From Octopus vulgaris (Eukaryota): a DNA stretch of 64,000 bases. How positions within the stretch are numbered: position 1 is the stretch's first letter; each line of letters opens with the position of its first letter. Shown piece by piece: positions 1-64,000 of this stretch. The position numbers and the translations under genes are program-made. The notes beneath the pieces were generated by a model. The model made no database searches, was not told where the DNA came from, and worked only from the letters and a program-made list of their open reading frames with translations. The stretch lies in NCBI GenBank assembly GCA_951406725.2, contig OX597817.1, positions 128,650,001 to 128,714,000 on the forward strand, given 5' to 3'.

Positions 1-63
1 AATAATCTGGAACTCGACTGAGGAAAGAAAACTCCGAGTGACCCGTCCTTGTTTTCTTTGTAT
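1..63 (+). repeat. Dispersed repeat fragment (second copy at ~20360-20422)
   Basis: ataatctgg(a/t)actcgactga(g/t)gaaagaaaact(c/t)cga(g/a)tgac(c/a)cgtc(c/t)ttgttttctttgtat is shared with ~20360-20422; both copies abut microsatellites. Confidence 0.7.
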
Positions 64-99
<36 letters not shown>

Positions 100-133
100 T
101 ACATACATACATAGACATACATACATACATACA

Positions 134-169
<36 letters not shown>

Positions 170-359
170 TAATTAATATTTTGGACCATAAGTATAAGTC
201 GATTAGTGTGTTTAAGTGTTGAGTTGAGCACTGGTGTAGTTTGCGTTACCTCTTGTCATCCGCAGTCGTAGTATATTTCCGTTGGATCTACATCAGAAAC
301 TCCACACTGTCAGTTGGGGATAATTATATTAAGTCACGAGATGGATTTGGTATTAAACT

Positions 360-505
360 TTATTCTGTACGACTTTCGTTTCGACCCGTCACACTACTGT
401 ACCTTATGTGTGGGACTCTGTTCAGCTCGTTGCGTTGCATCCATTTTGCAGTCTGGGTCTCATTATGTACTTCCATAGAGAATGTCAACTGCCATGTTGT
501 CATAT
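360..505 (-). repeat. Left arm of a diverged inverted repeat (partner 1220-1386), pLTR-like
   Basis: The reverse complement aligns to 1220-1386 (e.g. gttgcatccattttgcagtct / agactgcaaaatggatgcaac); the minus strand has GAAAC-GAAA-GTC. Confidence 0.75.
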
Positions 506-514
506 GCCTTAACT

Positions 515-1202
515 AGTAAAGGACCTGGGTATCTTGGTGGATTCCTCCTTTTCGCCTTCGGGCCTGTGCGTCCATGCTGCCAACAAAGCACGCGGAGTTC
601 TGTTCTTGATTCAACGGTCATTCGGAATGCTCACAGCAGCCATATTCCTACCGCTCTATGTCACGCTGGTGAGACCCATATTAGAGTACGGGATTCAAGC
701 CTCTTCTCCTTATCTCCTCAAAGACATACAGCATCTCGAAAGAGTCCAGAAGCTGGCTACCCGCATGGTTCTTGGTCTCAAGAATTTGTCTTATGAAGAA
801 AGGCTGAAGACGCTCGACATTTATTCTGTAGAAAAACGACGACGCCGTGGTGATCTCATTCTTGCTCACAACATCATAAGCGGAAAGTGTAACCTCTCGA
901 AGGAGCTGTTCTTCACTCCTGCTCCAGAGCGTCGGCTGCGGAGTCATTCCGAAAAGCTCTATCTGCGACGATTTCATCTCAATCGAAGGAGAGGGGCTTT
1001 CTCCGTCCGAGTTGCGGATCCGTGGAATAAGCTGCCGGACGAGATGGTGAAGATGCCGACGACCGCTCAGTTCAAAGTCTCCCTTGACCACAAGTGGCCT
1101 GAACTCTTTACATGAGCACTACCCTGTACATAACTCCATGTCCCCCTACATGGCCTTGCTTTTTGCTTTTTGAGCCAAAAGATTAACTAACTAACTAACT
1201 AA
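515..1202 (+). mobile_element. 5'-truncated CR1/L2-like LINE: RT C-terminus (open frame 516-1115), 3'UTR and (TAAC)n tail
   Basis: KDLGILVDSS...ANKARGVL..IQRSF...LYVTLVRPILEY...LERVQKLATRMV.GLKNLSYEERLK.L...RRRRGDLI...FSVRV..PWNKLP is typical of CR1/L2-group ORF2 C-termini; microsatellite tail; 7-bp direct repeat CTTAACT at 508-514 and 1203-1209. Confidence 0.9.
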
Positions 1203-1219
1203 CTTAACTTGACGAGAAT

Positions 1220-1386
1220 ATAACAACATGGCAGCCAAGACTCAAGATCTTTAGTGAGACACGACTTTATCTATAGACGTACATGGTGAGACCTAGACTG
1301 CAAAATGGATGCAACACAAGATGTCGAACAGAGTCACACACATAAGGGACAATAGCAGGACGGATCGAAACGAGTGCGGTGAATAA
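1220..1386 (+). repeat. Right arm of inverted repeat (partner 360-505)
   Basis: Reverse-complement match to 360-505 with a ~20-nt indel. Confidence 0.75.
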
Positions 1387-1389
1387 ATT

Positions 1390-1668
1390 GTCGTCTAAAT
1401 TATGCAAAAAAGAAAATAACATTGACATATCATTTTAACAAAATTACATTAAAATATCTTGAAATACTAAAGAGAAAATTTATTTAATAAAATCGCCATT
1501 GACTTCGGAATCTGCAACTCTTCTGGATGATCTCCTTGTTTTAGTTGATGAATGCTGCTATAATCCTTGCCTTCAATTCATCTTTGGTTTTACATGGAGT
1601 TTTGTTGGTCACTTGTTCAACTGCACCCCACGCATAATAATCAAGGGGTTTTAGTCTGGTAAGTTAAA
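1390..1668 (-). mobile_element. Tc1/mariner (DD37D/maT-like) transposase C-terminal remnant
   Basis: The minus strand reads PD*NPLDYYAWGAVEQVTNKTPCKTKDELKARIIAAF, similar to the C-terminus of the 13933-15210 element. Confidence 0.75.
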
Positions 1669-2070
1669 TGATCAGATCCGTCCTGCTATTGTAGGCTTCA
1701 TTGTTGTATATCTGTTTGAGTTTCGATCGAGTGTTATACGGATGAGCGTAGAGTCGACGAGTGTGTCTCACACGAGGTCCGTCCAAGTTTCTAGCGGGGG
1801 TTTAAGTTTGTCTGTCTATAGTCGAATGGTTTATTTGTCTAGTACTATAGTGTGTCTCTTCGGAACTGAGTTTAGCGATGTGTTTTTTAAGCCTAGTGTT
1901 TGCCATGAAATTAATTTGCAGGGAGAAGCCGCTAGCAGATACTACCTGGTTACAGTATGTAGCATTGTTATTGAAGATTTCCCCAATGGCCGAGAGATTC
2001 GATATCCAGATAGATATGCATTTGCTTACACTATCGAAGGTAGATTTACGGTGATTAGAGTCTATCTTAA

Positions 2071-2113
<43 letters not shown>

Positions 2114-2261
2114 TTTCGTGAGTTAAATTGAGCAAACACTATATGAGAGAGATTTTCTTTAAGTATTGGAAATAGTTTTAAAAAAGTTTTTTTAGCTGCT
2201 ATTTCTAATGAGTTCAGTATGCGGCAAAGTAATTTATTTTACTAAGCCCTTTTATATAATG

Positions 2262-2350
2262 TAATAATTTGAATTCGCCTTAAATGGTCCCTTTGCATAC
2301 TGAATACTTGGTGAAATTGATTAATTAATTAATTTTACCCTCAATTGTTG

Positions 2351-2352
<2 letters not shown>
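2262..2352. repeat. ~90-bp dispersed repeat abutting (TA)n; second copy at 10050-10147
   Basis: aatttgaattcgccttaaatggtccc...ttttaccctcaattgttgaaa is nearly identical at both loci. Confidence 0.85.
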
Positions 2353-2416
<64 letters not shown>

Positions 2417-2624
2417 ATATATGTATGTATGCATGCATATTAGAGTCTATGTCAATATATATACATATATATATATGTATGTATATGGTGAATATGCTCC
2501 GGAATAATCATTTAAAGACGTTTTTGTTAAATATTGTTTTTGTTGAATAAAATTTGTAGAAAAAAGTTGCAATTATTATGCACCAACCAATATATATGTA
2601 TACTTACATACATACATAGATACA

Positions 2625-2704
<80 letters not shown>

Positions 2705-2849
2705 AATACACACACACACTCATATATGCGTATATGTATGTATACATGTGTACGTGTGCGTGTATGTGTGTGTATGTAATATATATACATACAATGATCT
2801 ATATGGACTGATATTCGGCAATTTATTAAGTTGCAGTTAAGCTATGAAG

Positions 2850-2891
<42 letters not shown>

Positions 2892-3142
2892 ACCCATGTA
2901 CACTGCCAGATCCCCCAACGCCCACCCATCCCCCACACACAAAGGGACGTTTCTAAAGAGTCGATGTGAGGAAAGCACCTGTACAGGACTTGCCTTTGTT
3001 TCTCTTACTGTATGTAATATGATACTTCACTTCTTGTCCCCTAATGAACTGAATATGAATCCAACGGTATGCGGTGTACGATAGCCCCATACTACTACTA
3101 CTACTACTACTAATGATGATGATGATGATGATGATGATGATA

Positions 3143-3518
3143 TAGTTTCAGGCACTGGCTCTCATAGTTTTTCATCTGATTGGAAGTGGTATCATGTACA
3201 TATTTTGTATTGGTATGAAAAGATGGGCTACAGCAAATATTCTGCTCAATAGTACAGATTTGCTTCCCAGCTGCTTGACCGTAACCATTTGAGGATGCCC
3301 CTCAGTGGCTGATGGTATGTGCATATCTAATCACGAGCAGAAGTAGTGGGAAGCATCATAGCCATGTGTTGAGAGGAATTCTTTGGGGTTTGGATAATTC
3401 ACCTCTGGAAACATGGGTATTTTGTTCATCATCCTTAAACAACCCTTATTCAGGGACCTTTTGAGCGGGATGGGCTACTTCAACTGAGGAAAATTCTAAC
3501 AGGGCCCCACATGCAAGC
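3143..3518 (+). mobile_element. Dispersed ~370-bp retroelement-like repeat (opposite-strand copy at 55545-55900)
   Basis: Aligns to the reverse complement of 55545-55900 (aattcacctctggaaacat, aaagatgggctaca, cttattcag.gaccttttgag). Confidence 0.7.
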
Positions 3519-3533
3519 TACTATATATACTTA

Positions 3534-3628
<95 letters not shown>

Positions 3629-3689
3629 GAATGTATATGTGTGTGTCCGTGTGTGCATGCGCGCGCGCGTAAGTATGGAGGTATGAATG

Positions 3690-3945
3690 TGCATCTGTGC
3701 CTGCTTTTGCGTCAGTGTTTGTGCCCCAACACCGTTTGACGACCGGTGTTTTTATTTTTACGTCCCACTAACTTAACGGATCGGTAAAAGAAGCTGACAG
3801 AATAAGTTACAGCACCCCGTTTCACACGCAAAAAAAAACAAAAGGAAAAAGGTACTGAGGTTGATTCATTCGACTAAAAATTCTCCAGAGCATTGCCACA
3901 GTATGACCGCAGTCTAATGACTGAAAGAAGTAAAAGATAAAATAA
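3690..3945 (+). mobile_element. SINE family A, 3' half
   Basis: Matches the 3' half of the full copy at 45559-45950; ends ...atgactgaaagaagtaaaaga. Confidence 0.75.
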
Positions 3946-3979
3946 TAACAACAAAAACAACGGCAACAACAACAACAAT

Positions 3980-4150
3980 AATGGTTTCAAATATTGGCAC
4001 AAGGCCAGCAATTTCGGCGAAGTGGCTAAGTCAATTATATCGATCCCACAGTGTTCGACTGGTAGTTATTTTACCGACCCTGAAGGGATGAAAGGTAAAA
4101 CTGACCTCGGCAGAATCTGAGCTCATGATGTTAAGACAGCCAAAATGTCA
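3980..4150 (-). mobile_element. SINE family B (tRNA-like head plus GCCTTTCATCCTTTCGGGGTCGATAAA core)
   Basis: Reverse complement of the family seen at 7768, 43875 and 61752. Confidence 0.75.
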
Positions 4151-4155
4151 TTAAA

Positions 4156-5655
4156 GTGTTTCAGTTCAGAAATAGTAAAGGAAAAATTAACCATTTCCTC
4201 TACATGGATGATCTGAAGTTTTTTAATAAGAATAAAAAGGAGATAAATTCCTTAATACAAGCAGTAAAACTCTTCAGCAAAGACATAGGCATGGAATTTG
4301 ACATAGATAAGTGTGCAATATTAGTCATGAAAAAGGGACAGGTAGTTAGCAGTGAAGGCATCCAATTACCAGATGGCCAGACATTAAAATCACAGAAAGA
4401 AGGAGAGCTATAAGTATCTAAGAGTATTAGAATGTGACAGAGTTTTAACTATAGAAATGAAAATGAAAATTGAGGTGTACATCAGTAGGGTGAAGAAGCT
4501 AATGAAGTGAAAACTAAATGGTCCGAATCTAGTAACGGCTATAAATACTTGGACATTATCGTTACTTAGATATTCAGTAGCTTTTGTAGATTGGACAAAA
4601 TCTGAATTAGAAAATATCGATAGAAGAAATAGGAAGGAATTCAATATGAATAGAGGACTTCACCCTAGAACAGGAGTAGCAAGATTATACTTAGAAAGGA
4701 AGGTAGAAGAGAGTTAATACGAGAAGAAGAATGTGTGGAGTTAGCTAGAGTAGATATAGACTTCTATGTATATAATAGTGAATAAAGGCTAATAAGAGTT
4801 GCTAGAGTCACAGCAAGACATAGGAAAACCAAAAAGCCAAAAGAAGTTAAAAATCAGACAAAAGAATAAGATTATTTGACTGACAAGAAAAGTCCTTGCA
4901 TGGTAGATTCCCAAAGATAGTTGCAGGAAATAGTAATTGTGAAACATGGTTATGGTTGCATGACAGAAAGTTTGATAGTAACAGCATAAGATCAAGCATG
5001 GAGGACTCATTGGATAAAAGCGAAGATATATAAAATCCAAGTAGATGTAGGTTATGTAAATTAAAAGAGGAAGTGTTATTCATACAGTAAGTGAATGTAA
5101 CATGTTGATACAGAAAATATACCAGAAAAGACATGACATTCTAGGGTGTAAATCTACTGGAATTTATGTAGAAAGTTAGGATTTCACCATACTGATAAAT
5201 GGTATGAACATGAACCTAATAAAGTAGTAGGAAGTAAGAAATTTAAGATGTTGTGGGACCTTAACATTCAGATGGACAGAGTAATAGGAGGTAGGTCTGA
5301 TTTAGTAGTAGTAGACTAAAAGAATAGTAAGTCCCAAATGATGAGAAAGTCAACATGAGAGGTATAGAGTAAATAGCAAAGTACCAGGACTTAACCATTG
5401 AGTTACAGAGACCGTAGAAAATGCAGGTAAAATTGAATATCTGTAGATATAGGTGTATTAGGAGCTATTCCTAAAGATTTGAACAGAGGGGTACAGGAAA
5501 TAGGCATAAAACCCAGTTTAGTACAGCTCAAGAAAATAGTGTTTTTAGATGCAGCTAGGATTCTTAGCAGGGCTCTTGTCATTTAAAGTTAGTTGTAGCC
5601 TGATGTAAGAAATTTTTCGTTTTCGACAGTTTAATCTGTTGTGTGTATATGAAAT
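4156..5655 (+). mobile_element. Decayed Dong/R4-clade (RLE) non-LTR retrotransposon, 3' portion
   Basis: RT motif NHFLYMDDLK, then DIGMEFDIDKCA and remnants KRHD..., DKWYEHEPNKVV, KMLWDLNIQMDRVI..RSDLVVVD; many stops and frameshifts; ends in a TAA/TGA tract. Confidence 0.88.
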
Positions 5656-6849
5656 AATAATGATGATAATATTACTACTACCAGTAATGACAATAATCAT
5701 TCCTTTATTATTCATTATATATTTTTATCTTTATTTTATGTTTTTATTTTAATTCTTTGTTTTTGTCTCTATTACTACTAAGTATAATCATTGGAACAAT
5801 TATTAATATGTGCTTGCTTGTGAATAGATCAATGTATACTACTGGCATCGAGGGTGAACAAATATATTCCATTAACAACTATATAGTATATTACTAATGT
5901 TACATTTATTGTTTTATTTATGCTTACTTATGTATTTATTTTCTTATCTTGTTGTTACATGACGGAGTAGCTGGTGGCGATGTGTCGTGATAATGTATGG
6001 GGAAAGGTAGTTTCTTTATTTTATATATATTTGATTGGACTCATATGCATGTCTGTCAGTTAGTTTGGTTCGATATCCTCTACCCTATCATCAAACACTC
6101 ACCTGACCCCGTGCAACCCACCACCACCACCACCACCACAGTACCAATCTACCGAATTTCTTTCACCTTGTTTTCCACCTACTACTTATATTTCATACTT
6201 TCTCCTCTTTCTCTCTTAAGCCACTGTTTATTTGTCTGTCTGCCTAGTTCACTCTTTCTTTCTCTCTGTCTCTCCTCTTCCTCTCTTTCTCTCCCACATT
6301 GCTCATAATATATAAATAAATAATTATATTAATATGTAAATAGAAATATGTTATAAATACCCGATTGTTCGATTCTATCGTTAGACTTAGAAGTGATTAT
6401 CTCCCCTGTCTACAGAGTGAGAATGAGTAAAAGATAGAAAGGTAAAGAGAGATAACAGAAAGAGAGGAGAAAACGAGAGAAAGTGCAGAATAAATATAGA
6501 GAATGAGCAAAAGAAAAGAGAGCAATAAGAGAGACAAAGAAAAAGAGAAAACGAAATAGAATCACAAAGAGAGAAAAATAAAAAATAGAAAGTGAGAAAG
6601 AAATGTTGATCGAAAGAGAGAGATTGACGAATTAATCCTTGCTCGCTAGGCAAGGGATCAAGCGTTAAATCATTGACAAACCGAGAAACGTCAAAGAATC
6701 TATTAAAGCAATACTTAAGTGACTTCTATTCATTGCTATTTATCTTCACACACAGATACAACAAACAGCCACAACCACACCATGTATGCCCACACGTATA
6801 TATGTGTGCATGTATGTGTATGTACGTATAAATTATGTAAAACAAAAAA

Positions 6850-6899
<50 letters not shown>

Positions 6900-6925
6900 A
6901 TTTACAAATATATGTATATGTATAA

Positions 6926-6968
<43 letters not shown>

Positions 6969-6987
6969 AAGTACCTGTGTAGATGTA

Positions 6988-7079
<92 letters not shown>

Positions 7080-7208
7080 TATATATTTATATGTACTCTC
7101 AGACATTTTATTATTTAGTGTTTGCAAAAGACTTAATGAAACATATCTAAAGCCTGTGGCTATCCACTGTTCGGTGTGATTCGGTGTAGGATTTTAACGA
7201 GTACGAAA

Positions 7209-7265
<57 letters not shown>

Positions 7266-7278
7266 GCTGCTGTTGCTG

Positions 7279-7326
<48 letters not shown>

Positions 7327-7767
7327 GACGTCAAATAACGTGTAACGTATCAAATAGACTAGAATTAAATAAAAGAAGGGTAAAGACAAAACCCAAAACT
7401 AACATAATTTGGATTTATGCCTTCGACGTCACCACTAGCAAAAGAGTCACTATCACCTCCAACAATAAGAACAATAGCAATGTCTGACCTCGATTTGAAA
7501 TCAATTTTGTCTCACGTTCTTTGAATACAGTTGCACTCAAGATAATCGACTCCCTTAATACAGTTTGTATCATGAGTGTTAGTGACTGTTCGGGAGGAGC
7601 ATTGTCAAAGGCAAAGTTTGTTGGTGAGGTCGTCATAATCTTTTAGATTTGAAAAAGCACTAGAAGGAAATTTGTTTTTTAATGGTAAAGATAATTTCAG
7701 TAATCTAAGCTTAAAATTCGTGTTTAGCAGTGTTATATCCTTAAGCCTCCAATATTGTAGTATTGTT

Positions 7768-8176
7768 AGGGCGGGGAGCTAGCAGAATCATTAGTACCCC
7801 GAGTGAAATGCTCAGTGGTATTCCGTCTGCCATTACGTTCTGAGTTCAAATTCCCGCGAGGTCGACTTTGCCTTTCATCCTTTCGGGGTCGATTAAATAA
7901 GTACCAGTTACACACTGGGGTAGATGTAATCGATTTAATCCAATTGTCTGTCCTTGTTTGTCCTCTCTGTGTTTAGCCCCTTGTGGGTAGTAAAGAAATA
8001 GGTATTCCATCTGCCGTTACGTTCTGAGTTCAAATTCGACTGAGGTCGACTTTGCCTTTCATTCTTTCCGGGTCGATTGAATAAGTACCAGTTACGCACT
8101 GGAGTACGAATTATTCCCTTTGTCTGTCCTTGTTTGTCTCCCGTTATGTTTATCCCCCTGTGGGCAATAATGAAAT
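7768..8176 (+). mobile_element. Dimeric SINE family B with 18-bp TSD
   Basis: Two tandem monomers (~7768-8000, ~8001-8176); CAATATTGTAGTATTGTT at 7750-7767 and 8177-8194. Confidence 0.9.
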
Positions 8177-8542
8177 CAATATTGTAGTATTGTTGACGAT
8201 AGATAAAGAATACACTGTAACAGTGTTATAACAATACAAAATAGAAACAACGGCAATAACAAGCATGTAACGAACCAAAAATTTTTTACGAATCTGCAAT
8301 CAATATTTCCAACATACTAACTCGAACTGTAAACTGTACATTGACTTCGAAGACCAAACTATGAACTGCCCACTACGTCAGAGTGCTAGTATTTATATGT
8401 AGTGCTCGCGTCTATTTTCGTCTTTCTCTCTTCTACTCGTATCGTTGAAATCAATGACACAACTTTCCTTCCATCCAAATACCCCCCCCCACACACACAC
8501 ACGCACACATACATACTAATACATATAAACATACACATATAT

Positions 8543-8695
8543 AACGGGCTTCTTTCACTTTCAGTCTACTAAATCCACTCACAAAGCTTTGGTCGGTTTG
8601 GGTTATAGCAAAAGACAATTGACCAAAGTATCACGCAGTGGAACTTAACCCAGAACTGTTATTGGGAAGTAAACTCACGCCCGCGACCATAGGCA
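8543..8695 (-). mobile_element. SINE family A, 5' half
   Basis: acgggcttctttca...aaatccactcacaaagctttggtcgg, as in 63015-63177. Confidence 0.75.
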
Positions 8696-8927
8696 ACGCA
8701 TGCACTTACATATTGATGTTTTTTTAGACTATTTATTGAAAGAGGTGTAACAAATAATCATAAGTTATGTGTGAGATTATTTCGTTTCTAAATATATATA
8801 CATACATGTATGCATGCATACACGCATGCATGCACGTATGTATGTATGTATGTATGTATGTATGTATGTATGTATGTATGTATGTATGTATGTATGTATG
8901 TATGTATGTATGTGTGTGTGTATGTAT

Positions 8928-9330
8928 GCCATTATCAGTTTTATTTGAAGATCTTTTGTCAATAGAGAAAGAGCCAGTTTCTAACCTACATCCAAGGCTC
9001 CTCCTTTGGAATTTCAATATCAACAACATGATATGTGTGTGTACGCATGCATGTCTATGTGCAGATTTGTATGTTTTGTTTTATGTATGCATTTTCATGA
9101 ATATACTTGCATATCAAGACCTACTCGCATTTACTTAAATGATACATTTTTGGAAAGTTTTACAGATTTTTACAGTTCCAGTGATGGCTTGGGTCTGTAG
9201 TTTCGAATCAGCTTTCTTCTTTTCTGGATTTGAGAAGCCTAAATTCTCAAGATTGGAATTTATGCGGTGTGTTATATATCCCAGTACCCCAATAATTACA
9301 GGTACGTACGTATGTATGTTCATTTTCAGA
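8928..9330 (-). mobile_element. 3' end of an RLE-type non-LTR element ending in (CATA)n
   Basis: Peptide VPVIIGVLGYIT...NLENLGFS...QAITGTVKICKTF resembles the RLE C-terminus (P.iiGalG...G.a.i); second copy at 24388-24757. Confidence 0.7.
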
Positions 9331-9599
9331 TCACTGTTAGTGCTACTAGTAACATGTAACTTAGTACAATCAGTCACAAGCTCTGGCCAACTAAACCATC
9401 AACTATACCAAGCAGGCTTGGTAAGGTGGTAGGTTTCCGTTGGGCACTCAGCAGGTCAAAAAACAACACTCTGGCAAAAGATGGATAGACTCAGTAGAAT
9501 CAACTGCGATCGAACAGCTGAGGTGTTCAAAACATTAACGTTCAGGTAACAGTTATAAATGGTTCAAAATGTAACCACGTGTGTACCGTTGGCAATTTT

Positions 9600-9764
9600 T
9601 TTCTTCTGTCTTCCCTTCTCCTATGTTTCCGACGAAGAGCTCCGCTCGAAACGTTAAACCCTCCTTCTTTCCTTCCTTCCTGAGCTATACTATATAATAA
9701 TACTATGTTTGTTCCACGTCCTCGCGTTGTTGTGTTTTTTTTTTGTGCTTTCATGTTTGGATTA

Positions 9765-9770
<6 letters not shown>
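9600..9770 (+). mobile_element. PLE pLTR-like fragment with minimal HHR-like motif (9625-9659)
   Basis: GTTT-CCGACGA-A-GAGC-TCC-GCTC-GAAA-CG-TT-AAAC; ends at (TA)n. Confidence 0.55.
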
Positions 9771-9828
<58 letters not shown>

Positions 9829-9938
9829 GTAAAAAGTGAAAAAACTACAGAAGGCTTGTTTTAAAAGGTTAAAAAATATATATTTGAGTCAATATGTCTG
9901 AAGAATGTTATAATTTTTTTCACACACCAACTTTCTCA

Positions 9939-10049
<111 letters not shown>

Positions 10050-10144
10050 TATTATTAATTTGAATTCGCCTTAAATGGTCCCTTTGCATACTGAACACTT
10101 GGTGAAATTGATTAATAATTAATTAATTTTACCCTCAATTGTTG

Positions 10145-10147
<3 letters not shown>
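10050..10147. repeat. ~90-bp repeat embedded in (TA)n (copy of 2262-2352)
   Basis: Near-identical to 2262-2352; (TA)n on both sides. Confidence 0.85.
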
Positions 10148-10193
<46 letters not shown>

Positions 10194-10199
10194 TATATA

Positions 10200-10594
10200 C
10201 GGTCCTTATCTTTAAGTTTTAGTTTTCTTCTGGAGCTTTGTTTCGACGAGGAGGTTTTTCCCTCTTTCTCAAAGGCTGTCATTACTTTCGAGACAGTACT
10301 TCTTGATGCACCAAATATTTCATCTGTTTTCATTACACTAGCGCCTGCCGTACGAGCACCAACAATTTGATCTCTTTGAAAGTCCGATAGATCTGTCATT
10401 TTAATGAATTTTAATTACCATTTTCTGATGATATCTGAAAAGAAACAGCGATTTTATTAAAATATATCAAGCAACATTAATAATAAATAAAAATAACATA
10501 AAAATAAACAAGCTTTCGACGGTTTCATAGATATTTCAAAATTATGATGCTGTGATATGATGATAGGTGTTTCTTTTATTTTGTCCAACCCTTG
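10200..10594 (-). mobile_element. Tc1-like transposon, 5' end (TIR plus HTH N-terminus of transposase)
   Basis: TA|CAAGGGTTGGACAAAATAA..GAAACACC end; ORF MTDLSDFQRDQIVGARTAGASV...FGASRSTVSKVM is a Tc1 paired-like HTH; truncated by (TA)n. Confidence 0.85.
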
Positions 10595-11141
10595 TATATA
10601 CATATATATATATACACACACACGCACATACCCCCCCCCCATATATATAAAAGTAAAGACAATAGTACTTAAATGGAATTTATAAAAGTTTAACATATCG
10701 CTACGCGCGTTTTCACACATCACATGTCTCTTAAGACTACAATCTCTATTCCTGGGACAATTACAATTTAGTCTGTAGTATACGTGGGCATCGGTTTGAT
10801 CATCTTCATGGATTCATTTCTTCAGGTGATATATCATTAATGGATGTACAACAGAAGGATGCTTACCCCTTTGACTTGTATGAAGGTTGAGGGAGTTGTT
10901 TCCCGTAAACAAATTAAAATACATACGTGCATACACCCACACACGCACACACACACACATATATATATGTGTATGCATGGATGTATGTTTACATTTCTTA
11001 GAAAGATAGCTGAGATCGGTGTTGTCGACAAATTCATGTCACACAACCTTTCATATCGCAGTCGTGTGCAATATCCTTGTTAGGAATAGCAACTATGGGA
11101 AAACCGAGACTAACGCGAAAAAGTTAATATATGTATGTGTG

Positions 11142-11207
<66 letters not shown>

Positions 11208-11317
11208 TGTGTATGTATGTATGTATGTATGTATGTATGTATGTATGTATGTATGTATGTATGTATGTATGTGTGTGTGTATGTATGTATGTATGTATGT
11301 GTGTGTGTATATATATT

Positions 11318-11559
11318 CTTTTATTCCTTTAATTGTTTCAGTCATTTGACTGCAGCCATGGTGGAGAACTGCTTAAAAGTGTCTTTAGTCGAAGCAATCG
11401 ACCCCGGGACTTATTCTTTGAAAGCGTAGTACTTATTCTATGAGTCTTGTTTGCCGAACGGCTAGGTTTCGGGGGTGTAAGCACATCAACATGACTTCTT
11501 AAGCGATGGTGGTGAGGAGGACAAACACAAACAAAGACACACACGCACACAGATATATT

Positions 11560-11608
<49 letters not shown>

Positions 11609-11660
11609 CGTCCTTGTTTCAGTTTCCGTGTACCAAATCCGCTCACAAGGGTTGGCCAAA
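11318..11660 (-). mobile_element. SINE family A
   Basis: tgtttcagtcatttgactgcagccatg...(CA)n(TA)n...cagtttccgtgtaccaaatcc. Confidence 0.8.
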
Positions 11661-11949
11661 AGACACCCGACAGTATATGAAAATTCTATAAACATTTAAT
11701 ATACAATTTTATTTATTCATTCCAATTATGAACATTTAATAATTGAATGCTGTGAGTTAAAAATCACCGTTTTTTTCTTATTTCAAGATTTTTCTATTTA
11801 TTAGCGAAGTCTCATATAAAATATTTTTTGTTTTAATCTTGGAATTAAGTGGTTTTGATTTACTGTTAGTTGACTTTGGGCCAATCCTGTATTTGTATGT
11901 ATGTATACACACACATACACACACAAACACACACACATATATGTACATA

Positions 11950-12455
11950 TTGTTGTTGTGACCCACTTCAGTCATGAATGAACATGGGATTGCACCTACA
12001 AAGTTACCCTTCGAGGCACAAGTCTGGGCAAGGTTGTTTATGGAAGACCAGCAGTCGCCCACGCATACCAGCCTCCCCTCTCAACGCCACCGATGTTATC
12101 CAAGGGAAAGGCAAAGGCCGTTACAGCTTGGCACCAGTCACGTCGTAGCTCATTTATTAACGTGCAAGTGGCTGAGCACTCCACAGACACGTGTACCCTT
12201 AACGTAGTTCTCAGGGAGATTCAGCCTGACAAGGCTGGCCCTTCGAAATACAGGTACAACAGAAACAGGAAGAAAGAGTGAGAGAAAGTTGTGGTGAAAG
12301 AGTACAGCAGGGTTCACCCCGCCCCCTGCCGGAGCCTCGTGGAGCTTTAGATGTTTTCGCTCAATAAATACTCACAATACCCGGTCTGGGAATCGAAACC
12401 GCTATCCTACGACCGCGAGTCCACTGTCCTAACCACTGGGTCATTGCGCCTCCAC
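11950..12455 (-). mobile_element. SINE family C head/body joined to a different (RTE-derived-like) 3' module ending in (CAA)n
   Basis: Head GGAGGCGCAATGACCCAGTGGTTAGG...GGTTTCGATTCCC matches 46059; the 11950-12150 segment is absent from the 46059 copy. Confidence 0.75.
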
Positions 12456-12529
12456 ATATATGTGTGTGTGTCTATATGTACATATATATATAAATATACA
12501 TATATATATGTATATGTATATGTACATGC

Positions 12530-12564
<35 letters not shown>

Positions 12565-12601
12565 TATATATTTGTATATATCTACATATATATATATACA
12601 T

Positions 12602-12670
<69 letters not shown>

Positions 12671-12695
12671 CATACATATATATATATATATACAT

Positions 12696-12761
<66 letters not shown>

Positions 12762-13689
12762 GCATATTCGTTTGCACGTGTACGTGTGTAAGCATGTGCT
12801 TGCACGTGTTCGTTTGTCTCTACGTTTAATTATCGTTACCACCCTCACGCCATTCGAATAATGGCTGTGAACCAACAATTCAATGACCGAATGAATGACT
12901 GAACGGTCAACATGTTTGAGGAGCCAAAACATTTACATCCCTCGAACACCCAAACCCTGAATCGTGAATCCGCCCCCACTTTGTCGCAACTCACCACGTC
13001 CCCTTTCCTGTCACTGAGAATTTATTTTTCAGGTTCAACATTAAAAAGAAAAGAAAAAAAACATCTTGGCCTTTCAATCGCAAATTTGAAATTCGTAGCC
13101 TTTCAGGTAGAGACAAAGATTTACTACATACCACCTACCCCACTTTTTCTTTTTTACTTATAGAGGCTTTTCTCGCTTTGTGATTTTCAATTGTCTGTGT
13201 GATGTGTCGGTATCACAAAGCTGTCAACCAAACTCCTTCCCTTTTGTCTGCGTGTGTGTATTGACCAAGCTGAATTTCGGCCATTAACAATACAATTGTG
13301 ATAACATCTCTGTGTTGTTATTTAAGGGGGGAAAAGATGTGAAGAAAAGCAAAAACGATGAAAATATATATAAAAAAAATTAATAAAATAAAAATAAAAA
13401 CAAAATGAAAGAGAGATGGAGTTTAAAACGTGTAGCAGTTGGCTTAAGTGTGTGTTTGAGGTATTGTATTGTAATGTACAATGGGGTTGGCCTTTGGCTA
13501 GTTTGGTTTCATCTCTCTTTGACAAGTCTGCTCTAGTCTAGTGTGATAAGGGATGATTGAAATGATGTCGATGATGGTGATGGTGATATTTATTTTTGAT
13601 GTTGTTACTACTGTTATTGTTAGCAGTGGTAGTAACTGTGGCAGCGGTTATAGATATTGCTGTTAGCATGTGCTGTATTGCTGTTGGGT

Positions 13690-13790
13690 CTAGTAATTGT
13701 TGTGGCTGTTATTTCATACACAGGTCAGGTTTAATTGAGAAGACCCACGATCAAAGCATTTCAGTCGTGACCATCTCAACTTTTTCGCAT
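13690..13790 (-). mobile_element. Repeat family E 3' fragment
   Basis: The reverse complement resembles the gatggtcacggctggaatgc..tgatc...gacct...aacaacaac tails at 16860-16950 and 17080-17160. Confidence 0.5.
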
Positions 13791-13932
13791 GTGTGTATGT
13801 GTGTGTATGTATATATATATATACACACATATGCATATGTATATATGTGTGTGTATATATTATATATTTTATATTATATATATTATATTATATATATTAT
13901 ATTATATATGTGTGTGTGTGTGTTTGTATATA

Positions 13933-15207
13933 CAGGCTGCGTAAGGTATTTGAGGACATGCATGTTTGGGGTCATTGCTGTATTCTTCGCTAACTGTATA
14001 ATCTTTGTTTAAGAAAATATTAATTGTAGACCCTCAGCTTATTCAAGAAATGAAGAGGCATGCTGTTATTGTGTTTACAAAAGCAGAGCACAACTATTTA
14101 GAAATATCTCGATTTTTAAAAGTTGCCAGCTCTTTCGTCTACAAAAACTGTAAGGAGCTAGAGACTGAAGATGGAAACGTATCACCAGTTTCAAAGCCTA
14201 AAACGTATTCTAAACGCTCTGAAATCATCAGAACTCCTGAACTTATCCAGCAAGTTCAACAGACCATTGATTACTATCCCTGAAAGTCTATGAGGTCAAT
14301 TGCAAAAGATCTCCATGTGTGAAAATGAACAGTCAGAAACGTTGTCCACGAAGGCATTAAATATAAATCTTATACATTGAGGAAATGTCAATTTGTCAAT
14401 TTGTCAGTAAAGGCAAAAGAAAATCTCTACATCAGATGTAAAAGACTCTTAAACTATCTGAAAATTCCAGAAAAAGAAGATCTGATTGGTTTTTCTCAAA
14501 CGAGAAAAATTTCCACTAAGATCAAAAAGTTAACAGAAGATATGACAGATGATTATGTGCAGACCCTTCTGAAGTTCCAAATGTTATACATACAAAATTT
14601 CCTGCAACTGTCATGGTTTTAGGAGCTGTCGGCAATGAAGGATATGTGATGCCTCCTTACTTCTTTCCAGAAGGTCTTAGAGTTAACTCGGCCGCCTACA
14701 TTGAGGTCCTGGAAATAATTGTTAAGCCCTGGATAGATAGTATATGAAATGGAAGGCCATATGTATTTCACTAAGACTCTGCACTATCACACATGGCTCT
14801 AGTAAGACAGGAATGGATGGCTGAAAATTTTCATGATCACATAACCCCTAACATTTGGCTTTCAAATTACCCAGATCTCAATCCATTGGACTATTAAATG
14901 TGGAGCATTATTGAGAGAGAGAGAAAGGTCAATGAACACACCCATAACACCAAAGATTCTTTAAAAGCTGCCATAGTTAGAGTAATATCCAAAATGAACC
15001 AGAACCAATTGATTCGTGGATGTTGATGATTTAGATCTCAAATAGAAGCAGTTGTTGAAGCTGAAGGAGGCTTTATTGAATAATATTATAGAAAAGAGGG
15101 TATATTTTTATCCTCATAGCAGGTTTTGATAAATAAAGTTATCAGCTGTGATTATATATCTATTATTTTTATAAACATAAATTAGTCCTCAAATACCTTA
15201 CACACTC

Positions 15208-15210
<3 letters not shown>
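13933..15210 (+). mobile_element. Full-length decayed DD37D (maT-type) Tc1/mariner transposon
   Basis: TIR core GTAAGGTATTTGAGGAC at both ends and TA flanks; ...TKFPATVMVLGAV...YIEVL...KPWI...D-SALSHMALVRQEWMAENFHDHITPNIWLSNYPDLNPL-D gives 37 residues between the 2nd and 3rd D; multiple stops. Confidence 0.92.
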
Positions 15211-15256
<46 letters not shown>

Positions 15257-15289
15257 TTTTCTTGCTCGTTTACCCCTCTACGAGTTTAT

Positions 15290-15648
15290 TTTATTTTAAT
15301 TCTCTCGTAGGAAGGCCTTGCTTTGCCTTACGTGTTCTGTCTCTGCCTTCGAAACACGTGTCTGCTAGCGACAGCTGATGAAGGGGATTTTTCCTTTTGT
15401 AGCATGTCCTGTACTTCGTTTTTCTGCTACACAAAATTGTTTTTCTCGTTTTCGTTTTCGTTTCGTCTTGTTCTACGTCTCTGTCCTTCTGTTGTAACAA
15501 AATGTCTTCTCCGTTTTCGTTCTGTTGATTTTTTCGTCTTCTTGTGATGTCCTGTACGTATATATATATTTATATATGCATGTATATATACATGTAGATG
15601 TCGGTACGTACATATTTGTTTGTATGTATGCATATATTTTATTTATTA

Positions 15649-15652
<4 letters not shown>
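15290..15652 (+). mobile_element. (TA)n-flanked dispersed repeat with HHR-like boxes (related copies 36480-36731 and 52280-52500 on the minus strand)
   Basis: CCTTCGAAAC...CAGCTGA(T/A)GAAGGG and the gtcctgtac...gtatgcatat..tttattta end are shared with 36480-36731. Confidence 0.7.
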
Positions 15653-15737
<85 letters not shown>

Positions 15738-16465
15738 GGCGCAGGCGAGGCTGTGTGTTAAGAAGCTTGCTTCCCATCCACATAGTTCCATATTCAATCC
15801 CACACTGTGACACTTTGGGCAAATTTCTCGGGCTGACCAAATTCTTGTGAGTGGATTTGGTAGACGGAAACTGGAAGAAGTCTGTCGTATATAAATAATT
15901 AAAGCCTTGTGGTTTGTTTATAAATATTATACGTAGTATTAGACATTTTAAGTATATATTTACGTAAAATTTAGCTGAAATTGATGGGTGAGCGTTTGGC
16001 CCAATCGGATGCGCGTGTAGCCATGTAAGCGTTGATATGTGGGTTCGATTGTGGCCATGGTTAGCTCATCATTTTTCAATCAATTTGTTTATATATAAAT
16101 GTCGCTCTGAATCGGAGAATATATATTATGATGATGCTAGATTATTATAGTTATTATTGTACTGCTAGAATTCCTCAGTCGCTTACTCTCCGTTACTTAA
16201 AAGCCTTCTAGTTTGTTTATAAATATCATGTGTAATATATATATATATGCGTGAGTATTTGTGTGGGTGAGTGTCTTTGTGTCCGTATTTGTCCCTCACC
16301 ACCGCTTAACAACATACCGCTGGTATGTTTATGTTGCCGTAATATAGCGGTTCGGCAAAAGACACCGATAGAATAAGTACTAGGCACGAAAAATAAGTCC
16401 TGGAGTCGATTTGTTCGACTAAAACCCTTCAAGGCGGTACCAAATGATTGAAACCAGTAAAAGAT
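15738..16465 (+). mobile_element. SINE family A split by a ~330-bp insert (head 15738-15888, tail 16255-16465)
   Basis: Head ggcgcaggcgaggctgtgtg...; tail ...cggttcggcaaaagacaccgatagaataagtac. Confidence 0.8.
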
Positions 16466-16524
16466 ATATATATATACATATTGCTGCTGCTGATGGTGGT
16501 GGTAGTGCTGACAACAGAACTATT

Positions 16525-16695
16525 AAGTACCGCTACGTTCTAAGTTCAAATATCGCCGAGGTTAACTTCGCCTTTCATCAACTTGGCCTTCCGGGTGCGC
16601 TAAAACAAAATATCAGTTGAGAGCTAGGATCGATATAATCCTCTAGGCACCTGCCCCCAAATTTCAGGTCTTGTGCCTATAGTTAAAAGGATTAT
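16525..16695 (+). mobile_element. SINE family B (decayed)
   Basis: acgttctaagttcaaat.tcgccgaggttaacttcgcctttcatc. Confidence 0.65.
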
Positions 16696-16744
16696 AACCG
16701 TTAGTTCCACTCTATTATTAACAACTCACAACAGAGAGCGTCTT

Positions 16745-17395
16745 GGTGGTCATGTGATTTGCAAGAAATAACAACCGAATCTCCTTCAAATCGCATTCTA
16801 CCGCCTTAAAAATGAACATGCTGGATAATGTCGTCCGAAACTGTTCAAACGAAAGAAATGACGAATCAATAAAAGTTGGAATGTCATTGATCACAGGACA
16901 GCTGAATCAAGGTTGACCTATGGTTAAAGAGCAAGAACAAGAATAACAACATTGAGGAATATCTACATCGTCACTGTATCTGCTAGAATAAGCATCGAAA
17001 TCCCTCTCAAGTATATCATACTCTCTGGAAAAATGGTACATTTATTAGGGTAGCCCGAGCTACATTTCACCTGAAAACAAGATGGGATAGTCATGGCTAC
17101 AATGCTTTTCGTTCAGGGATTGACTTATGTTGCGCTTAGCAACAGCAATAATAACCAACAACCTCAGGAAATTTTATGCCTGTGAGCAAGGTCTCCTATG
17201 TCTTTACTCTTCGGAGTTGCTTGACGTGCAGAAAATTGTGGCAAAATCTTCTTCAAATCATACCGTAATTTCGAAGGATTAAGTTTAATAGAATGAAATA
17301 ATAAACTGGATAAGATTGTGCTACAAATAATAGCTAAAAGTTGATAGTTACGGCTAGAGTATTTGTTTTTGACATATGACTCGCTACAGCTACTA
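16745..17395 (+). mobile_element. Three tandem decayed copies of repeat family E
   Basis: A gc.agaaata.ca.c.aaatct..ttcaaatc...ggata...g..gctggaatg..ttt motif recurs at ~16760, ~16982 and ~17228. Confidence 0.6.
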
Positions 17396-17416
17396 AGCTC
17401 TCGATACCCTCCACGT

Positions 17417-17692
17417 CAGAAATTCTCAACCAGGGCCCATATGACCCTTTGGGCCCATATGATCCTATGGGGTCTATATATGATCCTTGGGGAGTCAATA
17501 TGAGATTTTTCATTTAAAATATATGTACAATAAATTGTTTTTGATTCTACAATGCACAAAATATATTACCAATTGTTTTAAATGCAATTCCTAATAATAT
17601 ATAATCATGAAAATATAATGGCTATGGGGGTCCACCCGATTAAAATAGGATTCAATAGGATTCCATGAGCAAAACATGGTTGAGAGCCACTG
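17417..17692. mobile_element. hAT-like MITE
   Basis: Termini cagaaattctcaacc / ggttgagagccactg (CAGTGGTTCTCAACC-type TIR); TSD degenerate. Confidence 0.65.
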
Positions 17693-17784
17693 CTCCGTTG
17701 AATTGCTTAAACTACGAGAACTTCAATCAGCTTACAACCTAGATTTTAGAAAAAGGAAGAGCACACTGCATTTCTTTCATCTCA

Positions 17785-18092
17785 TAACTGTTTCAGTCTT
17801 TGGACTGCAGACATGTTGGAGCACCGGCTTCAAGGGTTTAGTCGAACAAACATATTATTTAAATGCTTGGTACTTATTCTATTTTTTGGCAAGCTATGGT
17901 GGCGGGACAAAGCCAGACTAAGAGGCACTGATAGACTTACACAACCAAACACGTATACTCACAATTACACACAGATATGTTGGCCAGGTTTTCACAGTTT
18001 CCGTCTACCAAATTCACTCACAAGTCCTTAGTCACCCCGGGGCCAACATAGAAGACACGTGGCCAAGGTGTCATGCAATAGATCTGAACCTG
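17785..18092 (-). mobile_element. SINE family A (decayed)
   Basis: tgtttcagtc...cagtttccgtctaccaaattcactcacaag. Confidence 0.7.
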
Positions 18093-18674
18093 ATATCCCT
18101 AATTTTGTCTGAAAATAAGAAGTGATAGTTGTCACTAGAACTTCTTCAATCTAGGGTCATAAATAGATCTGATCTATCAAGGATGAACTGTGACTAAACA
18201 ACAGCAGTAAGAACACTGTCATTATCTCCAATAATACTTCTACAGCCACTATTCCTTTCAGCATCAAAATCAATTCACAATCGATATCGGTCATACATGC
18301 GCCACAAGAGTAGCCACTAAATAGTGACATGCTAGATATAGGAGCAAAATCACCTTTTAATCAAAATATTACTACCTTGAAAACTGAAGGAGATGTTTGA
18401 TAAGAATCCTTTAGAGCCTCGTAAAAAGACAGGATTACAGAAACTGGACCGTCTTTGACCATAGCATATGTGCTCGCATAGAGCTGACTTAAGTACATAG
18501 CATGTCCGCCATTTCCACTATTCTCTGCCATGATCTCCATTCTGCAACCAAGGTTCAGCACCGTCAACACCCATAGCCAACAGCAATTGAACAGTAACCA
18601 CATCTACAACTACTACTACTACTACTACTGCTGCTGCTGCGGCTACTACTACTGATAATGATGATAATAATAAT

Positions 18675-18888
18675 ACTTTCTACAATAGGCACAAGGCCTG
18701 AAATTTTGGAAAAGAGGAAAATCAATTGCATTGGACCCAGTACTTGACTGGTACTTAATTTAACGTCTATGAAAGCTTGAAAGGAAAAGTCGAGCTCAAC
18801 AGAATTTGAACTCAGAACGTAGCGACAGACGAAATGCCGTTAAGTATTTTCTCTGGCGTGCTAACGATTCTGCCAACTCGCCACCTTA
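18675..18888 (-). mobile_element. SINE family B
   Basis: ggcacaaggcctgaaatttt...aatttgaactcagaacgtag...gctaacgattctgccaactcgcc. Confidence 0.8.
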
Positions 18889-18897
18889 GCAATAATC

Positions 18898-18934
<37 letters not shown>

Positions 18935-19509
18935 TAATAATAATAATAACGATAATATTGGCCACAAGGGCTGGGTAAACATTTAGAGCAATACAAAGAC
19001 TAGGGACAAAAGGGATTTACATAGAAAGTAGTCGACAACAACAACAACAACAACAACACTAAGATGGCTGGATAAGCTATCTCAATAATTCCATTGTAGA
19101 TACCATCACTGTGCCATCACCACCAACTTCAGAACGGCTGTCAAAGTGGTCTGTTGACTGAAGGCATCTTGACAGAAAATACAACGAAGGAAGAATTAAC
19201 AACAAATACAGCCATTAGAATTAAACACAATACCGTTGCCGCACGCAACACTCAGAAAGTTAAGAAGTGGGTGAGGTGGGTTCAGGACAACTCACGTGTC
19301 TTTGTTTGAAATTTGGGATTCTGTTGACGGAAAGAAAATGAATTGGTAGAGAACGTTTGCTAGTATTTAGATGTATGTATGTATGTGTCTGTGTTCATAT
19401 ATATATATATATACATATAAATATGTCTATATATATACATATATATGCGTATCTGTATGTGCGTGTATATATATATATATAATATTATAAAATATATAGA
19501 GAGTATATT

Positions 19510-19800
19510 TTGCTCACAATCGCAAGGTCCTGAGTTCAATTCCCAGCGACGCGTTGTATCCTTGAGCAAGACACTTTATTTCACGTTGCTCCAGTTCACT
19601 CAGCTGGCAAAAATGAGGAGTACCTGTATTTCAAAGGGCCAGCCCTGTCACACTCTGTGTCGCGCTGAATCTCCCTGAGAACTACGTTATAGGTACATGT
19701 GATTGTGGAGTGCTCGGCCACTTGCACGTTCATTTCACGAGCAGGCTGTTTCGTTGATCGTATCAGCTGGGACCCTTGTCGTCGTAACCGACGAACTGAT
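19510..19800 (+). mobile_element. SINE with family D head and family C body/tail
   Basis: gagttcaattccc..cgttgtatccttgagcaagacactttatttcacgttgctccag head, then the gtatttcaaagggccagcc...gtcgtcgtaaccgac body also seen at 46260-46410. Confidence 0.8.
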
Positions 19801-19840
19801 CCTTTATATATCACATTTGTAAAAACAATTGTGCATGTAT

Positions 19841-19875
<35 letters not shown>

Positions 19876-20165
19876 CACATACACACACACACTCACACAC
19901 ACACACTCACAAACACATACAGAGTTTTTTTTTGATGTTTCGATGGACGATTGCTATCGCCTCAGATGCCTTGTTGATCCAACTGCACCTGGCACAGCGA
20001 TCCTTTTCATATTCATCTTCCATTTTGACAGCCGGGATACTTAAAAGTTTGATCTTTGCTTTCGTCCATAAAAGTTTCATTATACTAAAGAGATTGGTTT
20101 GGCACATACGCACACACAAACATACATATCCAGTCACGTACTTAAACACACATGCACGCATGTAA

Positions 20166-20270
<105 letters not shown>

Positions 20271-20271
20271 T

Positions 20272-20335
<64 letters not shown>

Positions 20336-20819
20336 GCTATAACAGCCGAAATTGCGAAGATAATCTGGTACTCGACTGATGAAAGAAAACTTCGAATGAC
20401 ACGTCTTTGTTTTCTTTGTATCGTCTATTATTTTTCAAGACTATGTGGTATATTTGAAAATGATTTGGCTGCGATTTCTGGGGGGGTACGACGACGATGT
20501 AGAGGCTCCTTATAATTTTTGTTCTAGTCATTGTTGTTGTTTAACCACTAGTCAATCTTCATCGAGCTGTCCTATGACCAAGGTTATTGTAATTGTGACT
20601 GATTCGTCTTCTTGTCTGTTTAAAGAGGCCCGGACGACAAAATCGTGTCCATTCTTAAAGCAGTAGGAATATGCTCGTGTGTGTGCGTGTGTGTGTGTGT
20701 GTATATATGTGCATGCATGTATGAGTGTGTGTGTGTGAGCGTGTGCATGTGTGTGTATGTATGTGTACGTATGTGTATGTGTGTACATATATACATGTTT
20801 ATGTATATATATGTACGTG

Positions 20820-20851
<32 letters not shown>

Positions 20852-20934
20852 TGTATGCATACCTGCATACATACATACTTACATACATGTATGCATACCT
20901 ACATGCATACATACATACATGCATGCATACAGAA

Positions 20935-21135
20935 TGATAAAAGAGTCAAAGAACAAGACAAGTGGGGGAACATAAACAGGGTGTATTAGACTGACGGTCA
21001 GAAAATATGGAAAAGTCTTTGACATTTCGAGCCTACGCTCTTCTACAGAAAGTAATGAGGAAAGAAAGCAACGGTAAGAGGGAAGTAAACTGAGAGAAAG
21101 AAAAAAAAGCGTGTCTGATTAACGGTTGCAGGTGA
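20935..21135 (-). mobile_element. PLE pLTR-like element with minimal HHR-like motif (21017-21052)
   Basis: Minus strand CTTT-CTGTAGA-A-GAGC-GTAG-GCTC-GAAA-TG-TC-AAAG; related to 29390-29560 and 61130-61300. Confidence 0.7.
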
Positions 21136-21149
21136 TGAAGTGACCCGGC

Positions 21150-22008
21150 ACCTCCATGCAGGTCAACCCACATATATCCTACTACAGCTCACACATCAAA
21201 TAGCCTCACACACACACATACGCGCACACATGAACACGCACATGCACTTATCCTTATATACATACGCACAAACACAAAGTACACACAAACACATATCAAC
21301 TTCATACACACATACTCGTTAGAGACATGGGGTGGCAAGAGAGACAACGGTGAACTGACAAAAGTGTGTGCGTAAGCATGTTAGCGTGTGTGAGCAAAGT
21401 GCCTGCGTGTGTATATGTGTTTAAGGGCGAGCCTTTTTGTATGTGTGAGTGGGTAAGCATGTCTGTGAGTATGAATATTATGTGAGTGTGTGTATGTGTA
21501 TTTATAGAAATGCACGTGTGTGTGTGTGAACAAATACGTATTTATGAGTTCGTAGCGTTACGTGCATTTGTATTTCGTATATTTATGTGTGTATGCATGT
21601 GCGTGTGCGTGTACGTGTGTGCAAGTGTGTAAGTATATGAGGCTGTCTAACGTATGTGTGAGTCTATCAAATGTGTACGTACGTGTGTGTGTGTGACACC
21701 ACTGTGTAAGTGTGTATTATGTGTGTTTATCCGTGAATATTGTGAGTGCTTATGTGTGTGTACGTATGTGAGCGAATTTGTTTTCAGTTGGTGTACGTAT
21801 GTGGGCTGTATGATAAAGTGTGTGTGTGTGCATGAAGCTGATATGTGTATGTGTGTACTCTGTGTTTGTGCGTACGTATATAAGGATAAGTGCGTGTGTG
21901 TATGTGCATGTGTGTGTGCGTGTGTGTGTGCGTGTATGTGTTGTGTGAGGCTATTTGATGTATGTGTGTGCTGTAGCAGGATGTATGTGGGTCGACTTGC
22001 ATGGAGGT
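21150..22008. repeat. Inverted repeat, arms ~21150-21317 and ~21817-22008
   Basis: acctccatgcaggtcaacccaca..atcct.ctacagc...catcaaatagcctcaca...gcacttatccttatatac is mirrored on the opposite strand. Confidence 0.85.
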
Positions 22009-22049
22009 ATATAGTTGAATAGCGGTGCATTTATAGTCAAACGTATTTT

Positions 22050-22925
22050 TGCATATCCACTGATAAGTTTTTGGCACCTAAACATTAATTGTTTATTCTC
22101 TAATTTACAGTTTTTATAATGAGTGTTGAAAAATGTAATTAGAATCATTTTACTTTACCTGTGATGAAAAGGACTGAATGCAATGGCAGTTGCAAAAGAA
22201 ATTTAATGTGGAAGGCCCAGAAACTATCAATGAGCGTGTGACACAAAACTATTTCAGACGTTTCAAAGGAGGTGACACCAGCCTCGAAGACAAATCACAG
22301 TCAGTGAAAACTTCTGTTGTAGAAGATGAAGCCTTACTTAAAATGGTTGAACTGCCATGCACAAGCACTCGTCCTTCAGAAAGCACCATCAGTCGACACC
22401 TCCATTAGCTCGGCCTTCTGAACAGACGCTGTCGAGAAGTTCCACATGAACTGACTAATGACCAGGCTCGACGGTGTGTGAACATTGTAAGCAACTCGAG
22501 ATGCCCGTTTTTTGGCGCCAAATTATAACCTATGTTCTCAACAATTGTAGTGAGTATTCTTTGAAAGCCCGCTACCCAGCATTAGTCAATAGAAGATGCA
22601 CACACACCTACAGCATAACGATATCCGAACGGAAACTGCCAATGCAACCAAGTGCAAGCTTGAAGGACTCGAAGGCCTGGAACTGCTCCTTTACCCTTGC
22701 CTACAGCCCAGACCTTGCACAATCGGATTACAACATCAGAAAAAGTTTTTCGTCTCTAAACCAGCCATATGGTTTAAGCATGGAATTGAGCTTTTGCTAC
22801 AACGATGGCAACAAATAATAGAATACGTTGTGATATATTTTGGTGCATAAACGATTTTCGCGTGTAATTTATTTAAATTATTAAAGTTTGAAATACAAAC
22901 AAAAAAACTTTTGACAAAACCTGGC
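22050..22925 (+). mobile_element. Internally deleted mariner (DD34D-type) remnant
   Basis: INERVTQNYFRRFKGGDTSLED, EVPHELT (WVPHEL motif) and YSPDLAQSDY (YSPDLAPSD motif). Confidence 0.85.
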
Positions 22926-24109
22926 AATCTTAGCGCGCGTGGGTGAACATATACGTGCGTAAAGTAATAATAAAGTAAATATGTTATCATTTATCTTCTT
23001 AAAATAATTTACAAAACTGTAGAAAACCGGAGTGTCTGGATATAAACCACTCATGCAAATATAATCATTCTTTTAATGATCGGAAACTGGAGTGGCCAAA
23101 GGAAACCTACACATCCAAATATAAAATCTGCAATATATAAAGAAATGATATTGCTAGTTGTGATGAGCTTAAATTTATATGATATAAAGACTGTATCTGT
23201 CATAGCCTTGAGAAGTTTGAACATTATCGCGTGATTATACGATGTTTTCCATTTTACCTACATAAGTAAAAAGATTATGCGGTATTCCAACTTTTGATCA
23301 TCTTATACAAAATTAGCCATTAGCAAACCTGTATCCTTGAAGATCCAGTTCAGCAACTATCAAAGTTCGTCCTTAGGATTTACTGATCCACATCATGCAA
23401 CTTAGATTATCTGGAAACCAACATTTTAAAATCGAAAGTGCTCGTCTCTTCGTATGAGTGAAATTCTGAGTGTAATAGCATCCTCTCTTCTGCAGCAGCT
23501 TGGGAAGTTAGTAGTTTCGATTACCTGTAGACGAAACCGCTTAAACATTTGGTTTGTGTTATTGTACTAGTGCAGCTAATCTGAATGACGACGGGTCATT
23601 ATTGTGGATTGTTTTGGTTATCTGAAGTCTGTATCGTGGCAGATCTGAAATTTACAATGAATTTTAAAATTATGAAGGATTGTGAATTACTGCTCCCTGA
23701 TATAAAGCTGTGTCTATCAATTTGCAGTTATGGAAAATATCCTGAAAATACCCTGGTACCTACAATAGTTGCCAAGAAGTCTTCAGTTCCTGCTCACGTT
23801 CTTTTACATTCTATTATAGAATTGCTGAAAGAAATAGGTTATATATGGAAATAGTTATCGTAAATTTCAGGTAAGTTAAGATTATGCAATCTAAGAGTGG
23901 GAGATAGCTAAACAATAACTACTTAACAAAAAACACCCCAAATAACTACTTAACAAAAAACACCCCAAATGCAAGCAAAAATATCGATGTTATGTTTCTG
24001 CCAAAGACGTTATACTGTGATTAGTTACGATCTAGAACCAGAATAGTGGAATTATGCAAGCCATTTCTTTAATTCAATATGCTAACCTTAAACTACGGTT
24101 AAAATCTGA

Positions 24110-24305
24110 ATTTCTGCAAATTTCTGGGAAGTGATAAATCGATTACATCGACCTCTTAATTTAACTGGTACTTATTTTATCGACTCCGAAAGGTTGAAAG
24201 GTAAAGTCAACCATGCTAGAATTTGAACTCGGAACATAGATACGGACCAAATGTCGCTAAACATTTTGTCCGGCGTACTAACGTTTCTGCCAGCTCGTCG
24301 CCTTA
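24110..24305 (-). mobile_element. SINE family B
   Basis: ctggtacttattttatcgac...aatttgaactcggaac...ctaacgtttctgccagctcg. Confidence 0.75.
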
Positions 24306-24387
24306 ATATAGGCATATATATTAACACATAGAGGCAAACATGCATACATACATGCATGTATACATACATGCCAGTATACACACTGGT

Positions 24388-24757
24388 CAGGTTTATAGTT
24401 GTAATTAATGGGGCACAGGTATATATAACAATCTGCCTATGCACCAGCCTTCAAAAAATTAGGTTTCTCAAAACCAGAAAGGAGAAAGCTGATTCGTAGA
24501 TTAAGATCACCGGAACTGTAAAGATATATAAAACTTTCCAGAAGTTTGCCATTGCAGTATATATGCATGAGAATACATACATAAAACAAAACATACAAAT
24601 CTGCATAAGCATTCACTTCAAATATTGCACATATATTTACATACAAGCAAAAACACCCAGCTGTTGTTGAAATTCCAATGTAGGAGCTTTGGATCTAGAT
24701 AAGAAATTGGATTTTTCTCTATCGATAAGAACTCTTGAAATAAAATTGAATAAGGAC
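24388..24757 (+). mobile_element. 3' end of RLE-type non-LTR element (same family as 8928-9330)
   Basis: ggtttctcaaaaccagaaa.gagaaagctgattcg...ggaactgtaaa...aaaacaaaacatacaaatctgca matches the reverse complement of 8928-9330. Confidence 0.75.
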
Positions 24758-25793
24758 ATATTATTTATGGATTATTTCTTGAATTACCAGATTATAAATC
24801 CACATTTGTAGCTAAAATTGCTGGCATAATTGATTATGTTGTTAAATTTAAAATGAACAATCGTGAAAATACGGGCTTTTAGTCAAGGAAGGATGTGTAT
24901 TCTGAAAAGTTTAATATGTAAGTAGAGCGGGAGAAAAATATGAAAGACTTCTCTAGTTCATAATTATATATAGGTGCGTACGTGTGCATTCGTTTGAGCG
25001 CGCGTGTGTGTGTGTGAGTGTGTGTGTAAGAGGGGAGAAGTAGAGAGAAAACGAGAAAGAGTGTGTCGGAGTATGAAGAGAGAGAGAGAAAGAGAAAATA
25101 GAGTGGGGAAAGAAAGAGAAGCCGTCAAGCCGTCACATACTGTTGCACATTCCCCAATGAAATAAAAAAAAAAAACGCGTTGTTTACCCATAAGTTTTGT
25201 CGGCATAAATTTACGTCTGTATAGCAACAGGTAAGATAGACAGACAGGTATTCAAGTGTTTTTACCTCTTCGTTCACTCTCTTGTCGTTTCTGTCTTGTC
25301 TGGTTCGCTACTTGGCTGGTTGGTAAGTTGGGTGGCTGGTTGACTGTCTGTGTGACTTGTCGCGGCATGGCAACCAGCTCGTGCCTTCGACACGTGCTGG
25401 TGGAGCACTAAAGCACTGACCTGAAACGGTATCTTACCGCTAGTTACTGAGCTGTTTACTTGTTTACCTGTTTACCCTTTGTAAGCATTCTTTATATCCT
25501 CGGTACCATTTATGTGCTTCTTGAGAATATAAGTCTCCCATCTCAGTGCTTCTTATTATTATTCTTTTACTCGTTTCATTTGTCGGATTGCGACCAGAGT
25601 ACCACCCGCGAGATAGTGCTCTGGCCACACATCTCCTGGTGCCTATTCTCTCGCTCTCTTTATTCGATCCGCTAAGTCACAGACTCACTTAGAGAAACTA
25701 CAATAGTTGTCAAGCAGAAGTGGACACACACACGCGCGCATATACACAGAGGAAAACTTAGATAAACTCTTGTATGTTCCCTACATACATACT

Positions 25794-25838
<45 letters not shown>

Positions 25839-25907
25839 GCGTGGGGGTGGGGTACGTATGCTTGTGAGCACGTTGTGTCTATGTGTTTCTATATCTTTTA
25901 TCTTATA

Positions 25908-27218
25908 CAGGGTGGGGCAGAGAGGACGGACGTTTTTGAAATGGCTATTACTCAGCCCCAGTGGGAGGGACATATGTCTGACAGGTACCATTCCGTCCGT
26001 AGTGTCTTAGCATTTTTTTTTCTTTTCAGATGACGCCATGACGCGTGTTTGCCTACGACAATTACGTGAAGAATAACGAGTCTGTCACAGCAGCTCATCA
26101 TGAGTTTCGGCGCCACTTTAACATTCACCGAAATCAGGCTGTTCCCACCCATAACACAATCTTACTTTGGCTGAATGTACTTCGTACACGAGTTACACTA
26201 ATGAATAGAAGACCGGTGAGAGCACCACAAACGCTACAGACTCCGGAAAATGTGAAAGTTTTGACACAGAGTCTGAATCGTTTTGCTCGGTGGCATCCCA
26301 CTGAACTTGGCATCGATAATCGATCGGTAAGGTATATTTTGCATGAAGGCCTACATTTCCACCCGTACAAATCGGTCATTGGGCAGCAGTTGAAACCATG
26401 GGACTATGCACAGCGGTTTCGCACGTCAGATGGAAGCAATTTTTGTGGCAAATGACAAACTCATTTTGTTATTGAGTGATAAATCTCATTTTCATCACAA
26501 TGGGATGGTGAATCAACTGAACTGTCGTTATTGGGCTCTTGAAAGTCCGAGAGAACTGTACGAAAGACCACTGCACAGCCCAGATTTGAAGGTCTGATGT
26601 ACTGTTGGAAAAGCTGCCGTCATTGGTCCTTACTTTTCTTGAAGACAATAATGAAGATGTTGTTACTGTGAACTCCGAGCGTTACATCGAGATGATAAAC
26701 AACTTCGTGCTTGAAGTACGACGAAAACGTAGGTCTATTCGACGTGTGTGGTTTCAGCAGGATGGGGCGACGGCCCACACATCCAGAGCATCAATGAACG
26801 TTCTTCGTCTTCTCTTCGGTGACTGTCTCATTTCCTGGTGTGCTGACTGATATACCTTGGCCTCACCCCCACTCGGTCCCCTGATTTGTCCGTGTATGAT
26901 TATTTCTTGTGGGGAAACTTCAATCCACGTGTGTATGCGCATAAACCCCGTACATTGGACGATTTGAAGGAGGCTATTCGCGTGGAAGTCGAACAAATCG
27001 ACTGAGCAATTCTGGAGAAAGTGGAGGCCAACTTCCAAGAAGGCCTTCAGAAATGCATCAAGAAAAACGGATACCACATGATGGATATTGTTTTCCAGGG
27101 TTAATTTTGACAAATGCAAATTCAATACGGACACATTGATGTCAGTAACTTTGTCTGCAGCTATAATTAATGATTTTGTGAATTTTTCAAAAACGTCCGT
27201 CCTCCCTGCCCCACCCTG
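25908..27218 (+). mobile_element. Full-length decayed DD41D (rosa-type) Tc1/mariner transposon
   Basis: 33-bp TIRs CAGGGTGGGGCAG(A/G)GAGGACGGACGTTTTTGAAA with TA TSD (25906-07, 27219-20); ESVTAAHHEFRRHF, LSDKSHFH.NG.VN..NCRYWA, WFQQDGATAHT and DIPWP..PDLS..DYFLWG; D-D spacing of about 41 after correcting indels. Confidence 0.92.
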
Positions 27219-27227
27219 TATGTGTTG

Positions 27228-27647
27228 CAGACACTGGACTGAGTTCATGCTGGATGCACTACACTGAAGGATTCAGTCGAAGAAATCTTTCTCACAAACC
27301 TGGTATTGACTCACTCGGTCTCTTTTGTAGAACTGCTAAGTTACGGAGACGTAAACAAACCGACACCTCTTATCAAGCAGTGGTGGGGTATTGACAGAAT
27401 GACGCACACACACATACACACACACACACACACACGCACGCACGCACACACACACACACACACATACACACATACACACAGAAATATACAATGGGTTTCT
27501 TTCAGTTTCTGTTCGTAAAAGCCACTCAGAAGGGTTTAGTCGACGCAGTGCTATAGCAGAAGACACTTATCCAAGTTGTCGCGCAGTGAAGTTGAACCAG
27601 AAATCCCATTATTGCAAAGTGAGCTTGTTAACCACACAACCACGCCT
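27228..27647 (-). mobile_element. SINE family A (decayed)
   Basis: gctaagttacggagacgtaaacaaacc...(CA)n...gaagacactt...aaccacacaaccacgcctg. Confidence 0.75.
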
Positions 27648-28400
27648 GTTACTCTGTCACTCTTTGCCTTAGCCTCTTTTTCTGTCCTTTTCTTTCGCTC
27701 ATCACCTTTCCCTTCAACTAAGTAACAGACGAAAAAAAACTTAGTTTAAAAAAAAAACAATTATACGTTTCACTCACCACCACCTCTCTCTCTCCCCTCA
27801 CCTCCTTTTCCTCATCTCCCCCTCTCTTCTTTCCATTCCCCTCCCCTCCTCCTTCAACTAATCACGTGGAAACGTTACAGACGGGCTAAGTAACGGACAA
27901 ACAAGCAGAATTATAAGATAATAACTTCTGATTTGGCATGTTTACTTTGGTTTAATGTTCTACAGTTTTATATTCTATATTTTTTTTTCATTTCCTTTAT
28001 TTTCTATACTTTAGTAGCATTTTTCTGACGATTTATGGTGGAAATTTAGTATTTATATTTGTGCTTCGTAAACTTTAAGCAAGCATCGACTTAATGAACA
28101 CATCCAACTTATGTTTGGATACTGCTACATGTACCCTATAACTAGGCAGCGTTTATTCTTTTTAAGTTGCTATCACCACCATATTGAATGGTACTGCCCA
28201 GGGCTCGAAATCATAATGGTATCCGTTAGGCAGCTGAATATGGGGGATATGACGTTTCTGATGTTTATTAATTCATTTGTATATGCTTTTCGTTATGAAT
28301 CATGTATATATGGTATTCTTATAGTTTCGCTATTGTCCTTCATTGAGATTCTAGCTGCGATAAACGTAGATTTGTTCATGGATTTTATGGTTTATGGTGG

Positions 28401-28444
<44 letters not shown>

Positions 28445-29389
28445 ATATGGGGAGTGGGCTACGGTTAGCCATTGTATTGCAATACATAATAGAGATGTTA
28501 AAAGTCAAACGATACCTGTGTCTGCAGCTTTTTATAATGAAGAAAGGGATTGCACTGAACCCATCTCACTCTCCAAACAACGTATCCATTTGCTCAAACA
28601 GAAGAACTAATCAACATTGTTGGATGCAAACGAAGTCGCAGGTGTTGCGTCAGAGGTTTCTTTATCCTAGAAAAATATCGAAACAAAATCTAGGGGTTTC
28701 TCACTCCCAGATGCTGGATGGCCGCTAACTTTACTGAGTTCACCCACCCTTTGACAGGCTTTGTTCTTGCCCTGTCGGGTGTCCAACGAAAATTACTCTC
28801 TTTAACAAGCGAATCTGGTAAGATTGCTGGTTTGATCACCGGTGGCCCAAACATGAAACAAGTTGTATTGAGTTAAATATTACTAGTAGTACTATGAATA
28901 ACTTGACATCTATACATACATAGATATAATCATACAGTTATAAATTTGTAGAGTAATATAGATCCTGTGGCAATCACAGAAGGCTACTCTAGTGGACTCC
29001 GGCTATCAAAAATTGCTTCCACATAATAATCCAATACGGAAGAGTTCAGTGTAGAGTTCTATGCAGCTGAAATTTAAGTGATCTAATCGCTGAAATTATT
29101 TCATAAAATGTTTATCCACCACAAAAAGTTAGGAGGTATAATAGGTAAATATATTTATTTAACCACTTGATATCCGTAGTATTACAGCCGCTTCGCAGCC
29201 TTCATCATGTAATAATAATTTCAGTGTATAATAAATTACTTTTCATGTCTGCACCAATATGCATGCTACACATTGTACAGTGTAAGTGTACAATTACAAA
29301 TCAATGCAGTTATAGAAGGCTAGCACTTCAGATGTTCAGAAAATCATGGTTACACCAATACTTCAGCATATATATAAATATATATAACG

Positions 29390-29560
29390 GGAAGGTTTAC
29401 GAAAATAAACAAAAGACGAAGGCAGGTGGAGTACAAACAAACAAATGTATTAGTACAGCGCTCAGGAATAGAAATAGAAAAAGTATTTTACGTTTCGCGC
29501 CTACGCTCTTCGACAGAAAGATACACAGAAAAAAAAACAAGGAGAGAAAAAAATATAAGA
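29390..29560 (-). mobile_element. PLE pLTR-like element with minimal HHR-like motif (29485-29520)
   Basis: Minus strand CTTT-CTGTCGA-A-GAGC-GTAG-GCGC-GAAA-CG-TA-AAAT; aligns with 61130-61300. Confidence 0.75.
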
Positions 29561-29575
29561 GAGAAAAGGAGAGAA

Positions 29576-29608
<33 letters not shown>

Positions 29609-30424
29609 TGTATGTATGTATGTATGTATGTATGTATAGAGAGGAAGAGAGACAGACAGACAACCATAGATAGATAGATAGGTAAATAGATAGATAGATC
29701 GAAATACACATACATACATGTATATAAGCTGTATTTACGTTTACATTACTACGCTCACCAATTTATCTGCCTACAGGATTACTCGCTAAACCTCTCCAGC
29801 CTACATTGAGCTTATACACGACGTCTGACCCACAAGGTAGTCTTATCTAACAGCAGTAGCAGCAGGAGAGTGGTCTACTTGAAAAACAAATAATAGAAAA
29901 ATACTGCCTCTATCTCTCATTTATCGATTGCGTCGTACTTTACTGAGTGTAACTTATCCTTGTTGATTCTCATAAGTACTAGCATATCGCCACTATTCCT
30001 GGCACCCCTATCACCACCATCACCACCACCACCACCATAACCACCACCACCACCACCACCGCCACCACCATACCACCACACCACCAAAACTACCTCCACC
30101 ACCACCACCACAACAACAACATCTACTACACTCACTATAAGGACAACCGCCGTCACAACTATAGCCATTACTATTACTAGTACAGTATGAACAACAGTAA
30201 CACTATTTCCCTTACTACTCCCTATAGTGCAAGCCACCCTCTCCGCAAGCAATGCAAATAACAAGCAATATCACAAAGGCAAAGGGCTTTTTTGGCGTTT
30301 TTGTAGATAGCTTAGACGGGTGGATATTATCGGCTGATGGTTTTAAATGTGTTTTTAGAAAATGCTCAGAAATAAAATAGAAGGCAGAATAGATTGTATA
30401 GGGATGTCTTGCTGTAAACAGCCT

Positions 30425-30745
30425 GGCTTTCCGTCGCTTGCGATGACGAGTGTTCCAGCGGATACGATCAACGAAACAGACTGCTCGCGAAATTAGCGTA
30501 CAAGTGGATGAGCACTCCACAGACACATGTACCCTTAATGCAGTTCTTGGGGTGATGCAGCTTGACACAGAATGCGACAAGGCTGGCCCTTTGAAATATT
30601 AAGTACAATTCATTTTTGCGAGCTGAGTGGTCTGGAGCAACGTGAAATAAAATGTTTTGCTCATGAACACAACACGTCATTGGGGATTGAACTGACAAAC
30701 TTAATATTGTGAGCCGAACACACTAGCTACCTGAGCCACGCTGGC
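30425..30745 (-). mobile_element. SINE with family D head and family C body
   Basis: Reverse complement of the 19510-19800 organisation. Confidence 0.75.
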
Positions 30746-30759
30746 TAAAAAAATTATAT

Positions 30760-30960
30760 TTTCTATTAAAGGTACGAGGCCTGAAATTTTGGGAGAGGAG
30801 ACTAATTGATTACATCGAACCCAGTGTTTCATTGGTACTTAATTTATCGACCCCGAAAGGATGAAAGGCAAAGTCGACCTCGGAACTCAGAACGTAAGGA
30901 CGGGCGAAACACTGTTAAGGATGTCGTCCGGCGTACTAACGTCTCTGCCAGCTCGCTACT
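30760..30960 (-). mobile_element. SINE family B
   Basis: atttatcgaccccgaaaggatgaaaggcaaagtcgacctcgg. Confidence 0.85.
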
Positions 30961-31009
30961 TTAAAATAAATAGTTAAAGATAATGAAAAAAAAAATAATA
31001 ATAATGAAC

Positions 31010-31370
31010 ACGAGGTGGACAAAATTGGAAGAGTGTTAGAATACTCAGCCAATCAAAGCTGAAGTTTACTAATTGAGATTGAAACTAACCTAAAACAAGT
31101 TTTCTACACACTCATTATCATAAAGCTGGCAAACACTCCTCGTTTCATAAAACTAATTAGAGAACTAGCTACATAATTCAATACTGCAATGCCACACCCT
31201 CAAGTATTAAGCATATTACTGGTAACGTTAACAGACGCACCTCAGCATCATATAACTAAGCATCATATAATGAAACGTTTGACCGATTGAGCTTCAAGGG
31301 CAAAATACTCACATACTTCCAACTCCACAGGAACAAAAACAGACAAATGTAGGAACATTATGCGCAAAAG
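31010..31370 (+). pseudogene. Decayed Penelope-like (PLE) reverse transcriptase C-terminal remnant
   Basis: LLIEIETNLKQVF / GKHSSFHKTN*RTSYIIQYCNATPSSIKHITGNVNRRTSAS..YNETFDRLSFKGKILTY follows the PLE pattern NLK.vnFLD..G...pf.KpN...YI...SnhPps.iK.I...vnrRiS...YneAL..sGf; frameshift and stops. Confidence 0.65.
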
Positions 31371-31473
31371 TGTCTCATACAGAACTAAATTATCACATCG
31401 AAAATGTTCATGTATAAGAGGACAATTAAGCGATGACATTACTAGAATTCAAGTTACAACCATTATGTATATA

Positions 31474-31549
<76 letters not shown>

Positions 31550-31555
<6 letters not shown>

Positions 31556-31902
31556 CGCTCTTGGGATCTACTGGTAACATGAAACCCAGTATAACCTGTT
31601 GCACGGTCGAGTCGTCGGCGACTACACCGGCAACCCCATCAAGCTTGCTTGGTGAGGAGGCTGATTGTTGATTACCCTGCAAGACGAAAAATAAGCTCTG
31701 TCAAAGGGCGGAAGAGCTCATGAGCAATCAACGGCCATCAACAATATGTGTACATGAATATGCATGCATGCATGTATGCGCAGGGACGTGGAAATACCTG
31801 AATTGGTGTCCAGGAGCAAGGTTGGCCCACTAGGAGTGGGTGACCTCTCTACTGTTGTCACAGCATCTCTCTAGGAGAGGGAAACTCCGAGATAAAACCT
31901 GC
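31550..31902 (+). mobile_element. Probable RTE-clade LINE 5'UTR fragment
   Basis: GC-richer structured segment (hairpin GTTGC..AGTCG/CGACT..GCAAC) ending tctaggagagggaaactc...aaacc, a motif recalled from RTE 5' regions; begins at (TG)n. Confidence 0.45.
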
Positions 31903-33369
31903 AACACTAACAATATTTGAAGCTGTACATTAGGGCTTCTTTTCGAGTTTATATTGTCCATGTTCAGAGAGAGGGTTAGATTTGTACAAATCCTTTCCCC
32001 ACAATAAAAAAATCATCATACCTGTGCATGATGAAAAAAAAAGTAAGACCTATCACAAAATGACTGGTCGTAGCCTTCGCATATGTGGGACATTCGATCT
32101 GGCAATGGCAATACTCGAACACGAGTTCGCAGCTATCATGTATATATGTATGTCTTCATTGATACATATGTTACATCGTTCATATTATACATATAATATC
32201 ATAGATCTAAATTCGATGAAATTCAATGAAATGTTTCTAAATCTAGCAGGCACTTTGATAAGCTTTGTATGAAAATTTGTGAAATGTCTGTCTATATAAG
32301 AGATGCTAACTATTTTTGTGATCGAAGTATCGAGTTTTTTAAAGTACAAAACACCCCCACTCGCACGCTCGAAAAAAATGCGTAATAGCATAAACAGAAA
32401 TAAAGAAAAGAGCAATTCTGGGAAGCGGGTATTTTTTGACAGAGAGAAAAACACCAACTGAGATTCAGGTTCGAGTGTGAGTGACATTTCATAACATCCG
32501 TTGTTATTGCTTTGACGTATTAACCAAAATATTATGTTAATTTAGATCCGCAGTGTTTCGACTCATTGAAGGTGACACAATTCCAATCTGTTCTGTTGTC
32601 ATAGCAAACATTGATGTTTTCGTTCTTCTAATCCATATTAGATCAGGCACTTCCATGAAAATAGCACTGACGGACACTGGAGCAATGGCATTAATGATGT
32701 ATAAATTTCCTTCGTAAATTGTAGCCTCTCGTACTTTCTTGTTATTAAATTAAGTACTAGGGCAACCCGTGGCAGCTCTGCGGTATAAGTCAGCATATCA
32801 TTGAATATCTACTTTCCCGTCTGCCGATGTATTGTATCACTCTCTCATAATACAGATGAGTATTTAAACCGAATATAGAAAAAATAAATTATAATGGCGG
32901 TATCCCAGCATGGCCGCAGCCTTTGGTTGGAACATCTAAAAAATAAAAATGCAACATTCATAGCTGTTTGCTAATTAAGGTTATTTCGCTTTAACCTGAC
33001 TATATTTCTTACTGCGTAAATTTAAAGATCTTCACGATAGTGTTTCGTTTTGTTAAACATTTCGATTGTGCTTGCGATTAGAACTCTCAAATGTAGAATA
33101 ATATAGATATTCTCTCTCTCTTTCTTTCTTCCTTTCCTTCTTTCTTTCTTCCTTTCTTTATTTCCTTCCTTCTTTCTTTCTTTCTTTCTTTCTTTCCCTC
33201 TCACTCCTCTCTCATGTTTTCCCATTCTATGTTTTGGCTGATTTCACTGTTTCCATTTCGTATCTCTCTTTATCTGCCTCTCACCCCTTTCACTCTTACC
33301 TTCCTTGGCGTAAGCGTAACACACGGACAAAATTAAACAGGCTGCAGGAACGCAGTGGATAATATAACT

Positions 33370-33510
33370 ATATGGTTAAATATAGTGGTTAGGGTGTTGT
33401 ACTCACAATCATCATATCGAGGTTTCGATTCCCAGACAGTTGTGCTCTTAAGCAAAACACCAAATTTCACATTGCACCACTCAGCTATAAACAGGTAACT
33501 TAACGACGGA
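33370..33510 (+). mobile_element. SINE head (D-like)
   Basis: tagtggttagggtgtt..actcac..tc....gaggtttcgattccc A/B-box-like head, followed by agcaaaacac. Confidence 0.65.
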
Positions 33511-33557
33511 AAATGATGGCCTACCCGCCTGGTCAGCCGGATGGAAACAGTCTAGAG

Positions 33558-34184
33558 TAGAGATTCTCTACCATTTAATTTTTTTTTATCTATAGATTCT
33601 TTTGATTACTATCGAAAGACATTCGATATTTAAAATTTAGTTTTATAGAAATTTCTTTCAAACTTCTTATTTTGTTTTTCAGATATTAACTTGTGTAGGT
33701 TGAACTATGTAAAATGCTAGGGAAAAAACCTGACTGTTTCTTGCATACATCTAAAGCAAAATTTCTTCAGGGGTCCTTAAAATACTATTTTGTTGTGTAC
33801 CCCCAGTTCCACAAAAAAAATGTCTTATATGGACCCCGGTTAGGAATCACTGGGCAGGGTTTCTCACCCATTTTAACCTAAGGACCTCTTTTATGTTCTG
33901 CTTTATTCTGATGGATCCCCATTGCCATTCAATGTTAAAAACTAGTTTCATAAAAATTTATTTCAAAATTCCTAATTTTTTTTCACCCTTTAACTTGTGT
34001 AGGTTGAACTATGTAAAATGTTAGAGACAAGAAACCTGTTTATTTTTTTTTGCAATATACACCAATGCATATATCTAAAATAAAAATTTTTCAGGGGCCC
34101 TTAAAATACTATTGTAGGTCCCCAATTCACTATTTCGTTGAATGGACAACCCCGAAATCTTACATGGACCCCGATTAACAGCTA
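33558..34184. mobile_element. Head-to-tail dimer of a hAT-like MITE
   Basis: Two related monomers (33558-33852, 33855-34184) share taacttgtgtaggttgaactatgtaaaatg; flanks GTCTAGAG (33550-57) and GTTTAGAG (34185-92); same family as 62646-63400. Confidence 0.75.
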
Positions 34185-34806
34185 GTTTAGAGCTTCTTTG
34201 CATTGTGATCAACGGTGTATGAGAACATCGGATTATATGATCGAGACGTGTATGTATATATACTCACACACACTCAGACATACAGACACACACGCAAACA
34301 TACACACACGCACACACATAAATATATATGAAGAAAGGACAAAGGTATACAACATAGCACATGAGATACATTGTCGAGTTATTAAAATATCTTTTTTTTC
34401 AAGAGAAGATTAAGCAAACACCTTTAAGTAGCACCACACACAACACCAGATGAGAAAGCTAGAGAATCACAAGAATCGGGAATTTTCCAAATATTGACAT
34501 GCATTTAGGGAAAAGATAGTTTGATTATCTGGACAAAAGAAAACAAGTCTGTACATATGTTCTTGCTTCACCTGACGTTAGCCTCACAGCAATCATCCTA
34601 CCTTGATTTCAGCAGACAAGATAGTGACAAACAGAGAAAATGACACACTAACACCACATACGAGCACACATACACAAGCACACACACAAGCATACAAGCG
34701 CACATACACACACAAACATACAAGCACACAGACACGCGCACACAAGTACACAAGCACATACACTCTCTGTCTGTCTGCGTCTCTCTCTCTCTCTCTCTCT
34801 CTCTGC

Positions 34807-34879
<73 letters not shown>

Positions 34880-34887
34880 CATACATA

Positions 34888-35177
34888 GGAGCGCGCATGG
34901 CCTAGAAGTTAGGGTGCTAGACGCGAGATCGTGGTTTCAATTCCTAGCCCGGGAGGTGTGTTGTGCTCTTGAGCAAAGTACTTCATCTCACGTTGTCTAC
35001 GATCACTTTGACACCTGACGCGTGGTACACTGTGCACCTGTTCAGGCAATGTTGATTTGACGAAGGGAGTGGGCCAATGTACAGCATGTACATTTAATCA
35101 CTATAACCAAATCATTTGTGCAGGTCGTTCGGCAAAATCTGATCGCTCATATGTCGTTTTCGACAGGAGAGTCTGTC
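34888..35177 (+). mobile_element. SINE with D-like head and a third tail type (copy at 59120-59392)
   Basis: gttagggtg...cttgagcaaa...catctcacgttg...gatcactt.gacac.tgacgcgtgg.acac...gcacctgttcag is shared with 59120-59392. Confidence 0.8.
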
Positions 35178-35334
35178 ATATATATATATATATATATTAT
35201 ATTAAATTAGAGATAAAACCACTATTAGGCAAATCAAACAATGAAAAACTTAAGCCAATACATAAAATTAATTAATTTATATTATTTTAAATATATATCA
35301 AAAGTATTAAAAGTTTAATAAAAGATAATGAGTA

Positions 35335-35409
35335 AAACACTACGATCGTTTCATGGCTGTCCAATTCGTAATAATTCGAGTTATGGTTACAGTCAATCTT
35401 CAGGTAATT
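35335..35409 (-). ncRNA. Type I hammerhead ribozyme motif (mirror copy)
   Basis: Exact reverse complement of 35464-35538. Confidence 0.65.
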
Positions 35410-35463
35410 GAAATATTTATCTTAGCGAGGTTTAGCAATGAACCTCGCTAAGATAAATATTTC

Positions 35464-35538
35464 AATTACCTGAAGATTGACTGTAACCATAACTCGAATT
35501 ATTACGAATTGGACAGCCATGAAACGATCGTAGTGTTT
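35464..35538 (+). ncRNA. Type I hammerhead ribozyme motif
   Basis: CTGAAGA (35470-76), stem II TGACTGT/ACAGCCA with a U.U closing pair, GAAA (35521-24), C-GATC-G palindromic stem III, GUA triplet (35530-32), imperfect stem I AATTAC/GTGTTT. Confidence 0.65.
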
Positions 35539-35755
35539 TACTCATTATCTTTTATTAAACTTTTAATACTTTTGATATATATTTAAAATAATATAAATTA
35601 ATTAATTTTATGAATTGGCTTAAGTTTTTCATTGTTTGATTTGCCTAATAGTGGTTTTATCTCTAATTTAATATAATATAATATTTTACTATAAAATTGG
35701 ATTCAATCCTAAATCTGATTTTTCCCTGTAAGTTTGCATTTATTCCCTAATATTT

Positions 35756-35786
<31 letters not shown>

Positions 35787-35810
35787 TTATATTATATTAC
35801 ATTTAGGCGT

Positions 35811-35963
35811 TTACTCGTTTCAGTCATTTGACTGCAGTCATACTGGAGCACCGCATTTAGTCGAGCAAATCGACCCCAGGACTTATTCTTTGTAAGCCTA
35901 GTACTTATTCTATCGGTCTTTTTTGCCGAATCGCCAATTTACGGGGACGCAAACACAGACACA

Positions 35964-36043
<80 letters not shown>

Positions 36044-36212
36044 TATAGACGACGGGCTTCTTTGAGTTTCCGTCTACCAAATCCACTCACAAGGCTTTGG
36101 TCGGCCCAAGGCTATAGTAGAAGACACTTGCCTAAGATGCCACGCAGTGGGACTGAACCCGGAACCATGTGGTTCGTAAACAAGCTACTTACCGCACGGC
36201 CGCTCCTGCGCC
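35811..36212 (-). mobile_element. SINE family A, full length
   Basis: Both halves present with an internal (CA)n; B-box-like GGTTCAGTCCC in the head. Confidence 0.9.
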
Positions 36213-36479
36213 TGGGTTTGCTGGGGTTTTTTTCTTGAAGACACACTCTTTCTGGTAAGGCAATTTGACGTCTATCTCTAGCGTATAGGAATCCACTTTG
36301 TAATAAATTGTAATATGATTTTTAAACCTTCAGAGTATGAATAAAAAGAGAAATAGCGAAATAATGAATAAAATGAAGGGAATACATACATAAATACATG
36401 CCTACACACACACACGCACATACACACACATAAATTTCGTGCTGCATCTCTACATTTATATATATATATATATATAATA

Positions 36480-36731
36480 ACAATTTAATAAATAAAACAT
36501 ATGCATACATACATATATGTACATACCTACACCTATATGTATATATACATGCATATATGAGTACAGGACACCACAAATAAACGTAGAACACAACGAGAAA
36601 CGAAAACAAAACCAAACAAGGAAACGGACTTTTTTTTTAACAACGAAAAAACAGAGTACAAGACAAACAACACAAGGAACATTTCCCTTCTTCAGCTGCT
36701 CCTGTTTCGACTCAATGCGTGTTTCGAAGGT
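36480..36731 (-). mobile_element. Copy of the 15290-15652 repeat family
   Basis: Minus strand ccttcgaaacacgc...cagctgaagaaggg...gtcctgtac...gtatgcatatgttttattta. Confidence 0.75.
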
Positions 36732-37170
36732 ATATATATATACACCAAGAATCACACTAATAGTTTAGGAGCGAAATTTAGAATTTCTCGGTTCGCTGTG
36801 AATCATTTTGATTAAACTTTTCCCAGCTGGTTTGCACACTGTGGCAATAACACTGATATGTTTTCATTTCTTTGTGTAACGGCCCTTCTTTTTAATTTCA
36901 GATTCTTCAGTTTTTGGGTGAACCACGCTAATAGCATTTGATTTGTTTTTTTCAGAAAATGAATGATATATATTATTCATACATTAAGTATATCTTTAAC
37001 TGAAAGCCATAATATTGTAGCATTTATTGATATAATGAGTTATTTAGCTACATGAGCGCCAAGGGAGAAACGATCCGATTGTGGGACCTCCAAGATTGTG
37101 AGAGCTAGGGATTTAAGAAGTATTGGCCGCAAGTTACGTGGGGAACCTGGACAAACATGTACATACAAGC

Positions 37171-37238
<68 letters not shown>

Positions 37239-38443
37239 AGGCGCAATGGCCCTGTGATTAAGGCAGCAGACTCGCGGTCGTGGGATCGCGGTTTCAATCT
37301 AAGTGAAAAGGATTTAAGTGAAAAACATCAAAGTTAAGGGTCTTAAGAGATTTTGACTTTAAATGGGCGGAAAAGTAAGATGTTTTATCTGCACTCCAGA
37401 AAAAAATCGCCTCATTCTTATAAATCAATACAACTTTGGCTCCTAATTAATTACTAGTGATGGAATTTTCGGAAAATGTAGTTACTTCAAAAATCACCCA
37501 TTATAAAAATAGACGACAAAACAACTTGACTGAATATAACCATTAAAACAACCAAACTCCTGTACCTATATAGAAGCATTAATTACAACATGGATATCTA
37601 ACAGTTTATCAATCTCTCATTTACTCTGTGCGTGTTTGTCTCTCTCTTTCTCTTTTCCATCTTTTCCCTTCTCTCATCCGCTCTTTCTGTAATATACTCG
37701 AAACGTAAAATATTTTTCCTTCAACTTTTTCTGACCGTGAACCTAATACATGCTGCCTGTGCTTTTACCTCGTTTTCGTGTTATTTATAATTTTTGCACC
37801 ATATATACGCACACACAAATATACATATACATGCATTAATACACACACATACAACGCATTGATGCGCACAATGGAGATATTGTCAAATGTAAGCTCTGCG
37901 TGCGCATTTTTTTCTTTTGATTATTTTCTTTTATTTCCTACGTTTGTTCCCATGTCTTTCCTATTCATTTCCCGCCGCTACATTCAGAAGTTTAAATATT
38001 CGAAAAGCCACAACGATTAACTTCTTCGATTTCTATAACTGCCAAACAAATGATTTAGAGGATGAATTTATCCCATCTCAATTTTTTAAAAACATTTTCT
38101 ATTTTAGATGTTAGTATCTTTCTGAAGGTAAAAATGTTCCCGGAGAATTCATTGGTGTGATATAAAGACTTTCTGACCGATCTTATGTACGGTATAATCT
38201 CACAAAATTTTCGATGAATATTTAATAATGAATTAGGATGTTCAAGTTCTGTGATATCAACTCATAAAAAGGTAATCACATCAAGCAACTACTCATGGAC
38301 ATATTTATTGTACTGAATTTTTAATGGATGACTTTTGTGATACATGTGCATGAATGTGTGCGTGTATGTGTTTGAGTGTGTGCGTTCGTGCACGTCTAAA
38401 CATACATATATAAATACACACACATATATGTGCGTGTGAGTAA

Positions 38444-38537
<94 letters not shown>

Positions 38538-38792
38538 CATATATAAACACACACCACATATATATGTGTGCATGTGTGTTGATATACACATATATACGTA
38601 GTACTCATAATATGCAAGCAGATCATACACACGCCCATATATATTTACATATATGCATAAACACATATATATGTATATATAAAATATTTATATATGTATT
38701 TCTATTCATATATATATATATGTGTGTGTGTGTATATATAAATATATATATACATATATGTATATATATATGTATATATATACATATATATA

Positions 38793-38829
<37 letters not shown>

Positions 38830-39177
38830 ATGTATGTATATATATATATATATGTCTGTGGTTGTGAGGGGAAGTTACATTAATTATTACATCTTTTGTG
38901 AAGACATATTTAGTTATAATAAAAGTAATGTTAACAAATTCACTCGTGGGAATCGAACCACATACGATAAGTATAGATATTAATCTGATCTAACTAAGAG
39001 GCATTCATCCACCACATCATTCATTGTCGGCTTCATTGGTTACTCCTCAATTACTGAACCCAATAACGAGTCAGCTGGCTTCTATAAGCAACTACCGTGG
39101 CCAAATATCCCAACTTGATTCGATATCTTCGAATAAGATGTGTGAAGTTAATACTAATAGGTGTTTTGAATTACAGA

Positions 39178-39341
39178 TGTAGGAGTGGCCGTGTGGTAAG
39201 ACGCTTCCTTCCCAACGACATGGTTCCGGGTTCAGTCCCACTGCATGGCACCTTAGGCAAGTGTCTTTTACTGTAGCCTCGGGCCGACAAAATCTTCTGA
39301 GTAAGTTTGCAAGACGGAAACTGAAAGAACACCTTCATAAA

Positions 39342-39377
<36 letters not shown>

Positions 39378-39490
39378 TGAGTGGTTTTGTCTGTGTTTGC
39401 TCCCCGTTCCAAAGTTTGACAACCAATGTTGTTGTCTTTATGTCCCCGTAAATTAACAGTTCGGCAAAACATACCGATACAATAAGCACG
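39178..39490 (+). mobile_element. SINE family A, 3'-truncated
   Basis: aggagtggccgtgtggtaag...ggttccgggttcagtcccactg...gacggaaactgaaagaa(TG)n. Confidence 0.85.
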
Positions 39491-39523
39491 ACGTTGTAAA
39501 AAATCAAAGAAAAAGCAAATGGT

Positions 39524-39564
<41 letters not shown>

Positions 39565-39565
<1 letters not shown>

Positions 39566-39860
39566 GTTTTTTCCTTCTCGAGTCACGCCTGGCTCATAAG
39601 GGCCGATTCCTCGGCTTCCTTGACGTATAGGTTCCCCACCTGGACGGCACGCCAGTCCATCGCAGGTGAACTGCAAGATGCAGGAGGAAAGAGTGAGAGA
39701 AATTTGTGGCGAAAGAGTCAGCAGAAGTGCGCCATTACCATCTGCCGTAGCCGCGTGCAGCTTAGATGTTTCGCTCATAAACACACACATCGCCCGGTCT
39801 AAGATTCGTACCTGCGATCCCTCGACCGCTGCTCTAACCACTAGGCTATGTGCCTCCACA
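39565..39860 (-). mobile_element. SINE family C variant with alternative tail
   Basis: Head gtggaggcacatagcctagtggttagagcagcgg...; body ctgactctttcgccacaa.tttctctcactctttc as in 46210-46245; different 3' end. Confidence 0.75.
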
Positions 39861-39861
39861 G

Positions 39862-39897
<36 letters not shown>

Positions 39898-40194
39898 TCA
39901 AACACATACACGCGCACATTCATGCACATGTATCACAAAAGTCATCCATTAAAAATTCAGCCTTAATGATGATAATTATGATTTCAAATCTTAGCACAAA
40001 GCCAGCAAGTTCGGTGCTAACGATTTTGCTAGTTCACCACCTTATATGCGTACTTAGTTATTACTGCAGATACTCTCTCACTTTTGTGGACATTAGAACT
40101 TGATCAAGAAATAAAAAGATACGTTATCGTCTTGTTATGAGTGATATTTTATGAGTGATCATTTCTTGGTGGTTAATGCTTTCAAAAGAAATAC

Positions 40195-40470
40195 TGCTTA
40201 ATATGGCCGCAATCAAATGACTGAAACAAGTAAAAGAGTAAAAGAGTAAAAGATTATGTGTATATGTTTGTGTCTGTGTTTGTCCCCCTAGCATTTCTTG
40301 ACAACCGATGCTGGTGTGTTTACGTCCCCGTCACTTACCGGTTTGGCAAAAGAACCGATAGAATAAGTACTGGGTTTACAAAGAATAAGTCCCGGGGTCG
40401 ATTTGCTCGACTAAAGGCGGTGCTCCAGCATGGCTTCAGTCTAATGACTGAAACAAGTAAAAAAGTAAAA
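40195..40470 (+). mobile_element. SINE family A tail fragments
   Basis: gacaaccgatgctggtgtgtttacgtccccg...ggcggtgctccagcatgg...tgactgaaacaagtaaaa. Confidence 0.8.
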
Positions 40471-40494
40471 AAAAAGGAAGTAGATAAGCACAAT

Positions 40495-40660
40495 CGTCAG
40501 TTCCTCCGTCCATATATTCTAAGTTCAAATTCAGCCGCAGAAGACTTTGCTGTTCGTTCTTTAGGGTCGATAAAATAAATATCTGTTGAGCACTGGTGTT
40601 AATGTAAACTATCAGCCCCTTCCTCCGAACTTGCTGGCCTTGTGCCAAGATTTGAAATTA
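40495..40660 (+). mobile_element. SINE family B (decayed)
   Basis: ttctaagttcaaatt...gggtcgataaaataa...ttgctggccttgtgccaa.atttgaaa. Confidence 0.7.
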
Positions 40661-41058
40661 ATACTTTAATGTGTGTTTAACCGCTATCTCATTGTCACAT
40701 GTTTCACATAAATACAGAGTGGCTTCGTATAACGGTTACACTATTGAACTTAAGTTACCACAAGTGCTCTTATTGCTTTGTTTAGGCGATCTAAGACGTT
40801 CACTTGCAATGTTCGTCAACTCGATAACACACAAATTGTATTTATACCAATTGTGGTTGCCGACAAGCGACAGCGGTAAATACTTATTACGTCATCCCAT
40901 GCATTGAGTAGCACAAATCAATACACACACACACAAACACACACAAACACACATATGCATCTGTATGTATATATATATGTGTGCGTATGTATTTACTCAT
41001 TGAAAAAATTAGTACTGCTTATATAAGTACACACACGGACACACCATATATATACATA

Positions 41059-41107
<49 letters not shown>

Positions 41108-41133
41108 ACTATCCATCTATCTATCCATCTCTT

Positions 41134-41170
<37 letters not shown>

Positions 41171-41173
41171 GCT

Positions 41174-41245
<72 letters not shown>

Positions 41246-41279
41246 GATATACATACATATAGAACTACATATAGAACTA

Positions 41280-41388
41280 CATTCTATATTTAAAATTCAC
41301 TACAATTGTTTCCGCACATTTTTACGCACTTAGTACTACGGGTACTAAATCATGTTGAAATAATTGTACTGATTTTAAATAGAGAATG
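41280..41388. repeat. Imperfect ~109-bp hairpin with HHR-like GAAA-N-AATT-G-TA in both arms
   Basis: cattctatatttaaaattcactacaattgtttc vs gaaataattgtactgattttaaatagagaatg; central ttagtac/gtactaa. Confidence 0.75.
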
Positions 41389-42079
41389 TCATTCAGTTTA
41401 TTTTCTGTTATACGTCTATTTAAATATAGTCTGCTGATAGTGTGGAATTCCTGATGTATATCCAGTAGCGAGATCATTTCCATTGTATAATGACTTCAGA
41501 TAGCCAACAACTGTGGACTAGCTTCGCATAACCTACTACAGGGTTTTTATTCGAGACACACGCACCTCCACCCCCACACCCCAAACAAACAAAGCAAACA
41601 AAATTATACATAATATATGTGTGTGTGTGTTATACTTAAGAATCAGAGCTGTTTCCTCAGCAAGCACTTCTGCGAATACCGGCTATCAGTTTTATGTACA
41701 TTGATGTTTTATCATTGGCTAGAAACCGGGTTGAAATTACTGATCAGGTATATTTGTTGCAGAGTATTGATATATTAAAACACCCAAATGATGCTATAGT
41801 ATCGTTTTTAATTAAAAATAAAGTCATAAAGTCCAGTCTTTCTTTCAATACGAACATACATACTTCCGTACATACATACATACATACACACATACATACA
41901 TACATACATACATACATACATACATGCACACACTCATATAAATGTAGTCAACGCTTTTCTGCTACTAAAGATACACTGTGTTCAATAAACCAATAAGAAA
42001 AGATACGGTCTGAGCTAAAGTAGTAGTCTGAGCAAGGTTGTCAGGGGAATTTGGCGGCGCCACCTCTAGCCGAACAATT

Positions 42080-42128
42080 ATTCTGTTCTGATGAAGGGAA
42101 ATAACCCGGAAATCGCGATACGTAGATA
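42080..42128 (+). ncRNA. Hammerhead-like motif (weak stem I)
   Basis: CTGATGA (42088-94) A GGG-AAATAA-CCC G GAAA T-CGCG-A TA; palindromic stem III and AUA triplet. Confidence 0.5.
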
Positions 42129-42598
42129 TTGTTTTGAGCTGGGTGGGGGTGGTGCTAGAATCCCTTGTTCAAAAATATAAGGACACAGATTGTGTCGTAT
42201 AGCCAGCTGGATAGATGTCTCCTGGGCCTAAATTACAGCAACATTCGTTCTAAACCAGGACTACCATGTTATGTTGGCAAACAATCTTTACTCCAAAGTA
42301 CTGTTGCTGAATTTCTCCCGTGGTGAGATTTAAAAATAGTAGTACGTTTTTATATTAATATCTATACTACTTACTGTATTTTGCGTGTATATTCATATCA
42401 CACCATTTCAGCTCTACTTTCGATTGTTCAGCATTCTTTAACTCTTGCATGAAATATATTGATATACATTTTATATATGTACGTATGTATGTATGTATGC
42501 ATGCATGTATGTATGTACGTACGTACGTATTTATGCATGTATGACTGTATGTATGTATATAATGTATGCACTATGTATGTATGTGTGCGTATATATAT

Positions 42599-42657
<59 letters not shown>

Positions 42658-42662
42658 TATAT

Positions 42663-42694
<32 letters not shown>

Positions 42695-42950
42695 GATTAT
42701 ATAAATGCACATATATTTATTAAACCGACCAAAAGTTGACAATCCACTCTTAATGTTTCGAGTTTGGGATGTGTGTGTGCGTGTGTGTACATAGATAAAT
42801 ATATAAATACGTATATATGCATGTATATTATATGTTATATACCTATATACACAACTGAGTTTTTGTATATTATAATATACATATGTATAAATGCATCTAT
42901 ATATACGTGTGCGTGTGTGTATATATATATACATTGACACACCTCCACGT

Positions 42951-43017
<67 letters not shown>

Positions 43018-43679
43018 GGTGTAGGTGTGTATCGGTGTATTTCTTTTCTATTTTCGCAATAGCACTCAGGCGTGTCTTTGAACACACGTAGAAGTGTGTC
43101 CTCCTGGACAAAAAAGAAAGAAAAGAAAAAATGTTTTGTTTCGCTTTTATGTATTTGTGTTTGTCTGTGTGCGTGCGCGTGTATGTACCCGCGCGCACTT
43201 CGGTGCGATGTGACACACTAAAAGAAGAAAAAAAAAGCGAAAAATGAGAACATCTCATAATTAGAAAGAAAAGAAAAAGCAAAAGCAAAAAAAAAACAAA
43301 AATAGGCATTTAGTACTGATGTGTCTGATTGACTGAAAATAGCAAAGTCATTTCATTGCTTTTGAGAAATAAAAAAAATATGAATATACTTAACGCAACC
43401 CCCACCACCATCATCACCGATATCACCATCATGGACAACAACATATGTAAGAAAAAGAACGACAGTCAAACCATAAAAAAACAAGGACAATAGTAAAGCA
43501 ACATCGACCATTAAAGAAAGAACACGAATAAAAAACAACAAAAGCGGTGAAACCCTCACGGGCAACAGAGGAGTAAACCACAGGTTTCGTCTTGCTAGAA
43601 ACCGCAACCAAAAATCTCCTCATTACTTCTTACCGCTCGTTGTTCAAATAAAATAAATGATAAACGTATTGGATAATCT

Positions 43680-44085
43680 TTAGTACGCCGGGGAAAATAC
43701 TCAGCGGTATTTCGTCCGTCTTTAAGATCTGAGTTCAAATTCCGCCGAGGTTGACTCAGTCTTTCATCCCTTTCAGTACAATTGAACGCTGGGGTCGGTG
43801 TAATCGGCTTAGCCCCGCCCCACGAAATTTTTGGTCTAATGTCAAAATTGGAAGTCAATTTATTATTCTTATTTAAGGTAATGAGCTAGTAGAATCGTTA
43901 GCACATCGGACAAAATGCTTGGCAGAATTTCTTCAGTCTGAGCTCAAATTCCTCTGAGGTTGACTTTGCCTTTCACCCTTTCAGAGTCGATAAAATATGT
44001 ACCAGGTGAGCACGGAAATCGATGTAATCTATTTACGCTCACCTCCTTCGAAATCGCTATCCTTGTGCCAAAATTTGAAACCTAT
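43680..44085 (+). mobile_element. Two adjacent SINE family B copies
   Basis: tctgagttcaaattccgccgaggttgact..tctttcatcc and gagctagtagaatcgttagc...gactttgcctttcacccttt. Confidence 0.8.
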
Positions 44086-44114
44086 ATAGTGTGCATATTA
44101 TCATTTTAATATCT

Positions 44115-44550
44115 TTCCACTTGTTTCAATAATAGGACTTCAGCCATGCAGGGGTACCGCCAACTTCAAGGATTTAGTCGCGCAAATCGACAACAATACT
44201 TTGTTTTAAAACCTGGTAGTTATTTTATCAGTCTTTTTTGCAACCGTTAGTGCATGGGGGTCATAAACAAACCAACACAGGTTCTCAACCGGTGGTGGGG
44301 GTCAATCACAAACACATACGCAAGCGTGCACACGCGCGCACACACAGACTCACAGATACACACATATGACTGACATCTTTCAGTTTCCAGGTATCAAATC
44401 CACTCACAAGCCTTCGGTTGGCATTGTGCTATCTTAGAATATACTTGCGTAAGGTTCCACACAGTGGAACTGAACCTATGACAAAGCGGTTTTGGAGGAA
44501 GCTTCTCAACCATTCAGTCCCGCCTAAGCACAAAGCCACGCCTGCGCCTA
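44115..44550 (-). mobile_element. SINE family A (decayed)
   Basis: cttgtttca...aaacaaaccaacac...aaatccactcacaag...cagtggaactgaacc...gccacgcctgcgccta. Confidence 0.75.
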
Positions 44551-44699
44551 TAACCATGCATTCGTCGATAGCCACTCCTTCGCCGAAATATAATATATTT
44601 CATATATTACACATTTATTGTAACATGTATAATATATTGTACATATATTGCATTAAACATATACTGTATATTCAATTTGGCCAGTGGGGCTGGCTTCAC

Positions 44700-45060
44700 A
44701 TTTCTCACCAAATGAAGAAAGTCATATACAGAACTTTGTTAATGAGGATCTTGTCAGAAGATGTCACGCAAGCTCACTAGCTATTGACGTCGGCTGCTGT
44801 GGTTTTCCAGCACGATCGGTGCGCTATTGCTTACAAAAGATTGGCTTGCATCCAGAAAACTGGATGAATCACGAAGGAAATAGCTATGGCCAATTGAAAG
44901 AAGTCTAAAGTGATGGTGGTTAACAAGAGACTTTAGAAGGAACCTTTCCGCAGGTTAAGACTAATTCAGTTCTCGTTGTTCCACTCAGGCGAAGAAGTAT
45001 ACAAGGTAAGGGACGAAACGCTTGTGAAGCTGAGATCTCAGCTGGACACACGGAAGTGTT
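44700..45060 (+). mobile_element. 3' end of a HERO/NeSL-like RLE non-LTR element
   Basis: EDLVRRCHASSLAIDVGCCGFPARSVRYCLQKIGL fits the RLE motif .dLv..C.....iEVGcRGF...S....l..lG. Confidence 0.65.
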
Positions 45061-45558
45061 ATCAAAATTGCGATAGCTTTAATCCCTACCAGGAGAAGAG
45101 CTTGTAATGCCTTTAAGTGGTTAATGTCATTTCTACGTAGGGTACAGCATCTCTGATATTCACCTCACACACAAACTTCACGCACAAACTCTCAACAACA
45201 CTCACTTATATCTAAAATAGTCTCACTCACCGAGAAATTTCTTACTCCCAGTTCCTACGACGAAGACTTTGAGACCCAGCCACAGTGCATGATCCTTTTA
45301 TTCATTCACTATGGATAGCCATCATCCAAGTCCACCTCCCAAATTTGATCACGCCAAATCATATATCCTTTTCTTGTTGCCGGCTTCTTTGTAATAACTG
45401 CCTGTTCCTCATCAACACCGTCTCCCTGACAAGCATTTAAATTGATCAAATGGTTGTATTGTTCAATTAAATGGACTTGCGTGAAACGATCGTACTGCAT
45501 TTCCTCTGGATATCCTTGTTGCTTATTTTGATTCACATATATATATTTATATATACTT

Positions 45559-45950
45559 AGACGCAGGAGTGACTGTGTGATAAGTAGCTTGCTTACCAAC
45601 CTCATGGTTCTGGGTTCAGTCTCACTGCGTCGCACCTTGGGCGAGTGTCTTCTACTATAGCCTCGGGCTGACCAAAGCCTTGTGAGTGGATTTGCTAGAC
45701 GGAAACTGAACGAAGCCCGTCGCATGTATGTATACATACATATGTATGTGTGTGTATTTGTCCCCCCCCAACATCGCTTGATAACCGATGCTGGTGTGTT
45801 TACGTCCCAGTAAATTAGCGGTTCGGCAAAAGCGACCGATAGAATAAGTACTGGGCTTACAAAGAATAAGTCCTGGGATCGATTTGCCCGACTAAAAAGG
45901 CGGTGCTCCAGCATGGCCACAGTGAAATGACTGAAACAAGTAAAAGAATA
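45559..45950 (+). mobile_element. SINE family A, full length
   Basis: gcaggagtgactgtgtgataagtagcttgc head, ccttgggcgagtgtcttc core, internal TG/TA tract, gaaacaagtaaaaga tail. Confidence 0.9.
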
Positions 45951-46058
45951 AAATAATATCTATCTATATATGTATGTATGTATGCATTATGTATGTATGT
46001 ATGTATGTATGTATATATGTATGTATGTATATATGTATGCATGTATGTACGTACGTAT

Positions 46059-46418
46059 GGAAGAGCAATGGCCCAGTGGTTAGGGCAGCGGACTCGCGTT
46101 CGTAGGATAGCGGTTTCGATTCCCAGACCTGGCGTTGTGAATGTTTATTGAGCGGAAACTCCTAAAGTTCCACGTGGCTCCGGCAGGGGATGGTGGCGAA
46201 CCCTGCTTGACTCTTTCACCACAACTTTCTCTCACCCTTTCTTCCTGTTTCTGTTGTATCTGTATTTCAAAGGGCCAGCCTTGTCACTCTCTGTGTCACG
46301 CTGAATCTCCCCGAGAACTACGTTAAGGGTAGACGTGTCTGTGGAGTGCTCAGCGACTTGCACGTTAATATCACGAGCAGCTGGAACCCTAGTCGTCGTA
46401 ACCGACCGAGTGCCAACC
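46059..46418 (+). mobile_element. SINE family C, near full length (tRNA-derived head)
   Basis: TGGCCCAGTGG A-box and GGTTTCGATTCC B-box-like; body shared with 12150-12455; flanked by TATG repeats. Confidence 0.9.
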
Positions 46419-49400
46419 ATGTATGTATGTATGTATGTATGTATGTATGTATGTATGTATGTATGTATGTATGTATGTATGTATGTATGTATGTATGTAT
46501 GTATGTATGTATGTATGTATGTATGTATGTATGTATGTATGTATGTATGTATGTATGTATGTATGTATGTATGTATGTATGTATGTATGTATGTATGTAT
46601 GTATGTATGTATGTATGTATGTATGTATGTATGTATGTATGTATGTATGTATGTATGTATGTATGTATGTATGTATGTATGTATGTATGTATGTATGTAT
46701 GTATGTATGTATGTATGTATGTATGTATGTATGTATGTATGTATGTATGTATGTATGTATGTATGTATGTATGTATGTATGTATGTATGTATGTATGTAT
46801 GTATGTATGTATGTATGTATGTATGTATGTATGTATGTATGTATGTATGTATGTATGTATGTATGTATGTATGTATGTATGTATGTATGTATGTATGTAT
46901 GTATGTATGTATGTATGTATGTATGTATGTATGTATGTATGTATGTATGTATGTATGTATGTATGTATGTATGTATGTATGTATGTATGTATGTATGTAT
47001 GTATGTATGTATGTATGTATGTATGTATGTATGTATGTATGTATGTATGTATGTATGTATGTATGTATGTATGTATGTATGTATGTATGTATGTATGTAT
47101 GTATGTATGTATGTATGTATGTATGTATGTATGTATGTATGTATGTATGTATGTATGTATGTATGTATGTATGTATGTATGTATGTATGTATGTATGTAT
47201 GTATGTATGTATGTATGTATGTATGTATGTATGTATGTATGTATGTATGTATGTATGTATGTATGTATGTATGTATGTATGTATGTATGTATGTATGTAT
47301 GTATGTATGTATGTATGTATGTATGTATGTATGTATGTATGTATGTATGTATGTATGTATGTATGTATGTATGTATGTATGTATGTATGTATGTATGTAT
47401 GTATGTATGTATGTATGTATGTATGTATGTATGTATGTATGTATGTATGTATGTATGTATGTATGTATGTATGTATGTATGTATGTATGTATGTATGTAT
47501 GTATGTATGTATGTATGTATGTATGTATGTATGTATGTATGTATGTATGTATGTATGTATGTATGTATGTATGTATGTATGTATGTATGTATGTATGTAT
47601 GTATGTATGTATGTATGTATGTATGTATGTATGTATGTATGTATGTATGTATGTATGTATGTATGTATGTATGTATGTATGTATGTATGTATGTATGTAT
47701 GTATGTATGTATGTATGTATGTATGTATGTATGTATGTATGTATGTATGTATGTATGTATGTATGTATGTATGTATGTATGTATGTATGTATGTATGTAT
47801 GTATGTATGTATGTATGTATGTATGTATGTATGTATGTATGTATGTATGTATGTATGTATGTATGTATGTATGTATGTATGTATGTATGTATGTATGTAT
47901 GTATGTATGTATGTATGTATGTATGTATGTATGTATGTATGTATGTATGTATGTATGTATGTATGTATGTATGTATGTATGTATGTATGTATGTATGTAT
48001 GTATGTATGTATGTATGTATGTATGTATGTATGTATGTATGTATGTATGTATGTATGTATGTATGTATGTATGTATGTATGTATGTATGTATGTATGTAT
48101 GTATGTATGTATGTATGTATGTATGTATGTATGTATGTATGTATGTATGTATGTATGTATGTATGTATGTATGTATGTATGTATGTATGTATGTATGTAT
48201 GTATGTATGTATGTATGTATGTATGTATGTATGTATGTATGTATGTATGTATGTATGTATGTATGTATGTATGTATGTATGTATGTATGTATGTATGTAT
48301 GTATGTATGTATGTATGTATGTATGTATGTATGTATGTATGTATGTATGTATGTATGTATGTATGTATGTATGTATGTATGTATGTATGTATGTATGTAT
48401 GTATGTATGTATGTATGTATGTATGTATGTATGTATGTATGTATGTATGTATGTATGTATGTATGTATGTATGTATGTATGTATGTATGTATGTATGTAT
48501 GTATGTATGTATGTATGTATGTATGTATGTATGTATGTATGTATGTATGTATGTATGTATGTATGTATGTATGTATGTATGTATGTATGTATGTATGTAT
48601 GTATGTATGTATGTATGTATGTATGTATGTATGTATGTATGTATGTATGTATGTATGTATGTATGTATGTATGTATGTATGTATGTATGTATGTATGTAT
48701 GTATGTATGTATGTATGTATGTATGTATGTATGTATGTATGTATGTATGTATGTATGTATGTATGTATGTATGTATGTATGTATGTATGTATGTATGTAT
48801 GTATGTATGTATGTATGTATGTATGTATGTATGTATGTATGTATGTATGTATGTATGTATGTATGTATGTATGTATGTATGTATGTATGTATGTATGTAT
48901 GTATGTATGTATGTATGTATGTATGTATGTATGTATGTATGTATGTATGTATGTATGTATGTATGTATGTATGTATGTATGTATGTATGTATGTATGTAT
49001 GTATGTATGTATGTATGTATGTATGTATGTATGTATGTATGTATGTATGTATGTATGTATGTATGTATGTATGTATGTATGTATGTATGTATGTATGTAT
49101 GTATGTATGTATGTATGTATGTATGTATGTATGTATGTATGTATGTATGTATGTATGTATGTATGTATGTATGTATGTATGTATGTATGTATGTATGTAT
49201 GTATGTATGTATGTATGTATGTATGTATGTATGTATGTATGTATGTATGTATGTATGTATGTATGTATGTATGTATGTATGTATGTATGTATGTATGTAT
49301 GTATGTATGTATGTATGTATGTATGTATGTATGTATGTATGTATGTATGTATGTATGTATGTATGTATGTATGTATGTATGTATGTATGTATGTATGTAT

Positions 49401-51497
49401 GTATGTATGTATGTATGTATGTATGTATGTATGTATGTATGTATGTATGTATGTATGTATGTATGTATGTATGTATGTATGTATGTATGTATGTATGTAT
49501 GTATGTATGTATGTATGTATGTATGTATGTATGTATGTATGTATGTATGTATGTATGTATGTATGTATGTATGTATGTATGTATGTATGTATGTATGTAT
49601 GTATGTATGTATGTATGTATGTATGTATGTATGTATGTATGTATGTATGTATGTATGTATGTATGTATGTATGTATGTATGTATGTATGTATGTATGTAT
49701 GTATGTATGTATGTATGTATGTATGTATGTATGTATGTATGTATGTATGTATGTATGTATGTATGTATGTATGTATGTATGTATGTATGTATGTATGTAT
49801 GTATGTATGTATGTATGTATGTATGTATGTATGTATGTATGTATGTATGTATGTATGTATGTATGTATGTATGTATGTATGTATGTATGTATGTATGTAT
49901 GTATGTATGTATGTATGTATGTATGTATGTATGTATGTATGTATGTATGTATGTATGTATGTATGTATGTATGTATGTATGTATGTATGTATGTATGTAT
50001 GTATGTATGTATGTATGTATGTATGTATGTATGTATGTATGTATGTATGTATGTATGTATGTATGTATGTATGTATGTATGTATGTATGTATGTATGTAT
50101 GTATGTATGTATGTATGTATGTATGTATGTATGTATGTATGTATGTATGTATGTATGTATGTATGTATGTATGTATGTATGTATGTATGTATGTATGTAT
50201 GTATGTATGTATGTATGTATGTATGTATGTATGTATGTATGTATGTATGTATGTATGTATGTATGTATGTATGTATGTATGTATGTATGTATGTATGTAT
50301 GTATGTATGTATGTATGTATGTATGTATGTATGTATGTATGTATGTATGTATGTATGTATGTATGTATGTATGTATGTATGTATGTATGTATGTATGTAT
50401 GTATGTATGTATGTATGTATGTATGTATGTATGTATGTATGTATGTATGTATGTATGTATGTATGTATGTATGTATGTATGTATGTATGTATGTATGTAT
50501 GTATGTATGTATGTATGTATGTATGTATGTATGTATGTATGTATGTATGTATGTATGTATGTATGTATGTATGTATGTATGTATGTATGTATGTATGTAT
50601 GTATGTATGTATGTATGTATGTATGTATGTATGTATGTATGTATGTATGTATGTATGTATGTATGTATGTATGTATGTATGTATGTATGTATGTATGTAT
50701 GTATGTATGTATGTATGTATGTATGTATGTATGTATGTATGTATGTATGTATGTATGTATGTATGTATGTATGTATGTATGTATGTATGTATGTATGTAT
50801 GTATGTATGTATGTATGTATGTATGTATGTATGTATGTATGTATGTATGTATGTATGTATGTATGTATGTATGTATGTATGTATGTATGTATGTATGTAT
50901 GTATGTATGTATGTATGTATGTATGTATGTATGTATGTATGTATGTATGTATGTATGTATGTATGTATGTATGTATGTATGTATGTATGTATGTATGTAT
51001 GTATGTATGTATGTATGTATGTATGTATGTATGTATGTATGTATGTATGTATGTATGTATGTATGTATGTATGTATGTATGTATGTATGTATGTATGTAT
51101 GTATGTATGTATGTATGTATGTATGTATGTATGTATGTATGTATGTATGTATGTATGTATGTATGTATGTATGTATGTATGTATGTATGTATGTATGTAT
51201 GTATGTATGTATGTATGTATGTATGTATGTATGTATGTATGTATGTATGTATGTATGTATGTATGTATGTATGTATGTATGTATGTATGTATGTATGTAT
51301 GTATGTATGTATGTATGTATGTATGTATGTATGTATGTATGTATGTATGTATGTATGTATGTATGTATGTATGTATGTATGTATGTATGTATGTATGTAT
51401 GTATGTATGTATGTATGTATGTATGTATGTATGTATGTATGTATGTATGTATGTATGTATGTATGTATGTATGTATGTATGTATGTATGTATGTATG

Positions 51498-51527
<30 letters not shown>
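46419..51527. repeat. Perfect (GTAT)n/(ATAC)n array, ~5.1 kb (~1277 units)
   Basis: No interruption visible; uninterrupted YVCM/IHTY translations in the ORF track. Confidence 0.98.
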
Positions 51528-51528
<1 letters not shown>

Positions 51529-51529
51529 G

Positions 51530-51655
51530 CATTTCCAGATCAGATTGGTGCCCGGCGCAGCCGCTGGCTTTTCAGATCACGCTCAAACTTACCAACTCAT
51601 TCCAGCATGGAAAACGGACGTTAAATAGTGATGATGATGATGATGATGATGATGT
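51530..51655 (+). mobile_element. RTE-like LINE/SINE 3' end with (GAT)n tail
   Basis: ccaactcattccagcatggaaaacggacgttaaa followed by (gat)n. Confidence 0.6.
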
Positions 51656-51739
51656 ATATATACATATATATATTGTGTATATGTATATATATGTGTATAT
51701 GTATATATATATATATATGTGTATATATATATACATATA

Positions 51740-51780
<41 letters not shown>

Positions 51781-51812
51781 CCTATATACATGTATATTTA
51801 TATATATATATG

Positions 51813-51852
<40 letters not shown>

Positions 51853-51858
<6 letters not shown>

Positions 51859-51926
51859 AATGTATATAAATATACCTGTATATTTATATGCATGTCTACA
51901 TATATATACATACATGTACACATATG

Positions 51927-51966
<40 letters not shown>

Positions 51967-52038
51967 AATGTATATAAATATACCTGTATATTTATATGCA
52001 TGTCTACATATATATACATACATGTATACATATGTATG

Positions 52039-52070
<32 letters not shown>

Positions 52071-52138
52071 CATATGTATACATGTATGTATATATATGTA
52101 GACATGCATATAAATATACAGTTATATTTATATACATT

Positions 52139-52184
<46 letters not shown>

Positions 52185-52250
52185 CATATGTATACATGTA
52201 TGTATATATATGTAGACATGCATATAAATATACAGGTATATTTATATACA

Positions 52251-52256
<6 letters not shown>
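51853..52256. repeat. Four ~80-bp units, two forward then two inverted, separated by (TA)n
   Basis: tatgtaaatgtatataaatatacctgtatatttatatgcatgtctacata... at ~51853 and ~51961; reverse complements at ~52065 and ~52178. Confidence 0.85.
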
Positions 52257-52279
<23 letters not shown>

Positions 52280-52281
<2 letters not shown>

Positions 52282-52500
52282 GCATATGCATACACAGGTA
52301 CAGGACGTCACCAACAGTAAATGACATGAAATAAGAAAATAAATTAGTTCAATACGCAAACAACCTGAGAAACAAATGAGAAACAGGACAAATAACATAA
52401 AGAACAACCTTTCATCAATTGTCGGCTGTGTATCTACTCTTCATTTCAAGCATTGAACGAGAATATGAGTCTTCGAAGACAGTTGCTTCTATAAGTACTA
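52280..52500 (-). mobile_element. Diverged relative of the 15290 repeat family
   Basis: gtacaggac.tcac end and cttcgaa...ttgatgaaagg boxes on the minus strand. Confidence 0.5.
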
Positions 52501-53348
52501 AAATATAATTTGGGATTTATGGAGAGTCAAAGTTGGGAACAAAAACAAACATGGAGGGTCGTTATGACCATCTTTCTTTTCTTTCTGGACTGTCCTAAGG
52601 ACTGGACGTATCCTATGTCTCTCTTCTATCTTTTCTCTTCTCAAAGAAAATGTATCTCCAGGGTTCGCTAATTTACCGTCTTCATAGAGCATATAATATA
52701 ATCTATTAATACATATATACCCAGCATAGCAGAGAAGGCGATCTTAGTTTTAGTTCATGCAAGTGAAAGAACGTGAATAATACCTGGACTATTGTAATTT
52801 CAATTCTGAATAGAAACCTTTATGTCCTAGTATATCATTGTGCCATATATTCTCATTTAGAGCCATGTGGTTTCTCGAATAGAATAAAGGAACGAAATAT
52901 TCAGAATAGTAAATTGAAAACATAAAATTGGTCGGTTTCTAGGTTTCTGGGCTATTCATTACCTGCAAGCAATCTATTATCTTTACTTATTGCATATTCT
53001 CAGATGACAACAAATACACGCAGCTTTCAGAAGAATTATTTTTATGACACACCCTCTCTCTTCTCTTTTCCTCTCTCTCTCTCTCTCACTGTGTCCACCC
53101 ACATACACACACTCTCTCTCTTTCCCTCTCTCTCTTCCCCTCCCTAACACATGCGAGCTCGTATATATACAATATTTATAAATTTAGGCAACTTCATCGT
53201 TGTTAAGAAACGGTCGAGTTGGTAAAGTAATTACTAATAGATAAAAATGTTGCTTCACATCTAGATGATAGGTGTTTGATGGCGTTGCATTTTGTGCAAG
53301 TACAGACTAACACGATGTCAAATTTATCAAAGTACCCAAAACACAAAG

Positions 53349-53414
<66 letters not shown>

Positions 53415-53421
<7 letters not shown>

Positions 53422-53853
53422 AAGTAGATAAATGAATTATCTTAATACGGATTATTCAAATGATAACCGATACCTGGGTAGCAAAAATCACAACAGAAAA
53501 AGCACGGTTGAGGTTACGACCATGGGGCCTAAAATCCGTGCCTTAGTGCGGAAATTTGAAGTTTTATATATTTAGTGTAGGAAGAAATGGAGCTGAACGA
53601 AGATTTAACAAAATTCCTTTTTATTATTTTCTACATATGTTTCAAAGGCTGCAAAGAACCCTAATTCGGATTGAATAAGGAGTCTATTTTGCAGCCTTCT
53701 CTTCAGGAAAATCCAGGAACTTAATTCTCCAACAAAATGCACAGCAAGCTTTTCGACATGTAAAATATAAATAACGCTGAAGCAAAGTAACACCAAATAT
53801 ATAGTGCGTGTGTTGTTATTGGCTAAACTGGCAAAATGACCATTCCTAAATAC

Positions 53854-53858
<5 letters not shown>
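53415..53858 (-). mobile_element. ~440-bp solo pLTR-like element inserted in (TA)n, carrying an intact HHR
   Basis: Long (TA)n on both sides; HHR at 53626-53712. Confidence 0.75.
53626..53712 (-). ncRNA. Type I hammerhead ribozyme, intact core
   Basis: ATTTTC-CTGAAGA-G-AAGGCTGCAAA-(32 nt)-TTTGCAGCCTT-T-GAAA-C-ATAT-G-TA-GAAAAT: 6-bp stem I, 11-bp plus G.U stem II, palindromic stem III, GUA triplet. Confidence 0.85.
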
Positions 53859-53939
<81 letters not shown>

Positions 53940-54352
53940 GTGGTTTACTGAAATTATGAATCCAATCGTAGGCGTTATGGTTCATTCGAGAATACGGCAA
54001 AATATACTTGTTACTTTTAATCATATTCACCCAGCACCTTATTGTATCGGTCTCTTTTCATCGATTCGCTAAGGAAACCGCTGACAAAAATGGATGCTAG
54101 TTGATGCATCGTCCTACACTAGTATACAAATATACACCCACATAAATAAACACAGATATCTATATGCATGGAAGTATGTATATCTATTTGCATGTATACG
54201 TGTGTGTATGTCTCTGTATCTGCGTGTATGCATATACGGGTGCGTACACGCATATATGTATATGTGTGTGTGTGAGTGTATGTGTGAATGTATGCGTACA
54301 CAGGCACAAACGTACATGCGTATATACGTATATACATAGATGCATGTGTGAG

Positions 54353-54387
<35 letters not shown>

Positions 54388-54669
54388 TTATTGATACATT
54401 GAAAGAGAGAGAGAGAGAGAGTGAGAGAGAAAGAAAGAAAGAAAGAAAGAAAGAGAAAGGGGGAGAATGGTTGAAAAAGATGTACATATAGTGTGTCAAG
54501 TGTGTCGAGACTTATCAAGGATATTAGCTCTTATTGATTTCCGTTTATGATAACGCGTGCTTATGCACGCGCACTCGCACTCTCTGATAAACATACAAAA
54601 AACAAAAATACAATCACTCGTGCATATATACATATACATATACATATATACATACATACATACATACAT

Positions 54670-54752
<83 letters not shown>

Positions 54753-54894
54753 ACAAGAAGCTGGAGAAAAAAAAACTGTTTTAATTACAAATTACGACAT
54801 TTGTTTCTGTGCCGTCCCACCAGCTTTACGTTGCTGAGTTTTCATTCTCATACTATAACATAAAGTTATTTTATAAATAATTTCCTCATTTTTT

Positions 54895-55200
54895 TTGTTT
54901 TTACTTGTTCCGATCATTAGAATGCTGCAAAGCTGGGGCGCCTCCATGAATTGTTTTTGTCGAATGAATCGACCGCATTCGTTATTGTTTTTTAAAGTCT
55001 AGTACTTATTCTATCGGTATCTGTTGTCGAACCGCTAAGTTACGGGGACGTAGACTCACGCACACGTATATATATATATTTACGACGGGCTTATTCCTCT
55101 TACCGTCTACCACGTCCACTGACAAGGCTTTGGTCAGACCGAAGTTATAGAAGACACTTGCCCAAGGTCCCACGCAATAATGTTGTTGAGAGGTAAGCAG
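54895..55200 (-). mobile_element. SINE family A, lying between inverted-repeat arms
   Basis: ctagtacttattctatcgg...gaaccgctaagttacggggacgta...caaggctttggtc..gaagacacttgcccaagg. Confidence 0.8.
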
Positions 55201-55544
55201 TACTCCATCGCGTAGATTACTCTAAAGGCACAGAAACAAATATCGTAATTTGCAATTAAAGCTTGTTCCCCATTACCATCTTCTTATTGTGTAAATTCTT
55301 ATATAAATTTTATACACTAACAGATTTCCGTATGTTTATCCAGCGCATGAAATGATTTTGCTGTATGAAGTTATACTGTAGCCATAACAGTAACAACTGT
55401 CATGTAATTAAACATACAAAACTTTGTTTTGCCTGTATTGTGTTTGAACGTATTTCTCAATACTTTTTCTAAACACTTATTATTATTGAATTATTGAGTG
55501 GGAGAGAGCGGTGATCACCCGACATGGTGATCCCATATCAAAAT

Positions 55545-55900
55545 AAACAGCGTATGACCTTGCAGGTGAGGCTCATCCCACTCAAAAGGTCTCTGAATAA
55601 GAATTATTTAAGGTTGATGAGTAAAACACCGATGTTTCCAGAGGTGAATTATTCAAGCCCAACGGAATTCCTTTCAACACATGGCGAAGCTGCTACTCCA
55701 CTATCAGAGATGCACAAATTGTCAGCCAATAAGGAACATACTCAAACAGTTAGGTCAAGCAACTGACAAGAAAATCTGTGGCATTGAGCAGAATACTTGT
55801 TGTAGCCCATCTTTCACCCTCAAGAGGAACCATGTACAAGATAACACTTCCAATTAGTTAAGATCTGAAGTCATGAGAACACAGCCAGGTATTGCATCAA
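55545..55900 (-). mobile_element. Copy of the 3143-3518 repeat
   Basis: Reverse-complement alignment to 3143-3518. Confidence 0.7.
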
Positions 55901-55918
55901 TATATTATTATTATTATT

Positions 55919-57269
55919 CTATGTTTGACTTTTGCTTTATGTCTGTACAAGTTGGCTCCAAGTCTCACCCAGAGACCCCAAGAGACAACAGGTTGGAAGT
56001 TCACGTTGTTGTTATGCCTAGTGTGCCATATATTCGGGTTTTTTTTTTGGTGTTGTACTAGTGAATGTCTAATACATAAATTTAAAAAAGAAAATTGTTT
56101 TAAACCTTGGGATTACATAGAGAGTATTTTGCGTAGGATATGAGCAGTTCCCATGAGCACTATCTTTTGAATTTCTGTATTTTTGGGGTTTCCTGGTATC
56201 TGAGTTAGGTAGCAATCAGCCCCTTTCGCTATCATTCCCAGGGCACCTATGACAACAGGTATTGTATTAGTCTTCAGGTTCCACATTTTGCTGATTTCTA
56301 TTTCAAGATCTTTATATTTGCTCAGTTTTTGGTAGGTCTTGACAATTACGTTTATATCGATTGGGACAGTCATATCAATGAGGAGGCATGTTCTTTGTCT
56401 GAAGTCTTTCAATATGATGTCTGGCCTATTTGCATCTATCTTTCTGTCAGTTTGAATGGTGAAGTTCCAGAGGAGTGAGATGTGGTCATTTTCAAGCACT
56501 GGAGGTGGATTGTGTTCCCACCAGTTTTTTTCATGGGGCAAATCCAGGTTGTTGCAAATTACCCAGTGAATATATTGTGCAACTCTATCATGCCTGTTGA
56601 GGTACTCTGTAGGCGCTAGAAGACTGCATTTGGAGACATGATCAATGGTTTCATTTTGTTGTCGACATACACGACATGTTGGGCTACTGCGATTCTTTAA
56701 TATGTTGGTCTGGTAGTTTCTTGTTGGTAGGCATTGATCTTGAGCTGCTATGATAAACCCCTCTGTTTCAGATTTTAAGCCAGAGGCCATTAGCCATTGA
56801 TGGGTCAGGGCTTTGTCAATATCTGCATTATTCGCTCTCTTTGGGTATTTGCCATAGAGAGGTTTTTCTTGCCATTTATTATTCAGAATATCTAAGGCCG
56901 CAGTTTTGGCACGGGTTTTCATGCGCCTAGCTTTTTCTGTTCTTGTTTCTTGTATGTCTATTCCGAAATTTGTTGTATTCGGAATTCACTTAGATATTCC
57001 TTTGCCTGTTTTGTTACTGAGTATGATGCTTTCTTGTTTTCATGTTTTGAGACAAGTTTTAACATCCAGTCCTCAGACTTTTTCAAGTAGGTGTCTAGGC
57101 CAATTGTAGCAATCTTCATTGTTATTGCCAGTTGCAAAAGACCACGGCCTCCCTCTTTTCTTGGCAGATAGAGTCGTTCTGCATCTGCCTTAGGGTGGTG
57201 CATTCTATGCATTGTCAACAGTTTTTTTATTTTTCTGCCGAGCTGACATATTTCAGTAATTGACCAGTT
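55919..57269 (-). mobile_element. Dong/R4-clade RLE LINE, 5'-truncated and relatively intact (ORFs 56958-57218 and 56113-56922)
   Basis: MHHPKADAERLYLPRKEGGRGL, LKSETEGFIIAAQDQ, CCHC knuckle CRVC..ETIDHV..C, RHD, RPDII..D...LIDMTVP, KLSKYKDL, PVVIGALG; (TAA)n on both sides. Confidence 0.95.
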
Positions 57270-57287
57270 ATTATTATTATTATTATT

Positions 57288-58421
57288 TTCACTTTATCAC
57301 ACGTTTTCTCGGAGCTCCTGGACACTTACATGCGTAGCAGGCTTACTACCTGCAGTCTAAGGTACTATGTTTTCCATTCTTTTTAGCTATCGGATACTTT
57401 CCTGATTATTCTGACCGCGCCAAAGAAGCAAACATTTTGTAACAGTTCTACTGGGCGCTCTATTCCAATTAGCTTTATATTCTTCTTGATGCCCTCTGAT
57501 AGTACCAAGGACTCAACAATAATTGGCACTATCTTCACCTTCATTTTCCATAGCCGGGCTATTTCGTACTGAAGAGGGTTGTATCTATCTATGTTTTCGC
57601 CTTCCTTCTTGACTATTCGTGGGTCAAAGGGGCATGCAACATCAACTATGTAGCATATGTAGTGTACTTTGTCCACCACCACTAGGTCCGGTTTTTTATG
57701 CTCTAGCACCTGATCTGTTTGGATTGGGAAATCCCAGAGGATTTTGCTAGTCACCGACACCGTCACTCTCTGCCGTTTGTGCTCATACCACCTCTTGCCT
57801 CTCTAGCCCCCACTCGCCGCACAGTTTCCAATGTAGCACTTTCGCTACGTTGTCGTGTCGCTACAACTTGTAGTTGTTTTAGGCAAGTCTAGGGCATTCG
57901 TTCATGATATGGGCAATGGTTTCAACCACTCTAATGCAGATGCGGCCCAGCAGAGACACTTACTCATTCCTAAGATTGACGCTCCAGTTCTTGGCCAAAG
58001 CTTGATCTTGAGCTGCCAGTAAAGCGATCGCGTTCTCTTTTTTAATGTTCTTTTCATCAGCCATTCCCACCTATTTTTTCCAGCAGCTTCTGTTGTGACT
58101 ACATGGAATTAATTGCATAATTCTTCTTCATGTCCTTTTTGTATTCTTCCTTTGTTTTCACTTTTTTCTCTGCTCTCAATACTCTCTCGTTCCTAAATGT
58201 CACTAGCAAAGTTTCCTTCCTTTGGGCTAGGTATCTCATTAAGCTCTCGAGTTCGATACGCATGCAGTCTTCGACACTTATCACTCTTCTTCCTCTATTT
58301 TCTCTCTTCATGTATTGGCAATCAGTGCCTGCACATAGATGATGGGCTCCATGCATCATCAGAAGTTTCTTGACTTCCTGACCATCTCTTTTAGCTCCTC
58401 CTCTGTCCACTTCAGAATAGC
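57288..58421 (-). mobile_element. Second, more decayed Dong/R4-clade LINE fragment of a different subfamily
   Basis: KILWDFPIQTDQVLEHKKPDLVVVD...IVDVACPFD...YEIARLWKM...PIIV; upstream KLLMMHGAHH...RGRRVISVEDC. Confidence 0.9.
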
Positions 58422-58544
58422 TTTAGGTCGTCCTTGAATAGCAAGTGGTTCATTTTCCCTGACTTCTTCCTAAATCACACCCTAATTTTGTTTTCTATAG
58501 TATTTCACTCAAGGGGATCATTCTCAGCACGAATATCAGTAGGG

Positions 58545-58642
58545 ACATCCTTTCGGGGTCGATAAAATAAGTACCAGTTTCGCACTGGGGTCGATGTAAC
58601 CGACTTATCCACGTCACCGAACTTGCTGACGTTTTGTCGAAA
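58545..58642 (+). mobile_element. SINE family B 3' part
   Basis: catcctttcggggtcgataaaataagtaccagtt..cactggggtcgatgtaa. Confidence 0.8.
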
Positions 58643-58680
58643 TTATTATTATCATTATTATTATTATTATTATCATTATT

Positions 58681-59040
<360 letters not shown>

Positions 59041-59119
59041 TACTATTATCATTATCATTATCATTCTTCTTCTTCTTATTATTATTATCATTATTATTAT
59101 TACTATTATTATTATGTAA

Positions 59120-59392
59120 AGGTTGCATGGCTTAGGGGTTAGGGTGTTGCACGCACGATCTAGCGATCGTAATTTCATTTCCAAGACCGGGTGGTGCATT
59201 GTATTCTTGAGCAAAACTCTCCATCTCACGTTGCTCTGCGATCACTTCGACACATGACGCGTGGCACACAGGGCACCTGTTCAGATAACGTCGATTTCAT
59301 GATGAGAGTGATCTAATATGTAGCACGAACATTTGGTCGCTATGAACAAATCATTCGCACAGGTTCGGCAAAAGCTGAAGGAGATTCCATCA
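59120..59392 (+). mobile_element. SINE (same type as 34888-35177)
   Basis: Colinear similarity with 34888-35177. Confidence 0.8.
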
Positions 59393-59876
59393 TTAATGTG
59401 ATATATTAAGTGAGCACTTCGTTTTCTTTATCCGTTTGTTGATGATTTACATATCAATATCTTGTAATGTCAATAATTACTGCATAGTGTGTGTTTACAT
59501 AAATATCTGACTTTATTTATATAGCACCTAAGGTGGTGTATAGTCACTGAGAAATCTTGATGTCAAGTGAGATAACTCCTGATAAATATTTCATATTCTC
59601 TTATGTAGTGAATGGTAGTGTTTAAGTATATGCTCCTCTATTTACCCTATGTATGTATGTATGTATGTATGTATGTATGTATGTATGTATGTATGTATGT
59701 ATGTATACACAAGTACAACTTTATCAAGAAAATCTAAGAGGAATATGAAAACAAGGGGAAAAGACAGTTTAGCTTGGGATACCTTTCATCAGCTATGGCG
59801 GTCAGAATCCACATAGTTTCTGCACATATAGATTTATCTATCTATCAATATATATATACATATATAAACACTCCTA

Positions 59877-59929
<53 letters not shown>

Positions 59930-60302
59930 ACACACAGACACACACACATACTTACAAACGCAGATTCATACATACACGACTGAACATAAGCTTGAGAGTA
60001 ACACCAAACACATTAGTTGGAGCTGCTTGCATTTAATAGCAGATTGACTCGCCTTCACATTGCTTAAGATTTCATGAACGTAAATTGTATACGAGCTATC
60101 ATATTATTGTCAAAAGAAGCACACCCTTCTAAAGAATTTGAAGTCAAAGGTTGCTGATCACGCGGATATACAACCGCAAAGCCTAGCTAGGATTATATAT
60201 CCGGGTTATCAGTGACACGGTTGCGTGATATAGAATGCCTACTGCACGCATGCGCCCCCTGCCCACACACTTACATGTATATCAATATATACATGTATAC
60301 AA

Positions 60303-60437
60303 GGAGCTTCTTTCTGTTTCCATTTATCAAATTCACTCTCAAGGCTTTGATCGGTCCATGGCTATAGTAGAGGACACTTACTCATGATACCAGACAGTGG
60401 AACTGAACCTGGAACCATGTGGTTGGGAAGCAAACTT
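60303..60437 (-). mobile_element. SINE family A head
   Basis: caaattcactctcaaggcttt...cagtggaactgaacctggaaccatgtggttgggaagcaa. Confidence 0.75.
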
Positions 60438-61129
60438 ATAAACACACACATACATACAAATACACACACAAATACACACGCACACTCAGACCTACACACA
60501 CACACACTCAGACCTACACACACACCCTCACACACATATATTACATACATACAGATGACTTTTCGTCTGCTTCGATGGTGATGGTGATGATATAGTTGTT
60601 CGATCGACTGAATTCCTTGCACCTGAATTACCATGTGTGTAACTGAAGATTCCTCTGGTATGTATACCTTTAACGCAATTCTCAGGCGGAATGAGTACGA
60701 TACAGTGGATGACAAAGCTGTGCCTTTTGAGTTATAGGTTCAATCCATCTGCTGGAATTTTGTATTGTTTCAGTTTAAATCATTTGAATCACGCTGTATG
60801 GGTCGACCCGAAGCTATAGAAAATATTTGTCAACGACACTACACAGTGGGATCGAAATCGGTATCTTGCAATTGGAAAGACAACAATTTAGCCATTCGGC
60901 CATTCTGCTCTTGTACATACATACATACATACATGCATACATACATACATTCATACATACATACATACATACATACATACATACATACATACATACATAC
61001 ATACATACATACATACATACATACACACACACATACATACATACACACGTACGCATGCATACATACATACATACATACATACATACATACATACATACAT
61101 ACATACATACATAGTTGAGCCACTATACC

Positions 61130-61300
61130 TTTTTCTATTTTCTCTCCCTGTTTATTTCTGTGTTCCTTTCTGTCTAAGAGCGTAGGCTCGAAACGTAAAA
61201 GACTTTCTCACTTCCCGAGCGTTAAACTAATACATCTGTTTGTTGTTTACACACCCGTTTTCGTTTTTTGTTTTTTTTGCTTTCTTTTTGTAATTCTCAC
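61130..61300 (+). mobile_element. PLE pLTR-like element with minimal HHR-like motif (61166-61201)
   Basis: CTTT-CTGTCTA-A-GAGC-GTAG-GCTC-GAAA-CG-TA-AAAG; sits between (CATA)n tracts. Confidence 0.75.
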
Positions 61301-61346
61301 TACATACATACATACATACATTCATACATACATACATATATACAAA

Positions 61347-61548
61347 CGAGGGGTTGGTGAAAGTTCCTGGCTTTAAGGCTTGGCTGGAAACCCAGTATTC
61401 CGAGTACTTTTATAGGGCTTAGAAAAACTGAAGTATCGCTACAATAAGTGTGTGAATCTGAGAGAGGAATATGTTGAATAAAATCATAATTAACTGATCC
61501 TCCTGTATTTTCTTTTTCCAAAGCCAGGAACTTTTTAGCTCACCTTCG
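61347..61548. mobile_element. Mariner-type MITE
   Basis: TIRs cgagggg..ggtgaaagttcctggcttt / aaagccaggaactttttagctcaccttcg|ta. Confidence 0.8.
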
Positions 61549-61608
61549 TACATACATACATACATACATACATACATACATAAATACATACATACATACA
61601 TACATACA

Positions 61609-61640
<32 letters not shown>

Positions 61641-61751
61641 CATGCATACATACATATTTACATGCATTAGTTTTTCGCATGCATGCAAATATGTGTATGT
61701 ATCTGTTGTACGTGTGAAGTGTATGTGCACACATTATTATATATTTGAATA

Positions 61752-62145
61752 CGGCGGCGAGCTGGCGGAAACGTTAGCAAGCAAGGCGAAATGCTAAGCG
61801 GTATTTCGTCTGCCTTTACGTTCTGAGTTCAAATTCTGCTGAGGTCAACTTTGCCTTTCATCCTTTCCGGGTCGATAAATTAAGTACCAGTTGCATACTG
61901 TGATCTAATCGACTGGATCCCACTCCCAAAAAATTTCGGGCCTTGTGGCTAGAGTAGAAAAGATTATATATCTGAAAAACTCGACGAACTGGCAGAATCG
62001 TTAGCAGGTCGGGCTCAGCAGCATTTCGTCCATCCTGACATCCTTTTGGTGTCGATAAAATAAGCACCTGTTGAGTACTGAGGTCGATGTATTTGATTTA
62101 TCCCCTTCCCACAAATTTGCTGGCTATGTGCCAAAATTTGAAATC
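61752..62145 (+). mobile_element. Two adjacent SINE family B copies
   Basis: ggcggcgagctggcggaaacgttagc...gcctttcatcctttccgggtcgataaattaagtaccag; a second, internally deleted copy starts at ~61980. Confidence 0.85.
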
Positions 62146-62254
62146 ATTGTTACGTATCTGAATATTCTTGTATATTTCTAACTATTCATTGAATGTTTTA
62201 TGATTATATGGTCCACACTACTCTTCAAGATCATGCGTTTCAAAGTTGCACACA

Positions 62255-62355
<101 letters not shown>

Positions 62356-62645
62356 TTACAATAATCTTATTATTTCTGATATATCAGCAGCACTAAGAGC
62401 TCCACCTCTCCACCGGCAGCAACAACATCCCCGACTTCCTGCGCAATCGCAGAGACTGGATGCGCATTCATCCATCCGTCGATGCTCTCGGTGTCGGGGG
62501 TTGACCTGCTTTCTCTTCTGCGGGTCTTATGAATTGCAAAGGGCCACGTTTCGGACTTCTCCCACTACACTGGGACGAAGACCGCTTCGCTCAACAAACA
62601 AACAAACAGCAATAATATCATCAAGAGAATCATCATAGTCTAATA

Positions 62646-63400
62646 CAGTGATTTTAAACTGGAGTGCATATAGCCCCTGAAGGTCTATGTAAGATTTTTA
62701 GGAGGTCCATGCAACTAAATAGTAAATCGGGGATCCACAATAGAATTTTAAGTGCCCCTGAAAAAAATTTAGATGTATACTCTTTACTCTTTTACTTGTT
62801 TCAGTCATTTGACTGCGGCCATGCTGGAGCACCGCCTTTAATCGAGCAACTCGACCCCGGGACTTATTCTTTTGTAAGCCCAGTACTTATTCTATCGGTC
62901 TCTTTTGCCGAACCGCAAAGTAACGGGGACATAAACACACCAGCATCGGTTGTCAAGCAATGCTAGGGGGACAAACACAGACACACAAACACACACATGC
63001 ATATATATATATACGACGGGCTTCTTTCAGTTTCCGTCTACCAAATCCACTCACAAGGCTTTGGTCGGCCCGAGGCTATAGTAGAAGACACTTGCCCAAG
63101 GTGCCACGCAGTGGGACTGAACCCGGAACCATGTGGTTGGTTAGCAAGCTACTTACCACACAGCCACTCCTGCGCCTATGTATGTATTGGTATGTATTGC
63201 AAGAAATAGTTAAGTTTCTTTCTCTAAAACTTTACATAGATTTACCTACACAAGTTAATGTGTGAAAAACAAGATTGGAATTTTGAAAGAAGTTTCTATG
63301 AAACTACTTTTTTTAAGTATCGAATGGCAATAGGTGCCCACCAGAATAAAGTAGTAATCAAAGAGGTCCATTGATAAAAAAAAATGGTTGAGAACACTTG
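62646..63400. mobile_element. hAT-like MITE with perfect 8-bp TSD, interrupted by a SINE A
   Basis: GTCTAATA at 62638-45 and 63401-08; termini cagtgattttaaac / ggttgagaacacttg; body matches the 33558-34184 monomers in reverse. Confidence 0.88.
62780..63177 (-). mobile_element. SINE family A, full length, nested in the hAT MITE
   Basis: Complete head-to-tail copy, highly similar to 35811-36212 and 45559-45950. Confidence 0.92.
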
Positions 63401-63637
63401 GTCTAATATAATATAAACCCGCGCTTTCTTATCGATCGCTCTTCAAACAAGCAAGCAAACACACCGTACATTCACTCAATCTTGATGGCCGGCAGACGAG
63501 CAGACGTACATAAATTATCTTCAGCAAATGTTGAAGTGTGTCGCCAGTAAGAAAACAAGGTGGGTGGGATGCAAGGAAAAGGGGGCACAGGAGATAATAC
63601 AAACAAAACAAACAAGAATTTAATCAAAACAAAAGCA

Positions 63638-63672
63638 TTATTATTATTATTGTTATTATTATAATTATTATT

Positions 63673-63710
<38 letters not shown>

Positions 63711-63730
63711 AATCATCATCATTATTATCA

Positions 63731-63796
<66 letters not shown>

Positions 63797-63815
63797 TGCT
63801 GTTGTTATCATTACT
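63638..63815. repeat. Compound (TAT)n/(CAT)n microsatellite (representative of dozens of TA, CA, CATA, TATC, TAC and TAA tracts in the window)
   Basis: Directly visible. Confidence 0.95.
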
Positions 63816-64000
63816 AGCACTTAGGATTCTGGGCGATTCAAATATCCCCATATCTATTTCAAATATCTGCATTCGATAACATGAATGAGTTGAAATATAC
63901 CTACAGTCATTCACATTTCACATCCTCCTACACCCATTCATGTTATCTAATATGTTTGAATGCATGATATGTGTGTTAATATGGATGTGTATATTTACGT

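Follow-up and report, generated by a model that had tools for sequence, protein, structure and literature searches.

Hammerhead ribozymes in the terminal repeats of Penelope-like elements (PLEs), insertion in (TA)n and Hydra-type elements are already in print (PMC4209133, PMC8557442). Metazoan PLE hammerheads belong to type I, lie in pLTRs, combine a long helix II with a short palindromic helix III, and mostly occur either singly, in copies that are truncated, or as two motifs close together on opposite strands; their monomers were inactive, and cleavage of dimers was low or slow (PMC4209133). The Hydra clade is known both to carry hammerheads and to insert in (TA)n, and the formation of inverted arms and solo pLTRs has been described as an open question (PMC8557442). 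In Poseidon PAc of the green anole, copies have two classes of 3' end that are a tail apart, the targets are AT-rich and the hammerhead lies near the junction of pLTR and ORF. In vitro, the protein of this element cuts and extends both strands, and the tail is defined by the two internal sites at which it starts; the hammerhead of the element cut only with that protein, was dispensable for insertion and left no ends in RNA-seq (PMC11167929). Furthermore, non-LTR retrozymes have a type I hammerhead, are related to pLTRs and are defined by tandem hammerhead units (bioRxiv 10.64898/2026.07.22.740005).

Here, we analysed a hammerhead motif on the minus strand of a 64,000-nucleotide stretch of Octopus vulgaris contig OX597817.1 (the window, meaning the whole stretch of DNA analysed). 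The motif shares the type, location, helix traits and manner of occurrence given above for metazoan PLE hammerheads. The original prediction had placed it in a solo element of ~440 bp inserted in (TA)n. Insertion in (TA)n was borne out by the tracts that flank the element on both sides, and the element itself turned out to consist of two arms of different families, joined head-to-head (Table 1). According to our analyses, the locus is most probably a short (TA)n insertion in which the terminal repeat of a Hydra-like PLE (family A) is joined to a tail-less end from another PLE family (family B), and in which the hammerhead is likely a passive copy.

Table 1 Features of the two-arm insertion and of its flanks, in positions of the window
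Feature	Position	Strand	Basis
Type I hammerhead motif	53626..53712	minus	Descriptor match, folding, variant alignment
Self-complementary 8-mer (stem III); predicted 8-bp intermolecular helix in dimer	53633..53640	minus	Self-duplex -7.0 kcal/mol
Arm A: pLTR and tail of Hydra-like EN+ PLE (family A1), 344 nt	53415..53758	minus	97-98% identity to best-scoring copies over query 101-444, ORF continuity
Optional ~150-nt tail of arm A	53415..53564	minus	Inverted arms stop at query 294, main arms at 442-444
Internal TATATA at which inverted arms in other A1 copies have their tail-less 3' end	53565..53571	minus	Arm ends
(TA)n target tract, tailed 3' end of arm A	53352..53416		32.5 copies, 100%
Arm B: tail-less 3' end (~99 nt) of second PLE family	53759..53856	plus	97-99% identity to best-scoring copies
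Junction of arms A and B, head-to-head with 1-nt microhomology (gap -1)	53757..53759		Junction table
(TA)n target tract, 3' end of arm B	53857..53912		28 copies, 100%

Read on the minus strand, stem I is formed by 6 bp between 53712-53707 and 53631-53626 and is followed by the core CUGAAGA, the first base of which (C3) is 53706. Stem II begins with a pair between G10.1 (53699) and U 53644 and continues with 11 Watson-Crick pairs, giving 12 bp around a loop of 32 nt; GAAA follows from 53643 (G12), stem III has 2 bp and a 4-nt loop, and the triplet is GUA. Because H17 is the A at 53632, cleavage is predicted between 53632 and 53631. All parts of a type I hammerhead, i.e., the core CUGANGA, GAAA, UH and three helices, are present, and the coordinates, stems, core and cut site of the canonical, fully paired motif that had been predicted were all reproduced; a possible distal extension of stem I by 5 bp had been overlooked. 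Compared with the consensus of metazoan PLE hammerheads, stem II and its loop are longer, and G10.1 pairs with U (PMC4209133). The motif was the sole match of the hammerhead descriptor on both strands of the window. A relaxed match occurred in 7 of 100 Markov-1 resamples of the window, and none of them combined a stem I of at least 6 bp with a stem II of at least 10 bp; the motif is not a product of chance. Rfam gave no match to the motif at the gathering score, and none of its 48 matches at E<=10 belonged to a hammerhead family, probably because the long stem II and its loop lie outside the models.

We then compared 12 variants, a set of related rows picked by hand from several subfamilies, in which covariation counts sequences and not events. 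The core letters were unchanged throughout, with variation at N7 and H17. In the alignment, 90% of cells were paired, compared with 35-51% in slid controls, and the covariation score was reached by none of 500 shuffles. Covariation across copies had been named as a check of the motif, and it was found: both sides had changed in 6 of the 12 pairs of stem II and in 1 of the 6 pairs of stem I, which was the weaker helix (83% paired). Stem III is uninformative in this respect because it is invariant. Its 8-mer was self-complementary in all 12 variants (-6.0 to -10.3 kcal/mol, with G-U pairs in 5 of them), which agrees with the short palindrome proposed earlier and needed by a dimer model, and the predicted duplex would fit cleavage as a dimer. 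The partner of G10.1, U in the window copy, is C in 6 of the 12 variants. Among hammerheads of the A1 cluster, the core was kept in 78 of 88 instances (duplicates counted). Singled out at first as a special candidate in the window, the motif is one among very many near-identical PLE copies, and only its loop II departs from the commonest A1 sequence. As judged by these sequence comparisons, the conservation of the hammerhead is due to selection on source elements and not on the window copy.

A search of the genome from which the window comes (2.8 Gb, 227 contigs) yielded 3549 first-look candidates for the element, a figure that does not equal copy number. Of these candidates, 40 were scored, and the top matches, the window itself excepted, showed 96-98% identity and essentially covered query positions 101-444 only. 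In loci L031-L036 and L190, arm A runs on into an ORF with RT motifs followed by a C-terminal GIY-YIG-type domain, so that family A has the single ORF with RT and GIY-YIG endonuclease that is the criterion for EN+ PLEs. Pfam assigned no family to this ORF, and Atlas feature matches (0.94-0.97) placed it near clusters some of whose members have RVT_1, HTH_animal and GIY-YIG. No retrieved copy had the whole ORF in a single unbroken frame. Family A also shows partial-tandem pLTRs with hammerheads (L187, L189, and L190), inverted 5'-truncated arms and a tail at one end. Full-length tandem copies have a hammerhead in each repeat, at a distance of 3670 nt in L187 and 3474 nt in L189, and in tandem copies the tail continues into the 5' UTR, ~50 nt ahead of the ORF ATG (L015, L069, L070, and L071). 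The hammerhead is an ordinary terminal-repeat ribozyme motif of an abundant PLE family. Like Poseidon PAc, family A has two 3' end classes a tail apart, AT-rich targets and a hammerhead near the junction of pLTR and ORF; Poseidon PAc belongs to another clade, and the tail of family A is longer and lies in the 5' UTR instead of the ORF (PMC11167929).

Two loci of family A may be noted separately. L187:709-4460 (contig C16, 46.498-46.502 Mb) is a full-length partial-tandem A3 element with two identical hammerheads and a frameshifted ORF. L190 (contig C6, 75421000-75430990) holds a full-length element of the A1 type, that of the window, interrupted by an LTR retrotransposon in which gag-, protease-, RT- and integrase-like frames were recognized by eye.

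The closest likeness of family A is to the Hydra clade, whose diagnostics we compared by eye. The DKT motif is present (SDKT in L035, L187, L188, and L190). The CCHH motif is absent, the two halves of the GIY-YIG core having no pair of cysteines between them in A1, A3 and A4, and these three carry CxxC and CxH flanking the conserved residues E and N. At the RWK position, RW is retained and the third residue is F or L. The 3' flanks of copies show insertion in (TA)n. A C-terminal GIY-YIG without CCHH, the DKT motif, CxxC with CxH, (TA)n targets and, close to the 3' end, a type I hammerhead of canonical form with the core CUGAAGAG or CUGAUGA are likewise described for the Hydra clade, and the RT motif strings of the clade, including those of Hydra-1_Obim, agree by eye with those of family A (PMC8557442). 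On the other hand, A1, A3 and A4 lack the CxCx5C linker that precedes the endonuclease in 9 of 9 Hydra rows in the published alignment; family A has an Asn-rich insert, its unit measures 3.5-3.7 kb compared with generally <3 kb in Hydra, and its tail of ~150 nt compares with a typical 30-40 bp (PMC8557442). Because the linker is absent, family A is filed as Hydra-like and not as a proven member. The label 'Neptune-like' was dropped in favour of the Hydra diagnostics (PMC8557442). Identity with Hydra-1_Obim was rejected as well: the hammerhead listed for that element has a 7-bp stem II, an 8-nt loop and a 4-bp stem III (PMC8557442), compared with the 12-bp stem II, 32-nt loop and 8-nt stem III palindrome of family A.

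The Asn-rich insert and the missing CxCx5C linker were common to all examined subfamilies of family A (L031-L036 and L187-L190), yet these insert in (TA)n. The retention of (TA)n targeting after loss of the linker speaks against the tie suggested between the two. If read so, family A would be a Hydra-like element whose targeting of (TA)n does without the linker zinc-finger that has been proposed to assist it.

For arm B, the search of the same genome gave 1151 candidates, of which 40 were scored and were mostly 97-99% identical. Upstream of the arm-B match in L044 lies a GIY-YIG endonuclease with two cysteines inside its core, and the same two cysteines occur in the C-terminal GIY-YIG of the L053 translation. 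Family B has a minimal hammerhead of its own just upstream of the piece found in the window, which excludes it. Given its own hammerhead and an endonuclease with two core cysteines, family B is a PLE of another type than A; the translations suggest a canonical CCHH-type PLE and are compatible with Neptune as well as Nematis. Its 3' ends fall into a tail-less class (reference positions 459-468) and a tailed class (512-515), and arm B of the window belongs to the former. In L038-L066, the minimal hammerhead of family B has a 5-bp stem II and a very short stem III, and its core position 8 is A or C, about equally among the copies displayed. In L011 (contig C14, 74.649-74.652 Mb), one TA tract contains two insertions of two arms each, one from B and one from A1, arranged tail-to-tail.

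The window junction was the only one of 87 examined head-to-head junctions that joins different families. This set was screened with low-complexity filtering against microsatellite matches; 29 duplicate loci and long stretches (L031-L036 and L187 onward) were excluded from it, and some internal rearrangements are included. A second supposed A/B chimera, L107, was rejected, both of its arms being A1. For the join in the window, our preferred reading, drawn from one case, is a single insertion event on two different RNAs, which we consider somewhat better than an even chance. The arms could also have come together in two events: an A1 insertion would have come first, and its inverted arm would have been erased when B later inserted in the (TA)n next to it, or through a later deletion between neighbouring insertions. 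Families A and B do share TA tracts elsewhere (L011), a PLE is said to insert into an existing copy or next to one (PMC6765202), and the rarity of cross-family joins in our set speaks for this history too. It agrees less well with a junction that has no TA remnant and a single nucleotide of microhomology, with the usual combination of a tailed and a tail-less arm, and with the similar divergence of the two arms from their own families (~1-3% each), and we give it roughly one chance in three. An assembly error would explain why, among the contigs listed from 4 sequencing runs, none spans 53758 and loose ends continue as plain A or plain B. However, these contigs are short and thousands of copies are collapsed in them, so a gap at this point proves nothing, and the geometry of the junction is normal for real two-arm insertions; an error of this kind appears very improbable.

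The preferred single-event reading draws on the way in which family A inserts generally. Copies of family A end either after the ~150-nt tail (53415 in the window) or at the internal TATATA (53565-53571), in both cases in (TA)n. In 21 hand-picked A1 loci with two pLTR arms, one arm was tailed and the other tail-less, and the window copy has the same geometry, with arm B as the tail-less partner. Exceptions to this one-tail rule were L196 and L199, where both A3 arms are tailed, and L055 in family B. In the A3 set, 24 of 30 loci had an inverted partner, which was A3 in all of them; several of these loci overlap earlier ones. Arms often overlap with neither containing the other, as in L106, L115 and L107, so two priming events are needed. 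The overlap of arms and the two 3' ends would fit the two-site priming seen in vitro, by analogy with which 53565..53571 may be the second start site of reverse transcription (PMC11167929).

The 5' ends of copies bear on the template. When queries beginning at the cut were used, none of 30 A1 and none of 30 A3 tailed copies had its start there or up to 2 nt away. Cleaved RNA in linear form is thus not a usual template, and uncleaved or circular RNA fits; Poseidon PAc likewise gives no sign of cleaved RNA as template (PMC11167929). Starts within the palindrome of stem III were seen in two A3 copies, 4 nt upstream of the cut, and in two A1 arms, 7 nt upstream of it; these retain bases 5' of the cut, and we did not rate them as cleaved templates. 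Farther upstream, 10 of 30 A1 and 7 of 30 A3 copies had their 5' ends in the stretch of 25 nt that leads up to a CAGTT motif, compared with 1.7 expected in each set, in counts made on the best-scoring loci and not on random ones. This interval was picked after viewing the data for A1, where p=0.009 was obtained with the interval left free; the A3 pile-up, treated in the same way, was not significant (p=0.26). The motif lies 166 nt (A1) and 170 nt (A3) upstream of the cut, and we take it to be initiator-like. Transcription of PLEs starts in the upstream pLTR (PMC6765202; PMC2377424), and we infer that many solo copies of family A are reverse transcripts of the 5' leader. The tandem 5' repeats of L070 and L195 extend past CAGTT, which indicates that other templates are used as well. 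Symmetric junctions away from CAGTT (L103 and L145) equally fit fold-back synthesis. In the window, the 5' end of arm A lies 126-127 nt upstream of the cut, ~40 nt short of CAGTT and of the putative transcription start.

We sketch the following course only as a proposal. The element endonuclease would nick both strands of (TA)n, and the RT, with uncleaved or circular RNA as its template, would prime twice, where the tail ends and at the tail-less site. Many of the short copies would be reverse transcripts of the 5' leader, ending near the transcription start ~166 nt upstream of the cut, and at the window locus the second arm would have been copied from family B RNA. In full-length tandem transcripts, the two hammerheads may pair through stem III and release unit-length RNA. 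The window hammerhead is likely a passive copy of the motif by which the element processes its RNA, and its cleavage is predicted chiefly in dimers or when protein assists. The window copy is probably inert because it stands alone, with neither a partner nor the putative start site. More broadly, and with less than an even chance of being right, it may be that the two arms of such insertions arise from two RNAs by paired priming on both target strands, here from different clades, that solo pLTRs derive from the uncleaved 5' leader, and that (TA)n is targeted without the linker.

The folding results are in line with a copy of low activity. The active monomer fold lies 2.4 kcal/mol above the minimum-energy fold and makes up ~0.5% of the ensemble, in a prediction that leaves out tertiary terms. 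Natural hammerheads that cut fast require contact between the stem I loop and the stem II loop, and the usual geometry for this contact is not given by a long stem II paired over its whole length. No second hammerhead stands in cis with the window copy, which as a single copy is predicted to cut poorly. The expectation in the original prediction that such motifs cleave efficiently as dimers is at odds with the published assays, which gave no monomer and low dimer cleavage in one case (PMC4209133) and required the element protein in the other (PMC11167929).

Two other roles of the locus were weighed against a passive copy. It might be an efficient ribozyme that cuts minus-strand host pre-mRNA and thereby affects a host gene, as its intact core, fully paired stems and the small energy gap to the active fold would permit; sequence of family A also occurs in contigs of two runs that we guess to be RNA. 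Among the sequencing runs that contain the stretch, none is recorded as RNA and all are contigs, a form of data that does not show RNA ends; the four runs compared with the stretch gave neither joints nor ends. Nevertheless, the copy is not set apart from its relatives, since the core is as well kept in most of the A1 cluster, and it has no partner in cis, a situation in which published metazoan PLE hammerheads are inactive (PMC4209133). We consider such an effect on the host highly unlikely. The element might instead be a monomer of a non-LTR retrozyme, non-autonomous and amplified through small circular RNAs. Its size of ~350-440 nt, similar to that of retrozymes, and its type I hammerhead with a short palindromic stem III agree with this, and retrozymes reportedly arise from pLTRs and leave monomers behind (bioRxiv 10.64898/2026.07.22.740005). 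The 5' ends of the copies vary, however, and colinearity of the copies with the ORF-bearing element extends up to its full length, and the retrieved loci contained no head-to-tail arrays of A units, the extra arms being inverted; the tandem hammerhead units by which retrozymes are defined were thus not seen for family A in these loci. The retrozyme reading is largely refuted, and we give it hardly any credence.

The locus matters little as a ribozyme find, and its by-products are more useful to PLE specialists. Family A is young and present in high copy number, which allows the formation of arms and solo pLTRs to be tested by genome statistics alone. The relevant statistics are the lack of 5' ends at the cut, the pile-up at the likely start, the overlapping arms that need two primings and the one cross-clade join. 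We found no description of family A or of cross-family two-arm PLE insertions in the literature searched, to which Repbase, Dfam and most subscription papers did not belong.

The surroundings of the locus consist of transposon remains and microsatellites. For 150 of the 163 non-repetitive ORFs of at least 60 aa in the window, Pfam matches were only transposon-type or sub-threshold and pointed to no host gene, in a screen that cannot show short exons or a long intron. Fragments of LINE-type RT and of Tc1/mariner-type transposase were found at 513-1112, 4135-4410, 22178-22845, 26042-26452 and 55877-59131. Finally, 46419-51527 is a 5.1-kb perfect (ATGT)n array of 1277 copies at 100%, which is unusually long and pure and possibly a feature of the assembly.
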